NCBI GenBank assembly: GCA_965216875.1
Contig: OZ244207.1
Coordinates: 4,640,001 to 4,704,000 of the forward strand
DNA: 64,000 nt
DNA from: Rubripirellula sp.
GTDB lineage: Bacteria; Planctomycetota; Planctomycetia; Pirellulales; Pirellulaceae
Reading direction: 5' to 3'
How positions within the stretch are numbered: position 1 is the first letter of the stretch; each line of letters starts with the position of its first letter. This document shows positions 1 to 64,000 of the stretch, piece by piece. Made by a program: the position numbers and the translations under genes. Under the pieces are notes generated by a model that did no database searches, was not told the origin of the DNA, and was given only the letters and a program-made list of their open reading frames with translations.

Positions 1-268
1 ACGACGGATCGGCGGCGCCACCGCTGTCACCTAATTCGTAGACCAACGCGACACCATCGACCTGAATCGGACGCAGCCCGTGTGGAATCGCCGCTTCACG
101 CAACAACTCGGGAGGCTCGGGGACGGTAAGCAGTTCCTTCAGGCGCGCCTCTTCATCAGTGTCGTCACCACGCCCTGGCAAAAGACTGGTGCATCCGGCC
201 GAGACGCTCATCAAGGCCATGAAGAGACCGACAAAAGTGATCCAAAGGAAAGGGGGTCGCTTGGGCAT
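1..268 (-). CDS. FlgI (flagellar P-ring)-family lipoprotein, 5' part (runs off window start)
   Basis: Manual translation from ATG at 268: MPKRPPFLWITFVGLFMALMSVSAGC (lipobox) ... PIQVDGVALVYELGDSGG, resembling the FlgI N-terminal motif; frame open to the window edge; not in the ORF track. Confidence 0.55.
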   Translation of the reverse strand, partial: MPKRPPFLWITFVGLFMALMSVSAGCTSLLPGRGDDTDEEARLKELLTVPEPPELLREAAIPHGLRPIQVDGVALVYELGDSGGAADPS

Positions 269-345
269 CCGTGCCGCGCCTATTTGGGGAAAGAATCATG
301 AGAACGCAAGCATTTCTTAGCGAAAACAGCCTTTCCCAAGCAAGA

Positions 346-708
346 TCACTGCAGCTTCTTGTTCTCCTTGTGACGGGTCGCGTCGCGGCGTGTCTTTTTA
401 TCGAGGTTGCGTCGCAGAGCGTCGGTCAGGTCGATACCTGACTGATTGGCAAGGCAAATCGTGACAAACAGGACATCAGCCAGCTCATCGCCCAAATCCC
501 CCAGCTGCTGGCCCGGCTTGCAGGACTGCTCGCCTTTGGTTCGCGACAAGATCCTGGCAACCTCGCCCACTTCTTCAACAAGCTGCGCAAGGTTGGTCAT
601 TTCGTCAAAGTAGCGAACACCGATCGTCTTGATCCACTGGTCGACACATTGCTGCGCTTGCTGCAACGTGATCGCATCCTGCTCTTGCTCGGCCATCATT
701 GATATCAA
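346..708 (-). CDS. MazG-like nucleotide pyrophosphohydrolase (YpjD-like)
   Basis: LVEEVGEVAR...DELADVLF EExxE/ExxD motifs; 120 aa. Confidence 0.9.
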   Translation of the reverse strand: MISMMAEQEQDAITLQQAQQCVDQWIKTIGVRYFDEMTNLAQLVEEVGEVARILSRTKGEQSCKPGQQLGDLGDELADVLFVTICLANQSGIDLTDALRRNLDKKTRRDATRHKENKKLQ

Positions 709-714
709 ACCACC

Positions 715-1953
715 TTATTTCGCAAGCAGCAGGTAAGTGCCGCTTTTGCCAGCAACGGCGAGGTCAACTTTTCCGTCACCGTCGATGTCTTGGGTAACGA
801 TTTGCAAGCCGCAACCGACATGGCCTTCATCAACGGTTTGGCGCGCGAAGGTTTTGGTTTTCGGATCCCAGTCGTAGTAATAAAGGCAAGGCATTTCGTT
901 GCCACCGGGATCACGCCCATTGTGCCCGTAGTACCTTTTCCCGGTGATGAGTTCTGGTTGATCGTCGCCATCGATGTCGGACCATGCCAGTGTGTGCGGC
1001 TGACTGAAACTCTTGTCGATCTCATGTTCGGTCCATGCGATCTTGCCATTCTCGTCGGCACCGTCGTTTTGCCACCAGAACAGACCGTAATCGTGACCGT
1101 TGCCGATGATCAAGTCGCCATCGCCATCGGAATCCAAGTCGGCAATGACCATGGGGACCGATGCGTGTAGGACCCAATCTTTGTGAAATGTCCACGGCTT
1201 GGACCAGGGCTTGTCCTTCGGCTGTTCGTACCAGCCTTGGCCGACGACCACGTCCATCTTGCCGTCGCCGTTGAGGTCGCCGATTGCCAAACCATGCCCG
1301 TTGCCTTTTTCGCCGAGCACGTGAGGTTTCATCTCAAACTTGGCTGGAACGGACTTCGGTCCCTTGTTCTTGTTTGCGTTCTTTTCTTTGGTGATGACAA
1401 GCCGGTCGTTTGCTTTGGGAACAAGTCGCCAAATCAAAGTGGGAACGTCCTTTTTCCAGCTGTTGACGATCCACTCTGGCGTGCCGTCGCCATCGATGTC
1501 CTGGAACAGCTGGCCTTCATTGGCTGAGTTGCCCGTGTCGACCAAAACGTGTTGCTGCCAAAGTTTTCCGAGCCGCAAAGCCTCGGGGCCGGGATTCTCG
1601 TACCAGTGGACTTCGGTCGGCAGAAACGAGCCCGCGATGACATCGAGCCGCCCATCGGCGTTCACATCGAACAAAAAATCTCCATTACTTTGAACGTATC
1701 CATTCCAGTCCTCGATCGCCCTCAGTGGCCGTGGGGCCCAATCACCGCCTCGAAACCAGTTCCGGCCGGCGACCAGATCGGTCTTTCCGTCGCCGTCGAG
1801 ATCACCGGCGGCGATCCCTTCATTGGCGTCGAGGGTCAACAAACGGGGCTTGAACTGAGCGGGTGAGTCGGCCCAAACTGCCGAAAAACAGGGCAAAAGG
1901 GCGGAAAAGAGCGCGAAATGGGCAATCTGGTGAGATGGCATGATTTTCCTCAC
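715..1953 (-). CDS. Secreted FG-GAP/VCBS repeat protein
   Basis: Signal peptide; repeated DxDGDGxxD motifs (GDLDGDGKTD, DIDGDGTPE, GDLNGDGKMD, DIDGDGKVD). Confidence 0.85.
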   Translation of the reverse strand: MRKIMPSHQIAHFALFSALLPCFSAVWADSPAQFKPRLLTLDANEGIAAGDLDGDGKTDLVAGRNWFRGGDWAPRPLRAIEDWNGYVQSNGDFLFDVNADGRLDVIAGSFLPTEVHWYENPGPEALRLGKLWQQHVLVDTGNSANEGQLFQDIDGDGTPEWIVNSWKKDVPTLIWRLVPKANDRLVITKEKNANKNKGPKSVPAKFEMKPHVLGEKGNGHGLAIGDLNGDGKMDVVVGQGWYEQPKDKPWSKPWTFHKDWVLHASVPMVIADLDSDGDGDLIIGNGHDYGLFWWQNDGADENGKIAWTEHEIDKSFSQPHTLAWSDIDGDDQPELITGKRYYGHNGRDPGGNEMPCLYYYDWDPKTKTFARQTVDEGHVGCGLQIVTQDIDGDGKVDLAVAGKSGTYLLLAK

Positions 1954-2222
1954 GGCGGGGGGCGGTGGTGACTATGCTAACCAGTCTTTTGCCGGCGGTG
2001 TGATTGTCGTCGGTACGATAGCAACGTCACGGGGAGGCTCTTTGTGCCCAATTCGCCTGATCGCTACAAGCCTCCAAACAGCCCATTTGCTCCCTCGGTA
2101 AACCGCAGCCAGATGCGTGTTTGAGGGGGAGAGACCTGTTGACCCGAGGCCGGGAAAACCACGATTATACGCCCCTTCCATTCCCGTAATCGTTGCCGGC
2201 CTGACTGCCTCACTTCGATCTG

Positions 2223-2771
2223 TTGATTCGTACCACCAATCCCGAGCGATCCTTGAATCCTGTAACCGGAACCGAGCCGTTGTATCTGGAAGACATCGAA
2301 GTCGGCGATCGATGGCTGAGTGAGTGGAGGCAAATCACTGCTGATGATGTGGCCGACTTCGCGGCGCTGACGGGTGACCACGACCCGCTTCACAGTGCCG
2401 ATGCGGAAGAGTCCCCTTTTGGGGAACCGGTGGCACACGGACTGTTGGGATTAAGTGTGCTCGCCGGCCTTAGCAGTGAACAACCCAACGCAGCGACACT
2501 TGCCTTGGTCGGAATCTCCGATTGGCAATTCGAAGCGCCCATCTTCTTTGGCGACCAAGTTCAAGTGTTGACCGAAGTTGAAGAGATTCAACAGCATGGT
2601 CGACGCGCAGGTCGAGTCACCTGGGTCCGCCAACTTCTCAATCAACATGGACGCGTCGTCCAACGAGGACGCTTCGTCTCACTGGTGGCCACGCGAGCTC
2701 GCACACGCCGCCTCGAAACCGCCCAGCAGACCGCAGGCGCCAGCGCCGCCTTGCAAACGCAAAACAGCTAA
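2223..2771 (+). CDS. MaoC-family dehydratase (hotdog fold)
   Basis: FAALTGDHDPLH...PVAHG motif; start uncertain. Confidence 0.9.
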   Translation: MIRTTNPERSLNPVTGTEPLYLEDIEVGDRWLSEWRQITADDVADFAALTGDHDPLHSADAEESPFGEPVAHGLLGLSVLAGLSSEQPNAATLALVGISDWQFEAPIFFGDQVQVLTEVEEIQQHGRRAGRVTWVRQLLNQHGRVVQRGRFVSLVATRARTRRLETAQQTAGASAALQTQNS

Positions 2772-2798
2772 GCGCGAGCAGTCGTGCGTATCAACAAT

Positions 2799-2906
2799 CA
2801 CCCTCCCGCTTGCGGGAGGGTCGGACGCAAAGTCCGGGGAGGGATTGCTTCTTACAAAGAGAACCCTCTCCGGGCCTTAGAGCCCGACTCTCCCAAGGGA
2901 GAGTGC
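2799..2906. repeat. Palindromic repeat family A (CCCTCCCGCTTGCGGGAGGG...CTCTCCCAAGGGAGAG)
   Basis: Related inverted copies at 8552-8651 and 20809-20910; lies between convergent genes. Confidence 0.85.
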
Positions 2907-2938
2907 TAATACAATCTTCGGTACGAGCGCGCTCAATT

Positions 2939-3988
2939 CTACTCAACGCGTGCTGCGATCAATTCCTCGAGTGGCCCAACATCACTCAGCCACTCCAGTT
3001 CGATCACGATCGCTTGCAACGGTTTTCCGCCAAGGCGATCCGTTCTCAGCTTCACCAGATCCTTGTGCGTACAAACGACCACGTCGATTTGGTCGGCAAT
3101 GGATCGCACCCAATCACGCAGCTCGGCAACGGTCTCGGGAGCGTAGGGATCGTGATCGGGAAGATGGCGTGATTGAACAACCTCTGCGCCACATCCAGTG
3201 ATGGTCTCGGCGAACGCATCGGGATTCCCAATCGCACAGACCATTGCGACGCGTTTGCCTGCAAGTGATTCCATGGTCGACTCGTGATCGGGATACGTCC
3301 GCAAGTATGCTGGGCGATGATCACTGAGCAGAATCGGCACGGCGTCATTGATCGATGCGATCTGTTCTTTGATTCCTTTGATCGTTGTCTCATCAACCAA
3401 AGAGCAACGTGACAGTATCACGAGATCGGCCCGCCGGAACCCGTCGAGTGGCTCGCGCAGCAGTCCGCGTGGCAAGAGGTGCCCGAACCCAAAAGGACAT
3501 TTCGCGTCGACCACGACCAAGTTCAAATCGCGGTGGAGTCGCCGATGCTGGAACCCATCATCCATGATCACGACCTCCGATTCCAATTCATCGACCGCGA
3601 CCTCCGCCGCCGCGACGCGATCGGGATCTTGAATGTGAGGCACGTCGGGCAGGCGATCGTGTAGTTCGAGCGCTTCGTCATTGAAGTCTTGATCACCGCT
3701 GCCGTAACCGCGACTCACGATGGCAACCCGCTTGCCTTGACGACGCAGCATGGTTGCCAGCGCACAAACGACGGGCGTTTTGCCCGTGCCGCCGGTGGTC
3801 AAGTTCCCAACGCTGATCACCGGCGCGTCGACTTTGCAGACTTCGCGTTTACCACTTTCAAATTGTTGGTTACGCCGCGAGGCGCCGACGCGATAGGCCA
3901 AACTGGCAATCCACAAACCACCGCGCATCAGCGACGCGACCGGCCCGGTACGCTCGCCACTCATGATCGCGCGATGATAAAATGCCAT
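2939..3988 (-). CDS. lpxK: Tetraacyldisaccharide 4'-kinase
   Basis: VISVGNLTTGGTGKTP, SRGYG, DDGFQH, LLPRGLLRE motifs. Confidence 0.95.
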   Translation of the reverse strand: MAFYHRAIMSGERTGPVASLMRGGLWIASLAYRVGASRRNQQFESGKREVCKVDAPVISVGNLTTGGTGKTPVVCALATMLRRQGKRVAIVSRGYGSGDQDFNDEALELHDRLPDVPHIQDPDRVAAAEVAVDELESEVVIMDDGFQHRRLHRDLNLVVVDAKCPFGFGHLLPRGLLREPLDGFRRADLVILSRCSLVDETTIKGIKEQIASINDAVPILLSDHRPAYLRTYPDHESTMESLAGKRVAMVCAIGNPDAFAETITGCGAEVVQSRHLPDHDPYAPETVAELRDWVRSIADQIDVVVCTHKDLVKLRTDRLGGKPLQAIVIELEWLSDVGPLEELIAARVE

Positions 3989-4017
3989 TGAAAACTCGTA
4001 AAGGTGTAGGTCCGTTT

Positions 4018-4157
4018 GTAGTAGCGTCTTTAGGCGGAAGAGCCTGAAGATTCCGGTGAGAGCTTGGTACTACGAACGACTCGCCGATCCAGCGCGTGTC
4101 ATGCACAGCATGACCTACAACTACAATCCAACACATGTCATGCACAGCATGACCTAC
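4018..4157. repeat. REP cluster: family B pair plus two copies of family C (TGTCATGCACAGCATGACCTAC)
   Basis: GTAGTAGCG...GTACTACGAAC similar to 6761-6810; family C is the reverse complement of 8697-8720. Confidence 0.8.
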
Positions 4158-4174
4158 AACGTACGTGACTTGCA

Positions 4175-6646
4175 CTAGTTGCGTCGTCCCAACCCAATCA
4201 AGTCTTCGCTCTCGCTGCCCGGTTGAGCCAACATTTCGTCGGTGCTTTGCGGGTCGATCTTACGACAGGTTTCCGTCAATCGCTCAGCAAGTTCGTCGAG
4301 CGGATCTTCCCACGTTTCGACCGTCGACTCCAGCGGTGGCACGTTGGCCATTTCATCCAGCAACAAAATCATCCGCAAACAGTGCCGAAACAGAATCCCC
4401 TCTTCCTTTTGTAACTTTCGCGTCGTGACGTACTTGTTGAAGTCACCGCCAAACTCAAGCAACTCACCGACAATCCAAACCGGCCGGACATTGACGTTCA
4501 CGCGAGGAAACTGATCGCGAAACAGACGCTGGATTTTCTCGCCGATGCTTAATGGATAGACGCGAGGTTCATCGAACATCACTCTCCCAAAACCTCGGTC
4601 GCGCACCTCTTCCTCGTCATCGTCCCCGCCGCCCGCACCGAGCTCTTCGGGTGTAGCCAAACCGAGCTGCAGCAATTGTGGATCGAGGCGAGTCTTGGCC
4701 AGCGTTCCTGGCGGCATGTCTTCGAGCGACGGCATACGGGCGAATCGGGCGACGGTGCCGGGAACTTCAAGCACACTTTCAAGTGCCGCAATTCGTTCAT
4801 TAGGATCGGCGATCGCAAGCTGATCGGCCAAGTAGACACCGTACAGCGGATTGACGCTCCGTAGGTGAATCAATCGCTCGATCCGCTCCGTCGGAGTCGC
4901 CGTCACCGGTCGGTAGTCCTCGGTTTCGAAGACCTGGTTTCCTTTGGCGTCTGGATCGGCTTCGGGTGCTTCTTCCTCGGCCGGCTTGTCTTGTTCCGCC
5001 GATTCGTCGATGCGCATTTGATCAAGCAACGCTCCGAAGAGTCCTTCGGTTGGCTTTGGCGCTGCGTCCTCTTTCTTTTCACCCTTTTTGGGCGGCCCCT
5101 TTTGAGTGGCGATCCGCGGTTTGGGATCGAGTTCGATGTAGCCTGCCGTCCAAAGAGTGATCAGCATTCGATTCAAGTCGCGTTGGGCTTCGTCCATCCC
5201 CTTGGGATTGAGAAGTCGCCGTCCGACCATGTCGCGGATCGGCTGCACGTTCGGGTCACGATCAAGCAGGTAGGCGAGGAGCCGCCAAGGCAATTGACCA
5301 CGACTGCTCAGATTCGCCGCCGATGCTTGCTGCAATTGTTCGAATTGCCCCTGAGTCCAATAGGTTTCGCCTGTTCGACGTTTGGGCATCTTCTTCTTGA
5401 GTTGCTTTTTCGCCTTCAGCAATCCCGGGTCTTTGGTGTCTTCGGGTATCGCATCGTACCTTTCACGCCAACGATGAAGCTTGACGTCGTCTTCGTGAGC
5501 GAGCGCGAAGACGTAGCCGCGATCATCAAATTGTGGCCGCCCCGCGCGTCCAAAGATCTGTTGGGCCGATGCAATTTCGATCAACTTCTTTTTGTCTTTG
5601 GGGCCTTTCAAAAGACTCGGCAGCACCACACTGCGAGCTGGCAGGTTGATTCCGGCAGCAAGCGTTTCGGTACAAACACAGACGCTCAGCAATTTGCGTT
5701 GAAACAGTTCCTCGACCATCCGGCGATAGCGTGGCAAAACACCTGCGTGATGCACGCCAACGCCGCGCATCAAGATCTGCTTCATCTTGGGCCCGGCACC
5801 TTCGGACATGTCGGCGGCATTGAGGTATTCGGCCAACTCGGCTTGCCGCGACTTGTCGATCAAGCTTTTGCCCTTGAGCATTTCGGCGGTCGTCCAACAT
5901 TGGCCACGACTAAAGCAGAACATCAACGAGGGCGTCCTTCGCTCGTCGGCATCACCGGCAGAGATTTTTTCGGCAAAGTCGTTGATCAATTCGTCGGGAA
6001 CCCATTCGTACTGCAGCGGCACCTTTCGCTCCGTGCCGGTGACCAATTGCAACCGACGATTGTGGGCGCGTGTCAACCACGACGTGAACTCCATCGCGTT
6101 GCCAACGGTCGCACTCAGCAGCAGCGTGCGCACATGAGCGGGTAACAACCCCAACGTCAATTCCCAGACGATGCCGCGCTCGCGATCGTTGAACGAATGA
6201 AACTCGTCCATCACCACCGAAGTGACGCGAGAAAAGTCGAACGCTTCCTCGTTAAGCAATCGGTTGAGCAGGATTTCGGCAACCACAACCAGGACCGGCG
6301 CGTCGGGATTGACGCGGCGATTGCCAGTGACCAAACCGACTTGATCCGCCGAAAATCCCCACCGCACAGCGCTTTCTCGAAGCTCGTCGAGCTTTTGGTC
6401 TGTCAACGCGATCAACGGCGTCGTGTAATACATCTGGGTGCCGGTCCGCAGCGCCTCGTAGACGGCCGCTTCGGCGATGAGCGTTTTCCCGGTCCCGGTT
6501 GGCGCGCATACCAGCACGCCCTGATCACCAGTGAAATACGCAAGCAGTGCCTCCTCTTGCACCGGGTAGGGCTCAAACGAAAGCAGGTCAAAGTATTCGG
6601 CTGCGAGCTCGTCGCGATCGGGTGTGGTCTCGGCGTTGTCAGTCAT
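4175..6646 (-). CDS. Ski2/HelY-like DEAD/DEAH-box helicase
   Basis: APTGTGKT, DEFH, LSAT, TETLAAGINLPA, QIFGRAGR motifs. Confidence 0.9.
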   Translation of the reverse strand: MTDNAETTPDRDELAAEYFDLLSFEPYPVQEEALLAYFTGDQGVLVCAPTGTGKTLIAEAAVYEALRTGTQMYYTTPLIALTDQKLDELRESAVRWGFSADQVGLVTGNRRVNPDAPVLVVVAEILLNRLLNEEAFDFSRVTSVVMDEFHSFNDRERGIVWELTLGLLPAHVRTLLLSATVGNAMEFTSWLTRAHNRRLQLVTGTERKVPLQYEWVPDELINDFAEKISAGDADERRTPSLMFCFSRGQCWTTAEMLKGKSLIDKSRQAELAEYLNAADMSEGAGPKMKQILMRGVGVHHAGVLPRYRRMVEELFQRKLLSVCVCTETLAAGINLPARSVVLPSLLKGPKDKKKLIEIASAQQIFGRAGRPQFDDRGYVFALAHEDDVKLHRWRERYDAIPEDTKDPGLLKAKKQLKKKMPKRRTGETYWTQGQFEQLQQASAANLSSRGQLPWRLLAYLLDRDPNVQPIRDMVGRRLLNPKGMDEAQRDLNRMLITLWTAGYIELDPKPRIATQKGPPKKGEKKEDAAPKPTEGLFGALLDQMRIDESAEQDKPAEEEAPEADPDAKGNQVFETEDYRPVTATPTERIERLIHLRSVNPLYGVYLADQLAIADPNERIAALESVLEVPGTVARFARMPSLEDMPPGTLAKTRLDPQLLQLGLATPEELGAGGGDDDEEEVRDRGFGRVMFDEPRVYPLSIGEKIQRLFRDQFPRVNVNVRPVWIVGELLEFGGDFNKYVTTRKLQKEEGILFRHCLRMILLLDEMANVPPLESTVETWEDPLDELAERLTETCRKIDPQSTDEMLAQPGSESEDLIGLGRRN

Positions 6647-6760
6647 TGCATCCTTTCAGGGAACGATTGCGGCAGTTTTAGCAGGTTGCCGCGCCGCTGC
6701 CCGTCCGGGATCTGGCTGAACAAGCGAATTCGGCCCAAAATGACCGTTGTATTCTCGTTT

Positions 6761-6810
6761 GTAGTACCGCCTTTAGGCGGAAGATTCCGGCTGAAGCCGG
6801 TACTACGAAC
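6761..6810. repeat. GTAG-type REP pair (family B)
   Basis: GTAGTACCGCCTTTAGGCGG...CCGGCTGAAGCCGGTACTAC inverted pair; related copies at 8727, 46139 and 51455. Confidence 0.8.
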
Positions 6811-6863
6811 CCAAAATCGACGTGCGTCTTGCCGCTCATCAATCATCCGACCGATCATCGACC

Positions 6864-8210
6864 ATGAACAACGCCTTCGACGATGCCTTGAAAATTTGGA
6901 ACGCGGGCGTCGATGCAGTGCGTGCTCAACCGCTGGTCGAAAACTCAGTCACGGTCGAGGGCGGCCAGCTTTCGATTGATCACCACACATGGTCGCTCGC
7001 TGATTTTGATCGTGTCGTTGTCGTTGGGGCAGGGAAGGCCGGTTCAGCGATGGCAGCAGGCTTGGTCCATGCAGTCGGTGGAGCCTTGCCGGTGCTCGGC
7101 TGGGTCAACGTGCCGGCCGGGACCGAGCGTGACGTGCCCGGCATCACGACACACCCCGCACGTCCCGCTGGTGTCAACGAACCGACCGAAGTAGGTGTCG
7201 CCGGCACGGAGAAGATTCTTGAACTTGTCCAACAGTCGACTTCGCGCGACTTGGTGATCGCATTGATCTCTGGCGGCGGAAGTGCCCTGCTTCCTGCGCC
7301 TGCACCAGGCATCACGCTTGAAGACAAGCTTGCCGTCACGCGTTTGCTGTCGGGTGGCGGCGCGGACATCACCGAACTCAATACCGTCCGCAAACATCTC
7401 AGTCGCATCAAAGGAGGTGGACTGCTGGCCGCCTGCCGCGACGCAACACTGGTCACATTGATTCTCTCGGATGTCCTTGGCGACCCTCTCGACATGATCG
7501 CTTCGGGACCGACCGTCCCCGACACAACCACACCTGACGACGCTCTCGAGTTACTTGCGAAGTTTGATCCCGATCGAGCGTTGCCCAATCGCGTCTATGT
7601 AACGCTCAAGGATGCTCCCCAAAAGTTCGATCAGCCGAGTTGCCACCACACCAACATTGTCCTTGGCAACAATGCCGTTGCCGTCGACGAGGCTGGCATC
7701 ATGGCCGAGAGCTTGGGCTACAACCATGCGATGCAATCGGCTCGAAGTTGCGAAGGCGCAGCGGAAGACGTTGGCATTGGACTCGCACGAATGGTCGTTG
7801 AAATGCTCAACCAAAGCCCTGACCAGCACCGCACCGATTGCCTCATCACCGGCGGCGAACCGACGGTCACGCTGGCCCCATCGGACATTCGCGGGCGCGG
7901 TGGCCGGAATCAACAATTGGTCTTGGCTGCCTATCAAACGTTGCGCGGCCTCGATCTTGATGAGCGTGACTGGGACCGGCTCGCGATCCTTTCGGGCGGC
8001 ACCGATGGAGAAGATGGACCGACCGATGCAGCCGGCGCGATCCTTAACGGAGCGATTCATCGTCAAGCGATGGCCCTAAACCTTGATATTGCAGACCATT
8101 TGAAACGAAACGACGCCTACTCGTTTTTCGAAGCAGCAGGTGGTTTGATCATGACCGGTCCGACGGGGACCAATGTTTGTGATGTCCGCGTCGCGTTGGT
8201 GACGAGCTGA
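6864..8210 (+). CDS. Glycerate kinase type 2 (MOFRL family)
   Basis: GAGKAG, ISGGGSAL, IASGPT, GGEPTV, GRGGRNQ, GTDGEDG, TGTNVCD motifs. Confidence 0.92.
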   Translation: MNNAFDDALKIWNAGVDAVRAQPLVENSVTVEGGQLSIDHHTWSLADFDRVVVVGAGKAGSAMAAGLVHAVGGALPVLGWVNVPAGTERDVPGITTHPARPAGVNEPTEVGVAGTEKILELVQQSTSRDLVIALISGGGSALLPAPAPGITLEDKLAVTRLLSGGGADITELNTVRKHLSRIKGGGLLAACRDATLVTLILSDVLGDPLDMIASGPTVPDTTTPDDALELLAKFDPDRALPNRVYVTLKDAPQKFDQPSCHHTNIVLGNNAVAVDEAGIMAESLGYNHAMQSARSCEGAAEDVGIGLARMVVEMLNQSPDQHRTDCLITGGEPTVTLAPSDIRGRGGRNQQLVLAAYQTLRGLDLDERDWDRLAILSGGTDGEDGPTDAAGAILNGAIHRQAMALNLDIADHLKRNDAYSFFEAAGGLIMTGPTGTNVCDVRVALVTS

Positions 8211-8355
8211 GCGCCGGTCACCCCATCGCCAGCCCTCTCCGAGTTTTTGCAAGCATCCGCATTATCGAGAGGCGAAGGTAGGCGAAACGTAGGAAGTCCC
8301 GTAGACTGAACCCTTGACGCGAAAGGCTCAATTCGTCTTACCAACAAGGATGATA

Positions 8356-8514
8356 ATGTCGTCAGGTCGCCAGAGATGCCGACACTGCCAATGCCACACT
8401 CGGCGTGCGCGCCGAAGATGGTTCGAGCGTCTTCTTTTTGTTCGCAAGACCTACCTGTGTAACAACTGCGGTCGCCGACTCTACAAGACCTATCTCTTTG
8501 GTCTGACCCTGTAG
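8356..8514 (+). CDS. Small basic zinc-ribbon-like protein (52 aa)
   Basis: AAGGA RBS upstream; CRHC...CNNC pair in MSSGRQRCRHCQCHTRRARRRWFERLLFVRKTYLCNNCGRR. Confidence 0.5.
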   Translation: MSSGRQRCRHCQCHTRRARRRWFERLLFVRKTYLCNNCGRRLYKTYLFGLTL

Positions 8515-8551
8515 TGGTGCATCTAGCTCTATGTGTCATGCATCCGGCTGG

Positions 8552-8972
8552 CACTCTCCCTTGGGAGAGTCGGGCTCTCAGGTCCGGTGAGGGACACGTC
8601 GAACGGCCCTCCCCGGGCTTTAGCGCCCGACCCTCCCACAAGTGGGAGGGTAATTCCGGTTGAAACAGTGCATGACATTTATCGCTAGATCAACCAGTAG
8701 GTCATGCTCTGCATGACACGAAGTGAGTTCGGAGTACCGAGCTTTAGCCGGAATCTTCTCTCGTTCCGCCTAAAGGCGGGACTACGAACGGTGCGAGCCG
8801 AACACGCTCGCGTCGGGGCACGGAACGAAGAAAGAACCACCCGCAAAGAACCTCCATCGCACTTACTCCTGCTCGTACTCACCGAAGCAGTACTCCGACT
8901 CGCCATGCCTCCGTGCCCTCGGTGAACTCCGTGCCCTCGGTGAACTCCGTGCCCTCGGTGAACTCTGTGGCT
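8552..8972. repeat. Composite repeat cluster: family A, family C, family B and an 18-bp tandem (CTCCGTGCCCTCGGTGAA) x3
   Basis: Direct comparison with the other copies; tandem visible at about 8908-8962. Confidence 0.8.
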
Positions 8973-9113
8973 CAACCAAAAACCGGCGGCTAGCGTCTTG
9001 CCGCTCAATGGTGCCGGACGCCAACGCATTCGGCTCACCAGTCTGGGTCCGCGTCGCACGGTTACGGGTTAAAGTGATGTGCCCGCATCCAGCCTTCACT
9101 CCAAAGCCCCTCG

Positions 9114-11099
9114 ATGACCCAACCCGATTTTTTCGCCGCCCCGACTGATCCGTCGCAGTTGCAAACCAAAGCAGACGGTCCCTCTGGTTCGTTGCCGCTG
9201 AGTGACGAAATCTTGCGCAATTGGAGCAGTGGTGACCTCTTTGGGCTAACACAAAGTGTGGGCATGGGTTTTGACCCGCGGCGAGTCCTTGGTGACCAGT
9301 ACTTGGTCCTCAGCACTCAGGGCGGCGTACGCGCTCCGGACGGAACGCCCATCGCCCTCGGTTATCACACCGGACACTGGGAGGTCGGGTTGTTGGTTCA
9401 AGCGGCTGCCGAACAAATCGAAGCGTCGGGCGGTGTTCCCTTTGCCGCTTTCTGCAGCGACCCTTGCGATGGGCGCAGTCAGGGAACGCGCGGGATGTTC
9501 GATTCATTGCCGTATCGCAATGATGCCGCAATCGTGATGCGTCGGCTCATCCGATCCCTGCCGCGGCGCAAAGGAGTGATCGGGATCGCGACGTGCGACA
9601 AAGGCTTGCCAGCGATGATGATGGCGCTAGCGGGTTGTGGTGACTTGGCAAACGTCCTCGTTCCTGGTGGCGTCACGCTTCCGCCGACGGTTGGTGAAGA
9701 CGCCGGAAAAGTCCAAACGATCGGCGCCCGCTACTCGCGTGGCGAAATGACACTCGAAGAAGCCTCACTCGAAGGATGCCGCGCCTGCGGGACGCCTGGC
9801 GGCGGTTGTCAATTCCTGGGCACGGCGGCGACAAGCCAAGTGGTTGCCGAAGCACTGGGCATGACCGTTCCCCACGCGGCGCTTGCGCCAAGCGGCCAAC
9901 CCATTTGGACTCAGCTTGCTCGCGACTCGTCGGACGCAGCGCGCTTGATGGCCGGGCGTGATGAAACACTCAATGACATCCTGACCGACGGTGCGGTTTA
10001 CAACGCAATGTTGATCCACGCCGCGGTTGGTGGCAGCACCAATTTGCTGTTACATATTCCGGCAATCGCAGCCGCCGCGAAACGAACACGTCCTGACGCG
10101 AACGCATTTAGTGAAGTCAACAAACTTGTCCCGCGTTTCGTCGACTGCCTCCCCAACGGCCCCGTCGGCCACCCAACGGTGCAACTCTTTCTGGCCGGTG
10201 GTGTTCCCGAAGTTGCCTGGCATCTACGTGAACTCGGGTTACTTCGTAGCGAAGAACGCACTGTCACTGGTCTGACTTGGGACGAGTTGCTTGACCAGTG
10301 GCGCGAGAGTGATCGTCGCAAGGCTTGTCGAGAACGACTCCGCGAAGCCGATGGCGTGGACCCCGATGAAGTGATCATTCCGCCGGCCGAGGCAAGACGC
10401 CGACGGATGACGAGCACCGTATGCTTTCCAAAGGGCAATCTGTGCCCAGAAGGATCGGTGATCAAATCGACCTCGATCGACCCGTCAGTGGTGGACGACG
10501 ATAACGTTTATCGCAAACGAGGTCCGGCCCGAGTCTTCACAACGGAACGGGATGCGATTGCAGCGATCAAGAGTCAAACCGACACTGCCATTCAAGCGGG
10601 CGACATCATCGTTCTGATTGGACGTGGCCCGCTCGGATGCGGAATGGAAGAGACGTACCAGATCACATCGGCGCTCAAGTACTTGTCGTTTGGCAAAGAA
10701 GTCGCACTGGTAACCGATGCCAGGTTCTCGGGCGTCAGTACGGGTGCCTGTGTCGGTCACGTGGGTCCCGAAGCCCTAGCCGGTGGTCCAATCGCCAAGG
10801 TACGAGACGGCGACATCATCGAAATCGAAATCGATCGCAACACGCTTGCCGGGCGGGTCGACCTTGTTGAAACCGTTGATAGCGATCCATCTGATTCAGT
10901 GGAGTCCGTTCTTGAGACGCGACCGCCACACCCGGACCTTCAGGTCGAAGCGGAAATGCCAGCCGACACCCGACTTTGGGCGGCCCTGCAGCAGGCGGGC
11001 GGCGGCACCTGGGGGGGCTGCGTCTACGATGTGGATGAGATCGTTTTGACGCTCGAAGAAGGCATTAAAGCGAGGCAGCGGCGGGGAGAATTGCCTTAA
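9114..11099 (+). CDS. YjhG/YagF-family sugar-acid (D-xylonate) dehydratase, IlvD/Edd superfamily
   Basis: [45 protein letters not shown] motifs. Confidence 0.9.
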
Positions 11100-11194
11100 G
11101 CGGTAGCCCTTGCGATCACCTCAATTGCAGGGATAATCGACGCCTGAAAAACAAGGCGTCCCCTCAATATCCACCGAACCCCAGGTAGCTTGTC

Positions 11195-12217
11195 ATGGCT
11201 TTGGTCCCTCTCCGCGTTGTCCTCGATCACGCGGCCGAAAACGATTACGGCGTTGCCGCGTTCAACGTCAACAACATGGAACAAATCCAGGCGATCATGG
11301 AAGCCGCCCAGGAGACTGACTCGCCAGTCATCATCCAAGCTTCGCGTGGTGCACGTGCCTACTCGCAAGACGCTTACCTGCGTCACCTGATGTTGGCTGC
11401 CACCGAACTTTACCCACACATTCCAACCGTGATGCACCAAGACCACGGTAACAGCCCCGAGACCTGCTTGTCGGCAATCGAAAACGGCTTCACCAGCGTC
11501 ATGATGGACGGATCGCTGATGGAAGACGGCCAAACCCCAGCCGATTACGACTACAACGTCAAAGTGACCGCGGAAGTCGTCAAGATGGCTCACGCTCGCG
11601 GCGTTTCGGTCGAAGGCGAACTCGGTTGCCTCGGTTCGCTCGAATCGGGCGGTGGCGAACAAGAAGACGGTCACGGTGCCGTTGGCGAATTGAGCCACGA
11701 CCAACTGTTGACTGACCCCGAAGAAGCAAAACGCTTCGTCGAAGAAACCGGCTGTGACGCGTTGGCCGTCGCGATCGGAACCAGCCACGGTGCTTACAAG
11801 TTCACCAAGAAGCCTACCGGCGAAGTTTTGGCGATGAGCCGAATCGAAGAGATTCACGCTCAATTGCCAAACACCCACTTGGTCATGCACGGCAGCAGCA
11901 GTGTCCCACAAGAGCTTCAAGACATCATCAACCAATACGGTGGTGAGATGAAGCAAACCTACGGCGTGCCTGTCGAAGAAATCCAACGTGGTATCAAGAG
12001 CGGTGTTCGCAAGATCAACGTCGACACCGACTGCCGCATGGCGATCACCGGTGCGATCCGCAAGGTCCTGACCGAAGATCCTTCGGCATTCGACCCACGT
12101 GCTTACCTCAAGCCAGCTCGTGCAGCAATGAAAGAAGTTTGCGTCGCACGCATGACCGCATTCGGTCAAGCTGGCAACGGCGAAAAGCTGCGTAGCTCGA
12201 TGGGCGCAACTGCCTGA
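11195..12217 (+). CDS. fba: Fructose-bisphosphate aldolase class II
   Basis: [34 protein letters not shown] motifs. Confidence 0.95.
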
Positions 12218-12249
12218 TCCGGCTTCGATCCAAGCTAAGAAAAACGAAG

Positions 12250-12279
12250 AGCCGGCGCGTTTTCGCGTCGGCCTTTTTT
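12250..12279 (+). terminator. Probable intrinsic terminator after fba
   Basis: GCCGGCGCG-TTTT-CGCGTCGGC hairpin followed by a T run. Confidence 0.7.
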
Positions 12280-13713
12280 ATGTTCCCACACCTGATCGAG
12301 GCGTTTCGTCACCAATGCCGAGTCCAACCGGACGCGGTAGCGCTGATCGTCCCCGATGGCGACGCGACCGCTTCATTCAACTGGCGACAACTCCAGCAGA
12401 TCGTTGCGACGTTCGCGTCCGACCTGCGCCAGCGCGTTGAAGGACAATTCGCTGATCAAGGCCAACCAGTCGTCGCTCACCCCAGCGACAACACTCTCGC
12501 CGACGTTGTCGTGGCTCTTTCCTGTATCGCGATCGGTGCAATCGAAGTCCCGATCGATCATCGTCTTGGTGACGAGGAAGTCGATCAACTGCGCGGCCAA
12601 GTTGGCGGCCTCTGGTTATCGAAAGCCGAACGCAGCGCGTCATTGGCGAAGGCTCGTCGCAGCAGCGAATCGGACGCCGACTGCTCCGAAACCCTATTCG
12701 AAACGAAGATCGATCCCGATGCACCCTCGTTGATCCTGTGGACCAGCGGCACGACGGGAACGCCTCGCGGCGTGGTGTTGTCTCAGCGGAGTCTCACGCA
12801 AAATGCGGCCGCTAAGCTTGCCGCTGTGCCTGAGTCTGCGGCGGATGTGAGGCTCTGTTCTTTACCTCTTTGCCACGCCTACGCGCGGACCTGCGACATG
12901 GGCACTTGGTTGCTCAGCGGCTGTACGCTCGCGCTGACGCTCGGTTACGCAGGCTGGCAGCGACTCGGACCTCACGTTCGTCCAACGATCGCAAACACCG
13001 TGCCCAGTCTTGCGCTTCGACTCTTTGAATCGGCTACCGAAACGACCGGATCGAGTCGTTTGCGTTTGCTCGGTTGTGGCGGTGCAGCGATCAGTGAATC
13101 AGCGTTCAACGGATGGAAACAGCGCGGCGTCACGGTCATCCAAGGCTACGGTTTGACGGAAACATCGCCCGTGATTTGCAGTGCGAGCCCTGAGAACGCA
13201 ACAGCGGGTCTGGTTGGCCCGTTTGTTGACGGATGGGATCACGAAACCCGCGACGGCAGACTCTTCGTCCGCGGCCCCGCGATGATGCTCGGCTACTGGA
13301 AGGATGATGAAGCGACTGCACACAAAATCATCGACGGCTGGCTCGACACAGGCGACCTCGTTGAAACCGATGCCGCGTCGGGACAGGTTCGAATCCTGGG
13401 ACGTGCCGATGAAGTGATCGTGCTCGACTCAGGACGCAAGATTCACCCGCTCGGCATTGAAAAAGAACTCTGCGAAATCGACGGCGTCGACCACGCGATG
13501 CTTCACTACCAAAACGGCAAGCTACAACTGTGGCTCGATGCGAAAGGGGAAATCAACGCAGCCGATCTCGAGAAACTGTTTCAGACGAAACCGCACTGGC
13601 AGCGGCCAGTCATGATCCACACCTTCAAGCCCCGTCTATCGCGTGCTGCCGGTGAATTGACCTCCAAAGGAACATTGCGCCGCAAGCAGATCATGGCCAA
13701 TCGAAAACGGTAA
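12280..13713 (+). CDS. AMP-binding enzyme (acyl-CoA synthetase-like)
   Basis: WTSGTTGTPRG, QGYGLTET, TGDL, GRAD motifs. Confidence 0.9.
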   Translation: MFPHLIEAFRHQCRVQPDAVALIVPDGDATASFNWRQLQQIVATFASDLRQRVEGQFADQGQPVVAHPSDNTLADVVVALSCIAIGAIEVPIDHRLGDEEVDQLRGQVGGLWLSKAERSASLAKARRSSESDADCSETLFETKIDPDAPSLILWTSGTTGTPRGVVLSQRSLTQNAAAKLAAVPESAADVRLCSLPLCHAYARTCDMGTWLLSGCTLALTLGYAGWQRLGPHVRPTIANTVPSLALRLFESATETTGSSRLRLLGCGGAAISESAFNGWKQRGVTVIQGYGLTETSPVICSASPENATAGLVGPFVDGWDHETRDGRLFVRGPAMMLGYWKDDEATAHKIIDGWLDTGDLVETDAASGQVRILGRADEVIVLDSGRKIHPLGIEKELCEIDGVDHAMLHYQNGKLQLWLDAKGEINAADLEKLFQTKPHWQRPVMIHTFKPRLSRAAGELTSKGTLRRKQIMANRKR

Positions 13714-13824
13714 GCGGCATGAACACCAGCGAGCCGGGATTTGGAATTGCGAGGGTAGCAAGCCACAGAGGACACGGAGAGCGCCGAGCAAAAAAAGCAC
13801 CATCGCTCCTACTCGTACTCATCT

Positions 13825-13922
13825 GTGAGCCGCGATCGCGTAAGCGGCCGGGCCCTTAGTCGCCTTCACACTCGATTCGCGTCGGCAAGGGCCCGAGGCC
13901 TCACGGCCAGCGGCTCACGGGC
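13825..13922. repeat. Palindromic repeat family F (GTGAGCCG...CGGCTCAC)
   Basis: Inverted copies at 20975-21070 and 61562-61652. Confidence 0.8.
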
Positions 13923-13961
13923 ACGCTTTGGAAATGCGCCGCTCAGGTTGTGGCGGCCACG

Positions 13962-15125
13962 TTACGCCGGGTCGTACGCTGCGCTGCCGAGCCCGCGACC
14001 TCGTGGCAGGAATTTGCACATCACAATGCCAAGCATGTAAAGGAACACGAGCGGGATCGCTAGTGCGACCATACTCGTCACATCGGCGGGGGTCAGCAAC
14101 ATCGAGATAACGAAGATCACCAGGATCGCCACTTTCCAACTTGCGATGTACGACTCGGTTTCGATCAAACCGATGCGTTGCAGGAACAACATCACCAACG
14201 GCAACTGGAATGCGATGCCAAATCCAAGCGGCAACAACAACACAAAGTTGACGTAGTAAGTGAGCCGTGGTTCCACCGCGACGTCCATCGATCCATTGAA
14301 TGCAAGCAGGAAGCTGAGAACGTAGTGAAGCACGAGGAAGAAGGCGAGCACGACACCTGAGACGAACAACACCACACTGAGCGGCAGGTACAAATAAACG
14401 TACTTGCGTTCATGTTGGTGCAGACCCGCGGCGACAAACGTCCACAGGTGATAAAAGATCATCGGCGAAGCAAGGACGGCGCCAACAATCAGCCCCGCCT
14501 TGATCCAGATCATGAACGGCTCTTCCATTTTCAGCGAGCTGACACCGATTCGGTTTTCGATCAACTGCACCTTCGGCTTGAGCGATGCCGGGTCGGGAAG
14601 CTGCGACAGCAACTTGGCCATCTCGAATGGCTTCACCGTGGTTGACGGTGCCACCGATAGCTCGACGTTGTCCGCTTGGTCCTCTGATTCCTCTTCGGAC
14701 TCGTCATCACTCTTAGGTGTGTTCCCCTCTTCGTCACTCGACTCGTCATCACTCTTGTCATCGCCGTCATCCGCCGGCTCGACGGAATCGAGCGTTAGGT
14801 TTTGCAGCTCCTCAGGCACTTCATAGACGACCTGCCACTCCAGCTCGTTCTTCATCAAGAATTCACGAAGCGGTTGAACCTCTTCGTCATCGAGCCGATC
14901 GCCATAGCCGAGGCGATGTAAATCGCGGTCGGTGTTGAACTGGCGAATCGCTCCGGTCAGCGGCGTTTGAATGAAAACGATGATACGGTCTGCAAAAATC
15001 AACCCGATGGCCAATCCGATGCCGAGCCATATGATCGCTTTGACCAGGCATTTCCGTAGCTCTTCGAGGTGTTCCCCGAAGGTCATCGTCGAATTGTCAA
15101 AAAGATCGTCTTTGGGGCGTTCCAC
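13962..15125 (-). CDS. tatC: Twin-arginine translocase subunit TatC
   Basis: MTFGEHLEELR, FVAAGLHQHE, FQLP, LTPAD motifs; acidic insert; GTG start. Confidence 0.92.
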   Translation of the reverse strand: MERPKDDLFDNSTMTFGEHLEELRKCLVKAIIWLGIGLAIGLIFADRIIVFIQTPLTGAIRQFNTDRDLHRLGYGDRLDDEEVQPLREFLMKNELEWQVVYEVPEELQNLTLDSVEPADDGDDKSDDESSDEEGNTPKSDDESEEESEDQADNVELSVAPSTTVKPFEMAKLLSQLPDPASLKPKVQLIENRIGVSSLKMEEPFMIWIKAGLIVGAVLASPMIFYHLWTFVAAGLHQHERKYVYLYLPLSVVLFVSGVVLAFFLVLHYVLSFLLAFNGSMDVAVEPRLTYYVNFVLLLPLGFGIAFQLPLVMLFLQRIGLIETESYIASWKVAILVIFVISMLLTPADVTSMVALAIPLVFLYMLGIVMCKFLPRGRGLGSAAYDPA

Positions 15126-15419
15126 GCGGATCTCGTTTGAACAGATGGAAGGAGGGTGTCAATCAATCGGAAGTTTGCGGTTCCCAATGCCCTAAAACAG
15201 GGCAACATGCGTCAAAGGGGGTAACGCTGGGATCGACCACGGCTCCAGAAACCGACCGCGATCATACGGTGGCGGAGACATTTTGGCCTATGAGGCAAAC
15301 TGGCCGCTTAGGCCTCTTCCACAGTGTAACAGCGGTTGGCAAAATCGACCGCGCCCTTTCTGGCCGGTTCGTTCACTAAACGCGTCCCTAAATGCGTTGT
15401 AACCATCGAATTCGTAACT

Positions 15420-16388
15420 ATGACCCCCTATCCGATCCGATTTCGGCCCTTGTTGAAGCAAACGATCTGGGGAGGTCGCCGACTCGGCGATCAATTGGGC
15501 AAAACACTCGGCCCTGAATCCAATTACGCCGAAAGCTGGGAAGTGGTCGACCACGGTGCTGATCAGAGCGTCGTCGAGAATGGACCACTCGCCGGTTCCA
15601 CGTTGGCCGACTTGATTCGCGACCACGCCGGTTGGCTTCTGGGTAACGCCCCAAACAATCAGACCGCCTTCCCACTCCTTTTGAAATACCTCGATTGCAA
15701 CCGCGTCCTCTCGGTTCAAGTGCACCCCGATGATCGATACGGTTTGGCGATGCCCGAACCCGACTTGGGAAAAACGGAAGCTTGGTTCATTGTTGATGCC
15801 GAACCAGACGCGTTGATCTACGCGGGGCTAAAAGAGGGTGTCGATCGCGAACAACTTGCCGCCGCGATCCAGCAGGGCACGACCGAAGAAACACTCCATT
15901 CGTTTCATCCTCAACCGGGCGACTGTGTCTTTATCCCGGCCGGAACCGTGCACGCGTTGGGCGCCGGCTTGCTCGTTGCTGAGATCCAACAATCAAGCAA
16001 CACCACGTTTCGCTTGTTTGACTGGAACCGTGTCGACAGCAAGGGCAACGCGCGACCACTGCACATCGAACAAGCGATCGAAGTGACCGACTACGAAAGT
16101 GGTCCCGTGCCGCCTCGACGGACCGATCCAGCGAAAGGCAATTGGCAAACGATCGTCGAATGCGACAAGTTTGTTTTCCGAGCCCTGCGGCGTGGCGCAG
16201 CTGAACTCAATGGCGATCAGAAGTTTCACATCCTGACTGTTCCACGCGGTCAGGCTGACCTGGAAGTTGGCGGCGAAACGATGTCACTCGAAACCGGAGA
16301 ATCGGTACTGATTCCCGCAGCGTTCAAATCTGCCAACATCACGGTCACCTCCGATGTCGGCACCGTGCTGGAAATGCATCTCCCCTAG
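15420..16388 (+). CDS. manA: Type I mannose-6-phosphate isomerase (cupin)
   Basis: IWGG, LLKYLD, LSVQVHPDD, GKTEAW, GTVHA, EIQQSS motifs. Confidence 0.9.
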   Translation: MTPYPIRFRPLLKQTIWGGRRLGDQLGKTLGPESNYAESWEVVDHGADQSVVENGPLAGSTLADLIRDHAGWLLGNAPNNQTAFPLLLKYLDCNRVLSVQVHPDDRYGLAMPEPDLGKTEAWFIVDAEPDALIYAGLKEGVDREQLAAAIQQGTTEETLHSFHPQPGDCVFIPAGTVHALGAGLLVAEIQQSSNTTFRLFDWNRVDSKGNARPLHIEQAIEVTDYESGPVPPRRTDPAKGNWQTIVECDKFVFRALRRGAAELNGDQKFHILTVPRGQADLEVGGETMSLETGESVLIPAAFKSANITVTSDVGTVLEMHLP

Positions 16389-16398
16389 AGTCCAAGTG

Positions 16399-16561
16399 GT
16401 AGTGGACGAGGCTACGAGTCCTTCGTTCTTCGCTTTCGCGACATCAAGGATTAACTCAGGGACTCGTTGCCTCGTCCACTACGACTCTGGGACTCGTAGC
16501 CTCGTCCACTACGACTCAAGGACTCGTTGCCGACTCTGGGACTCGTGGCCTCGTCCACTAC
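16399..16561. repeat. GTAG REP cluster, family D (GTAGTGGACGAGGCTACGAGTCC)
   Basis: One forward copy at 16399, then reverse-complement copies at 16460, 16490, 16520 (partial) and 16539. Confidence 0.85.
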
Positions 16562-16787
16562 GGGCATGCACCTGCGTTTCCGGACTAATCTTCCTAATCA
16601 CGATTGGTTGGCGTGAAATCACGCACATGGCAGTGCTATCACTTCATCGCGTGATTCCGGAAAAACGATAGCAAGGATGAGAGCCGTACTGAATCGATCT
16701 TGGCCCAGCCTTGCTGGACTTCGTAGGCTCGATCACCTCCCAACCGGCGGACACGGAACCGCCGATTCGTGCCGAAAGGAAGCGCAA

Positions 16788-17054
16788 ATGCGTCGTAGCA
16801 TCCTCACCGCCAATCTTTGCCTGATCGCCCTCTTTGCGGCGACATGTTTCTCGGGATGCCGCGGTCGCCAATGGTTCAAACCGCCTGGCCCCATGCTCGA
16901 ACAGCAAGCCAATGCGATCGTGCATGATCCGTATCCACAGGATGACATCGCTCCGTCGGACCCCTCGGTCCGCCCGCCGAGTTACCAGCGTCCGTTGGCC
17001 GAGCCCGTGCGCAACCGTCTGGTCCCCGATGCGATGCCTTGGCTAGGACGCTAG
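16788..17054 (+). CDS. Small putative lipoprotein
   Basis: AAGGAAG RBS, hydrophobic stretch ending in FSGC lipobox, Pro-rich body. Confidence 0.7.
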   Translation: MRRSILTANLCLIALFAATCFSGCRGRQWFKPPGPMLEQQANAIVHDPYPQDDIAPSDPSVRPPSYQRPLAEPVRNRLVPDAMPWLGR

Positions 17055-17297
17055 TCTCGCGTTATCTGGGAAACGCGATGGATTCCGCTCGCGCCAGCTT
17101 GCCAATTCGAAGCTGTGCGTAGCGACCTTCGCCAGAAAGTGGATTGGTGGGCAATCCCGGCCCAATCCCGCGCATTCTGATGCGCATCTCGGGGATGTCA
17201 CGCGCACCGTGACCACCCGCCCCGACATGGGGCGACTGTCAGAGTGGGGCGGTTTTGGTAGGTTGTTCGCTGAACGCAAACACCTGCCGAGTCACCG

Positions 17298-18530
17298 ATG
17301 CCCAAGAAGAAAAAACCCGCTCCGCCAAAGAAAGACCAGACCCAAAGGTTGCAGCGTCTGTTGGCCTCAGCTGGATATGGCAGCCGTCGACAATGCGAAG
17401 AGCTGATCGAGGCTGGACGGGTAGAGGTCGATGGCGACATCATCACCAAGCTCGGCACGAACGCCGATCCGACGGTCAACAAGATTCGGGTCGACGGCGT
17501 CCTGCTGAAGAAGCAAAAGCTGGTCTACTACGCCGTCAACAAACCAGTTGGGGTCGTGACCACCAATTCGGACCCGCAGGGGCGTCCACGCGTGGTCGAT
17601 CTGGTCCCGAAGAGCGAACGGGTATTTGCCGTCGGGCGTCTCGACCGCAGCAGTGAAGGCCTGATCCTGCTGACCAACGACGGCGACCTCGCCCAACGAT
17701 TGACTCACCCCAAGTTCGGCGTCCGCAAGATCTACCGCGTGACCGTGGCTGGGCGAGTTGACCGCGAAACGATGAAACAAATGCGGCAGGGCATCTACAT
17801 CGCCGAAGGCCGCGTCGCCGTGGAAGGTGCCAAGATCTTCAAGTCGCGCAGTAAGGCGACGGAGATGGAAATCGTGCTGCGTGAGGGTAAGAATCGCGAG
17901 ATCCGCCGCATCCTCGCTCGACTCGGCCACAAGGTGCTTCAACTTCGTCGAATTGCGGTCGGCCCGCTGCGACTTGGTGACATGCCACCAGGTTCCTATC
18001 GAGTCGTCAGCCGCGAAGAAATCAAGAAGCTGCAACTCGCTTCCGATCCTGATCAAGCCGAAGCTCCCAAACGTCGTACCAAGAAGGGAGCACGCAAGGG
18101 TTCGTCGCCAACATCCGCCAAACCTCAAAGCGGCGGCAAGGCGAAGGGAAAGAAGCCTGGGTCGCGGAGCAAGTCCCGATTCGATGCATCCAGCAGCGAT
18201 GCCGGATTCGCTGCGACACCGCGTTCGGGTGCCGTGATCGGCGCAGTGATTGGAGGCGATGCACCCGAGCCATCCGAAGAATCGCGACCACGACGCGCCA
18301 CGAAAAAACGCAGCGTCAAACGAGGCGCAACCGGTGGCAAGAAACGCGCAACCAAAAAGTCATCGCGTAATCCATCGGCTAGCAAGTCGCGCGGCAAGGC
18401 GTCGAAAAAGAGTTCTACAGGACGCTCGGGGGGACGCAGCGGAAGCACGCGCGCCGCGGGCAAACCGACCAAACGAACAACCAAGAAACGCGGCGCAAAA
18501 AAGCGTTCAACGAAGAAACGAAACAGGTAG
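17298..18530 (+). CDS. rluB: RluB/RsuA-family rRNA pseudouridine synthase with basic C-terminal tail
   Basis: S4 domain RLQRLLASAGYGSRR; VGRLD; EGKNREIRR. Confidence 0.88.
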   Translation: MPKKKKPAPPKKDQTQRLQRLLASAGYGSRRQCEELIEAGRVEVDGDIITKLGTNADPTVNKIRVDGVLLKKQKLVYYAVNKPVGVVTTNSDPQGRPRVVDLVPKSERVFAVGRLDRSSEGLILLTNDGDLAQRLTHPKFGVRKIYRVTVAGRVDRETMKQMRQGIYIAEGRVAVEGAKIFKSRSKATEMEIVLREGKNREIRRILARLGHKVLQLRRIAVGPLRLGDMPPGSYRVVSREEIKKLQLASDPDQAEAPKRRTKKGARKGSSPTSAKPQSGGKAKGKKPGSRSKSRFDASSSDAGFAATPRSGAVIGAVIGGDAPEPSEESRPRRATKKRSVKRGATGGKKRATKKSSRNPSASKSRGKASKKSSTGRSGGRSGSTRAAGKPTKRTTKKRGAKKRSTKKRNR

Positions 18531-18542
18531 ACGCAACGGACC

Positions 18543-19427
18543 ATGGGAAAACTGCACGCCGACTATTACGCCGACTCGATGGTGCAAGTCACCGCGCCGA
18601 TCGAGCGCAATGATGAGATCGCCGAAAAGACCTTTTTGGTGCGAGTCGCTGCCGAGGAAATCGCAAGCACGGCCGTCCCCGGTCAGTTCGTGATGATTCG
18701 ATTGGCCGGCACCGATGCTCCCCTGATCGGTCGCGCGTTGGCCATCTACGACATCGTCGATGACGAGCACGGAAACCCCCGCTACCTCGATTTGGTCTAT
18801 CTCAAAAAGGGCACACTCACGTCGCTGCTTGCTACCTCGCCGGTCGGAACCGAACTCACCGTATGGGGTCCACTGGGCAACGGGTTTGCCAACCGTCCGT
18901 GTGACCGCTTGATCATGGCCGCAGGCGGAATTGGTCAGACCCCCATGTTGATCATGGGGCGCGAAGCCAAGGGGACTCAGTCATTCGGCGACGCAGGCCG
19001 ACAATCAGGCTGGGCATCCAACGTCGAACTGATCTACGGCGCCCGGACCAAGTCGTTGCTTGCCGGCGTCGATGACTTTCGCGAGGCCGGATTCGACGTC
19101 ACGCTGTGCACCGATGACGGCAGCGAAGGGCTTCACCAACGCGTTCCGGATGTCCTTGCCGCGCGACTTGCCGAACTTGCCGGCAGTGGCGAATCGATCC
19201 GTGTGGTCACCTGTGGCCCAGAGATCATGATGGAGAAGGTCTCTGAAGCTTGCGAAGCCGCTTCGGTCGACTGCCAAGTCTCGATGGAGACCCCGATGGC
19301 TTGTGGGATCGGAATCTGCTTTTCCTGCGTCGCTCAAGTCCGTCAGGATGAAGGTCCCGAAGAATGGGACTACAAACGCACTTGTGTCGAAGGCCCGATC
19401 TTTGACGCTGACAAGATTTGTTGGTGA
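18543..19427 (+). CDS. pyrK: Dihydroorotate dehydrogenase electron transfer subunit
   Basis: PGQFVM, GPLGNGF, GGIG, CGPEIMM, MACGIGICFSC...C 2Fe-2S motif. Confidence 0.88.
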   Translation: MGKLHADYYADSMVQVTAPIERNDEIAEKTFLVRVAAEEIASTAVPGQFVMIRLAGTDAPLIGRALAIYDIVDDEHGNPRYLDLVYLKKGTLTSLLATSPVGTELTVWGPLGNGFANRPCDRLIMAAGGIGQTPMLIMGREAKGTQSFGDAGRQSGWASNVELIYGARTKSLLAGVDDFREAGFDVTLCTDDGSEGLHQRVPDVLAARLAELAGSGESIRVVTCGPEIMMEKVSEACEAASVDCQVSMETPMACGIGICFSCVAQVRQDEGPEEWDYKRTCVEGPIFDADKICW

Positions 19428-19558
19428 CCCCGAAAAGAAACAAGGGACACGAAAGCACACAAGTGCCCCGGCATGATGCCGATGTGTGCTTACGCGTCCC
19501 TTGTCGTGTTCTTTCCGACGCGCGGTCGGTCCCACGCGTTCATGTTCAATGCAACCGA

Positions 19559-20518
19559 TTAGCGGTAGAACGAACCATTGGTCGTTGGTGCAGAGCTTCC
19601 CGTCGGGTAACCGCCAGCACCAGCAGTGCTGCCTGGTGAATACCCACTTGGGACGTCGCTCGTGGCCGATGGCGGAGCGAGTGCTGGAAGTGAATCGAGC
19701 GTTGTGCTCGGTGCGGTCACATCCGCAGTGCTTGCGGTCGAAAAGTCAGGTGCTGTCGCTGCGGGCGGTGCTAAGTCGGAAGGCGGTGCAAAACCTGCAG
19801 GCTTGGTGTCGGCGATCGATGCGGTCGCGCCACCTGCTGGCAATCCGAACGACGGTGGCTCAGCAGTTGCAGCTGCCACAGCGGGACTCACGCCACCTGG
19901 CAGAGTGAAACCGCCAGGCGTTGAGGTTTGGGCCGGAGCGGTCACGCCAGCCGGAGCTGTCATGCCAGTAGGTGCCGTTGGTGATCCTGATCCGGGAAGA
20001 GCGTAGCTTGTCGATGGTGTCGGCGCACTGGGTGCCGATGGTGCCTCGGTCTTTGGCGTGAATGTTTTGGCGCCAAAACTGTACCCCGAGGGTTTGGTCG
20101 GTGTGTAACCAGCAGGCGTCGCGGGAGTGCCGAATCCATTCGCTTGTGCCGCTGCAAGGTTCGTCTTGGGCGAGCTGGCGTATCCTGGTAGTTGGCCGCC
20201 AGCCTGCGCTGTCGCCGACAAGCCCGGAGCGGAAGTGCCAGGCGCGGACAGACCCGGCGCCGACTCAGGTTGTCCCGTCGAAACAGGAACGCCTGTGCCA
20301 CCGGCGATCGATGCGATCGCTTCCGGGGTTGCCGATGCACTTGGTGGTGCTGGGAAACTGGTGGTTGGGCCAGCGGCAATGGTTTCAACCGAAGGCTTGC
20401 TGCCCATGCCAAACATGCCCATGCCAGGCATACTGCGGCAGCCTGTGGAAATCAGCGCCATCGCGGCGCAACCAGTCACGACCAAGCGGCCTGCGCGTGT
20501 GGTGTTGTTCGAGAGCAT
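19559..20518 (-). CDS. Pro/Ala/Thr-rich putative lipoprotein
   Basis: LISTGC lipobox followed by low-complexity sequence. Confidence 0.7.
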   Translation of the reverse strand: MLSNNTTRAGRLVVTGCAAMALISTGCRSMPGMGMFGMGSKPSVETIAAGPTTSFPAPPSASATPEAIASIAGGTGVPVSTGQPESAPGLSAPGTSAPGLSATAQAGGQLPGYASSPKTNLAAAQANGFGTPATPAGYTPTKPSGYSFGAKTFTPKTEAPSAPSAPTPSTSYALPGSGSPTAPTGMTAPAGVTAPAQTSTPGGFTLPGGVSPAVAAATAEPPSFGLPAGGATASIADTKPAGFAPPSDLAPPAATAPDFSTASTADVTAPSTTLDSLPALAPPSATSDVPSGYSPGSTAGAGGYPTGSSAPTTNGSFYR

Positions 20519-20776
20519 CCCTGCGTCCTTACAAATTCGATGTTGATCGCTCAACTGAGGTGTTTGGTTTTTCGGGTCTTCCCTGACCTCAAAGCCAACC
20601 AAACCGGCAAAACTTATCACGTTTGCCTCAAATCCATTCCGTCCAGCTGGACGTCGTCCAAGACTGGCGAGAGCCCGGACGTTAAATCGCCAGCGAAAAC
20701 CATGTCAAGGCAGAAAAAACAGAGCAGGGAAACTCGCAGTGAAACTGCGACAACATTCCTCCAGAGCGGGAAGACG

Positions 20777-21070
20777 CTAGTGCTGCGGATTGCAACTGCG
20801 CCCGTTAACACTCTCCCTTGGGAGAGTCGGGCTCTAAGGCCCGGAGAGGGTTTGTATGGTTCATTCCCTCCTCGGACTTTGCGTCCGACCCTCCCGCAAG
20901 CGGGAGGGTGCTAGTGCTGCGGATTGCAATCTTGGTACCACAGAGCCACTTCTTGCGCAGTTTTGGCGGTGCCCGTGAGCCGCTGGCCGTCAGGCCTCGG
21001 GCCCTTGCCGGCGCGCAGATGCTTTGAAGGCGATCAAAGCCCGGCCGCTTACGCGATCTCGGCTCACCCA
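20777..21070. repeat. Composite repeat: family A bracketed by 19-bp direct repeats, followed by family F
   Basis: CTAGTGCTGCGGATTGCAA at 20777 and 20911; 20911-21070 is similar to 61497-61652. Confidence 0.8.
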
Positions 21071-21154
21071 CGAGCGAAAGGCGACAAAAAAACGCAGATG
21101 AAGATCGGCGTCTTCACCTGCGTTTGATTGAAATCGATTTGGGAACGATTGGAC

Positions 21155-22663
21155 CTAGACGGCGCCAACTTCCATCGAAGTGCCCATCGTTTGACCGGGA
21201 GCGGGCAGGTTGCTCGAACCGGTCAAGTAGATGTCGATCGCGCGGGCAGCTCCGCGACCTTCGTTGATCGCCCAAACGACAAGGCTTTGACCGCGACGGC
21301 AGTCACCCGCGGTGAACACACCTTCGATGTTGGTCGCGTAAACACCATGTTCGGCTTGGAAGTTACTGCGAGGATCGACGTCCAATTGCAATACATCGGC
21401 AACGTACTGCTCAGGACCGAGGAAACCCATCGCCAGCAAGATCAACTGCGCGGGCCATTCCTTTTCGCTACCTTCGACTTCGGCCATTTCCCAACCGCCG
21501 TCGTCGTTCTTGGTCCATTTCACCTCGACCGTTTTGATGCCACGAAGATTGCCATCGTCGTCGGTCAAGAACCCTTTCGAGAGGATCTGGTACTCGCGAG
21601 GATCGCGTCCAAACTTGGCCTCGGCTTCTTCGTGACCGTAGTCGACGCGGAAGATACGCGGCCATTCTGGCCAAGGGTTATCTTCGGCGCGATCTTCTGG
21701 CGGTTTGGGCAGCAATTCAAAGTTCACCATGCTGCGGCAGCCGTCACGGATACTGGTTCCGATACAGTCGGTTCCGGTATCACCACCACCGATGACGATC
21801 ACGTCTTTGCCCTCAGCACTGATGAAATCGTTGCCGAGAGAATCGCCGTGGACCACTTGTTTGGTATGGGCGGTCAGGAATTCCATCGCAAAGTGAACGC
21901 CTTTAGCATCGCGATTTGGAATCGGCAAATCACGAGGCTTGGTCGCACCACAAGCGAGTAGCACGGCGTCGTTGTCTTCGTGAAGCTGTTTCGGGTCAAC
22001 GTTTTGCCCGACGTTGGCGCCAGTCACAAACTTGATCCCTTCGGCTTCCATCTTGTCCAAACGACGTTGCAGCACGTCCTTGCCAAGTTTCATGTTTGGA
22101 ATGCCGTACTGCAGCAAGCCACCGATACGATCTTCGCGTTCGTAAACGGTGACTTCGTGACCCGCCTGGTTGAGCTGATCCGCAGCGGCCAATCCGGCCG
22201 GACCACTACCGATCACAGCGACCTTTTTGCCGCTGCGCGTTTCTGGCGGATCAGGTTGAATCCAACCTTCGGCCCACGCGCGGTCGATGATCGCGTTTTC
22301 GATGTTCTTGATCGTCACTGGTGGGTTATTGATGCCAAGCACGCACGAACCTTCGCACGGGGCAGGGCAGACACGACCGGTGAACTCAGGAAAGTTGTTG
22401 GTCTTGTGCAAACGCTCGTTGGCTTCTTTCCAACGATTGTTGTAGACCAAGTCGTTCCATTCGGGGATCAAGTTGTCGATCGGGCAACCTGTTCCCGACT
22501 GACAGAACGGAACACCACAATCCATGCATCGAGCGCCCTGCTGTTGCAGTTGTTCGACGCGAGGCTCGGTGTAGATCTCGTCGTAATCGTTGATACGGAC
22601 GACCGGCAGACGCCATGGCACTTTCTTGCGATCAAACTCTTTAAAACCGGTTGGCTTTCCCAT
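21155..22663 (-). CDS. gltD: Glutamate synthase small subunit
   Basis: [50 protein letters not shown] motifs. Confidence 0.97.
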
Positions 22664-22726
22664 CGCTCGTTACTCTCAAAAAGACTCTTCGTTGTATTCG
22701 GTTGTTCGGTGGACTTGGATGATTGA

Positions 22727-25700
22727 CTAGGCGGTTGCCGACTCTTCCTGACGTTTCATTTCTTCCAAAACGCGTTTGAAGTCGGTTGGCATCACCTTGA
22801 CGCATTGGGCCAGGAAGCCGTCCCAATCATCAAGCACTTGCTGGGCAACAACGCTGCCGGTGTACTGCTGATGACGGCGAACCATCTCCTTGACGTCCTC
22901 TTCTTCCTCGGACGTTTCGATCTTTTCCAAAGCGACCGTTGCAAGGTTGCAGTTCAAATTAAAATCGCCGTCACGATCCCAGATGTAGGCGATCCCGCCC
23001 GACATCCCAGCGGCAAAGTTACGCCCAGTGGCTCCCAGGCAAACCATGCGGCCACCGGTCATGTATTCACAACCATGGTCACCAACGCCTTCGACCACGG
23101 TCCGTGCACCACTGTTGCGAACACAGAAACGTTCGGCCGCACGACCGCGGAAGTAAGCCTCGCCACCCGTCGCTCCGTAAAGGCAAACGTTACCGATCAG
23201 AATGTTGTCTTCGGCCGTGAAGCTACTTTCACGTGGCGGGAAGACAACCAATCGACCGCCGCTGAGGCCTTTGCCGACATAGTCGTTCGCGTCGCCTTCG
23301 AGTTCGATTGTCACGCCGTGCGAAAGGAACGCACCAAGACTTTGTCCTGCCGAGCCGGTCAGTTCGATGCGGACGGTGTCCTCTGGCAGCCCCTTTTGCC
23401 CGTAACGTTTTGCAATCTCGTTGCTAAGAATCGTGCCGACGGTGCGGTTGATGTTCACGATCGGTGATTGGATCGTGACCGGCTCACCCCGCTCGAGCGC
23501 CGGTGCGGCTGCTTCGACCAACTTGGTCAAGTCGAGCGACTTTTCCAAACCGTGATCTTGTGCTTGTGTGCAGATCACGTCGACGTCGTCGTGTGGTTTG
23601 TTGGCAGGCATCAACACCGAAGTCAAATCCAAGCCGTCTGCTTTCCAGTGCTTGATCGCCGCATCGGTTTCGAGCACTTCGCTGTGACCGACCATCTCGT
23701 CGATCGACTTGAAGCCAAGTTTGGCCATCAAACGACGAGCTTCCTCGGCAACCATGAACAAGTAATTGACAACGTGTTCTGGCTTGCCGGTGAATTTCTT
23801 ACGCAGGTCGGGGTCTTGAGTCGCGATTCCGACAGGGCAAGTGTTCAAGTGACACTTCCGCATCATGATGCAGCCCATCGTGATCAGCGGAGCGGTTGAG
23901 AAACCGAATTCTTCGGCACCCAACAATGCCGCAACCACGACGTCGCGACCCGTTTTCAATCCACCGTCAGTTTGCAGGACGACTCGGCTTCGCAGGTCGT
24001 TAAGCACGAGAACTTGGTGCGTTTCAGCGATCCCAAGTTCCCAAGGCAGACCCGCGTGTTTGATGCTCGTCAACGGCGAAGCACCCGTTCCGCCGGTGTC
24101 ACCCGAAATCAGGATGTGATCGGCGTGTGCTTTGGCAACACCGGAGGCGATCACACCGACGCCCACTTCACTGACCAACTTGACGCTAATCCGCGAGGCG
24201 CGGTTGGCGTTCTTCAAGTCGTGAATCAGTTGCGCAAGGTCTTCGATCGAATAAATGTCGTGGTGAGGCGGAGGACTGATCAGACCGACCCCCGGCGTGC
24301 TGTAACGAATTCGGGCGATGTTCTTATCGACCTTCTTGCCTGGCAGTTCACCACCTTCGCCTGGCTTGGCACCCTGCGAGATCTTGATTTGGATCTCATC
24401 TGCGTTGGTCAAGTATTCGATCGTGACACCAAAGCGTCCCGACGCAACTTGCTTGATGGCCGAACGCTTGGAATCGCCGTTCTCGAGCGGCTGGAAACGA
24501 ATGGGGTCTTCACCACCCTCGCCGGTGTTGCTTTTGCCACCCAAACGATTCATCGCGATCGCGAGCGACTCGTGCGATTCGGCACTGATGCTGCCGAAAC
24601 TCATCGCACCGGTACAGAACCGCTTCACGATTTCTTTGGCTGGTTCGACTTCGTCGAGTGCAATCGACTTGCGAACGTCTTCTTTGAAGCCAAGCAGACC
24701 ACGCAGCGTGCAACGCGAACGATTGTCAGCGTTGATGGTGTGGGCAAACTTCCAGTAAGCGTCTTCGTTGTTGTTTCGAGCAGCAAGCTGCAGATTCGAA
24801 ATCGCTTGTGGCGACCAAGCGTGCTTTTCGCCTTCGGCTCGCCAGTGGAATTCGCCCATATTGGGCAACTGAGGCAACTGGTCGTCGACGCGTTCGGGGA
24901 AACCGAGTGCATGACGACGCAGCGTTTCTTCGGCGATCACGTCGAACGACACACCTTGAATGCGGCTCGCCGTACCCACAAAACACTTGTCGATCACTTC
25001 ATCCTTCAAGCCAAGTGCTTCAAAGATTTGGGCGCCCTTGTAACTTTGCAGCGTCGAGATGCCCATCTTGGCCATCACCTTCAGCATGCCCTTGGCGACG
25101 CCTTTGCGATAAGCGGCGACAACCTTGTCATCATCAAGCGATGGATCCATCAAGCCGTCACGGCGAGCCTGCCAGAGTGCTTCGAAGGCAAGGTAGGGGT
25201 TGATTGCGTCCGCACCGTAGCCGATCAACAAACAGTGGTGATGCACTTCGCGAGCTTCGCCCGACTCGACGACCAATCCGATTCGCGTTCGCTTGGCTTG
25301 TTTGACCAAGTGATGGTGGACGGCACCAACGGCTAGCAGCGAGCTGACCGGAATTCGATCCTGCGAAACGGCGCGGTCCGTTAGCACAACAAGCTGGATG
25401 CCTTCGTCGGCGGCCGCTTCCGCTTCTTGAGCGATACGGTCGAGCGTCTTTTGGAGGCCCGCTTTGCCTTCGCTGCGATCGAACGTGATGTCGATCACAC
25501 GGCTATGCCAACCTTCGTAGTTGATGTGTTTGAGCGCCGCGATTTCTTCGTTGGTCAAGATGGGGTGATCGACCAACAAGCGATGGCAATGCTCTGGGGT
25601 CGCGTCGAGCAAGTTTTGCTCGGGACCGATGTAGCATTCCAACGACATGATCACTTCTTCGCGAATCGAATCGATCGAAGGGTTCGTGACCTGGGCGAAG

Positions 25701-27349
25701 AGTTGCTTGAAGTAGTCGTAGATCATGCGCGGCTTGTCGCTCAAACAAGCGATTGCGCTGTCGTTGCCCATCGAACCGACGGGATCACGAAGCTGCTCGA
25801 CCAGCGGACGAAGCATGAAGTTCATCGTCTCGGATGAATACCCGAACGACTGCATGCGTGGCAAAAGGGTGTCGCTATCGAAGCCATGGGGTTCGGTTTC
25901 GGGATGCAAATCGCTCAAACGAATCCGCTGTTCACGCAGCCATTTGCCGTACGGCATTGCACGAGCAAAATCACTCTTGAGTTCTTCGTCAGGGATCATG
26001 CGTCCCTGTTCGAAGTCGACCAGGAACATCTTGCCTGGTTGCAAACGACCTTTCGCCTTGACGATTGCTGGATCGACCGGCAACACACCCACTTCGCTGG
26101 CCATGATCACGCGATCATCGTGTGTGATGTAGTAGCGGCTTGGACGCAAACCGTTTCGGTCGAGCGTCGCACCGATGTACTTTCCGTCGGTAAAGGCGAT
26201 CGACGCAGGACCGTCCCAAGGTTCCATCATGCACGAGAAGTATTCATAGAAAGCACGCTTCTCTTCGGGCATCGTTTCGTGCTTTTGCCATGCTTCGGGG
26301 ACCATCATCATGATCGCTTCTTGAAGCGTTCGGCCGGTCATCAACATGAACTCAAGCACGTTGTCGAACGTTCCCGAGTCACTGCAATGTGGCTCGATGA
26401 CGGGGAAGAGCTTTTGCAGCTCGTCGCCGTAGATGTCGCTTGCGGCCGATCCTTCACGAGCCCGCATCCAGTTGCTGTTACCACGCAGCGTGTTGATTTC
26501 GCCGTTATGGCTCATGAAACGCAGCGGTTGAGCGCGGTCCCAACTGGGGAAGGTGTTGGTCGAGAAACGACTGTGCACCATCGCCAAGTGTGTTTCGTAG
26601 TCTTCGTCACGAAGGTCAGGGAAGTACGGCAACACCTGCTGCGGTGTCAGCATCCCTTTGTAGATGATCACTTTGGTGCTGAGCGAACAGATGTAGAACA
26701 TCAACGCTTGCTTGAGTGTTTCGCTACCACGCAGGGCATGACTTGCCTGCTTGTGGATCATATACAGCTTGCGTTCGAACTGTTCCGAATCGAGTCCATC
26801 GGCAGCGCTGACGAACAACTGTTCGATCACAGGTTCGCTGTTGCGCGCCGTCGGGCCAACGTCGGCAAGATCCGTTTCTTGCGGGACGTCGCGCCATCCG
26901 AGGTGGTTTTGTCCTGCGTCGGCAACCAGCTTTTCGATCGACTCTTTGCAGAACGCACGCTCATCGGCATCGCGGGGCAAAAAGACCAGACCGGCGGCAA
27001 ACCGGCCTGGTTCAGGCAAGTCGACACCCAAGTCTTGCTTGGCGACCTTGGCAAGGAACTTGTGGGGAAGCCCGGTCATGATGCCCGAGCCGTCACCGGT
27101 GTTCGGTTCACAGCCGCATGCGCCGCGGTGATCCATCGCTTGCAGGATCGTGTCGGCATCGAGCACGTTTTGGTGACTCGGCTCGCCCTTGATGTGTGCG
27201 ATGAAGCCAACACCACATGCGTCTTTTTCCTGATTCGGGTCGTAGAGACCCTGTGCAGGAGGCAGGTGGAAAAGAGGTTCGTTGTTGTGTTCGTTCTTGT
27301 CTGTCATAACCATCTCGTCATTGCTTGCCAGCGATTGGCTGTTGAGCAC
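22727..27349 (-). CDS. gltB: Glutamate synthase large subunit
   Basis: EKDACGVGF, HSRFSTNT, GAMSFGSIS, QGAKPGEGG, CIMMRKCHLNTCPVG motifs. Confidence 0.98.
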   Translation of the reverse strand: MLNSQSLASNDEMVMTDKNEHNNEPLFHLPPAQGLYDPNQEKDACGVGFIAHIKGEPSHQNVLDADTILQAMDHRGACGCEPNTGDGSGIMTGLPHKFLAKVAKQDLGVDLPEPGRFAAGLVFLPRDADERAFCKESIEKLVADAGQNHLGWRDVPQETDLADVGPTARNSEPVIEQLFVSAADGLDSEQFERKLYMIHKQASHALRGSETLKQALMFYICSLSTKVIIYKGMLTPQQVLPYFPDLRDEDYETHLAMVHSRFSTNTFPSWDRAQPLRFMSHNGEINTLRGNSNWMRAREGSAASDIYGDELQKLFPVIEPHCSDSGTFDNVLEFMLMTGRTLQEAIMMMVPEAWQKHETMPEEKRAFYEYFSCMMEPWDGPASIAFTDGKYIGATLDRNGLRPSRYYITHDDRVIMASEVGVLPVDPAIVKAKGRLQPGKMFLVDFEQGRMIPDEELKSDFARAMPYGKWLREQRIRLSDLHPETEPHGFDSDTLLPRMQSFGYSSETMNFMLRPLVEQLRDPVGSMGNDSAIACLSDKPRMIYDYFKQLFAQVTNPSIDSIREEVIMSLECYIGPEQNLLDATPEHCHRLLVDHPILTNEEIAALKHINYEGWHSRVIDITFDRSEGKAGLQKTLDRIAQEAEAAADEGIQLVVLTDRAVSQDRIPVSSLLAVGAVHHHLVKQAKRTRIGLVVESGEAREVHHHCLLIGYGADAINPYLAFEALWQARRDGLMDPSLDDDKVVAAYRKGVAKGMLKVMAKMGISTLQSYKGAQIFEALGLKDEVIDKCFVGTASRIQGVSFDVIAEETLRRHALGFPERVDDQLPQLPNMGEFHWRAEGEKHAWSPQAISNLQLAARNNNEDAYWKFAHTINADNRSRCTLRGLLGFKEDVRKSIALDEVEPAKEIVKRFCTGAMSFGSISAESHESLAIAMNRLGGKSNTGEGGEDPIRFQPLENGDSKRSAIKQVASGRFGVTIEYLTNADEIQIKISQGAKPGEGGELPGKKVDKNIARIRYSTPGVGLISPPPHHDIYSIEDLAQLIHDLKNANRASRISVKLVSEVGVGVIASGVAKAHADHILISGDTGGTGASPLTSIKHAGLPWELGIAETHQVLVLNDLRSRVVLQTDGGLKTGRDVVVAALLGAEEFGFSTAPLITMGCIMMRKCHLNTCPVGIATQDPDLRKKFTGKPEHVVNYLFMVAEEARRLMAKLGFKSIDEMVGHSEVLETDAAIKHWKADGLDLTSVLMPANKPHDDVDVICTQAQDHGLEKSLDLTKLVEAAAPALERGEPVTIQSPIVNINRTVGTILSNEIAKRYGQKGLPEDTVRIELTGSAGQSLGAFLSHGVTIELEGDANDYVGKGLSGGRLVVFPPRESSFTAEDNILIGNVCLYGATGGEAYFRGRAAERFCVRNSGARTVVEGVGDHGCEYMTGGRMVCLGATGRNFAAGMSGGIAYIWDRDGDFNLNCNLATVALEKIETSEEEEDVKEMVRRHQQYTGSVVAQQVLDDWDGFLAQCVKVMPTDFKRVLEEMKRQEESATA

Positions 27350-27404
27350 CGCGAAATCGGAAAGCGAGCACCATTGCGACCGAAGCCAGCTGTGCTCGGC
27401 TCAC

Positions 27405-28382
27405 CTACGCGACAACCGAAGTCGCACTTCGACTGTCTATCGCGGAACCGTCCACGGCAGGATTTCCCCCGCTGCCGGATTTACTTCGTTTTCCCGAGTC
27501 GAGCGGACGTCCCAAGAGAAGCGAGCCGAACTCATTGGCAGCTCGACTGAGACGTCCTGATCGTCGGAAGATAATGCCCAGAGGTCGCGTCATGCGTAGC
27601 TCTCGACATGCGACGACTCGCAGTGAGCCGTCAGCGGTTTCGCGGCGAACCGCCGCTTCAGGTACGATCCCAATGCCACGACTGGCCTGGATCGCGCGAA
27701 CCATGGAATCTGCGTTATCAAATTCCATGCGAACGTTAACGTTGACGCCAGCCTTTGCCAAACCTTGATCCACCTCTTGGCGAAGTGGCAACTCAGGCGA
27801 AAAGCCGACCATTTCCATCCCCGTCAATTGCGACGGAGACACTTCGTTCTCGGTTGCCAACCGATGATTGGCCGAACATACGATCCGCATCGGTTCGTTT
27901 TGCCAATGAACGAATTGAAGTTGTTTTGTGCTCTTGGGGAAGCTGACCAAACCAAAGTCCACTTCACCTTCGCTGGTCATTTCGACGACACGCTGACTCG
28001 AACCAAAGTCCATCTTCACATCGACTTCGGGATGCAACCGCGCGAAGGCGTCACACGCCTCAGGCATGTAACTGAGACCAACCGAATAGATGGTGCCAAT
28101 GGAGATGCGACCACTCAGTCGCTTGCTGATGCTGCGGACCTCTTGCTCCAATCGGTCGTAACTTCGCAGCACTCCGCGGAGACCACGGAAGTAGGTCTTG
28201 CCAGCAGTAGTCAGAATAAGAGGTCGCTTCGAACGATTGATCAGTTCAACACCGAGCGACTCTTCAAGCTGTTGCATCGCCTGACTGACGGCGCTCTGAG
28301 TCAATTGATGAACGGCCGCAGCTTTAGAAAAGCTACGCTGTTCGGCAACGGTGCAAAAGATCTCGAGCGTTCGTAGGTGCAA
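27405..28382 (-). CDS. LysR-family transcriptional regulator
   Basis: N-terminal HTH SFSKAA...TQSAVSQ...LEESLG; immediately upstream of gltB. Confidence 0.92.
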   Translation of the reverse strand: MHLRTLEIFCTVAEQRSFSKAAAVHQLTQSAVSQAMQQLEESLGVELINRSKRPLILTTAGKTYFRGLRGVLRSYDRLEQEVRSISKRLSGRISIGTIYSVGLSYMPEACDAFARLHPEVDVKMDFGSSQRVVEMTSEGEVDFGLVSFPKSTKQLQFVHWQNEPMRIVCSANHRLATENEVSPSQLTGMEMVGFSPELPLRQEVDQGLAKAGVNVNVRMEFDNADSMVRAIQASRGIGIVPEAAVRRETADGSLRVVACRELRMTRPLGIIFRRSGRLSRAANEFGSLLLGRPLDSGKRSKSGSGGNPAVDGSAIDSRSATSVVA

Positions 28383-28587
28383 CTGACGTTCTTGCTAATA
28401 TAAGCCCTGCTAATAACAAAGGCATCCGCCTGCAATCAAGTTAATGCAAGGTAAGAACCTCGTCGCAGCCCGTCAAGCGTTTATTTCGCCCCCATTTCGC
28501 GGCAAAGCCCGCTCATTGGGGGTCTGTTTGGGTCAGCGAAAATGGGAGCGGAGGACGCGCCATCTCAATGACTCACCCCCCATGCGA

Positions 28588-28848
28588 TCACTCTGCCGCT
28601 TTGCCAAACCTTTTCGGCAGCGTAAAGGCGTAGATGATCACCACAGCTCCGACGGCGGTGATGACCCAGGGAAACCACTCTTTCGGCTTCCATACCTTCG
28701 TAGCGGGGGACGGGGTTCCCGTAGGATTCACGAAAGAAGATGCTTCGGATTCCGAAGCTGCGTACAAATTGGCGCTATCGATGACCATGCTTTCGAGGCC
28801 AACGATGATCGCCATCACCCCAAGGGCGAGAAAGAGAGAGCGCCACAT
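28588..28848 (-). CDS. Small two-TM membrane protein
   Basis: Two hydrophobic segments; ATG at 28848. Confidence 0.65.
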   Translation of the reverse strand: MWRSLFLALGVMAIIVGLESMVIDSANLYAASESEASSFVNPTGTPSPATKVWKPKEWFPWVITAVGAVVIIYAFTLPKRFGKAAE

Positions 28849-28994
28849 TGGATTGCTTCCCGACAAGTGAGAGGAAAGGGACTCATCAAGAGGGATCGTC
28901 AAACACATCGGCGAACCCTGAGCCGATCAGCTTGCGGCGGCATGTCCGTCAGAAACGGAACGACCGGTGCAACGCTGGGTCGAGGGCCCATTCC

Positions 28995-29041
28995 GTAGCT
29001 ACCTTCGCCAACAGCCCGTAGCTACCTTCGCCAGAAGGTGG
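28995..29041. repeat. GTAG REP family E (GTAGCTACCTTCGCCAGAAGGTGG), partial plus full copy
   Basis: Related copies at 17119, 46107 and 51499. Confidence 0.75.
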
Positions 29042-29101
29042 GACCTTGGTTCAGCCGCTCATCAACACCCCAACACCTGGTGATCGCTGCGACGGCAGGT
29101 G

Positions 29102-29767
29102 CTACGTGACCTTACCGTCGCGGACTTCGACGACGCGTTGGGCCCGCTCGGCCACTTCGTGACTGTGAGTGATCACCACCAGCGTCATGTTCTGCTGGGC
29201 GTGAAGCGATCCGAACAGATTCAGGATCTCCTCGCCGGTGGCACTATCAAGGTTTCCCGTCGGCTCATCCGCCAACAGCACCTGCGGCTCATTGGCCAAC
29301 GAGCGCGCAATGGCGACCCGTTGCCTCTCACCCACCGACAATTTGTTGGGCAGATGATCGGCGCGGTGCGACATACCAACGATCTCGAGCAATTCGCTTG
29401 CACGTGCTTTGCGCTGTGTCGCCGAGCGTTCGGTTTCGAACATCGGCATTTGAATGTTTTCGATCGCCGTCAACGTCGGCAACAGATAGAACGACTGAAA
29501 GACGTAACCAATGTGCTGTGATCGCAATTGGTCGAGCGCCTTTCCTTGCATCAACGGTTGGCCATCAAAGAGAACACGGCCTTGGGTTGGTTGATCAAGA
29601 CCACCGAGGATGTTCAGCAAGGTCGATTTCCCACTGCCACTTGGCCCAACAATCGCAACGTATTCACCACGTCCGATGGAGATGGAAACATCATCAAGTG
29701 CGAGCACATCGCCATCAACAAAGCGGCGAGAAACGTTTTCGGCAACGATGACGGGTGACACAGACAT
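29102..29767 (-). CDS. ABC transporter ATP-binding protein (LolD/MacB-like)
   Basis: [32 protein letters not shown] motifs. Confidence 0.93.
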
Positions 29768-30172
29768 AATGCGACAAAGGGAAAGGAGGCAAAAAGCTGG
29801 CGGGCAAAAAAAGGGTGCTGATCGGATCTAGGGACAGGAAGTTAAGCGGTCATCCCTCATTTCGATGCCCTCCATTTTTTTAACGATCGACTTACTACGA
29901 ATTCGGGCCATGGCTCCTCTTATTGCCCCCATGTTTCTGTCCAATTCAAACGCGCGTGGTGCTTTGACCTTCTTAGGCTTTGACAGTGGACCAAATGGTT
30001 CAAGTCGTCGACACCACCCCTTGTCCATTCTCGCGAGACAGCAGACATCGGTTTAGACGACATTCGCCCACTTCGTCGGCCATCATCCCCCCCGAAGGTT
30101 GCTTCGCGCTTCGCGGTGCATCACAATTCGATTTACTCATCTGTGACCGATCGATGCTGGGGGACCACCGTT

Positions 30173-31618
30173 GTGGCAAAAGTCAAAGCTTGGAAGTATC
30201 ACGACTCGAGTCAACCATCCTTTCCTGACGACTTCGAGATTGCTCAGAAAGCGGTCCTGCAAGTCACGGACATCAAGACGAACAAAAACAAGTACTACGC
30301 CATCGAACTGCATGCCGCCGGTGGCAGCTTTCGGGTCTTCACCCACTACGGGCGAACCGACGACCTGGATACGAATCCTGAGAGCGGACAAAAGGAGTGT
30401 CGGTACGCCCTTTCGCTCGCGGAAGCTCAGGCGATCTACCAAACGATCTACAACCAAAAAACCTCCAAGAGCAAAGGGTACCAAGAGCTCGCCCTCGCCT
30501 CGAGCAACATCGGCTCACAGCAGGCTCGAGGCACAAGCAGCGGCGACGTTGACGACAAAACACTCGAAAAGCTCGCCGAAAAAGACAAAGCAAAAGGCAA
30601 GAAGGCGAAGAAGCCGAAGGCAAAGAAATCGTCGTTGCCAGCCAGCGTGCAGACCATCGTTCGCTACATGTACGACGAGGCCACCAACGCGCTCACGTCG
30701 ACCGTCCAGGCCAAGATCACGGCCAATGGAATTGAAACGCCGCTTGGCATCCTGACGATCGGCCAGATCGAAAAGGGAGAAGAAATCCTGACCGATGCCT
30801 ACGAGCTGTTCGGCAAGAAGCGAGCTCGTAACCGAGTGGAACGACTCGAGCAGTATTCAAGCGACTTTTACACCGCAATCCCGCATCGGTTTGGCCGCTC
30901 ACGAGCCGCAGCCGAAGCAGCAGTGATCAATTCACTTGCTGACTTTGAACAGAAACAAGAAACACTGCAGCTGATGAAGGACATGTTGCAGGTCAATGGC
31001 GAAGAAGGCAACGTTTTGTTCGACGCTGCCGTTGATAAAGAATACGAAGCGCTCGGCTGCGAGATTCAAACCGTTGACCCCAAGTCGGCGGAATACAAAG
31101 AGCTGAAACAGTACGTTGAAAAGAGCCAGATCAAGACAAAGACCATACGTGTCAAAAACGTCTTTACACTGCATCGCGAAGAAGAACGCACAGAGTTTCG
31201 AGAGAAACTGAAGAACCAACGCCAGCTTTTCCATGGATCACGAATCCAAAACTGGGTGGGGCTTTTGTCACGTGGGATTCTGATGCCCAAAATTGTGGTC
31301 AGCATGGGCGTCAATCGCACCGACGCCGGTTGGCTTGGTAACGGAATCTACTTTGGTGACGCCGCATGCACGAGCAACTTCTATACGACCCCCGGGAAAA
31401 AGAAAACTCGCTTGATGGCAGTTTGCAATGTCGCACTCGGCAAGGTCAAACAATTCCACAAAATCACTTATGGAATGGATGCACCTCCGAAAGGATACGA
31501 CAGCTGTCACGGCGTGCGACAACAAAAGGGCGTGCAGTCGCAATTCGCTGACGACGAGTTCGTCATTTACAACACCAACCAACAACACATGCAGTACTTG
31601 GTCGAATTCACAAGCTAA
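30173..31618 (+). CDS. Poly(ADP-ribose) polymerase: WGR, regulatory and catalytic domains
   Basis: WGR-like KYYAIEL...FTHYGRT...KGY; regulatory TPLGILT...FYTAIPH; catalytic LFHGS, GNGIYFGD, DDEFVIY (H-Y-E); GTG start at 30173 after GGGGA. Confidence 0.93.
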   Translation: MAKVKAWKYHDSSQPSFPDDFEIAQKAVLQVTDIKTNKNKYYAIELHAAGGSFRVFTHYGRTDDLDTNPESGQKECRYALSLAEAQAIYQTIYNQKTSKSKGYQELALASSNIGSQQARGTSSGDVDDKTLEKLAEKDKAKGKKAKKPKAKKSSLPASVQTIVRYMYDEATNALTSTVQAKITANGIETPLGILTIGQIEKGEEILTDAYELFGKKRARNRVERLEQYSSDFYTAIPHRFGRSRAAAEAAVINSLADFEQKQETLQLMKDMLQVNGEEGNVLFDAAVDKEYEALGCEIQTVDPKSAEYKELKQYVEKSQIKTKTIRVKNVFTLHREEERTEFREKLKNQRQLFHGSRIQNWVGLLSRGILMPKIVVSMGVNRTDAGWLGNGIYFGDAACTSNFYTTPGKKKTRLMAVCNVALGKVKQFHKITYGMDAPPKGYDSCHGVRQQKGVQSQFADDEFVIYNTNQQHMQYLVEFTS

Positions 31619-31692
31619 TTCTCCGATCGTGTAACATGATTCCAGAAGCACTTGTTCGACGGCAAAGCCAGTGAACTTGAGGGGACAAACAA

Positions 31693-32415
31693 ATGCGTGT
31701 TCGCATCGTTTTGGTCGACATCAATAAGAAGATGATCAACGCTTGGCGTTCGACTTTCGAAGAGAATCCCGAAGTCGAAGTCCTCGAGGGCTCGATGCTT
31801 TCGCAGGAAGTCGACGCTTGGGTCTCGCCAACCAATTCGCGTGGTTCGATGGATGGCGGCCTTGATGCGGTCATCAAGAACGAACTGGGTGGCCAGATTG
31901 AGAACAAAGTTCAAGCAGCAATCAAACAACAACACAGCGGCTTGATGCCTGTTGGTCACGCCACCTGCGTTCCCTCAGGTCGCACAAGGCCCAAGTTCTT
32001 GATCTCGACCCCAACGATGGTCACCTCGTCGGAAAACGTGAGCGACACGATGAATGTCGCTTTGGCGTGTGCAGCGGCCTTTCAAGTCGTTCACATGCAG
32101 AATTCAGCGGAACCGGGAAGCATCACTTCGGTCGCGTTGCCCGGCCTCGGCGCCAACACCGGCCAGGTCCCAGTCGAAATCTGTGCTGACTTGATGTGGA
32201 GCGGTTATAGCCTCTTTCGACGCCGCGGGTTTGAGAGCTTCCAGGCCATGCGGGAAGCCCTTGAATTCGAACTCGGTGACCTGAGTCCGGGATCTTTGCC
32301 GACGCCCGGCCCGATCGAGCTTCCAGAAAATGATGCCTTCCAACCACCCAAACCCGAAGCCGCCGCCCCGCCAAGTGAGAAGGTGGCCGAAGTCGATTTC
32401 GACGACTTCGAATAA
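31693..32415 (+). CDS. Macrodomain protein (ADP-ribose binding/hydrolase)
   Basis: DAWVSPTNSRGSMDGGLD and VALPGLGANTG macro loops; GAGGGG RBS. Confidence 0.9.
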   Translation: MRVRIVLVDINKKMINAWRSTFEENPEVEVLEGSMLSQEVDAWVSPTNSRGSMDGGLDAVIKNELGGQIENKVQAAIKQQHSGLMPVGHATCVPSGRTRPKFLISTPTMVTSSENVSDTMNVALACAAAFQVVHMQNSAEPGSITSVALPGLGANTGQVPVEICADLMWSGYSLFRRRGFESFQAMREALEFELGDLSPGSLPTPGPIELPENDAFQPPKPEAAAPPSEKVAEVDFDDFE

Positions 32416-32467
32416 CCCCGTCTCATCCGCAAACGACGCTCTCCCAACCTACTCACGTTGCACTTGA

Positions 32468-34957
32468 ATGCTGTCACCTGTTCGCCTTTACCGACCCAGC
32501 GGCCACGAGCGTGTGGCAATCGTTTCGGTCGAGGCCGCGTATGGTGACGCTGGAAAGTGGCTCGTTCGCATCGCGTTGGGCGTGTCGTCGGATAAGTTGC
32601 ACACGGGCACAACCCTTGGACCCTTTGCTGATTCCGAGCTCGAGGCACGTTTTGCCGAAACCGTAAAGGAACTTCGCGATCAGGGCTTTGGCGAAGGGAC
32701 ACGTGAAGACTGGTCCGTCCTCCTTGGTGATGCCGATGCACGCGTGCGGGCAAGGACAGCGCAACGCATCGGTTGGCGGCAAGACCGCAAGTATGTCGAC
32801 ACCTTGCTCGCACGATTACCTCTCGCTGTCGACGACCTTTGTTCGATCGTTGATGCGTTGGGCGCGATCGGTGATCCGAAAGCGGTCGACGCTGTCAAAG
32901 AAATCGCCCAACGGAAACTTCTCTCACGACGACGAAGCGGTGTCGAGGCACTGCGAAACCTCGGCGACGCAGCCGTGCTCGACCAGGTTCTTTTGGGAAC
33001 CTTCCAAGCTTTATCTCCAACCATCCAATCGGCACTTGATCAATCGATCCCAGATGTGGGCACGATCGCAGATGCGATTCGAAGCGTCGAATCGAAACGA
33101 CTCGCCTTCACTCTCGACCAAGTTTACGAACTCAATCGTCCCGTCGCCAACGAAGCGATTCGGTCCATCATCGTCGACATGAACTTTGATCAACCGTTTG
33201 TCTGGCGGTATATCAAAAGCATCTTCAAGCGTTCAATGCTTCGACACGACCCTGTCATGTTTGGCTGGCTCGCCTACAAGATCGAAGCCAAGGGACGGTT
33301 GACCACCGGGCGTTCCGAAGCGGTCAAGTCGGGTTACGACGGCGTCGAGCGGACGACATTGGTTTTTGGTCGACGAACCCAGCGATACGTTCGGCGTTCT
33401 GCTTGGCGGTACCTGCGAAACCTTGCCCGCTACCGTCCGCACCTCTACACCGAAGCCGCAGCCGAAGCGGTTGTTCCGTACGTGGTGCAAGACGGCCGCC
33501 AACCGCGCGGCTTGTACGGTCAATTCTCGGACTGCTACCTGCTACATCGAGTTCTTTTGAACGGGTCGTCACGATTTAGCTACGACGATCGGCGGATGCG
33601 ATTTCGCTTCCGCAATGCGCTCTCGCATCAAACCCCCGATCAGACTCGCGAAGAAGCGTTCCCACATCTATGGGATCGCTACCCCAAGCCCTACTTGCGA
33701 GTCCTCGGCGCAGCCTCGCTCGAACTCGCGCAGACCTTTGCCCGAGATGGTTTCGCTCGTCACGGCGACCTCCTGACGACCGCTTCCAACGATGAATTGA
33801 TTCGGCTGCTCGAGGGCAACAACGAAGAAGTCCTGGGACTGGTCCTAAATGAAATTGAATCGCGATTTGATCCCAATGCACCGAACTGGGCCTTGATGGA
33901 CCGTTGCGTCGGGGATGAGCGGGAAAGCGTGCTTGTCCGTGCACGATCGTGGATTGAACAGTCCCACTCCGCTTGGACCGCCGATCATCATCGTACCCTC
34001 CGTTACCTTGGTTGCCGCGATCGTCAATTGCGCGAGATCGTGATCGCGAGAACGATCGATTGCCTCTCAAGGGATGAAGCGTCGAGACGTGGTTTCGTTG
34101 ATCGAATCCTGCCGTTGATGCGAGAACCCGAAACGCAAGGACTGGAGGCTGTCGGGCGAGTTGCTCGGGAGTGCTTGACCGCGGAACTAAGTCAGCGGCT
34201 GTCGCAAACCGAGCTGCTTGCGATGATCTTCACCGCTTCGCCGTCGATCCAGGCGGTTGCAGCGCATGTCTTTTGCCTGAACGATTCTTCGTCCGTGACC
34301 CTTGAGCAGATCTTCAGCATCGCGTCACACGACGTTGCTGCGGTACGAAAAGCCGCGCACGATCTGATGGCAAGGCAAACCAATCGGCTTAAGAGTGACC
34401 CTGACACACTCTTCATGATGCTTGAAAGTCGCTGGCCCGATTCACGCTTAATCGCTAAACAGTTCTTGGAGAAACACATCGATTGGTCGGAAGCGAGTTT
34501 TGATCGAGTGATGGGGCTGCTCGATTCAAACTTGGTCGATGTACAGGATTTCGGCCAAGAGATAGTTCAGCAGCAGTGGCAGCAGCTTGATCCAGTGCTG
34601 TTGGTCAATCGACTTTGCGAACACCATGACCAAAACATGCGTCGCTTCGCTTTTGGACTCGCCCAGAACCATCTTCCCGAAGGCGCCGATGCTCTTGAAT
34701 CGATCGAGCACTTCGTTCGCGTCGTGATCATGGAGATCCATCCTGACCAAAAGACACGCGACCAATTGATCGCATTTCTCGTCCAGCGCGGCCTGCAGGA
34801 TGCAGAACAGGCCGCCATTGCGAGTCGCTACCTCGAGATGATCTTGCCCACTCAAGGGCAAAGAGTGTTCGAGAGGGTGCTTGCCGGAATGACAAGGCTC
34901 AAGTTGCGTTGGCCCCAACTTGAATTGCCATTCAATTTGCAGGAGTCGGCATCGTGA
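32468..34957 (+). CDS. Large HEAT/ARM-repeat protein
   Basis: PBS-lyase-like HEAT units (DADARVRARTAQRIG, IVDALGAIGDPKAV, GVEALRNLGD); helical Leu-rich sequence; stop overlaps the next start (GTGA). Confidence 0.8.
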   Translation: MLSPVRLYRPSGHERVAIVSVEAAYGDAGKWLVRIALGVSSDKLHTGTTLGPFADSELEARFAETVKELRDQGFGEGTREDWSVLLGDADARVRARTAQRIGWRQDRKYVDTLLARLPLAVDDLCSIVDALGAIGDPKAVDAVKEIAQRKLLSRRRSGVEALRNLGDAAVLDQVLLGTFQALSPTIQSALDQSIPDVGTIADAIRSVESKRLAFTLDQVYELNRPVANEAIRSIIVDMNFDQPFVWRYIKSIFKRSMLRHDPVMFGWLAYKIEAKGRLTTGRSEAVKSGYDGVERTTLVFGRRTQRYVRRSAWRYLRNLARYRPHLYTEAAAEAVVPYVVQDGRQPRGLYGQFSDCYLLHRVLLNGSSRFSYDDRRMRFRFRNALSHQTPDQTREEAFPHLWDRYPKPYLRVLGAASLELAQTFARDGFARHGDLLTTASNDELIRLLEGNNEEVLGLVLNEIESRFDPNAPNWALMDRCVGDERESVLVRARSWIEQSHSAWTADHHRTLRYLGCRDRQLREIVIARTIDCLSRDEASRRGFVDRILPLMREPETQGLEAVGRVARECLTAELSQRLSQTELLAMIFTASPSIQAVAAHVFCLNDSSSVTLEQIFSIASHDVAAVRKAAHDLMARQTNRLKSDPDTLFMMLESRWPDSRLIAKQFLEKHIDWSEASFDRVMGLLDSNLVDVQDFGQEIVQQQWQQLDPVLLVNRLCEHHDQNMRRFAFGLAQNHLPEGADALESIEHFVRVVIMEIHPDQKTRDQLIAFLVQRGLQDAEQAAIASRYLEMILPTQGQRVFERVLAGMTRLKLRWPQLELPFNLQESAS

Positions 34958-36627
34958 TTTTTGAGGCGAAGTACGGCGGCCGCAGCGCAATCGTCAACGG
35001 CTTGCAACAAGGCGATGTCCGGTTTGCAACCAACCTACTGCGTGAAACGACGTACTTTGAAGGCAACCTGCTAAAACCACTCGCGTTTCGCGAAGCGCTT
35101 GCCGCACTTTATCAAGTCGTCGTCAGCGACTTTAAGTATCGCCCGAAGGACCGGTTCGAATTCCAAGAATGGCTCAAAAAACAGGATGATCAATTCCTGG
35201 CCGGATTGGCTGGTTCAACCGAAGCCACGCGTGAGAAACTGCAAACACTTGAGTCACGCAAAACGGTTCTTGACGATGCGCGCCGCAATCGACTGCGTCC
35301 CTTCTACCGCGCGCGACGAGAGTTTTTCGAGCACATCTATCACAATGAATATGAGTTGATGATGTTGCTCGATCCGGTGATCACAGTGCACCCGGACGAG
35401 CTTTCGTTTGAAGCCTTTTCGAAAGACGAAAGCACCTACGCGAGGCTTTCGACTGGCTACGATCTGTTTGGCAACGTTGGCGACTTTCAATGCGGAACGA
35501 CCAACATTGACTTCAGCTTGCAGCTGCACAATGAACTCCAACGAATGCGTAGCTACCGTCGCACTCACTTCACCGTCAATCCGAGTGGACTCACGGTACT
35601 CGACCAAGACTCAGGACACATCGTCCAGGAAAAGAAGATCGACCTTCCCGACTCGTGGATGAAGGGTTTTCTTCAGGTCCATGCCGTGATGGCGATGAGT
35701 TTGACACATGTGCGAATGAAACCGGTCGACCTCTACAACCTCTGCCGTTTCCTTCGCCGCCACCGGGCAAAGGAATCGCCGCGATCGATCCGCTATGAAC
35801 TCGAACCTGGACGGCGCGGGCGATTGGTCCTCGAACCGTGGGACCATGAAATCGAATTGTCGACCGTTTACGAGGGGAGCAAACCCGAATCGATTCGCAC
35901 CTGGGGACGGGACCGACTGCGGACGCTGGAAAAACTGATCCCCGTTTGCGACCAAGTCGACGTCTACCTGGCCGGCTATGGGATGCCAAGTTTTTACGTG
36001 CTGCGGATGGGGGCAATCGTTTTCACCCTCGGATTGTCGGGCTGGACGGACAACGACTGGACCGGCGGCACAAGCTTTGAACAGCTCACTCGGCGCGTCG
36101 ATGTTGATGGACCACAGTTATTCCAAATCTACGAATCGCTTCGAGAGAAACGATTCGCAAACGAACAGGACTTGGCGGCGAAGACTTCACTTAGCATCGA
36201 GCAATGTCGATCCGGCGCATCCATGTTGTGCCAAGCGGGACGGGCCATGTTCGATTTGGCATCGAACGTTTTTCGACACCGTGACCTACTCCATTCGCCG
36301 TTCGATCTTCAGGCAGCCAACCGCACCGTTCAACGAGCGGTCGACGAAGCCAATCCAAATGCAAAGGCAGCCCAACAGATTTACGAAGTTGGCAATGCAC
36401 GATTGATCGCACGTCGCCCCGTCCAGACAGGATGGAAACTCTCAGGCAGCGTCAAAGGATCAGACCAACAACGTGTTCGTCCTTTGTTGCACGTTGATCA
36501 CGAAGGCAAAATCATTGAAGCAACGTGCACGTGTCGCAACTTCAAAGAGTCAAAGTTAACCAAAGGCCCCTGTGAACACATGCTCGCGTTAAGATTGGTT
36601 CACATGGCCCGCTTGGAAGCAGAATAA
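34954..36627 (+). CDS. SWIM zinc-finger protein
   Basis: C-terminal CTC...GPCEH SWIM motif; 4-bp overlap with the upstream gene. Confidence 0.85.
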   Translation: MIFEAKYGGRSAIVNGLQQGDVRFATNLLRETTYFEGNLLKPLAFREALAALYQVVVSDFKYRPKDRFEFQEWLKKQDDQFLAGLAGSTEATREKLQTLESRKTVLDDARRNRLRPFYRARREFFEHIYHNEYELMMLLDPVITVHPDELSFEAFSKDESTYARLSTGYDLFGNVGDFQCGTTNIDFSLQLHNELQRMRSYRRTHFTVNPSGLTVLDQDSGHIVQEKKIDLPDSWMKGFLQVHAVMAMSLTHVRMKPVDLYNLCRFLRRHRAKESPRSIRYELEPGRRGRLVLEPWDHEIELSTVYEGSKPESIRTWGRDRLRTLEKLIPVCDQVDVYLAGYGMPSFYVLRMGAIVFTLGLSGWTDNDWTGGTSFEQLTRRVDVDGPQLFQIYESLREKRFANEQDLAAKTSLSIEQCRSGASMLCQAGRAMFDLASNVFRHRDLLHSPFDLQAANRTVQRAVDEANPNAKAAQQIYEVGNARLIARRPVQTGWKLSGSVKGSDQQRVRPLLHVDHEGKIIEATCTCRNFKESKLTKGPCEHMLALRLVHMARLEAE

Positions 36628-36636
36628 GAACATGAA

Positions 36637-36897
36637 GATAGAAACGGAAAGGGAAGGGGAGTTTGGTTACGAGGCTTAGCAACCCGTCTGGTGATACGCC
36701 AGACATGGCACCGTGCTCTCCATTGTTCACGTGTCCGGTCGCCACCCACGACAAACGACTGGTCCGGCCGACGCTGGGTAGGAACCACAGGTTCCCGCCG
36801 GCCATCGGACCAGATCGTTTGTCGTTTTAGTTGACCGGCCACGTCCCGAGGCTGTACGTAAACCCGAGCCGACTCCTCTTTCCTTTCCGTTTCTGTC
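36637..36897 (+). ncRNA. Retron msr/msd non-coding RNA
   Basis: 27-bp terminal inverted repeat 36637-36663/36871-36897 (4 G-U); short hairpin 36686-36704; long imperfect hairpin 36729-36844; directly 5' of a retron RT. Confidence 0.85.
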
Positions 36898-36913
36898 GAT
36901 CGCTCGACCAATT

Positions 36914-38308
36914 TTGGATGCAATCGTGGCTGACAGCGAAAAGGCCAAACTCTATCAACGTGTCACTCAGGCTCCTGATTGGTGGGTGCTCGAACGGATG
37001 CAACTGCATGGGTACTGGCCTGAACATGAAGGCCTGCCCCCCGATCCGCCGGACGAGCTTGCCGAGCGACAACAGCTCGAAAAGGAGATCGCGCAGCTTC
37101 GCGAACAAGATTCTGTCAACATTGATCCTGACGAAGCGCTCAAACAAGAGCGTGTCCGGAGGTTGAAGGAAAGTCGCGAACGACGCGAGCAGCGCAAAAA
37201 AGAGCGGGCCCAACAAGCGGCTGCGCGGCGTGAACGGTGGCTGACCACGGCAGAGACCACCATCGTTCATGCGGGAGACGGGCACAGCGCCGGCTTGCAA
37301 CAAACGTTGTCAGACACCGCCCGGCTCGAGCGACTCGGGCTCCCAACATTGCATCGCAGCGAAGAACTTGCGGACGCAATGGGAATCGAATTGGCGACAT
37401 TGCGATGGCTAACGTTTCATCGACGCGGCGCAGCTCTGGTTCACTATCGACGCTACGACATCGACAAAAAGACCGGGGGCGTGCGCAACATTTCGGCACC
37501 GCGTCCGGCAATCGCAAGTGCACAACGCTGGGTTCTTGAAAACGTCTTGAGCCCACTCGATACATCCGACGCTGCTCACGGTTTTGTCAAGCAACGAAAC
37601 ATCGTTTCCAATGCCGCGCCCCATACCGGCCAGAAGATCGTGATCAACATGGATATGGAAAACTTCTTTCCATCAATCACGTTTCGTCGGGTGAAGGGAC
37701 TTTTTTGCCAGCTTGGTTACAGCGAACATCTCGCCGTCGTAATGGCGCTCCTTTGCACCGAGCCACCAAGAGTCGCGGTGGAACACGCCGGAAAAGTCAT
37801 GCACGTTGCAATTGGCGATCGCGTGCTGCCGCAAGGCGCCTGTACGAGCCCCGCGATCACGAACTTGATTTGCCGAAAACTTGACGCTCGTTTGCAGGGA
37901 TTCAGCGAGAAAGTCGGATTCGCCTACACGAGGTATGCCGACGATCTGACATTCTCCGGTAACGACTCGTCCAAAGTGGGCAAAGTCTTGCGGATGTCGC
38001 GACAGGTCCTGAGCGATGAGGGCTTTAAGGAACACCCAACCAAAACGCGCATCATGCGCCGCGGTCGCCGGCAAGAAGTGACGGGGGTCGTCGTCAACGA
38101 AAAGCCTGCAGTAGGACGTCGCGAGTATCGGCGATTGCGAGCGATCTTGCACAACGCCGCCAAACACGGGTTGGAAAGTCAGAACCGATCGAATCATCCC
38201 GCCTTTGCCGAACACCTTCGCGGCCAAGTCGCTTTCGTGCAAATGATTGACCCGGCAAAGGGGGACAAGTTGAAAGCGGACTTGGACAAAGTTCTCGGCG
38301 CACGTTAG
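36914..38308 (+). CDS. Retron-type reverse transcriptase (Mx162-like, long N-terminal extension)
   Basis: NAAPH (region X, NAxxH), FFPSI, LPQGACTSP, YTRYADDLTFS, EVTGVVVN (region Y, VTG); start may be GTG at 36926. Confidence 0.95.
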   Translation: MDAIVADSEKAKLYQRVTQAPDWWVLERMQLHGYWPEHEGLPPDPPDELAERQQLEKEIAQLREQDSVNIDPDEALKQERVRRLKESRERREQRKKERAQQAAARRERWLTTAETTIVHAGDGHSAGLQQTLSDTARLERLGLPTLHRSEELADAMGIELATLRWLTFHRRGAALVHYRRYDIDKKTGGVRNISAPRPAIASAQRWVLENVLSPLDTSDAAHGFVKQRNIVSNAAPHTGQKIVINMDMENFFPSITFRRVKGLFCQLGYSEHLAVVMALLCTEPPRVAVEHAGKVMHVAIGDRVLPQGACTSPAITNLICRKLDARLQGFSEKVGFAYTRYADDLTFSGNDSSKVGKVLRMSRQVLSDEGFKEHPTKTRIMRRGRRQEVTGVVVNEKPAVGRREYRRLRAILHNAAKHGLESQNRSNHPAFAEHLRGQVAFVQMIDPAKGDKLKADLDKVLGAR

Positions 38309-38333
38309 CCAGCCACCACAGTCGAGGTGGTGT

Positions 38334-39428
38334 CTAGTCGAACAGCCCAGGTTGATTTTGAGGCTTTGCACCGTCGCCTTGCTCGTCCTGCGCTGTCGTT
38401 TCGGGCGTCGCCGATTGACCGGTTGGTTCAGTTGGATTGACCGGTAGGCGAGTCTTTGTGGGACGCGACGGCGGCGCTGCCGGCGTCGGCTCGGATGCCC
38501 TCACATCAAGCAAGGCGTCGATGGCGGGATCCAAAAGATCGCGACGGGCAATGCCTTGTAGCCATTGTTCAGGCATTCCGCGCGTTCCCCAATATGCCCC
38601 AGCGATCTGTCCGCAAACGGCGCCGGTCGTGTCAGCATCATCACCGAGATTCACCGCATCCAGCACCGCTTCGCGAAACGTGTCTGCTTTGTGAAACGCC
38701 CACAACGAGGCTTCCAAGCTATGAACGACGTAACCTGACCCTCGAATCTCAGGGGGCTGTCGGACACGAAAACTCCCCTCAGCAATCTCATCAATCGCTG
38801 GATGCAGCGGCTCAAGATCGCGAATCGCTTGCAGCGGTCCCCACGTCGGCGACAGCACTTCATCGCGCGGAACTCCCTTGATCAACCCGCACACGATCAA
38901 TGTCATGTAGCGACAGGCCGATCGGCACTGGTCACTCGCATGCGTGGGAACGCTCGATTGATCCGCATACTGCATCAACACATCAAGATGATCCGGATAG
39001 AGATCAAGAAACCTCATCGGAATTGGCGCCAGCCGCATGATCGAGCCATTACCGCTTGAATAGTCATCGCGACTCGCACAGGACCAAGGGTCGCCTTCGC
39101 GATCGAACCTCGACAACGCGCTGCTGACGGTCATCCCAATGTCGAAACAACGACCGATGACACTGTATTGGCCCTCGCGGCGCCAGGCGATGTAGCGTTT
39201 CAATTGGTCGGACAAGTCCCAACCACACTTGACGATACTGTCGGCAAGGGCGAGCGCCATGCTGGTATCGTCGGTCCACTCGCCTGGATCGAGTCCGTGT
39301 GGACCTCCGGCGCGAAACCCCGTCACAGGTGGAAAAGTTCCGGGCGCTTTGAACTCGACCGCTGCACCGAGCGCATCACCAATCGCCATGCCCAGGAATG
39401 TTCCACGTAACCGACTTTCTATGTACAT
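38334..39428 (-). CDS. ADP-ribosylglycohydrolase (DraG/ARH family)
   Basis: GMAIGDALG, WTDDT, GNGSIMR, GDDADTTGA motifs. Confidence 0.93.
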   Translation of the reverse strand: MYIESRLRGTFLGMAIGDALGAAVEFKAPGTFPPVTGFRAGGPHGLDPGEWTDDTSMALALADSIVKCGWDLSDQLKRYIAWRREGQYSVIGRCFDIGMTVSSALSRFDREGDPWSCASRDDYSSGNGSIMRLAPIPMRFLDLYPDHLDVLMQYADQSSVPTHASDQCRSACRYMTLIVCGLIKGVPRDEVLSPTWGPLQAIRDLEPLHPAIDEIAEGSFRVRQPPEIRGSGYVVHSLEASLWAFHKADTFREAVLDAVNLGDDADTTGAVCGQIAGAYWGTRGMPEQWLQGIARRDLLDPAIDALLDVRASEPTPAAPPSRPTKTRLPVNPTEPTGQSATPETTAQDEQGDGAKPQNQPGLFD

Positions 39429-39565
39429 GTGCCACCTTTCACCAGCGAATCGACGATCCTGGCCCGCATTCTACACTCCACTTGTCTGGCACATGACCCG
39501 TTCCAATCCAAGATGGGCTAGGATCTTGACCTGAAAGCTTTGGGAATTCATCAGGTTCATTGACC

Positions 39566-41449
39566 ATGCGGCAAGCAACTCAGACGCTCTTGCGTGACTT
39601 CAACAACGACCGCCTTCGACTGGTTGGTTGTGAAGTCTTTTTCAAACTCTTGACCATCGCGGTTCTCGGTCCGCTCACCGCTTGGATCGTCCTGCAACTG
39701 ATTTCGATGAGCGGTCATGCCGCGATCAGCAACGTCGACATCGCGGGATTCCTACTCTCACCCCTCGGGGTCATCACACTTGTCCTGTTCGTGGCGCTGG
39801 CATGGAGCGTCTTTTGCCTCGGCCAATCGGCTTTGCTTGCGATCCAACTTGGACGCCTCACTGGCACGCCGAAAAAAATGTCGACAGCATCCGCGATCGC
39901 GCTACGCCAACTCGTTCGAATCGTGGAACTGGCGATCGCATTCGTCGGAGTCTTCCTTGTCATTGCGGCTCCCTTCCTTGCCGTCGCTGGTTGGATCTAC
40001 ACGCAATACCTCTCCGAATTCGACATCAACTATTACCTTTCCGAGCGTCCGCCCGAGTTTCTGTGGTCGGTGGCAGCGGGAATCGTGTTGGCAGCAGGAC
40101 TCATCGCAGGTTGGTCGATCGTTTACGCAAGGACGCTGTTCTCGCTTCCCGAATGTGTACTCAATCAGAAACGGCCCATCGCAGCGATCAAGACGAGCAT
40201 TCGCCTTACAGAAGGCAAGACTTGGGGAATCTTCAAGACGCTGATCGGTTGGTGGTTGATTTACACCGCGATCGGCTTCGCTGGTGGGGTGGTGATCCAA
40301 TTGATCGAATCGGTGGCACTCTCTTCAGCGGGCGATTCGTTTTCGAGTGTCGCGATCGCCGTGGGCCTGCTGTTGGGACTCAACTTCCTTGGCACTGCCG
40401 TCCTTTCGATTTACGCCAACCTTTCGATTTCGCTGGTTGTTGGTCGCCTGTATTGGGCGAGTCTCGCCGAAACGAAACCGTTTACGTCCGATGAAGACGA
40501 ACGGGCTGTCGAGCTGCATCTACCGGCGCTCGCGACTTCTGACGAAGACACGCTTCCAGATTGGCTTCGCAAACGTATCCCGACGGTCTCGGCAAAGCGC
40601 ATCGGGTTGATTTCACTGATCCTGATCGCTGCCATCTCTGGCGGATGTACCGCACTTCTGCTCAGCACCGTTCAGTACGTTGACAAGGTCAAGGTCACGG
40701 CTCATCGCGGCAGCTCACGCGCAGCACCTGAAAACACCCTCGCAGCAATTCATCAAGCGATCGAAGACGGCGCCGACTACGCAGAAATCGACGTCCAAGA
40801 GACTGCCGACGGAGCCATCATCGTCACTCATGACGCCGACCTGATGCGCATCGCAGGTGTCAACAAAAGTCTTTGGGACGCGACCCTCGAGGAGATCCAG
40901 GAGGTTGATGCCGGAAGTTGGTTTGATCCCAAGTTTTCGGACGAACGGATTCCAACCTTGCAAGAAGTGATTGCGGTGAGCCGGAACAAAATCAAACTCA
41001 ACGTCGAACTTAAGTTCAATGGGCATTCGGTCGACCTCGTCCGGCGCACGATGAAGGTCATCGACGACGCCGACTTTGCCGACTCCACCGTCATCAGCTC
41101 GCTCAAGCATTCCTCCCTTGATGAGGTCAAACGCATCGATCCCAATATGCGAGTTGGAGCGATCGTCGGCGCATCGATCGGTGACCTTTCTCAGTTGGAC
41201 GTCGACTTCATCAGCATCAACGCCCAAAGCCTTGACCCAACCTTGATCCGCAGTTCCCACCAACAGGGGAAAGAAGTTCACGTCTGGACCGTCAACGAGC
41301 TCGGCCAAATGTCCGACATGATCGAACTTGGAGTCGACAACATTTTGACGGACGAACCCAAGGTATTGGTCGAACTGTTGAAGGAACGCGAAGCATTGTC
41401 GGCGACCGAGCGACTGCTCCTCACGTTTCGGCGACTGCTGGCCTATTGA
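39566..41449 (+). CDS. Membrane-anchored glycerophosphodiester phosphodiesterase
   Basis: Multi-TM N-terminus; AHRG, PENT, EIDVQET, HD, ELK, WTVN motifs. Confidence 0.92.
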   Translation: MRQATQTLLRDFNNDRLRLVGCEVFFKLLTIAVLGPLTAWIVLQLISMSGHAAISNVDIAGFLLSPLGVITLVLFVALAWSVFCLGQSALLAIQLGRLTGTPKKMSTASAIALRQLVRIVELAIAFVGVFLVIAAPFLAVAGWIYTQYLSEFDINYYLSERPPEFLWSVAAGIVLAAGLIAGWSIVYARTLFSLPECVLNQKRPIAAIKTSIRLTEGKTWGIFKTLIGWWLIYTAIGFAGGVVIQLIESVALSSAGDSFSSVAIAVGLLLGLNFLGTAVLSIYANLSISLVVGRLYWASLAETKPFTSDEDERAVELHLPALATSDEDTLPDWLRKRIPTVSAKRIGLISLILIAAISGGCTALLLSTVQYVDKVKVTAHRGSSRAAPENTLAAIHQAIEDGADYAEIDVQETADGAIIVTHDADLMRIAGVNKSLWDATLEEIQEVDAGSWFDPKFSDERIPTLQEVIAVSRNKIKLNVELKFNGHSVDLVRRTMKVIDDADFADSTVISSLKHSSLDEVKRIDPNMRVGAIVGASIGDLSQLDVDFISINAQSLDPTLIRSSHQQGKEVHVWTVNELGQMSDMIELGVDNILTDEPKVLVELLKEREALSATERLLLTFRRLLAY

Positions 41450-41460
41450 GCTGGCAAAGT

Positions 41461-41582
41461 GTAGGCCGAATCAAGAAGCGACGGCGACGCGGATCCGGCA
41501 CTGCCCCCCAGCCGCTGAGCGATAGCTCGCGGTTTTAAACGTCGACCAACAGTTGAAAACCGCACGCTATCGCGTTGCGGCT
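41461..41582. repeat. REP-like palindromes (GTAGGCCG... and AGCCGC...GCGGCT inverted pair)
   Basis: GTAG start; GCGATAGC..GCGGTTTT / AAAACCGC..GCTATCGC arms. Confidence 0.55.
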
Positions 41583-41668
41583 GATGGGATGCCAGCAATT
41601 TCGGTTTCACGCAACGTGAGTCCGCAGAATCGGCTCAACCATCCAGGTCATTTGGTCGATATGACTAC

Positions 41669-42370
41669 ATGATGCCCTGCAGTGCCTGCCTTTTTTGCCA
41701 GTGGATGCCGACTATGCGTTTGACTGAGCCAACTTCAATGTCAGAAGCACCCCTTTCGAGCGACCGTGTTCTTCCGTCAGAAGAGCCGCAAGAGGGTTCG
41801 ATCCGCGAGCCAGGTATCTTTGCCGGCGAGGTGATTCTGTCGACCAAAGAACTCGAAGATCACGAGGGTGTCTTGCAATGGTTGCGAAAGGCCGATCGTT
41901 TGTCGGTTCGCAAACTGTTTCACACGTTGCCTGCTCCACCCATCGGCGTCCTGTGCGGCGAGTTTGACGCCGAATTGCTTGACCAAGGTGGCCGCTTGCC
42001 GCAGAAGGTGACTCAGTGGGCCTTTGGCGCGTACGGCATCTGGCTGGGTAAAGCGTTCCGACCGATCTCAGAGGAATCAGGCGAAGGCTACAACTACTTC
42101 CAAGGCCGCGACGATGTCATTCGCAAGCTGCCCATGGATACCTTCATCGAGCCATCGGTGCTCGACAACAACCCTGCGATGAAGCTGTCTTACAAGGATC
42201 GCAATCGCGGACTGATTCGCCAGCTTGTCGGCGAAATCCGTCAGGTCACGCAAGAGATCTTGCTTGGAATCGGTGTCTTCACACCTCAAGTCGGCGGCAA
42301 GAGTTTGTGCCAACGAAAAATTCCATTCATGATGGTCGGTCCACAGCGCGGCTATCACACTCAGGGCTAA
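41669..42370 (+). CDS. Hypothetical protein
   Basis: Long ORF with protein-like composition; true start probably 41714 or 41738. Confidence 0.65.
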   Translation: MMPCSACLFCQWMPTMRLTEPTSMSEAPLSSDRVLPSEEPQEGSIREPGIFAGEVILSTKELEDHEGVLQWLRKADRLSVRKLFHTLPAPPIGVLCGEFDAELLDQGGRLPQKVTQWAFGAYGIWLGKAFRPISEESGEGYNYFQGRDDVIRKLPMDTFIEPSVLDNNPAMKLSYKDRNRGLIRQLVGEIRQVTQEILLGIGVFTPQVGGKSLCQRKIPFMMVGPQRGYHTQG

Positions 42371-42448
42371 TGCCTGTGAGTGTCACCGGCCGCCGAGCCA
42401 TCTCGCCATCCGACCCTGTTTGTCTCCTCGCACCCTAACCCCACACCG

Positions 42449-43456
42449 ATGACGCGCAGCCTAGTGACGGGGGCCTCTGGATTCATTGGCCCCCACTTGG
42501 TCAAGTTGCTGAAAGAGCAGGGGAGTGAAGTGCGATGTTTGGTCCGCAAGAGCTCAAATGTCGACGCGCTCGAACCGCTCGATCCCAAGTTTGTTTATGG
42601 CGACATCAGCGATGCTGATTCAATCCAGTCAGCCGTGCAGGACGTTGACGTCGTCTATCACCTCGCAGGGCTAACCAAAAGCTTGAAGGTAGACCAGCTT
42701 TTTCACGTCAATGAACAAGGGGTTCGAAACATCGTGAAAGCATGTGCCCGCCGCGAATCACCGCCAACGTTGATTTTGGTTTCTTCCCTTGCCGCGGCTG
42801 GCCCCTCATTGTCCGACCGGGATCGGGAAGAAACAGATCCTTGCCAACCGGTATCGAATTATGGGCACAGCAAGCGAGCCGGCGAACTCGCGGCCATCGA
42901 ATATGCCAACAATGTGCCGACCTCGATCGTACGACCTCCGATCGTCTTGGGCGAAGGTGACCGCGCAACGTTGTCGCTGTTCGATGTCATCGTCAAGTTT
43001 CGATTTCACTTCGTGCCATCGTTCGCCGATCACCGTTTTTCGATTGTGCACGCGGACGACCTCGCCGGCTCCCTTGTCGCTGTCGCCGACCGCGGCCAAA
43101 GGGTTTCCGGCCAAGACGATCCAACGCGTGGCATCTACTTTTCTGCGGCGGACGAAATCCCCACCTATGCAAAGCTTGGCAAAATGATCGGCCAGGCAGT
43201 GGGGCGTCCTCGAGCGTGGACCATTCGATCTCCTGAATTCGCAATCTGGTTGGCGGCCGGCGTGAGCGATTTGGCATCGCGAGTCCGACGAAAACCGCAC
43301 ATTCTTAACCTTGATAAGGCGCGTGAAGCGGCTGCGGGTTCCTGGACTTGCAGCGTCGATCGAATGCGCAACGAAATCGGCTTCTCACACGACAAAACGC
43401 TCCAAGAGCGTATTGAGCAAACCTATCGCTGGTACGTCGACAAAGGCTGGCTGTAG
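42449..43456 (+). CDS. NAD-dependent epimerase/dehydratase (extended SDR)
   Basis: VTGASGFIG, HLAG, YGHSK motifs. Confidence 0.92.
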   Translation: MTRSLVTGASGFIGPHLVKLLKEQGSEVRCLVRKSSNVDALEPLDPKFVYGDISDADSIQSAVQDVDVVYHLAGLTKSLKVDQLFHVNEQGVRNIVKACARRESPPTLILVSSLAAAGPSLSDRDREETDPCQPVSNYGHSKRAGELAAIEYANNVPTSIVRPPIVLGEGDRATLSLFDVIVKFRFHFVPSFADHRFSIVHADDLAGSLVAVADRGQRVSGQDDPTRGIYFSAADEIPTYAKLGKMIGQAVGRPRAWTIRSPEFAIWLAAGVSDLASRVRRKPHILNLDKAREAAAGSWTCSVDRMRNEIGFSHDKTLQERIEQTYRWYVDKGWL

Positions 43457-43662
43457 CCACCTATCGTCGCCTTTCGCTCCGCGAAGGTAGCGTCTTCAAA
43501 CGCACCTTGTGCGATTCAAAACGAGTGCAAATCCCGACGCGCGCGTGTTCGGCTCACACCCGAGTCACCGCAAGGCGTCATGCGGAGAATGCGCTACTTC
43601 GTTAGGATAGGCGCCGAATTGGATTGAACCCGATTCAACCGTCCACGCGTATTCGTTACAGC

Positions 43663-44781
43663 ATGCGAGTTGATTTTGTCATCACCGAACTATTTGTCGG
43701 CGGCGCCGAGCGCTGCCTGACAGAACTTGCGATTGGCCTGGCTGAATCGGGCGACTCGGTACGTGTTTTTTCCATTGGGCCGTTACCCACTGGCGTGAAG
43801 GCCGCGTTAGTTGACCGTCTGGAAGAGCATGGAATCACAGTCACATCGGGTGGCGGCGACTCGCTGCGCCGCACCGCGGCCGTTTACCGAAAACTGAAAA
43901 AATGGCTCGGATCGGACCCTCCGGATATCTGTCAGACGTTCATGTTTCATGCCAATGTCCTGGGCACTTACGCCGCCAAAGCGGTCGGCGTCCCGGTTCG
44001 AGTCGGCGGCTTGCGAGTCGCGGAAAGTCGCCCCATGCGGAACGTCATGGAACGATCGGCGGCCAAACGGATGGACTCGATGGTTTGCGTCAGCTCGGCC
44101 GTCGCTCAGTTTGCAAAGCACCATTTCGGCAACAGTTGTCCGCTGACCACGATTGGAAATGGCGTCGATGTCACCCGATTTGCGACGGCGCCCGCATTTG
44201 ACTGGACCACCCTCGGTTGGCCCGGCGATGTGGACGTTTCGTTATTCGTGGGGCGTTTCCACCCTCAAAAGGGCATCGAACTGCTGCAGAAGGAGATCGA
44301 AGCCATCGCGCCCCGCGATTCCAAGCGTCGACTGCTACTGGTCGGTGACGGCCCGCTGCGCAGCGATTTGGAAAACTGGGCATCGTCGATTGGATCCAAT
44401 CGCGTGCAATGCTTGCCTTGGCAAAGTGACGTGGCGCCTCTGATGTCTGCGAGCCGCTTGCTGGTGTTGCCGAGCCACTACGAAGGGATGCCGAATGTGG
44501 TGCTCGAGGCGATGGCTGCGGGAATCCCGGTCGTGTGCAGCCAAGTCGAGGGGAGCAAAGAACTCTTGTCTCACGCCTTTGCCCAGCAGAGTTTTCCTTC
44601 TGGCGACGCGATCGCAATGAAAAAGCTCGTCGAGACAATCATGTCCGACGAGCTTCTTCGTGCTGAACTGGGTAGCGACAATCGAGACCGAGTCAAACGG
44701 GACTTCTCGATCGCCGCAATGATCGACGCCTACCGCCGACACTATCGGGATCGGCTGGCCGTACGACGACTCGAAGTGTGA
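43663..44781 (+). CDS. GT4 glycosyltransferase
   Basis: GGAE, NGVD, VGRF..QKG, EGMPNVVLEAMAAG motifs. Confidence 0.92.
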   Translation: MRVDFVITELFVGGAERCLTELAIGLAESGDSVRVFSIGPLPTGVKAALVDRLEEHGITVTSGGGDSLRRTAAVYRKLKKWLGSDPPDICQTFMFHANVLGTYAAKAVGVPVRVGGLRVAESRPMRNVMERSAAKRMDSMVCVSSAVAQFAKHHFGNSCPLTTIGNGVDVTRFATAPAFDWTTLGWPGDVDVSLFVGRFHPQKGIELLQKEIEAIAPRDSKRRLLLVGDGPLRSDLENWASSIGSNRVQCLPWQSDVAPLMSASRLLVLPSHYEGMPNVVLEAMAAGIPVVCSQVEGSKELLSHAFAQQSFPSGDAIAMKKLVETIMSDELLRAELGSDNRDRVKRDFSIAAMIDAYRRHYRDRLAVRRLEV

Positions 44782-45518
44782 GTGCTGCGTGACAGCGGTG
44801 CGCGGCTGATGGGCGCTTCGTAGCTGCTTGGACGAACCGCACCAAACCGCTTCAAGCTCGCTCCGCGATCATCTTTGAACGGATCCGACAAAGTGTCGAA
44901 CAAGGAACCACCTGGCTTCTCTTGGGGTTTGACTTCAGGCGTCTTGGTCTCGGGCTTAGGCATGCGCACTGGCGGTGGAACATTGTCGACCGGCTCGGGC
45001 AATGCTTGGACAGAGTCCTTTGACTCCGGCACGTTCTTGAGTGGAGCTGCGTCAATCGCCCGCGGCTGAACTTCCAAAACATCGTGCTGTTTTGGATCGT
45101 GATGGTCGGTGTCACTGTAATCATCGTGGCCATGGGCTTCGTGCATCGGCACGGCCTTTTCGGTCGAATGATGATGCAAGGTTTGCGGAGGCATCGGCAG
45201 CATGAGCTCTTCGATCATGGCTGCATCACACGCATCGTCGCAACAGAGGTCGTCACACCCGCTGGTGGTGCACTTGGCAATTAGCTTGTCCAAGCCGCCT
45301 TTGACCTTCTTCATCGCCTTGCTGAGACAATTGTGTTTTGGCCAGGGGGAGCATTTGCAGGAACAATCGCAGCATTTGACTTGAGGGCAAGCGCCACAAC
45401 TTGGCTCGCAGCCACAATCCGCTGCCGAGACAAGGTTGCCGGCGCTGAACAGGGCGATCCCGCCAGCAGCGGCGAGAGCGAGAAGACGCTTTTTGATGGA
45501 TGCAGTTTCGGAGATCAT
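44742..45518 (-). CDS. Secreted Cys-rich hypothetical protein
   Basis: Signal peptide, CGCEPSCGAC-type stretch; 40-bp tail-to-tail overlap with the GT4 gene. Confidence 0.65.
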   Translation of the reverse strand: MISETASIKKRLLALAAAGGIALFSAGNLVSAADCGCEPSCGACPQVKCCDCSCKCSPWPKHNCLSKAMKKVKGGLDKLIAKCTTSGCDDLCCDDACDAAMIEELMLPMPPQTLHHHSTEKAVPMHEAHGHDDYSDTDHHDPKQHDVLEVQPRAIDAAPLKNVPESKDSVQALPEPVDNVPPPVRMPKPETKTPEVKPQEKPGGSLFDTLSDPFKDDRGASLKRFGAVRPSSYEAPISRAPLSRSTHTSSRRTASRSR

Positions 45519-45817
45519 GAATGGTCTCGATTTCAGACAGGTAATGACGTTTCCTAGAACGCTGAATGGGGATATCGACGCGACAGAACCGGAATGACCA
45601 AGAGAACCGCGAAGACCCTCAAACTCCCCCCAAATTCACAGCCGCCCGGCATTGTCAGCCTGACCGATCGGACCGGCACGCTGGGCGATCAGACTGGCAC
45701 GCTGGGCGATCGAAAGCCCACCCCAGCTTTCGCGACCCTGACTTCCGGTCATTTTCTCTCAGCCACCTAATCGCTAAACTGCCTGAAATTCATCACTACC
45801 CAACTGAAAGAACAAAC

Positions 45818-46099
45818 ATGCCCAAGGCAAGTGCACGACACATCTTGGTTTCGACCGAACAAGAATGCCTCGATCTCAAACATCGCATCGAAGGCGGTGA
45901 AGACTTCGGCGCATTGGCCGCCGAATTCTCGTCCTGCCCCTCAGGGCAAAAGGGCGGCGCGCTCGGAAGCTTCGGCCCGGGTCAGATGGTTCCCGAGTTT
46001 GACCAAGCCGTCTTCGGCGGCGACGTTGGTGTCGTTCAAGGCCCAGTGAAAACGCAATTCGGCTACCACCTCTTGGAAGTGACCGAACGGACCGAGTAA
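45818..46099 (+). CDS. ppiC: Parvulin peptidyl-prolyl isomerase
   Basis: ASARHILV, SSCPSGQKGG.LG, MVPEFD, KTQFGYH; 93 aa. Confidence 0.93.
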   Translation: MPKASARHILVSTEQECLDLKHRIEGGEDFGALAAEFSSCPSGQKGGALGSFGPGQMVPEFDQAVFGGDVGVVQGPVKTQFGYHLLEVTERTE

Positions 46100-46106
46100 A
46101 TCCCAC

Positions 46107-46193
46107 GTTGCGACCTTCGCCAGAAGGTGGTCCGCGCCGTTCGTAGTCCCGCCTTCAGGCGGAAGAGTATGAAGATTCCGGCTAAAGCTCGGT
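46107..46193. repeat. REP cluster (families E and B)
   Basis: Matches 28995-29041 and 6761-6810. Confidence 0.75.
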
Positions 46194-46198
46194 GTGAG

Positions 46199-47599
46199 CT
46201 AATAAGCCTGATCCCGTTTCAAAACGACCAACACCGTTTTGAACAGAATCTTGATGTCGAGCCACAGGGACCAGTTGCGAATGTAGCGATGGTCCCAGGT
46301 GACTCGGCGCTCCATCTTATCGACCGTTTCGGTCTCGCCGCGGCATCCGTTGACCTGTGCAAGCCCCGTAATGCCTGGTTTGACTTTGTGGCGCAACATG
46401 TATCCGTGGATCAAACCGCGGTATTGTTCGTTGTGTGCCGTGGCGTGGGGACGTGGCCCCACCAATGACATGGTGCCCTCGATCACGTTGAATAACTGGG
46501 GCAGTTCATCCAAGCTCGTCTTGCGCAGGATGTTGCCGATGGGAGTGACACGTGGGTCATCTTTGGTCGCTTGTTTGACGACGGCACCGTTGTCGCAAGT
46601 TCGCATCGAGCGAAATTTCCAAACCAGAATCTCGCGTCCATCAAGCCCGTATCGCTTTTGACGAAAGAACACCGATCCCTTCGAAGTCAGTTTGACAGCC
46701 AAGGCGATCAGCGACATCGGAATCGCCAGTACCACCAACATCGACAGGGCAATCGCGAGATCAGCGATCCGTTTGGAAACGCCGTCGACACCGTAAAGCG
46801 GATTCTCAAACACCGAAACGGCAGGCAGCCCACCCATGTTCGTCCAACGCGAGTGCAGCAATTCGAAAACGAAGAAGTCGGGCACAATGTAGACCGAAGC
46901 GGTCGTATCGCTGAACTGATCAAGCAGGTAACGAATCCGCGTCTCGGCGCGCATCGGCAAGGTGATCAAGACGGTATCGACCTCACCATCGCGAGCCATT
47001 TGAACCAGTTGGCCAAGGTTACCGGTGACGGTTTCATTGCATTTTTCGAGGTCGCGTGGTTCAGCCCGATCATCGTAAAAGCCCAGGAGCTGAAACCCGA
47101 GTCCACTGTCATCGCGAATGTTGGCTGCCGTTTGCACGCCCAATTCGTTTAGACCGGCGATCGCTACTTTCCGGACGCCCATCCCATGACGCATCAACCC
47201 GCGTTGCACGATCCGCAAACACATTCGCTGGAGTGCAATCAGAGTCGGTGCGAGGATGATCCATGCAAACACGAGTCGCCGCGAGAAATGATGGCCATAA
47301 CGCGTTGCAAAACCAAGCACGGCTAACACGACCAATGTCATCGCCCAGGTGGCAAGCACGTCGGAGACTTCGCGGTTGGGATTGCTCGTGTCGGTCGGAC
47401 GATGGAGCGCAGTCAACTGCGCCAACAACAGGAAGACGACAATCGCGACCATTCCCATCGCCGTCGTCTTTTCATCGATCGGCCCGGTCGAAAACCAGCA
47501 TGTCAGCGCAAGCGACGCCATCACGGCGGCGGCATCAAGGACAGGCTGGACGAAGTCCCACCAGCGACGGTGGGTCGTGATCAAGGATCGCGGCTGCAT
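46199..47599 (-). CDS. wcaJ: Undecaprenyl-phosphate glucose phosphotransferase (WcaJ-like)
   Basis: N-terminal TMs; KFRSM, DDPRVT, SLDELPQL, SLVGPRP, KPGITGLAQ motifs. Confidence 0.88.
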   Translation of the reverse strand: MQPRSLITTHRRWWDFVQPVLDAAAVMASLALTCWFSTGPIDEKTTAMGMVAIVVFLLLAQLTALHRPTDTSNPNREVSDVLATWAMTLVVLAVLGFATRYGHHFSRRLVFAWIILAPTLIALQRMCLRIVQRGLMRHGMGVRKVAIAGLNELGVQTAANIRDDSGLGFQLLGFYDDRAEPRDLEKCNETVTGNLGQLVQMARDGEVDTVLITLPMRAETRIRYLLDQFSDTTASVYIVPDFFVFELLHSRWTNMGGLPAVSVFENPLYGVDGVSKRIADLAIALSMLVVLAIPMSLIALAVKLTSKGSVFFRQKRYGLDGREILVWKFRSMRTCDNGAVVKQATKDDPRVTPIGNILRKTSLDELPQLFNVIEGTMSLVGPRPHATAHNEQYRGLIHGYMLRHKVKPGITGLAQVNGCRGETETVDKMERRVTWDHRYIRNWSLWLDIKILFKTVLVVLKRDQAY

Positions 47600-47642
47600 G
47601 GATCGAACGACACTAGCTAATGTTGGAACGGTTCAGCCAACA

Positions 47643-48572
47643 CTAGCTCGCAGAAGTGTCAAACCAATCCAATCCGAGATCAAGCGAGGTCGCTTGATGC
47701 GTCAACGCGCCGCTACTGATTCGGTCCACACCGGTCGCAGCAATCAAAGCGATTGTATCGATCCGAATATTCCCGCTCGCCTCGAGTTCGACCTGTGGAT
47801 TGAGCTCATCGCGCAGGGCAACGGCTTGCCGAAGCTCGGCGATCTCAAAATTGTCAACCAACACAATGTCCGGGCCAACTGGCAAAACACTGCGCAGCTG
47901 TTCCAGTGAGTCGACTTCGATTTCGACCATCGATGGCGCCGTCAATCGCTCGACCTGAGACGACTTCCACTTGATCGCGCGGCTTGCCGCTTCGTCGGGC
48001 GTCAGCGGCTTGCCATCTTTTCCACCCAATGCCAAGTGGTTGTCCTTGATCAGGAACCCATCGTAGAGCCCGGTGCGATGGTTCGTCCCGCCGCCGCAGC
48101 GCACCGCGTACTTTTCCAACAATCGCCAACCTGGTGTTGTCTTGCGTGTGTCATAAAGTCGGGTCTTCGAATCGCCAAGTTCAGCAACATAGGTACTGGT
48201 TAGCGTCGCGATACCGCAGAGCCGACTGACGATGTTCAAGATTGTCCGTTCACTCGTAAGAAGATCGCGAACATTCCCTCGCAAAGTGGCAATGGGTTTT
48301 CCTGGCTCCAATCGCTTGCCGTCCACCGCAAGCACATCAACTTGCAAGTCTGCGTCAAACTCATCGACGATCCACGGAATCAACTCGGCGCCGCAAACGA
48401 CGCCTTCTTGACGCGGCACCACCTGACATCCGCCGGTCGCTTCTTCGGAAACCAAACAGACCGTCGTCCAATCCAGCGAGTGACGCAAATCTTCAGCGAT
48501 CGACAAGCGGACCAAGCCGCGCAAGTCATGCTCGAGATGTTCGTCGGCCGTTACCTGCAAGTAATCATTCAT
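47643..48572 (-). CDS. nadC: Nicotinate-nucleotide diphosphorylase
   Basis: DTRKTTPG, NHR.GL.D, IKDNH, EIEVD, EASG, ISSGALTH motifs. Confidence 0.95.
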   Translation of the reverse strand: MNDYLQVTADEHLEHDLRGLVRLSIAEDLRHSLDWTTVCLVSEEATGGCQVVPRQEGVVCGAELIPWIVDEFDADLQVDVLAVDGKRLEPGKPIATLRGNVRDLLTSERTILNIVSRLCGIATLTSTYVAELGDSKTRLYDTRKTTPGWRLLEKYAVRCGGGTNHRTGLYDGFLIKDNHLALGGKDGKPLTPDEAASRAIKWKSSQVERLTAPSMVEIEVDSLEQLRSVLPVGPDIVLVDNFEIAELRQAVALRDELNPQVELEASGNIRIDTIALIAATGVDRISSGALTHQATSLDLGLDWFDTSAS

Positions 48573-48777
48573 GCTGTCATTCCGCTAGGAGGTTGCCCTA
48601 CGGTGTATCAACAATCGGACCAGTAAGAAAGGGCCGAGTCACGGAGCGTCTAAGTTGCGCGCGTGAGCGAGCCCAGAAATACCGACGGCGAGCCGATCGC
48701 ATGGTTGCCGAGGGGCCGCGCCAGACCAGATAATCTTGGTCGTTGATGGAACACGATCGGAAGGAATCAATTCGGTC

Positions 48778-49185
48778 ATGCCGACCCACCTCGCAACAAC
48801 GCCGCTGGCGAAACGACGCGTTCAATGGACGTTGGCGTCGATCGTTTGCGCTGCAATCGTCACCATCGCGGTTGCGAGGCAAAACATCCAAGCCCCTGAT
48901 CGTGCCGCCAAATTCTCGGGCGCTGGCGAGAAGTTTCATCTCGACTTGAACCGGGCCGACGTGCGTGAACTCGCGTTGCTCCCGGGCGTCGGGCCGGTGC
49001 TCGCCGACCGAATTGTGCACAATCGCGAGCGTCAGGGGGCATTTGAATCACTCGACGATTTGAGTCGAGTCTACGGGATCGGCGACAAAACGATCGCCCG
49101 CATCTCGACTGTATGCGAGGTGACAGTCAATCATCCCCCGCTGGATCTGGCCCATTCATTTGATCGGGACACGGTCGATCGCTAG
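48778..49185 (+). CDS. comEA: ComEA-like helix-hairpin-helix DNA-binding protein
   Basis: TM anchor; LDLNRA...LPGVGP...VYGIG HhH motifs. Confidence 0.8.
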
Positions 49186-49273
49186 CGGCTTGGAAAACGG
49201 GCGGCCGCGGTCGATACTATCGAGGTCTCCTGCGTCACCAGGTTTGGCACCCAGCACCTCGCAACCAGCAGCC

Positions 49274-51409
49274 ATGTCCACGCTTCCCAATCGCAAACCT
49301 GCCGAGCAGCTTCCGCCCGCTGAATTTCACTTGCACCAACCGTTCGCTCCGGGTGGGGACCAACCCAAAGCGATCGAATCGCTCACCCGGGCATTCCAAG
49401 GGGGTAGCAGCGCCCAAGTCTTGCTCGGTGCGACGGGAACGGGAAAGACGTTCACCATGGCCAACGTGATCGCCAACCTTGGTCGCCCCGCGTTGGTCTT
49501 GAGTCACAACAAAACGCTCGCCGCCCAGCTGTACAGCGAGTTCCGTGAGTTCTTTCCCGAGAACGCGGTCCACTACTTTGTCAGCTACTACGACTACTAC
49601 CAACCGGAAGCCTACATCCCACAGCGTGACGTCTACATCGAAAAAGACGCGTCGATCAACGAAGAGATCGATCGACTGCGATTGGCGACCACCAGCTCAT
49701 TGGTCAGCCGACGGGATGTGGTGATCATCGCATCGGTCTCGAGCATTTATGGTCTCGGTTCGCCCAAAGACTACAAAGAACTGATGATTGCGTTGCACAA
49801 AGGCGAATCAACGAGGCGCGACCATCTGTTGCTTAAGTTCGTTGATCTTCTTTACGAGCGGAACGATGTCGCTTTTGAACGCGGCAAGTTTCGGGTGCGT
49901 GGCGATTCGATTGAACTTTGGCCAACCTACGAAGAGTTCGCTTATCGCATTGAAATGTGGGGGGATGAGATCGAACAGATTTCGATCATCAAACCGGTCT
50001 CGGGCGAAACGATCAAAACTCTCGATCGGGTCTTTATCTATCCAGCGCGCCACTTTGTGATGCCGGAAGACCGCATCCAAAACGCGCTGCGTGTGATCAA
50101 GCAGGAGCTTCAAGATCAACTTGAGCAGTTCCAGAATCAGGGCAAACTTCTGGAAGCACAACGTCTCTCCGCACGCACCCGTTTCGATCTCGAAATGTTG
50201 GCCGAAGTGGGACATTGTCCAGGAATCGAAAACTACAGCCGCCCCCTTTCGGGCAAACCGCCGGGCGCGACCCCTGACACACTTTACGAGTTCTTCCCCG
50301 ACGACTTTGTGACCTTTGTCGACGAGTCGCATGTGACCGTTCCTCAGGTTCGCGCAATGTACGCCGGCGACCGAAGCCGGAAACTAACACTGGTCGACCA
50401 CGGTTTCCGGTTACCAAGTGCCTTGGACAACCGACCTCTCAAATTCGAAGAGTGGGAAGAACGAACCGGCCAAATCTGTTTCGTCAGCGCGACGCCAAGC
50501 GACTACGAACTCGAACGAACCGGCGGCGAGGTGGTCGAGCAGATCATTCGACCGACCGGCTTGCTCGACCCCGAAGTCGAGGTGGTCTCGGCTCGCGGCC
50601 AAGTCAAACATTTGTTGGACGAGATTCGAATTCGCGCCGAGCGCGATGAACGTGTCTTGGTCACGGCATTGACCAAACGACTCGCCGAAGACCTTTCGAC
50701 GTTTTTCCAAGAACAGAACGTCCGCTGCCGTTGGCTCCACAGCGAACTCGATGCCTTCGAACGCGTCGAGTTGTTGCAAGAGCTTCGATCGGGTCGTTTC
50801 GACTGTCTCGTCGGAGTCAACCTGCTGCGTGAAGGGCTCGACCTTCCCGAAGTGTCGCTGGTTGCGATCCTCGACGCCGACAAAGAAGGTTTCCTTCGAA
50901 GCGAAACGAGCCTGATTCAAACGATTGGCCGAGCCGCTCGGAACGCAAACTCCAAAGTCATCCTGTATGCCGACAAGGTGACCGAGTCGATGAGGCTAGC
51001 GATTGACGAAACGGAACGCCGCCGCGCGCTTCAACAAGCCTACAACGACGAACATGGCATCACGCCCGAAACGGTCCGCAAAACGATTCTTGCAGGGATC
51101 GAAAGCGAAGCCGCCAAACGACGCAAGACGAACGCCGCCGCTCAAGCTGAATCCGAAAAGGTCTACATCACACTCGAGTACGTCGAAACACTCGAGCAAG
51201 AAATGTTGGCCGCCGCCGAGGCACTCGAATTTGAACGAGCCGCCCAATTGCGTGACCGAGTGATGCAGCTGAAAGAGAACATCGGCAAACCTCTGTCGGA
51301 AGTGGAGTATGACGAATCACAAAGCTCCGCCACCGGTCGCCAAAAGAAACGCCGCAAAGGGATGAAAGCAGCCAAGGGAACTCGAGTCCCCAAACCGCAC
51401 CGCGGCTAG
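49274..51409 (+). CDS. uvrB: Excinuclease ABC subunit B
   Basis: [30 protein letters not shown]-terminal UVR domain. Confidence 0.98.
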
Positions 51410-51454
51410 TGGTCCTCTTTGAGCCGGCGAGGCATTGATTCGTGTGAGCCGGCA

Positions 51455-51741
51455 GTTCGTAGTACCGAGCCTTAGCCGGAATCTTCTCGCAAGACGCCGT
51501 AGCTACGCTCGCCAGAGCGTAGCTACGGACCGCAGAGCGTCCATAGTCGCCTTTCGCTCCGCCGAAAGTTGCGTTCTTGGCTCTCAAAAAGACATTGCGT
51601 TGGACCGGGAAATAGACAATCAATCCAACCACAGATGGACACAGATCAACGCAGATGCTTGTTACCAGAAATCTGAGTTCATCTGCTTTCATCCGCGGTC
51701 GCCAACCATAGTCGCCTTTCGCTCCGCCGAAAGTTGCGTTC
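51455..51741. repeat. REP cluster plus one full and one partial ~165-bp unit (family G)
   Basis: CCATAGTCGCCTTTCGCTCCGCCGAAAGTTGCG at 51541 and 51706. Confidence 0.85.
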
Positions 51742-51747
51742 CGGTTG

Positions 51748-52233
51748 CTACTCCGTCGAGTGCCGTTCCCGAGGGTGTTGATGACGTGCGCTAATCGTCA
51801 CGTCCAGCGGTCCCATCAGCATTGTGCTGTCCAGCAAGTCTTGGATCTTATCGATGGGAATCGAATTCTTCTTCAGCTTCTCCTTGCCCGCAGGCTTCGG
51901 ATCAAAGTCATGCCACTGTTGAGGGCAAACAAGAAAGTAGGCTGCCTCCTTGCTCGGAAAGCGCACGACAACCGCGTTGGTCGACGGACAATACAAAAAC
52001 ACATGATCGTCGCGACGAGGCTTCACCATCAAAGCCCTGAGCAAGACCGGCCGCGCCGACTCTGGGATCCAATCAGGCGGATCCTCATAGCCAAACAACT
52101 GATGACGGTTGTTGACCTTGGCTGTGCTGTTGTTATCACCGAACAGGTCATCGACAACCTGTGCGGTGCAGCAATGCGAGATCAGCACCAATGCCAGAAT
52201 GAGAACAACACGGAGCATCGGCATCGTCTCCAA
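51748..52233 (-). CDS. Orphan secreted hypothetical protein inside the repeat array
   Basis: Signal-peptide-like N-terminus; fills the gap between family G units. Confidence 0.55.
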   Translation of the reverse strand: METMPMLRVVLILALVLISHCCTAQVVDDLFGDNNSTAKVNNRHQLFGYEDPPDWIPESARPVLLRALMVKPRRDDHVFLYCPSTNAVVVRFPSKEAAYFLVCPQQWHDFDPKPAGKEKLKKNSIPIDKIQDLLDSTMLMGPLDVTISARHQHPRERHSTE

Positions 52234-52344
52234 TAAAAGAGTGGCTAGGACTTGTTTCCACCGTTCGATTCTATCAACGGTTACAGACGCGGTCGCTGTC
52301 AGCGACTGAAAATCAAATGTCTACACGGCGACTAGCAGGATCAA

Positions 52345-52708
52345 CCATAGTCACCTTTCGCTCCGCCGAAAGTTGCGTTCTTGGCTCCCGAAAAAAGACA
52401 TTGCGTTGGATCGTGGAACAGAAAACCAATCCAACCACAGATGGACACGGATCAACGCAGATGCTTGTCACCAGAAATCTGAGTTCATCTGCTTTCATCC
52501 GCGGTCGCCAACCATAGTCGCCTTTCGCTCCGCCGAAAGTTGCGTTCTTGGCTAACGAAAAGACATTGCGCTGGATCGGGAACAGACAATCAAGCCAACC
52601 ACAGATGGACACGGAGCAACGCAGATGATTGCCCCCGGGTATCTGAGTTCATCTGCTTTTATCTGCGGTCACCAACCTATGTCGCCTTTCGCTCCGCCGA
52701 AAGTTGCG
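52345..52708. repeat. Family G tandem array (two full units and one partial)
   Basis: Units start at 52345, 52512 and 52676. Confidence 0.9.
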
Positions 52709-52730
52709 CCCGTTGCTTTCCAGGTCCAGC

Positions 52731-54068
52731 CTATGCCTTGCCGAGCACGAGGGCGGTGGCAGCCCCTTCGGCGGTGTGACAGATGCAGATGACGTAGTCT
52801 TTTTCGAGCGGCTGAGACTGGCCAACAAAGGAGACGCTGGCCGTATCTGCGTTCAAAGTAGGTGGGATGACGTTTTGGGACAGCGACATTGCACCGACAA
52901 TCACTCCGATGGTTCCACAAGCCGCTCCGGTGTGGCCCAGTGCGGCGATCGGTGCGACGGCGGGGACGCCAGGAAGAGCTTTTTCGAGTGCGATCTGTTC
53001 TTGGCCATCGATTACCGGATCGCCCATGCCGTGGCTGACCACCAAACCAATGTCATTCGCCGTGATGCCAGCATCCGCGATGGCGGCTTCGATCGCCAAC
53101 CGAATGGCCTCGGCCGAACCGCGGTACCCAGGCACGTCGATTCGAGCCGATCGGACACTTTCGACCATTCCCTCGGCTGCAACAAACCGCTGAGCGTAGG
53201 AGACGACTTTGGCGATCGCGTTGCCACCGCGCGCGGCGACGTCTGATTCGCGTTCGAGTATCACCGCGACTCCCGCTTCGCCGCCCACGACCCCTTTCGA
53301 ATCGGGACCATGAGGTTGCGAACAGGTTTCGACTGGCCCGGTGACCACGGGAACAGGAATGTCGTTGGTGTAGTTCATGCGGGTCGAATTGATCCGCGTT
53401 CCTGCAGCACCCGACACGACCACTTTGGCGATGTTGCGATCCAAACAATTGGCTGCTTCGATCATCGCGGCTGGGCCCGATACGTCGCCGAGTACCAACG
53501 AGTTGTTGGGGCCATGAGCGTTGACTGCGATCCCGACATGGCAAGCTGGCATGTTGGGCAAGTACTTCAACATCCAAAGCGGAGTGATGTCTTTCATCGC
53601 CGCGCCGCCAAACTTCGACTCATCGATCGAGCCGTCTGGCTGGATGCACTTACGCATCGCGTCTTCCATCTCGGTCGGCGGACCATAATACATTTCGCCG
53701 CCAAAGACCGTTCCGATATCGGCCGGTTTCAAGTCGCCCTCTGGATCGGCCGGGAGCGACGAATCGAGCCCCGAATGTTCGAAGGCCATTTGTGATGCGG
53801 CAAACGCAAGCTGAATCTCGCGACACATCACCTTGAGCGCTTTGCGTGGCCGCACGAACTGTTTGGGTTCGAAATCGAGAATCGCCCCGCCAACGAAAAC
53901 CCCTTTAGGCTCGGTCACTTCACCCGGCATGGCGTGGCCGTCGGTTCGTTCCGCTAACGACCGTATGCCCGAACGCTTGTCCAGCAAGGCGGCAAAGAAA
54001 TCTTGGCTGCCGATTCCAATCGACGAAACGACGCCAAGTCCGCTGATGACAACGTTAGTTTGAGGCAT
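52731..54068 (-). CDS. Beta-ketoacyl synthase-like protein (FabF fold, catalytic Cys apparently absent)
   Basis: VVISGLGVVSSIG, PNMPACH, HGPN, GEAG, LGHTGAA; GDVSG where TACxxG is expected. Confidence 0.85.
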   Translation of the reverse strand: MPQTNVVISGLGVVSSIGIGSQDFFAALLDKRSGIRSLAERTDGHAMPGEVTEPKGVFVGGAILDFEPKQFVRPRKALKVMCREIQLAFAASQMAFEHSGLDSSLPADPEGDLKPADIGTVFGGEMYYGPPTEMEDAMRKCIQPDGSIDESKFGGAAMKDITPLWMLKYLPNMPACHVGIAVNAHGPNNSLVLGDVSGPAAMIEAANCLDRNIAKVVVSGAAGTRINSTRMNYTNDIPVPVVTGPVETCSQPHGPDSKGVVGGEAGVAVILERESDVAARGGNAIAKVVSYAQRFVAAEGMVESVRSARIDVPGYRGSAEAIRLAIEAAIADAGITANDIGLVVSHGMGDPVIDGQEQIALEKALPGVPAVAPIAALGHTGAACGTIGVIVGAMSLSQNVIPPTLNADTASVSFVGQSQPLEKDYVICICHTAEGAATALVLGKA

Positions 54069-54257
54069 TGAATCTTTGAGACACTAAACGGGGGAGAGCA
54101 CGATTATGGTTACCCACCCCCAACCTGAACAGGGAGCCAAAGGGCAGTGTGTTCCAGCGGGCGACGACTCGCCCTTGCCGAAATCCAGGGCGCAAACCTT
54201 GCTGGGGCGGCCCGCATTTCCATGCCATTGTGGTTCTACCCCCACCAGAGTGATCGG

Positions 54258-55391
54258 CTATTTCAGAGCCAGATCGTAGATTCGGTGCACTTTCGTTCGT
54301 GTTGCGCCGCCTCGTTCGATTGTGCCTCGTGAAAGGGAATTGCTTTCGAGCACCCACGAGAACTCGCCCATCTGAATCCCATATTCGATCGCTTTGGGCA
54401 AAATGGGCGCGAGGGTGACCAATCCCAAGCCCCATTTTTGGTATTCGGGCAAGACATTGGTACTAATCAGCCGCAGGCGGTCGATCTTCCGTTTGCCCAT
54501 CAGCAGCTTCAGCCACCCCAGCGGCAGGAGCCGACCATTCATCTTCTTGAGGACTTGGTTGTAGTCGAGCAAGCCAAATCCGGCCCCGACCGGCTTGCCG
54601 TCGATTTCGGCAATGCTCGTCATTTCGGGGACGATCAAATGCTTCAGACCTTCGCTTTGATGATCGATCTCTGCTTCGCTCATGGGGACATATCCCCAAG
54701 TCTGCTGGAGCGACAGGTTGTAGATTTCGAGAAACACACGGACATCAGCATCGAAGTTTTTTCGATCCAGTGGCCGGCAAGTCGCCTTGAATCGTCTTGT
54801 TGCTTCGTCGATCACGAACTGCAGTTTCGGGTCGATGTCATCCAGGATGTCGACATGAGCCTGGTAGCTGAACAGGTCCTGGCACTTTTCGAACCCAAAT
54901 GCCTCGATCAGTCGCCCGTAGTAGTCTCGGTTGTAGGTGATCATGAAGGTGGGCGGCGAATCAAACCCTTCCACCAACAACCCAACCTCGTAGTTGAGAC
55001 TTGGATGCACGGGTCCCCGAACATCGGTCATCCCCTTGTCGCGTAACCAGCCGGTCGCAACGGAAAGCATTTCATTGCTGGCGTCGAGGTCATCAAAGCA
55101 CTCATAGAACCCGAAGAACCCCCGTTTTTCTTCGTACTTGCGGTTGTGAGCGTGATTGACGACGGCAAGCACGCGGCCAACCACTTCGTCCCCGCGGCGC
55201 ACGATAAAGGCCTGGCCATCGGCGTCGTCATAGAACGGGTGCGGCTTGAATCCGACCATCTCTTTGCGCACCATCCAAAGCGGACAAACCCAATTCGGGT
55301 CATCGCGATAAATGGTCCGCTCAAGCTGAAGGAATGCCTTTTGGTCCGCCTTGGATTGGACCGCCTCGCATCGCACCTCCTTGCTCATCAT
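54258..55391 (-). CDS. GNAT-superfamily N-acyltransferase (YghO-like)
   Basis: GFFGFYE, GLLVEGF, YNRDYY, PEYQKWGLG, SWVLESN motifs. Confidence 0.75.
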   Translation of the reverse strand: MMSKEVRCEAVQSKADQKAFLQLERTIYRDDPNWVCPLWMVRKEMVGFKPHPFYDDADGQAFIVRRGDEVVGRVLAVVNHAHNRKYEEKRGFFGFYECFDDLDASNEMLSVATGWLRDKGMTDVRGPVHPSLNYEVGLLVEGFDSPPTFMITYNRDYYGRLIEAFGFEKCQDLFSYQAHVDILDDIDPKLQFVIDEATRRFKATCRPLDRKNFDADVRVFLEIYNLSLQQTWGYVPMSEAEIDHQSEGLKHLIVPEMTSIAEIDGKPVGAGFGLLDYNQVLKKMNGRLLPLGWLKLLMGKRKIDRLRLISTNVLPEYQKWGLGLVTLAPILPKAIEYGIQMGEFSWVLESNSLSRGTIERGGATRTKVHRIYDLALK

Positions 55392-55519
55392 CTTTCTGTC
55401 TCTGCTGGTCGGTGTAGGATTTGGTGTAGGAATTCCGGTTTTGCCCGATGGTTGCCCCCAATGCTGATCGGCTCAGCGGTCCTATTGAAATCACCCAATC
55501 GAATCATGCCAACTTGCCA

Positions 55520-56344
55520 ATGAGTGACTCCGAGCAGATTGTTCTGCGCAGCAACGCCAATCCGACGGTCCGTCACCTCATCCGAATGCGTGATAATCGG
55601 TCCCGGCGGCGAGCGGGTCGCATCCTGGTTGATCGCTGGCGTGAAACAGCGCGCGCCGTCGAGTCGGGGCTGAAACCAACAGGCGTGTACATCGCGGAAA
55701 ACGATGGTGCCCTCGGATCCCCCGATGCGGACCAGCGCAGGGTGTTGGACAAAGCGACGGAAACAGGAACGCTTGTTCGAGTATCGGAAAGCGTGCTCGA
55801 AAAAATCAGCTACGGGCAAACGGGCGGGGAAGTCGTCGCAGAATTCGAGACTCCCGATCGCTCCCTTACGAATCTGCGGCTCCCCGATTCTCCGCTGGTG
55901 GTCGTTTTGGACAAAATCGAAAAGCCGGGCAACTTGGGAGCGGTCTTTCGATGTGCTGATGCCGCGGGAGTCGACGCGGTGATCGTCACCGACGGCTGCG
56001 AACTATTCAATCCTAATGCCATTCGCTCAAGCGTCGGCGCCGTGTTTCACGTTCCATGTGCCACGGCGACCGAAGCAGAAGCCTCGAAATTTCTTTCCTC
56101 GCACCAGATTCGCCCCATCGCGGCCCGTGTCGAGGGTTCCAATTCACTTTGGGAATCGGACCTCAACGGACCACTCGCCATTGTTCTCGGCAGCGAAGCG
56201 GATGGACTCGGTGATCGCTGGCAAGAGATAAATGGCCAGCCCATTGCGGGAATTCACATCCCAATGCAAGGCGCCAGCGACAGTCTCAACCTCTCGGTCT
56301 CTGCAGCCGTGATGCTCTTCGAGGCAGTGCGCGTTCGCCGCTAG
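55520..56344 (+). CDS. TrmH/SpoU-family RNA methyltransferase
   Basis: PGNLGAVFR, GSEADGL, IPMQG..DSLNLSVS motifs. Confidence 0.93.
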   Translation: MSDSEQIVLRSNANPTVRHLIRMRDNRSRRRAGRILVDRWRETARAVESGLKPTGVYIAENDGALGSPDADQRRVLDKATETGTLVRVSESVLEKISYGQTGGEVVAEFETPDRSLTNLRLPDSPLVVVLDKIEKPGNLGAVFRCADAAGVDAVIVTDGCELFNPNAIRSSVGAVFHVPCATATEAEASKFLSSHQIRPIAARVEGSNSLWESDLNGPLAIVLGSEADGLGDRWQEINGQPIAGIHIPMQGASDSLNLSVSAAVMLFEAVRVRR

Positions 56345-56558
56345 ACGATGCCACGCGATCGAAAGGACCGCGCCAAACAACACGATCCGAATCACGCGGA
56401 TCATCGCTACACCTGTTTGGACCTGCAGAATCGTTAATGTCGCGGCAATCCCTATCCGATACTTGAAGCATCCGACGGTCCAGCGCGCTCGCGCCCCGTC
56501 TGGAAGGGTGTACCGCGGGGGGTGCATCAAACGAATCGCTCGGACGCAAGGATGCGGC

Positions 56559-58871
56559 ATGCGTGATGCAGTAGACAACCTGAAACAACGCAATCGGAAC
56601 CGCCGACGCGCGGGTCTGCTTGCCATGCTTTTGGTGGCGAGTCCTGCCGTAGCCCAGTCGCCAAACAATGGCCGGATCAGCATTCCGCCGTTGCCGCTCA
56701 ATCAATCGAGCCAGGTTCAAATCAACCCGTCCATTCGCGTCAATCCCTATTGCGCTCAAGAGGGTGCGCAAAGTGGAATGACACCGGTTCAGTTGGCATC
56801 GGGTAATCCTTCCGCCGTTCGGCTCAAGCCGATCGGTGCAGCCATTGGCTTGCACCCCATCGATCGTTCGCCGAATCAACCCGCGAAACTGCGTGCTGAC
56901 GGCAGCCAATCGCCAGCGATGGTGGTCGACGCTCCCGCATCGCAAATCAAAACCAACCCGTTGGTCGGATCACAGCATCACACCAACAAAGACTTGGTCG
57001 ACACCTCGGTTGATGTCGCGAACACAGCGACTCCGTTTCAACCGGTTCGCCAACCGAACGTGACGCCTGAAGCGAAGAGCAGCATTGTTCTTATCCGTCC
57101 AACGGTGCAACAACCCAAACCGCCTGTTGCCGCTACGCCTGTTGCCGCTCCGGCGAGTCCAAACCAGGGGCAGGCTGCCGTAGCTCCGGTCGCCCAACGA
57201 CCCAATCAAGCCTCACCGATTCCAGCTCATTCGGTTTCGAACACGCATCGTGTCGCGACTCCAGCGGCAACACAGCTTCCTCGTGCCAAAGTTGAAACCA
57301 CATCCGCAAGCGAGCCCATCACGTTTTCGTTCTCCGACAGCAGTGATTCATCACTGACGGAGAAATCAGAACGTACAGCGGAATCCAAAAAGCAATCGAC
57401 AACGCCACCGGTCACGGCCGCCAAAAGCCAACCGCAAGGCAACCTGCCAGCTCCGATTCGCCCGGAACGCCTGTCAGAACCGAGCGTTGCCGTTGAGCTG
57501 CCCGCAAGCACACCTCGCTCTGTTCTGTCTCGCTCTGCCGCAACGCCCGTTGCCAAACCGGCGGGTCAAGCAGCAAAGGTCGTTCGTCAAAAACCACAGA
57601 TTGCCAAACCAGTTGTTTCGGAGCCGGTTGAACTCGTTCAGCCCGTTGTGATTGGTGATGCTCCGGTCGAACCACCTTCCGACGACGAGGGTTTGGTGCC
57701 AATCCAATCGGCTTCGCCCAAGGTGGTCAGTGCTTCCGAAAGCAAGCCAAGCCTTATCAAAGCAGATCGCCAGGCAAGCGTCCTGGCGGCTCCACCGGTT
57801 CGACTCCATCAGGTTGGCGAATTGGAAAGGAAGGCGGCGCCAATCAAGAGCGCAGCGACCGACCAAACTCAGCTCAACAAGGACAAGCGTGGCAATCTGC
57901 CTGAGCCTGTTGTGATTGGTGGCGCGTCGGAAGAAGCCCCACTGGCCACGACAACCAAGCCCGCACCGAGAATCGCCAAGCCCGCGCCAAGAATCGCCAA
58001 GGCAGCGCCGAGTGTCGCCAAGGCGCCCCATGTGGATCATCATGTTGCCAAGAACGTGAGCCGTGAGCCGCTGGCATCCAAAGCGAAGCCCGCCGCCTCA
58101 GCGAAAACACCGCGCGTCAACAAGTCTTCGGCACCTGTCGTTGCCGAACCGACGCCCGCGTTTGCACCGGTTCATACGGCGTCACCCGTCATGGCTGGCC
58201 CCCTCAAGTCAACCGAAAAGACATCAGAGCGTTCACTCCATCAAACTCGCTTTCGAGCCCCGGTTGCTGTTACGAAATTGCCGCTGGCGCTCGAACGTCC
58301 CGCAGTTGACGAAACCGCGAGCATCGTTCGCCCATCGATCAGTCCAGTCAAAGCACTTGATCTGAATCAATCGAACGAGGGTGCCAAAGTGATCGCTGAG
58401 ATCGACGAAGACACCAAGTTGACTCCGCTTTACATGAGCCGAGCTCAAGTTCGATCGCTGACGCTTGGCGGCAATGTCCGTCGGGTCGAAGTGGCTGACA
58501 AAAACGTTTGCCAAGCCTTCGCTGCCGGCCCCAATCGTTTGAAGCTGATCGGAACCGGCAACGGCGTCACACAACTGGTCGTCTGGGCCGGGGCCAACGA
58601 AAAGTCGCCCACGCAAGTACGAGCGTTTGAGATTCACGTTCAAGATGCCGTCGCGGCAACCGGAAAGACAGTCGTCGACCGCAGCAAGATGCTGAACGCT
58701 TCGATTCAGAAGATGTTCCCAGGCTGCCGCGTCAACGTTCAACAGGTTTCTGACACGTTGGTTGTCAGTGGCCGCTGCGACAACCCTGAATCAGCAAAAC
58801 AAATCATGCGAATGGTTCGCAAAACCGTACTTGTGCCCGTTCGTGACGAGCTCACGATCGCAGGTCGTTAA
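56559..58871 (+). CDS. Secreted Pro-rich protein with C-terminal pilus/secretin N-domain-like and BON-like regions
   Basis: Signal peptide, long low-complexity linker; RRVEVAD...IGTGNGVTQLVVW and LVVSG patterns. Confidence 0.7.
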   Translation: MRDAVDNLKQRNRNRRRAGLLAMLLVASPAVAQSPNNGRISIPPLPLNQSSQVQINPSIRVNPYCAQEGAQSGMTPVQLASGNPSAVRLKPIGAAIGLHPIDRSPNQPAKLRADGSQSPAMVVDAPASQIKTNPLVGSQHHTNKDLVDTSVDVANTATPFQPVRQPNVTPEAKSSIVLIRPTVQQPKPPVAATPVAAPASPNQGQAAVAPVAQRPNQASPIPAHSVSNTHRVATPAATQLPRAKVETTSASEPITFSFSDSSDSSLTEKSERTAESKKQSTTPPVTAAKSQPQGNLPAPIRPERLSEPSVAVELPASTPRSVLSRSAATPVAKPAGQAAKVVRQKPQIAKPVVSEPVELVQPVVIGDAPVEPPSDDEGLVPIQSASPKVVSASESKPSLIKADRQASVLAAPPVRLHQVGELERKAAPIKSAATDQTQLNKDKRGNLPEPVVIGGASEEAPLATTTKPAPRIAKPAPRIAKAAPSVAKAPHVDHHVAKNVSREPLASKAKPAASAKTPRVNKSSAPVVAEPTPAFAPVHTASPVMAGPLKSTEKTSERSLHQTRFRAPVAVTKLPLALERPAVDETASIVRPSISPVKALDLNQSNEGAKVIAEIDEDTKLTPLYMSRAQVRSLTLGGNVRRVEVADKNVCQAFAAGPNRLKLIGTGNGVTQLVVWAGANEKSPTQVRAFEIHVQDAVAATGKTVVDRSKMLNASIQKMFPGCRVNVQQVSDTLVVSGRCDNPESAKQIMRMVRKTVLVPVRDELTIAGR

Positions 58872-58952
58872 GCCAATCATTCCCTTTACCTTTCACCATC
58901 GGTCTACCAAATCGCGGCAACGCTCCGCACCGAGAGTTAACGAGGTTCGATC

Positions 58953-60257
58953 ATGAAGATCCGTTCGATCTGTCCGCACACCAATCACCTTCGCATCAGC
59001 GAGTGTGTGCGCCGCTTGTTCGTAGCGGCGGGTGTTGCCCTACTCGGGACCATCGCGTGTGCCCCAGTGCATGCTCAGACCGGGCCCATTGGTCAGGCGA
59101 TTGATGGACACATTACTCATGGCAACGAAGCCTTTCGCATTGTCAGCGCCTCGGACGTCCCAGCTGATGAAGCAGCAACGGGAACGATCCAGCAAGTTGG
59201 CTGCCAATCGTGTGGCACCAGTTGCGGAGGCAGCTGTGGCGTGATCATGAGCGACTGTGGGTCGTGCGGATCATGCGGTTCAGCGTGTGGCGGCAGCTGT
59301 GGAAACTGCTACCGAGCACCGCGCCGCGGAAACGCTTGCACGCCTCGTGGATACGGTTATTCGCCCTTCTCGGGCTATGGCCACCCATGTGCTCCTTGTG
59401 CTCCTTACTACTACGTGAACTTTGACGCGTTGTACATGCAACGTGACACCAACGAACGGTTCTCGCTTTCACAAGACTACCAACTCGGTGATTACAGCCA
59501 GGAAATGGGCGGTCGATTCACTTTGGGAACCGTGCCAGACTGCGTGCACGGTTATGAACTCAGCTACACCGGGCACTTCCAATGGGACCGTGCAGCTGCT
59601 GCTTTCGATCCGGGCGGAGGATTGGACTCAATCTTGCAAGCTGGAACGCCTTTGGCTCCCGCTGCCGTAAGTGCATTTGACAACCCTGTGACCGCCTCGG
59701 CTCAGCTCTACACAAACGAGTACTGGAGCATCGAAGGCAACCGTACCATGACCGGCTGGGACGTCGCTCGATTGTTGGTCGGCGTTCGCTACCTGGAATG
59801 GGACGAACGATACGCGTTCTTCAGCACCGATGGTGTCGACAACGGCTTCTTCGGAAGCCGAACCGACAACAAGTTGTTCGGGATCCAAGCTGGTCTCGAC
59901 TTGATGTACCCAATCAGTCGCAACGGATACACCGACTTCCGCTCACGTGCTGGTGGATTCATCAACTTCGCGGAATCGGACGTGCTACTGATCAATGCTG
60001 GCACAGTACACATCAACAACGGCGACGATCGACGTCGTGTTGCAGGTGTGTTCGAACTCGGTGCCGGCCTGCGATACTACTTCGGTCAAACGCTAGCCAT
60101 TCGTGGCGGCGTCGAGCTTTGGTACCTCAGCGGAATCGCCAAAGCAAACAACCAATTCACCAACGTTGTTTCGCCAACCGTTACGGGTCGACGCACCTTC
60201 GCCAAGAGCGACGTTTTGGTCACAGGACTCACGTTCGGTGCCGAACTACGCCTGTAG
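58953..60257 (+). CDS. Planctomycete outer-membrane beta-barrel (BBP7-like) with Cys-rich N-terminus
   Basis: Signal peptide, CGSCG repeats, amphipathic strands ending GLTFGAELRL. Confidence 0.7.
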   Translation: MKIRSICPHTNHLRISECVRRLFVAAGVALLGTIACAPVHAQTGPIGQAIDGHITHGNEAFRIVSASDVPADEAATGTIQQVGCQSCGTSCGGSCGVIMSDCGSCGSCGSACGGSCGNCYRAPRRGNACTPRGYGYSPFSGYGHPCAPCAPYYYVNFDALYMQRDTNERFSLSQDYQLGDYSQEMGGRFTLGTVPDCVHGYELSYTGHFQWDRAAAAFDPGGGLDSILQAGTPLAPAAVSAFDNPVTASAQLYTNEYWSIEGNRTMTGWDVARLLVGVRYLEWDERYAFFSTDGVDNGFFGSRTDNKLFGIQAGLDLMYPISRNGYTDFRSRAGGFINFAESDVLLINAGTVHINNGDDRRRVAGVFELGAGLRYYFGQTLAIRGGVELWYLSGIAKANNQFTNVVSPTVTGRRTFAKSDVLVTGLTFGAELRL

Positions 60258-60299
60258 TCGCACCAACAACCAGAATTCTCGCAAGACCAGCGACGCTCT

Positions 60300-60701
60300 C
60301 TAGCGTTGCTGGTCTTGTTGTTTTTTGGCCCGCTTCTTTCGCAGCCAGTTCTGAACCGATCGTCCCGCCTGCTCGGTGATCGATCTCTCTTCTGGCGTCG
60401 CAATCGAGTTTTCGGTGATCTTCGTGATCGCTCGATGGATCTCACTGCCACACTTTGGGCAATTGACGGGTGGTTCCGTCACGGGCGCTTCGCATTGCGG
60501 ACAGAAATATTCGATGGTGGGGCGCATCGCCGCTTCAAACAAGCCACCGACTTCGCCAGCTTCGAACCATGCGCTGTCGTCCTTGCGCAACATCGTCTCG
60601 GGCGTCACTTCTCCGGCGCGCACCTTTTGAAGCAGCTCGCTTGGTCGCAACGGACCAACCGCTTCGGCATCGTCGTTGATTTGAATGAACCAGTCGGTCA
60701 C
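60300..60701 (-). CDS. GYF_2 (DUF4339) plus zinc-ribbon protein
   Basis: W...GP...EL...G.V.PET...W pattern; CPQC/CPKC. Confidence 0.8.
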   Translation of the reverse strand: MTDWFIQINDDAEAVGPLRPSELLQKVRAGEVTPETMLRKDDSAWFEAGEVGGLFEAAMRPTIEYFCPQCEAPVTEPPVNCPKCGSEIHRAITKITENSIATPEERSITEQAGRSVQNWLRKKRAKKQQDQQR

Positions 60702-61026
60702 GACTCTTTCCCCTCGCCCTCGTGGTGCATGCTGGCTGCAAAACGGCTGCTACATCGCAATGAAATGGCCGGTTGGTCGTTGTCATCCAGCCAACACGCC
60801 AGCCGTTTCTTTTCCAACACAGCCACCATGATAAACGAAACGGGGCCGCTTTGGGGTCTTGGCCCCAGTGGAGCCGATCTTGGCCCACCACCGATCTAGG
60901 CCCCATTTGCCGAGAGCAAAGATGACCTGACCCTCCCAAGCTGCCATCCTGGCTGCGGATCCTTTGACAGAATCGACCGCGGCGATACGATATCGCGTGG
61001 TCTGTCCCACCAAGGTAGAAGTTTTC

Positions 61027-61500
61027 ATGCGTTGCCCCTATTGCCACGTCGATAACGATCGCGTCCTCGATACCCGAGGCGCCGAAGGGGGCTATATGGT
61101 TCGACGCCGCAGGATCTGCAGTTCCTGCCACCGGCGCTTCGCAACCACCGAGAAGATCGAAAAACTGAGCGTGCGTGTCGTCAAGTCGGACGAAACCCGC
61201 GAACCCTTCGACCGAGAAAAGATTCGCCGTGGCATCGAACGGGCGTGCTCAAAACGATCGATCGCGAGCTCGACGATCGAACGCGTCGTCCAAGATATCG
61301 AGGGGGACGTCTATGCCACCTTCGACTCGGAAGTCAATTCGACCCAAGTTGGCGATATCGTCATGCGACATTTGGCAAAGCTAGATGAAGTAGCATACAT
61401 TCGATTTGCAAGCGTCTATCGCGACTTTGATGACGCGCAAGACTTTATCCAGGCGATCACCGGAATGGTGGGCCAAGCCCGCGCAAACGCGTCGAACTAG
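61027..61500 (+). CDS. nrdR: Transcriptional repressor NrdR
   Basis: MRCPYC, RRRRICSSC..RF.T.E, ATP cone, VAYIRFASVYR. Confidence 0.96.
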   Translation: MRCPYCHVDNDRVLDTRGAEGGYMVRRRRICSSCHRRFATTEKIEKLSVRVVKSDETREPFDREKIRRGIERACSKRSIASSTIERVVQDIEGDVYATFDSEVNSTQVGDIVMRHLAKLDEVAYIRFASVYRDFDDAQDFIQAITGMVGQARANASN

Positions 61501-61714
61501 CGCTGCGGATTGTAATCTTGGTGCCACTAGAGCAACTTCTTACGCAGTTTGGGCAGTACCCGTGAGCCGCTGGCCGTCAGGCCTCGGGCCCTTGCCGACA
61601 CGCAGCGAGCCAGAAGGCGATTAAGGCCCAGCCGCTTACGCGATCGCGGCTCCGTTGTGTGAACTTGGGCACGGATTTCTGCTGGTGGAAGCGCAATTGC
61701 AATCCGTAGCCCTG
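61497..61714. mobile_element. MITE-like element with imperfect terminal inverted repeats enclosing a family F repeat
   Basis: Left CTAGCGCTGCGGATTGTAAT, right ATTGCAATCCGTAGCCCTG; homologous to 20911-21070. Confidence 0.5.
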
Positions 61715-61929
61715 AAGCGTGGTCTTCGTTATCGCGAGCCCCGCACTTAGATGCGAAGGTAGCCGCCCGTTTCACCTAAAGTGGCATTGCCTCGCCGCCG
61801 CGATTCTCACTACCACCATTGCACGCTCGCTTGTCGACGACATCGATTTGCAAGCAACCGCCGCTTGACCAACTGTCCAAACGTTGGCTCGCAGGTCGTT
61901 TTCCAACTCCAGCACGGTGTTCCTGATTG

Positions 61930-62583
61930 ATGAATCGCCTTTTTGTTATTGCGATCTTGGTTGGCACAGCATTGCCACTTTCCAAAGCAAACGCCCAGGT
62001 GCAAACCCAACGCGGCGCGGCGATGGGCGGCCTGGCTGGCGCAGTGGTCGGTGGCATCATCGGCGACAAGAACAATGAGGCGGGCGCCGGAGCTGCCATT
62101 GGCGGACTCGTTGGCGCCGTCACCGGTGGTGTGCTTGGAAACGCAGCCGACAAACAACAAACGATCGACCAACAACGTTACTACTATCAGCAGCAACAAC
62201 GCCAGCTACGAAACGTTGAGGCGACACAGGCTGCCGTTTCGACCGCCGACGTCGTGACGATGACGCGAAGTGGATTGAGCGAGAACGTGATCATCAATCA
62301 GATCCAACAGCGTGGTGTGCAACAACGGCTTGAGGTCTCCGACATCATTGCGTTGCATCAGCAAGGGGTCACCGAATCGGTTATCACCGCAATGCAGAAC
62401 TCGGTGACCGGCGTGCAACGCGTTGCTCGCGCCGAAGCACCCGCCGTGCAACCGCGCGTGGTTGCGCCCGCCCCTGTGATTGTCGAAGAACACTACGTGC
62501 TACCACATTATCCGCCGCCACGGTATCGCCACTACCACCATCACCACTATCGGCCGCGGCACAGCTTCCATATCCGCTTCTAG
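61930..62583 (+). CDS. Glycine-zipper domain protein
   Basis: Signal peptide; GAAMGGLAGAVVG / GAAIGGLVGAVTG; His-rich tail. Confidence 0.85.
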   Translation: MNRLFVIAILVGTALPLSKANAQVQTQRGAAMGGLAGAVVGGIIGDKNNEAGAGAAIGGLVGAVTGGVLGNAADKQQTIDQQRYYYQQQQRQLRNVEATQAAVSTADVVTMTRSGLSENVIINQIQQRGVQQRLEVSDIIALHQQGVTESVITAMQNSVTGVQRVARAEAPAVQPRVVAPAPVIVEEHYVLPHYPPPRYRHYHHHHYRPRHSFHIRF

Positions 62584-62626
62584 AATCAGCCCCCGTCACG
62601 CTCGACAAAACGCTGTCGTGATGGGT

Positions 62627-64000
62627 CTACTGAGATGCGGCATCAAGAGCAGCCTGGTACTTTTCGATCTGCTGATGCAAATGCCATTGACCGGGGTCGT
62701 CCAACACACAGGCTTGTTCGACTTGCAGCGCCTCGCGTGTGCGACCGAGTAAAAATAGCACCTCGGCGAGCGTGTCGCGATAAATCGCGCTATCGGGTTC
62801 GAGCGCAACGGCACGTTCGGCAAGCTCAAGTGCCTCATCGAGCCGCTTGCCGTTCATCGCAGCCACCCAGGCAAGGTTGTTGCAGCGTGTCGCATCGAAA
62901 GGGAACGCTTTGATGCTCTCGCGGCCTCGTTCAAAGAACCGCTCAAAGAACTGGTCGGCAATCTGCGTCGCGCCCGCCTCGCGCAGCTCGGGCAACAAAC
63001 CCTCCGCCGAATCGATATCCACCGGATCGAGTTCTTCGATTCGGTAAAGGTGGCGTTTGGCTAAGTCAAAGTCCTTTTGGGCAATCGCAGCACGCAGTAG
63101 CCAGCGACGCACATCCAACGGCAAAGTAACGTACGCGACGCTTCGGTAGTCCGTCGATTCAAGCGTGCCGCTAGCTGCCAAGTCATACCACATTGCGGCG
63201 TTTGCGATATCGTCGTCCTGGATCAAACGCGAGTATTGCCATGCGACACTGTAAAGCCCAGGTCCGTCGGGCGAGCCGATTGCAGCCATCGGCAATAAAC
63301 TCGTATAGGCTTCGCTGGCCAATTCCATTTCGCCGTGTTGACCGAGGTAACCAGCGATGGTGTCGCGCAGTTCGGTCGAAGGGGCACAAAGCGTCACCCG
63401 AATCTGATACAGCAAACGATCGCTCGTCGCCAAGTCATGACGTCGCTTTGCCAACACCCATTGCCCGATCAACGCTTTGCAGGCGACGTCGACATCATCG
63501 ATACGAATGCGCAAGCCTGGTGAGCTTTGGCGTCCCTGAATACGTTGCCAAATCATCTCATAGAGCACTTCTGAAGCCCCACCGCGGCCGCGAAACAACT
63601 CGCTTTCGGCTTTATGCAGGGCGGCATCGACGTTGCCCGATTCGATCATGTAGGTCAAACAACGATCCGCCAAGTCGCTGCGCCCGTGCGTGGCAAACAT
63701 CTTGACGATCGGCAGCGTCAAACGCACGCGAGTGCGCGTCATCATCCGCTCGTACGTGTCCCTTGACTGCACGTTCCGCGTCATCAATTTGTCGTAGACA
63801 CCCGTTAAATCACGATTGAGATCAAATCCCTCGGGTGTTCGGCCTGAAAGCAATTCGTAGGTAATGTGCAATCGGGAAGCGAAAGATCGGCCTGGCAAAT
63901 GCTTATCAACGGCATCGCGAACCAATCCAAAATTAAGCTCATCGACGCCGCGGATCGCCCCAGCCACCGACCGTTGACTGGTCATCGAAAACGACTGTTG
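62627..64000 (-). CDS. TPR-containing protein, 3' part (starts beyond the window)
   Basis: NNLAW...ALELAERAVALEP...YRDTLAEVLF TPR motif; frame open to the window end. Confidence 0.8.
   Translation of the reverse strand, partial: QQSFSMTSQRSVAGAIRGVDELNFGLVRDAVDKHLPGRSFASRLHITYELLSGRTPEGFDLNRDLTGVYDKLMTRNVQSRDTYERMMTRTRVRLTLPIVKMFATHGRSDLADRCLTYMIESGNVDAALHKAESELFRGRGGASEVLYEMIWQRIQGRQSSPGLRIRIDDVDVACKALIGQWVLAKRRHDLATSDRLLYQIRVTLCAPSTELRDTIAGYLGQHGEMELASEAYTSLLPMAAIGSPDGPGLYSVAWQYSRLIQDDDIANAAMWYDLAASGTLESTDYRSVAYVTLPLDVRRWLLRAAIAQKDFDLAKRHLYRIEELDPVDIDSAEGLLPELREAGATQIADQFFERFFERGRESIKAFPFDATRCNNLAWVAAMNGKRLDEALELAERAVALEPDSAIYRDTLAEVLFLLGRTREALQVEQACVLDDPGQWHLHQQIEKYQAALDAASQ

Follow-up and report, generated by a model that had tools for sequence, protein, structure and literature searches.

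We found that the 261 nt at positions 36637-36897 (+) of the analysed stretch of planctomycete DNA (the window, 64,000 nt) very probably encode the msr-msd non-coding RNA (ncRNA) of a Type XIII retron, which would be reverse-transcribed from G36679 into a branched RNA-DNA molecule. As judged from its sequence, the RNA is a new member of the Mx162/Mx65 family, a known kind of molecule. It fills the gap between two co-directional genes, lying 10 nt past the stop codon at 36627 of a SWIM zinc-finger gene and 17 nt before the retron reverse transcriptase (RT) gene at 36914.

Fold of the RNA and its closing stem

The minimum-free-energy fold and the comparisons described below gave the following elements, and the coordinates of every element listed in the preliminary description match the fold:

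36637..36663 (+), a1, 5' arm of the closing stem, 27 pairs with a2, covarying arms
36664..36678 (+), 5' side of the extended closing stem (GGTT, CG, GG, TTA), pairs with 36859-36870
36679 (+), candidate branching (priming) guanosine in TTAGC, from fold and conservation
36686..36704 (+), msr hairpin, 8 pairs and 3-base loop, from fold and covariation
36729..36844 (+), long msd hairpin, 116 nt, predicted template of the msDNA stem-loop, from fold and covariation
36858 (+), predicted first templated base, from the retron mechanism as outlined in the consulted parts of PMC7736814 and PMC6868368
36859..36870 (+), 3' side of the extended closing stem (TAA, CC, CG, AGCC), from the fold
36871..36897 (+), a2, 3' arm of the closing stem, from fold and repeat search

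The arms a1 and a2 had been described as pairing without interruption, and in the minimum-free-energy fold they form 27 uninterrupted pairs. Four of these pairs are not Watson-Crick (T36639-G36895, G36653-T36881, G36657-T36877 and T36663-G36871), and the fold bears out the earlier observation that each is a G-U pair on the + strand. Read on the - strand, all four would be C-A mismatches, and the repeat would then not be among the long repeats. When G-U pairs and spans of 130-340 nt were allowed, a1/a2 was the longest inverted repeat of the 64-kb window, with 27 pairs compared to 15-18 for the longest repeat in 20 dinucleotide shuffles of the window. The closing stem runs on beyond a1/a2 through GGTT/AGCC, CG/CG, GG/CC and TTA (36676-36678)/TAA (36859-36861), interrupted by single-base bulges only. 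This extension adds 11 pairs to the 27-pair stem and places the stem end directly before G36679.

The small hairpin proposed at 36686-36704 was recovered in the same fold as GTCTGGTG-ATA-CGCCAGAC, together with the helices of the long hairpin, namely ACGTG/CACGT, CCGGTCG/TGACCGG, ACGACAAACGA/TCGTTTGTCGT, CTGGTCCGG/TCGGACCAG, GCTGG/CCGGC and the apical GGAACC/GGTTCC. Folded as RNA, 36630-36905 (276 nt) reached -141.9 kcal/mol compared to -92.8 +/- 4.9 kcal/mol for 200 shuffles (z = -10.0), none of which folded as well. A near-identical strain, represented by a contig from an unrelated metagenome run, shows 3 differences in the 401 bases of 36560-36960. Two of them, G36653A and G36871A, each convert an a1/a2 G-U pair to A-U, and the third, C36683T, falls in an unpaired linker. 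An Rfam scan of 35500-38500 returned zero family matches at E <= 1.

Conservation of the RNA structure in related loci

Relatives of the RNA were sought upstream of related RT genes. Among 201 genomes of the same order, 51 contain an RT match at E <= 1e-40; a search of genome contigs with the single RT protein gave 2 loci. A script that asked for a stem of at least 7 pairs, a 3-base loop and the core GG.G-NNN-C.CC was applied to the DNA ahead of the RT in 34 loci. It found a counterpart of the msr hairpin in 28 of them, and 2 of the 6 remaining loci have less than 420 nt of upstream DNA. Around the hairpin, most loci carry terminal inverted repeats whose arms are unrelated between loci and complementary within each.

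A covariance model, R1, was built from the window RNA and its three nearest relatives (the two units of L003 and the one of L032). It has 264 positions and 84 pairs, and its structure is the window fold minus four weak helices. When run over 35 sources (240 kb), R1 matched 19 times at E <= 0.002: the window, the three model-building relatives, and 15 in 14 of the 32 loci outside the model. R1 also matches an RNA in L138, a locus of genome G526. The distant groups L014, L020-L022, L024 and L026-L031 are supported by the hairpin-plus-inverted-repeat script and not by the covariance model. In the alignment of the genome set, 86.6% of cells are paired. Shuffling lowered this to 57.5%, with 0 of 500 shuffles reaching the observed value, and sliding the partners by 1-3 columns lowered it to 36-43%. 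Changes on both sides occur at 75 of the 84 pairs. A plain MAFFT alignment of six RNAs put the arms out of register and was left out of these counts.

An independent set of 80 loci, none of them used in building R1, was obtained by searching metagenome contigs with three aligned RTs. At E <= 0.01, R1 produced 60 matches in 58 of the 80 loci. All 60 are on the strand of the RT, and for 59 the RT alignment begins no more than 700 nt downstream. Too little upstream sequence is present in 9 of the 22 loci without a match; the other 13, L057 and L059 among them, have enough upstream DNA and gave no R1 match. The 57 distinct metagenome rows, whose RTs are 39-57% identical to the window RT, have 88.2% of cells paired, compared to 56.9% after shuffling (0 of 500 as high) and 36-44% when slid. 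Changes on both sides were seen at 80 of the 84 pairs, and the covariation score was 0.52 compared to 0.14 for shuffled and 0.07-0.09 for slid rows. The alignments behind these pair counts were fitted to the R1 structure, which biases them in its favour, yet the slid and shuffled controls stay far off. By helix, the innermost 3-pair helix of the closing stem (helix 5) is 89% paired in the 57 independent relatives, the msr hairpin (helix 6) has 99.8% of its cells paired with both-side changes at 5 of 8 pairs, and the msd helices 7-12 of R1 are 71-93% paired with compensatory changes present.

Collectively, these results answer the suggestion in the preliminary description that folding be combined with covariation across homologous loci: the retron layout is kept there, with compensatory changes. 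The selection at the RNA level that it had read from the wobble pairs is supported by their strand specificity together with the covarying arms in relatives. Its canonical retron layout also stands, with a1/a2 closure, one msr hairpin, one msd hairpin and an RT on the same strand that matches the RT_XIII model. One to three short msr hairpins and one long msd stem-loop characterise retron RNAs in the text of PMC7736814, and the RNA studied here has an 8-pair and a 116-nt hairpin in these roles.

The same observations bear on the view that the element is an inverted repeat at the DNA level, with no RNA involved. Long terminal inverted repeats are typical of miniature mobile elements, recombination sites and cruciforms, and to that extent the arms would suit any of these. 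R1, however, detects the element just once in the entire 8.26-Mb genome, and that copy is its one significant match in the window. All four wobbles are G-U on the + strand only, the internal helices covary, and 59 of the 60 matches keep the same placement and strand with respect to the RT. We therefore regard a DNA-level repeat as extremely improbable. A protein-coding reading of the open reading frames that overlap the RNA (36663-36830 +, 36600-36923 - and 36542-36805 -) was set aside because the arms are wholly different between loci yet complementary.

R1 also revealed tandem pairs of retron RNAs between the SWIM gene and a single RT in four relatives:

L003, 1956-2227 and 2391-2647 (-), tandem RNAs whose arms and stems differ between units
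L006, 3260-3499 and 3627-3855 (-), tandem RNAs
L105, 6307-6550 and 6554-6802, tandem RNAs
L131, 5484-5758 and 5957-6209, tandem RNAs

We know of no natural tandem msr-msd pairs in chromosomal retrons. Other arrangements were seen as well: the RT lies ahead of HEAT-SWIM, not behind it, in L104, L117 and L118, and L094 holds two SWIM-RT sets inside 8 kb. Elsewhere in the window, 16399-16561 contains a 24-pair inverted repeat, with a ~28-nt unit, GGACTCGTNGCCTCGTCCACTACGACTC, present three times in direct and once in inverted orientation.

Reverse transcriptase and Type XIII partner genes

Three genes surround the RNA in the arrangement of a Type XIII retron:

32468..34957 (+), HEAT/ARM-repeat accessory protein (PADLOC HEAT-ARM_XIII, E 3.3e-64)
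34954..36627 (+), SWIM zinc-finger protein of Type XIII retrons (PADLOC SWIM_XIII, Pfam SWIM)
36914..38308 (+), retron RT, 464 aa with a ~180-aa N-terminal extension (Pfam RVT_1, PADLOC RT_XIII)

The candidate start codons of the RT are TTG at 36914 and GTG at 36926. Pfam RVT_1 spans residues 183-392 (E 1.4e-19), and the best PADLOC model is RT_XIII (E 8.9e-167, 553.8 bits). The next model scores 378 bits and the RT_II-A models about half the RT_XIII score. The RT is assigned to Type XIII, clade 10, by this best profile model and not by a tree. Its translation carries NAAPH, VTG and YADD; NAxxH and VTG are described as retron-specific RT motifs, and YADD as the catalytic one, in the consulted parts of PMC7736814 and PMC6868368.

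The SWIM gene lies directly upstream of the RNA. Its product matches SWIM_XIII at E 4.1e-190 over model positions 1-505 of 509, with Pfam SWIM at residues 519-546, so that the SWIM protein by which Type XIII is defined (cluster 114) is present. So is the preceding HEAT/ARM gene, whose stop overlaps the SWIM start. In the majority Type XIII form (cluster 216_1), the HEAT/ARM protein has a WGR-like N-terminus that, according to the text of PMC7736814, is not required of all members. This N-terminus is absent from the HEAT/ARM protein of the window, for which Pfam gives HEAT_2 and no WGR, and which the WGR_XIII model matches only at positions 112-531 of 973. The WGR domain sits instead on an upstream PARP protein. 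Together, the RT_XIII, SWIM_XIII and HEAT-ARM_XIII matches place the locus in Type XIII of the retron classification by Mestre et al. 2020. This type includes the classical msDNA producers Mx162, Mx65, Sa163 and Ne144 and is reported to have an ncRNA structure of its own (PMC7736814, consulted in part); in its general layout, the RNA studied here agrees with the description in that text. In the SPIRE survey, Planctomycetota hold 26 of 143 Type XIII RTs, as stated in the consulted part of PMC13712802.

Several defence RTs have structured RNAs upstream. The RNA could accordingly be the template of a non-retron system, for example of cDNA synthesis of the DRT/UG type that proceeds without a 2'-5' branch, and the RT does have weak NCBIfam matches to Drt2, Drt3a and Drt4. 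These matches, however, reach 21-31 bits against cut-offs of 200-450 (Drt2, 31.2 against 390; Drt3a, 22.5 against 200; Drt4, 21.6 against 450), and group_II_RT_mat is likewise below its cut-off (56.8 bits against 300). Retron models, in contrast, score 216-223 bits and PADLOC RT_XIII 554 bits, and the retron-specific NAxxH and VTG motifs are present. A template of this other kind is thus highly improbable.

Candidate branch guanosine and predicted msDNA

G36679, within TTAGCAAC, is the first base after the inner end of the closing stem. Of the 57 relatives that have a letter in its column, 54 show G, and all 57 have C at the following base, mostly with A after it. The CG that precedes the 3' side of the closing stem is also conserved in relatives. 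In the retrons described in the consulted part of PMC6868368, the priming guanosine lies at or just past the inner end of the msr stem arm, mostly in the context TAGC, with CAGC in Mx162 and Sa163 and GAGC in Mx65. A G near TTAGC had been named as a candidate branch point in the preliminary description. The conserved G at the inner stem end and its TAGC context favour that choice at the sequence level, and G36679 is likely to be the 2'-5' branch point.

The steps by which the RNA would be copied can be outlined from its fold and from the retron literature. The RNA would be transcribed together with the RT gene, or just ahead of it. The a1/a2 arms and the 11 further pairs would close it and expose G36679 at the inner stem end, where the RT presumably recognises the conserved 8-pair msr hairpin beside this base. 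The 2'-OH of G36679 would then prime the RT. Copying would start at about 36858, the base 5' of the TAA that pairs with TTA, proceed leftwards through the 116-nt hairpin, and stop in the interval that separates the msr from the msd hairpin. This would yield RNA joined through a branch to a DNA of ~135-150 nt that forms a long hairpin. When folded as DNA, the strand complementary to 36712-36858 gives a single long hairpin (-44.2 kcal/mol, z = -6.2). Both the stop site and the msDNA length of about 135-150 nt are estimates by analogy with the dimensions of Mx162, for which the consulted part of PMC6868368 gives a 241-nt transcript, a 162-nt DNA and an 8-base overlap. From what is established for retrons in general, this one may have a role in defence.

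Scans of 36000-38600 found 0 sigma-70-like promoter sites and 3 terminator-like sites, the latter no more than in shuffles. The RNA may be released from an operon transcript by cutting, or may have a promoter of another type. The tight fit between two co-directional genes, with no promoter-like site, would also suit a structured intergenic operon RNA, such as a processing site, stabiliser or attenuator between SWIM and RT, that is not reverse-transcribed. We consider this very improbable: every part of the retron layout is present, with a conserved G where the stem ends, a retron-type RT is found beside the element in every case, and the family of that RT has experimentally proven msDNA producers in Mx162 and Mx65 (PMC7736814, consulted in part). 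The conserved G, the family of the RT, the strand specificity of the wobbles and the presence of one copy only contradict each of the three rival readings (operon RNA, non-retron template and DNA repeat), which together are improbable. R1 supplies a working structure and a named branch guanosine, predicted at G36679, for Type XIII retrons of Planctomycetota.

PARP, Macro and ADP-ribosylglycohydrolase genes beside the retron

The retron genes are flanked by three genes of ADP-ribose metabolism:

30116..31618 (+), WGR - PARP_reg - PARP catalytic protein (Pfam)
31693..32415 (+), Macro-domain protein (Pfam Macro, E 1.5e-13)
38334..39428 (-), ADP-ribosylglycohydrolase, convergent with the RT (Pfam ADP_ribosyl_GH, E 3.8e-71)

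The solved chains closest to the PARP protein are those of human PARP4 (E 7e-53) and human PARP2 (E 9e-31), with which its motifs HGS, GIYF and DDEFV align. PARP genes are scarce in this group. As a query against 401 genomes of the order, the PARP protein matches in 2, the window's own genome and G067; when 401 genomes sampled from the phylum were searched with Pfam PF00644, 3 had a match. The own genome has another, distantly related gene with a PARP domain outside the window, at G000:C1:214345-214695 (-) (L141). It matches PF00644 at E 5e-16, is 29% identical to the window PARP, and has no retron genes that we could find within 10 kb.

The order PARP-Macro-HEAT-SWIM-RNA-RT is shared by the window, the metagenome loci L062, L063 and L064, and L138, which belongs to a genome (G526) from another part of the phylum. 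L062, L063 and L064 are all of the close HEAT-SWIM relatives (RT 53-63% identity) with enough upstream DNA; L058, L060, L061 and L065 are cut too short upstream to show PARP-Macro. Close relatives of the PARP (61-66% identity) precede HEAT-SWIM-RNA-RT in this same order in 5 of 6 places, and the Macro gene follows next after the PARP gene in every orthologous locus. In G067, whose family consists of 3 genomes, PARP-Macro stands apart from the retron, between ArgJ / semialdehyde dehydrogenase genes and a SurA-like gene, and the retron is on a separate 3.4-kb contig. An independent arrangement of the same parts is found in L032, from a Pirellulaceae genome bin (RT 44% identity): WGR-HEAT, SWIM, RNA and RT are followed by WGR-PARP, by a 239-aa protein that belongs to no known family and by an ADP-ribosylglycohydrolase-Macro fusion on the other strand. 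In the window, L058 and L062, the gene after the RT is for an ADP-ribosylglycohydrolase, which in L032 takes the form of the Macro fusion; tblastn did not find one after the RT in L060, L064, L065 or L138.

Further away, tblastn found no PARP at 1e-6 in the 71 metagenome loci of greater distance, or at 1e-5 in 20 genome loci of 20 kb. The RTs at L057 5005-6345 and L059 10001-11338 are among the closest metagenome relatives of the window RT (58% identity); these two loci showed no SWIM, HEAT or PARP gene within 5-10 kb and no R1 match, and each of these RTs may stand alone or belong to a system organised in another way. The separate PARP-Macro of G067, the bare L057 and L059 and the distant loci lacking PARP count against a fixed link between PARP and retron.

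According to the consulted part of PMC8120803, the activity of bacterial PARPs depends on DNA, what they do in the cell is unknown, and in other PARPs the WGR domain confers DNA-dependent activation. Our literature searches found no link between retrons and PARP, and 'PARP', 'ADP-ribos' and 'macro' are absent from the main texts of PMC7736814 and PMC13712802. We tentatively put forward, as a possibility to which we give rather low odds, that a branch of Type XIII retrons recruited a DNA-activated PARP as effector. The WGR domain might read the msDNA, or its loss or alteration in phage infection, and the Macro protein and ADP-ribosylglycohydrolase might act as protective erasers; the pairing of msDNA as ligand with WGR, and of the two enzymes with an eraser role, is speculative and drawn by analogy. 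If true, ADP-ribosylation would here be under the guard of a retron, and a bacterial PARP would for the first time have an assigned role. The RNA alone is of modest interest, and the locus gains interest from the PARP-Macro module that recurs beside it: an abundant structured retron DNA beside a DNA-activated PARP would make both functions testable together. Type XIII is the founding retron family, and the literature examined states no function for it.

Comparison with known systems

The retron studied here resembles Mx162, Mx65, Sa163 and Ne144 in its RT clade (RT_XIII) and in the N-terminal extension of the RT (PMC6868368, consulted in part). With the Mx162 group it shares the SWIM and HEAT/ARM partner genes and a predicted priming G in the context NAGC, and with Mx162 itself a long ncRNA (261 nt here, 241 nt in Mx162) in which a long closing stem encloses an msr hairpin and a long msd hairpin. 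It is set apart from that group, without direct alignment to Mx162, by its planctomycete rather than myxobacterial host. The predicted priming context is TAGC, unlike the CAGC of Mx162 and Sa163 and the GAGC of Mx65 given in the consulted part of PMC6868368, and unlike the Mx162 group it has a HEAT/ARM protein without the WGR-like N-terminus and flanking PARP, Macro and ADP-ribosylglycohydrolase genes. Retron-Eco1 (Ec86) has in common with it the a1/a2 closure, the priming G (predicted here) at the stem end in TAGC, the msd hairpin and an RT with NAxxH, VTG and YADD, whereas its RT clade and effectors are different and both its RNA and its closing stem are much shorter.

The PARP protein of the window has the WGR - PARP_reg - PARP architecture of the Herpetosiphon aurantiacus and Clostridioides difficile PARPs, and like theirs its gene is adjoined by one for an ADP-ribose remover; the H, Y and E motif residues are aligned (PMC8120803, consulted in part). 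Unlike those PARPs, in whose review the consulted text has 0 occurrences of 'reverse transcriptase', the window PARP heads a retron cluster.
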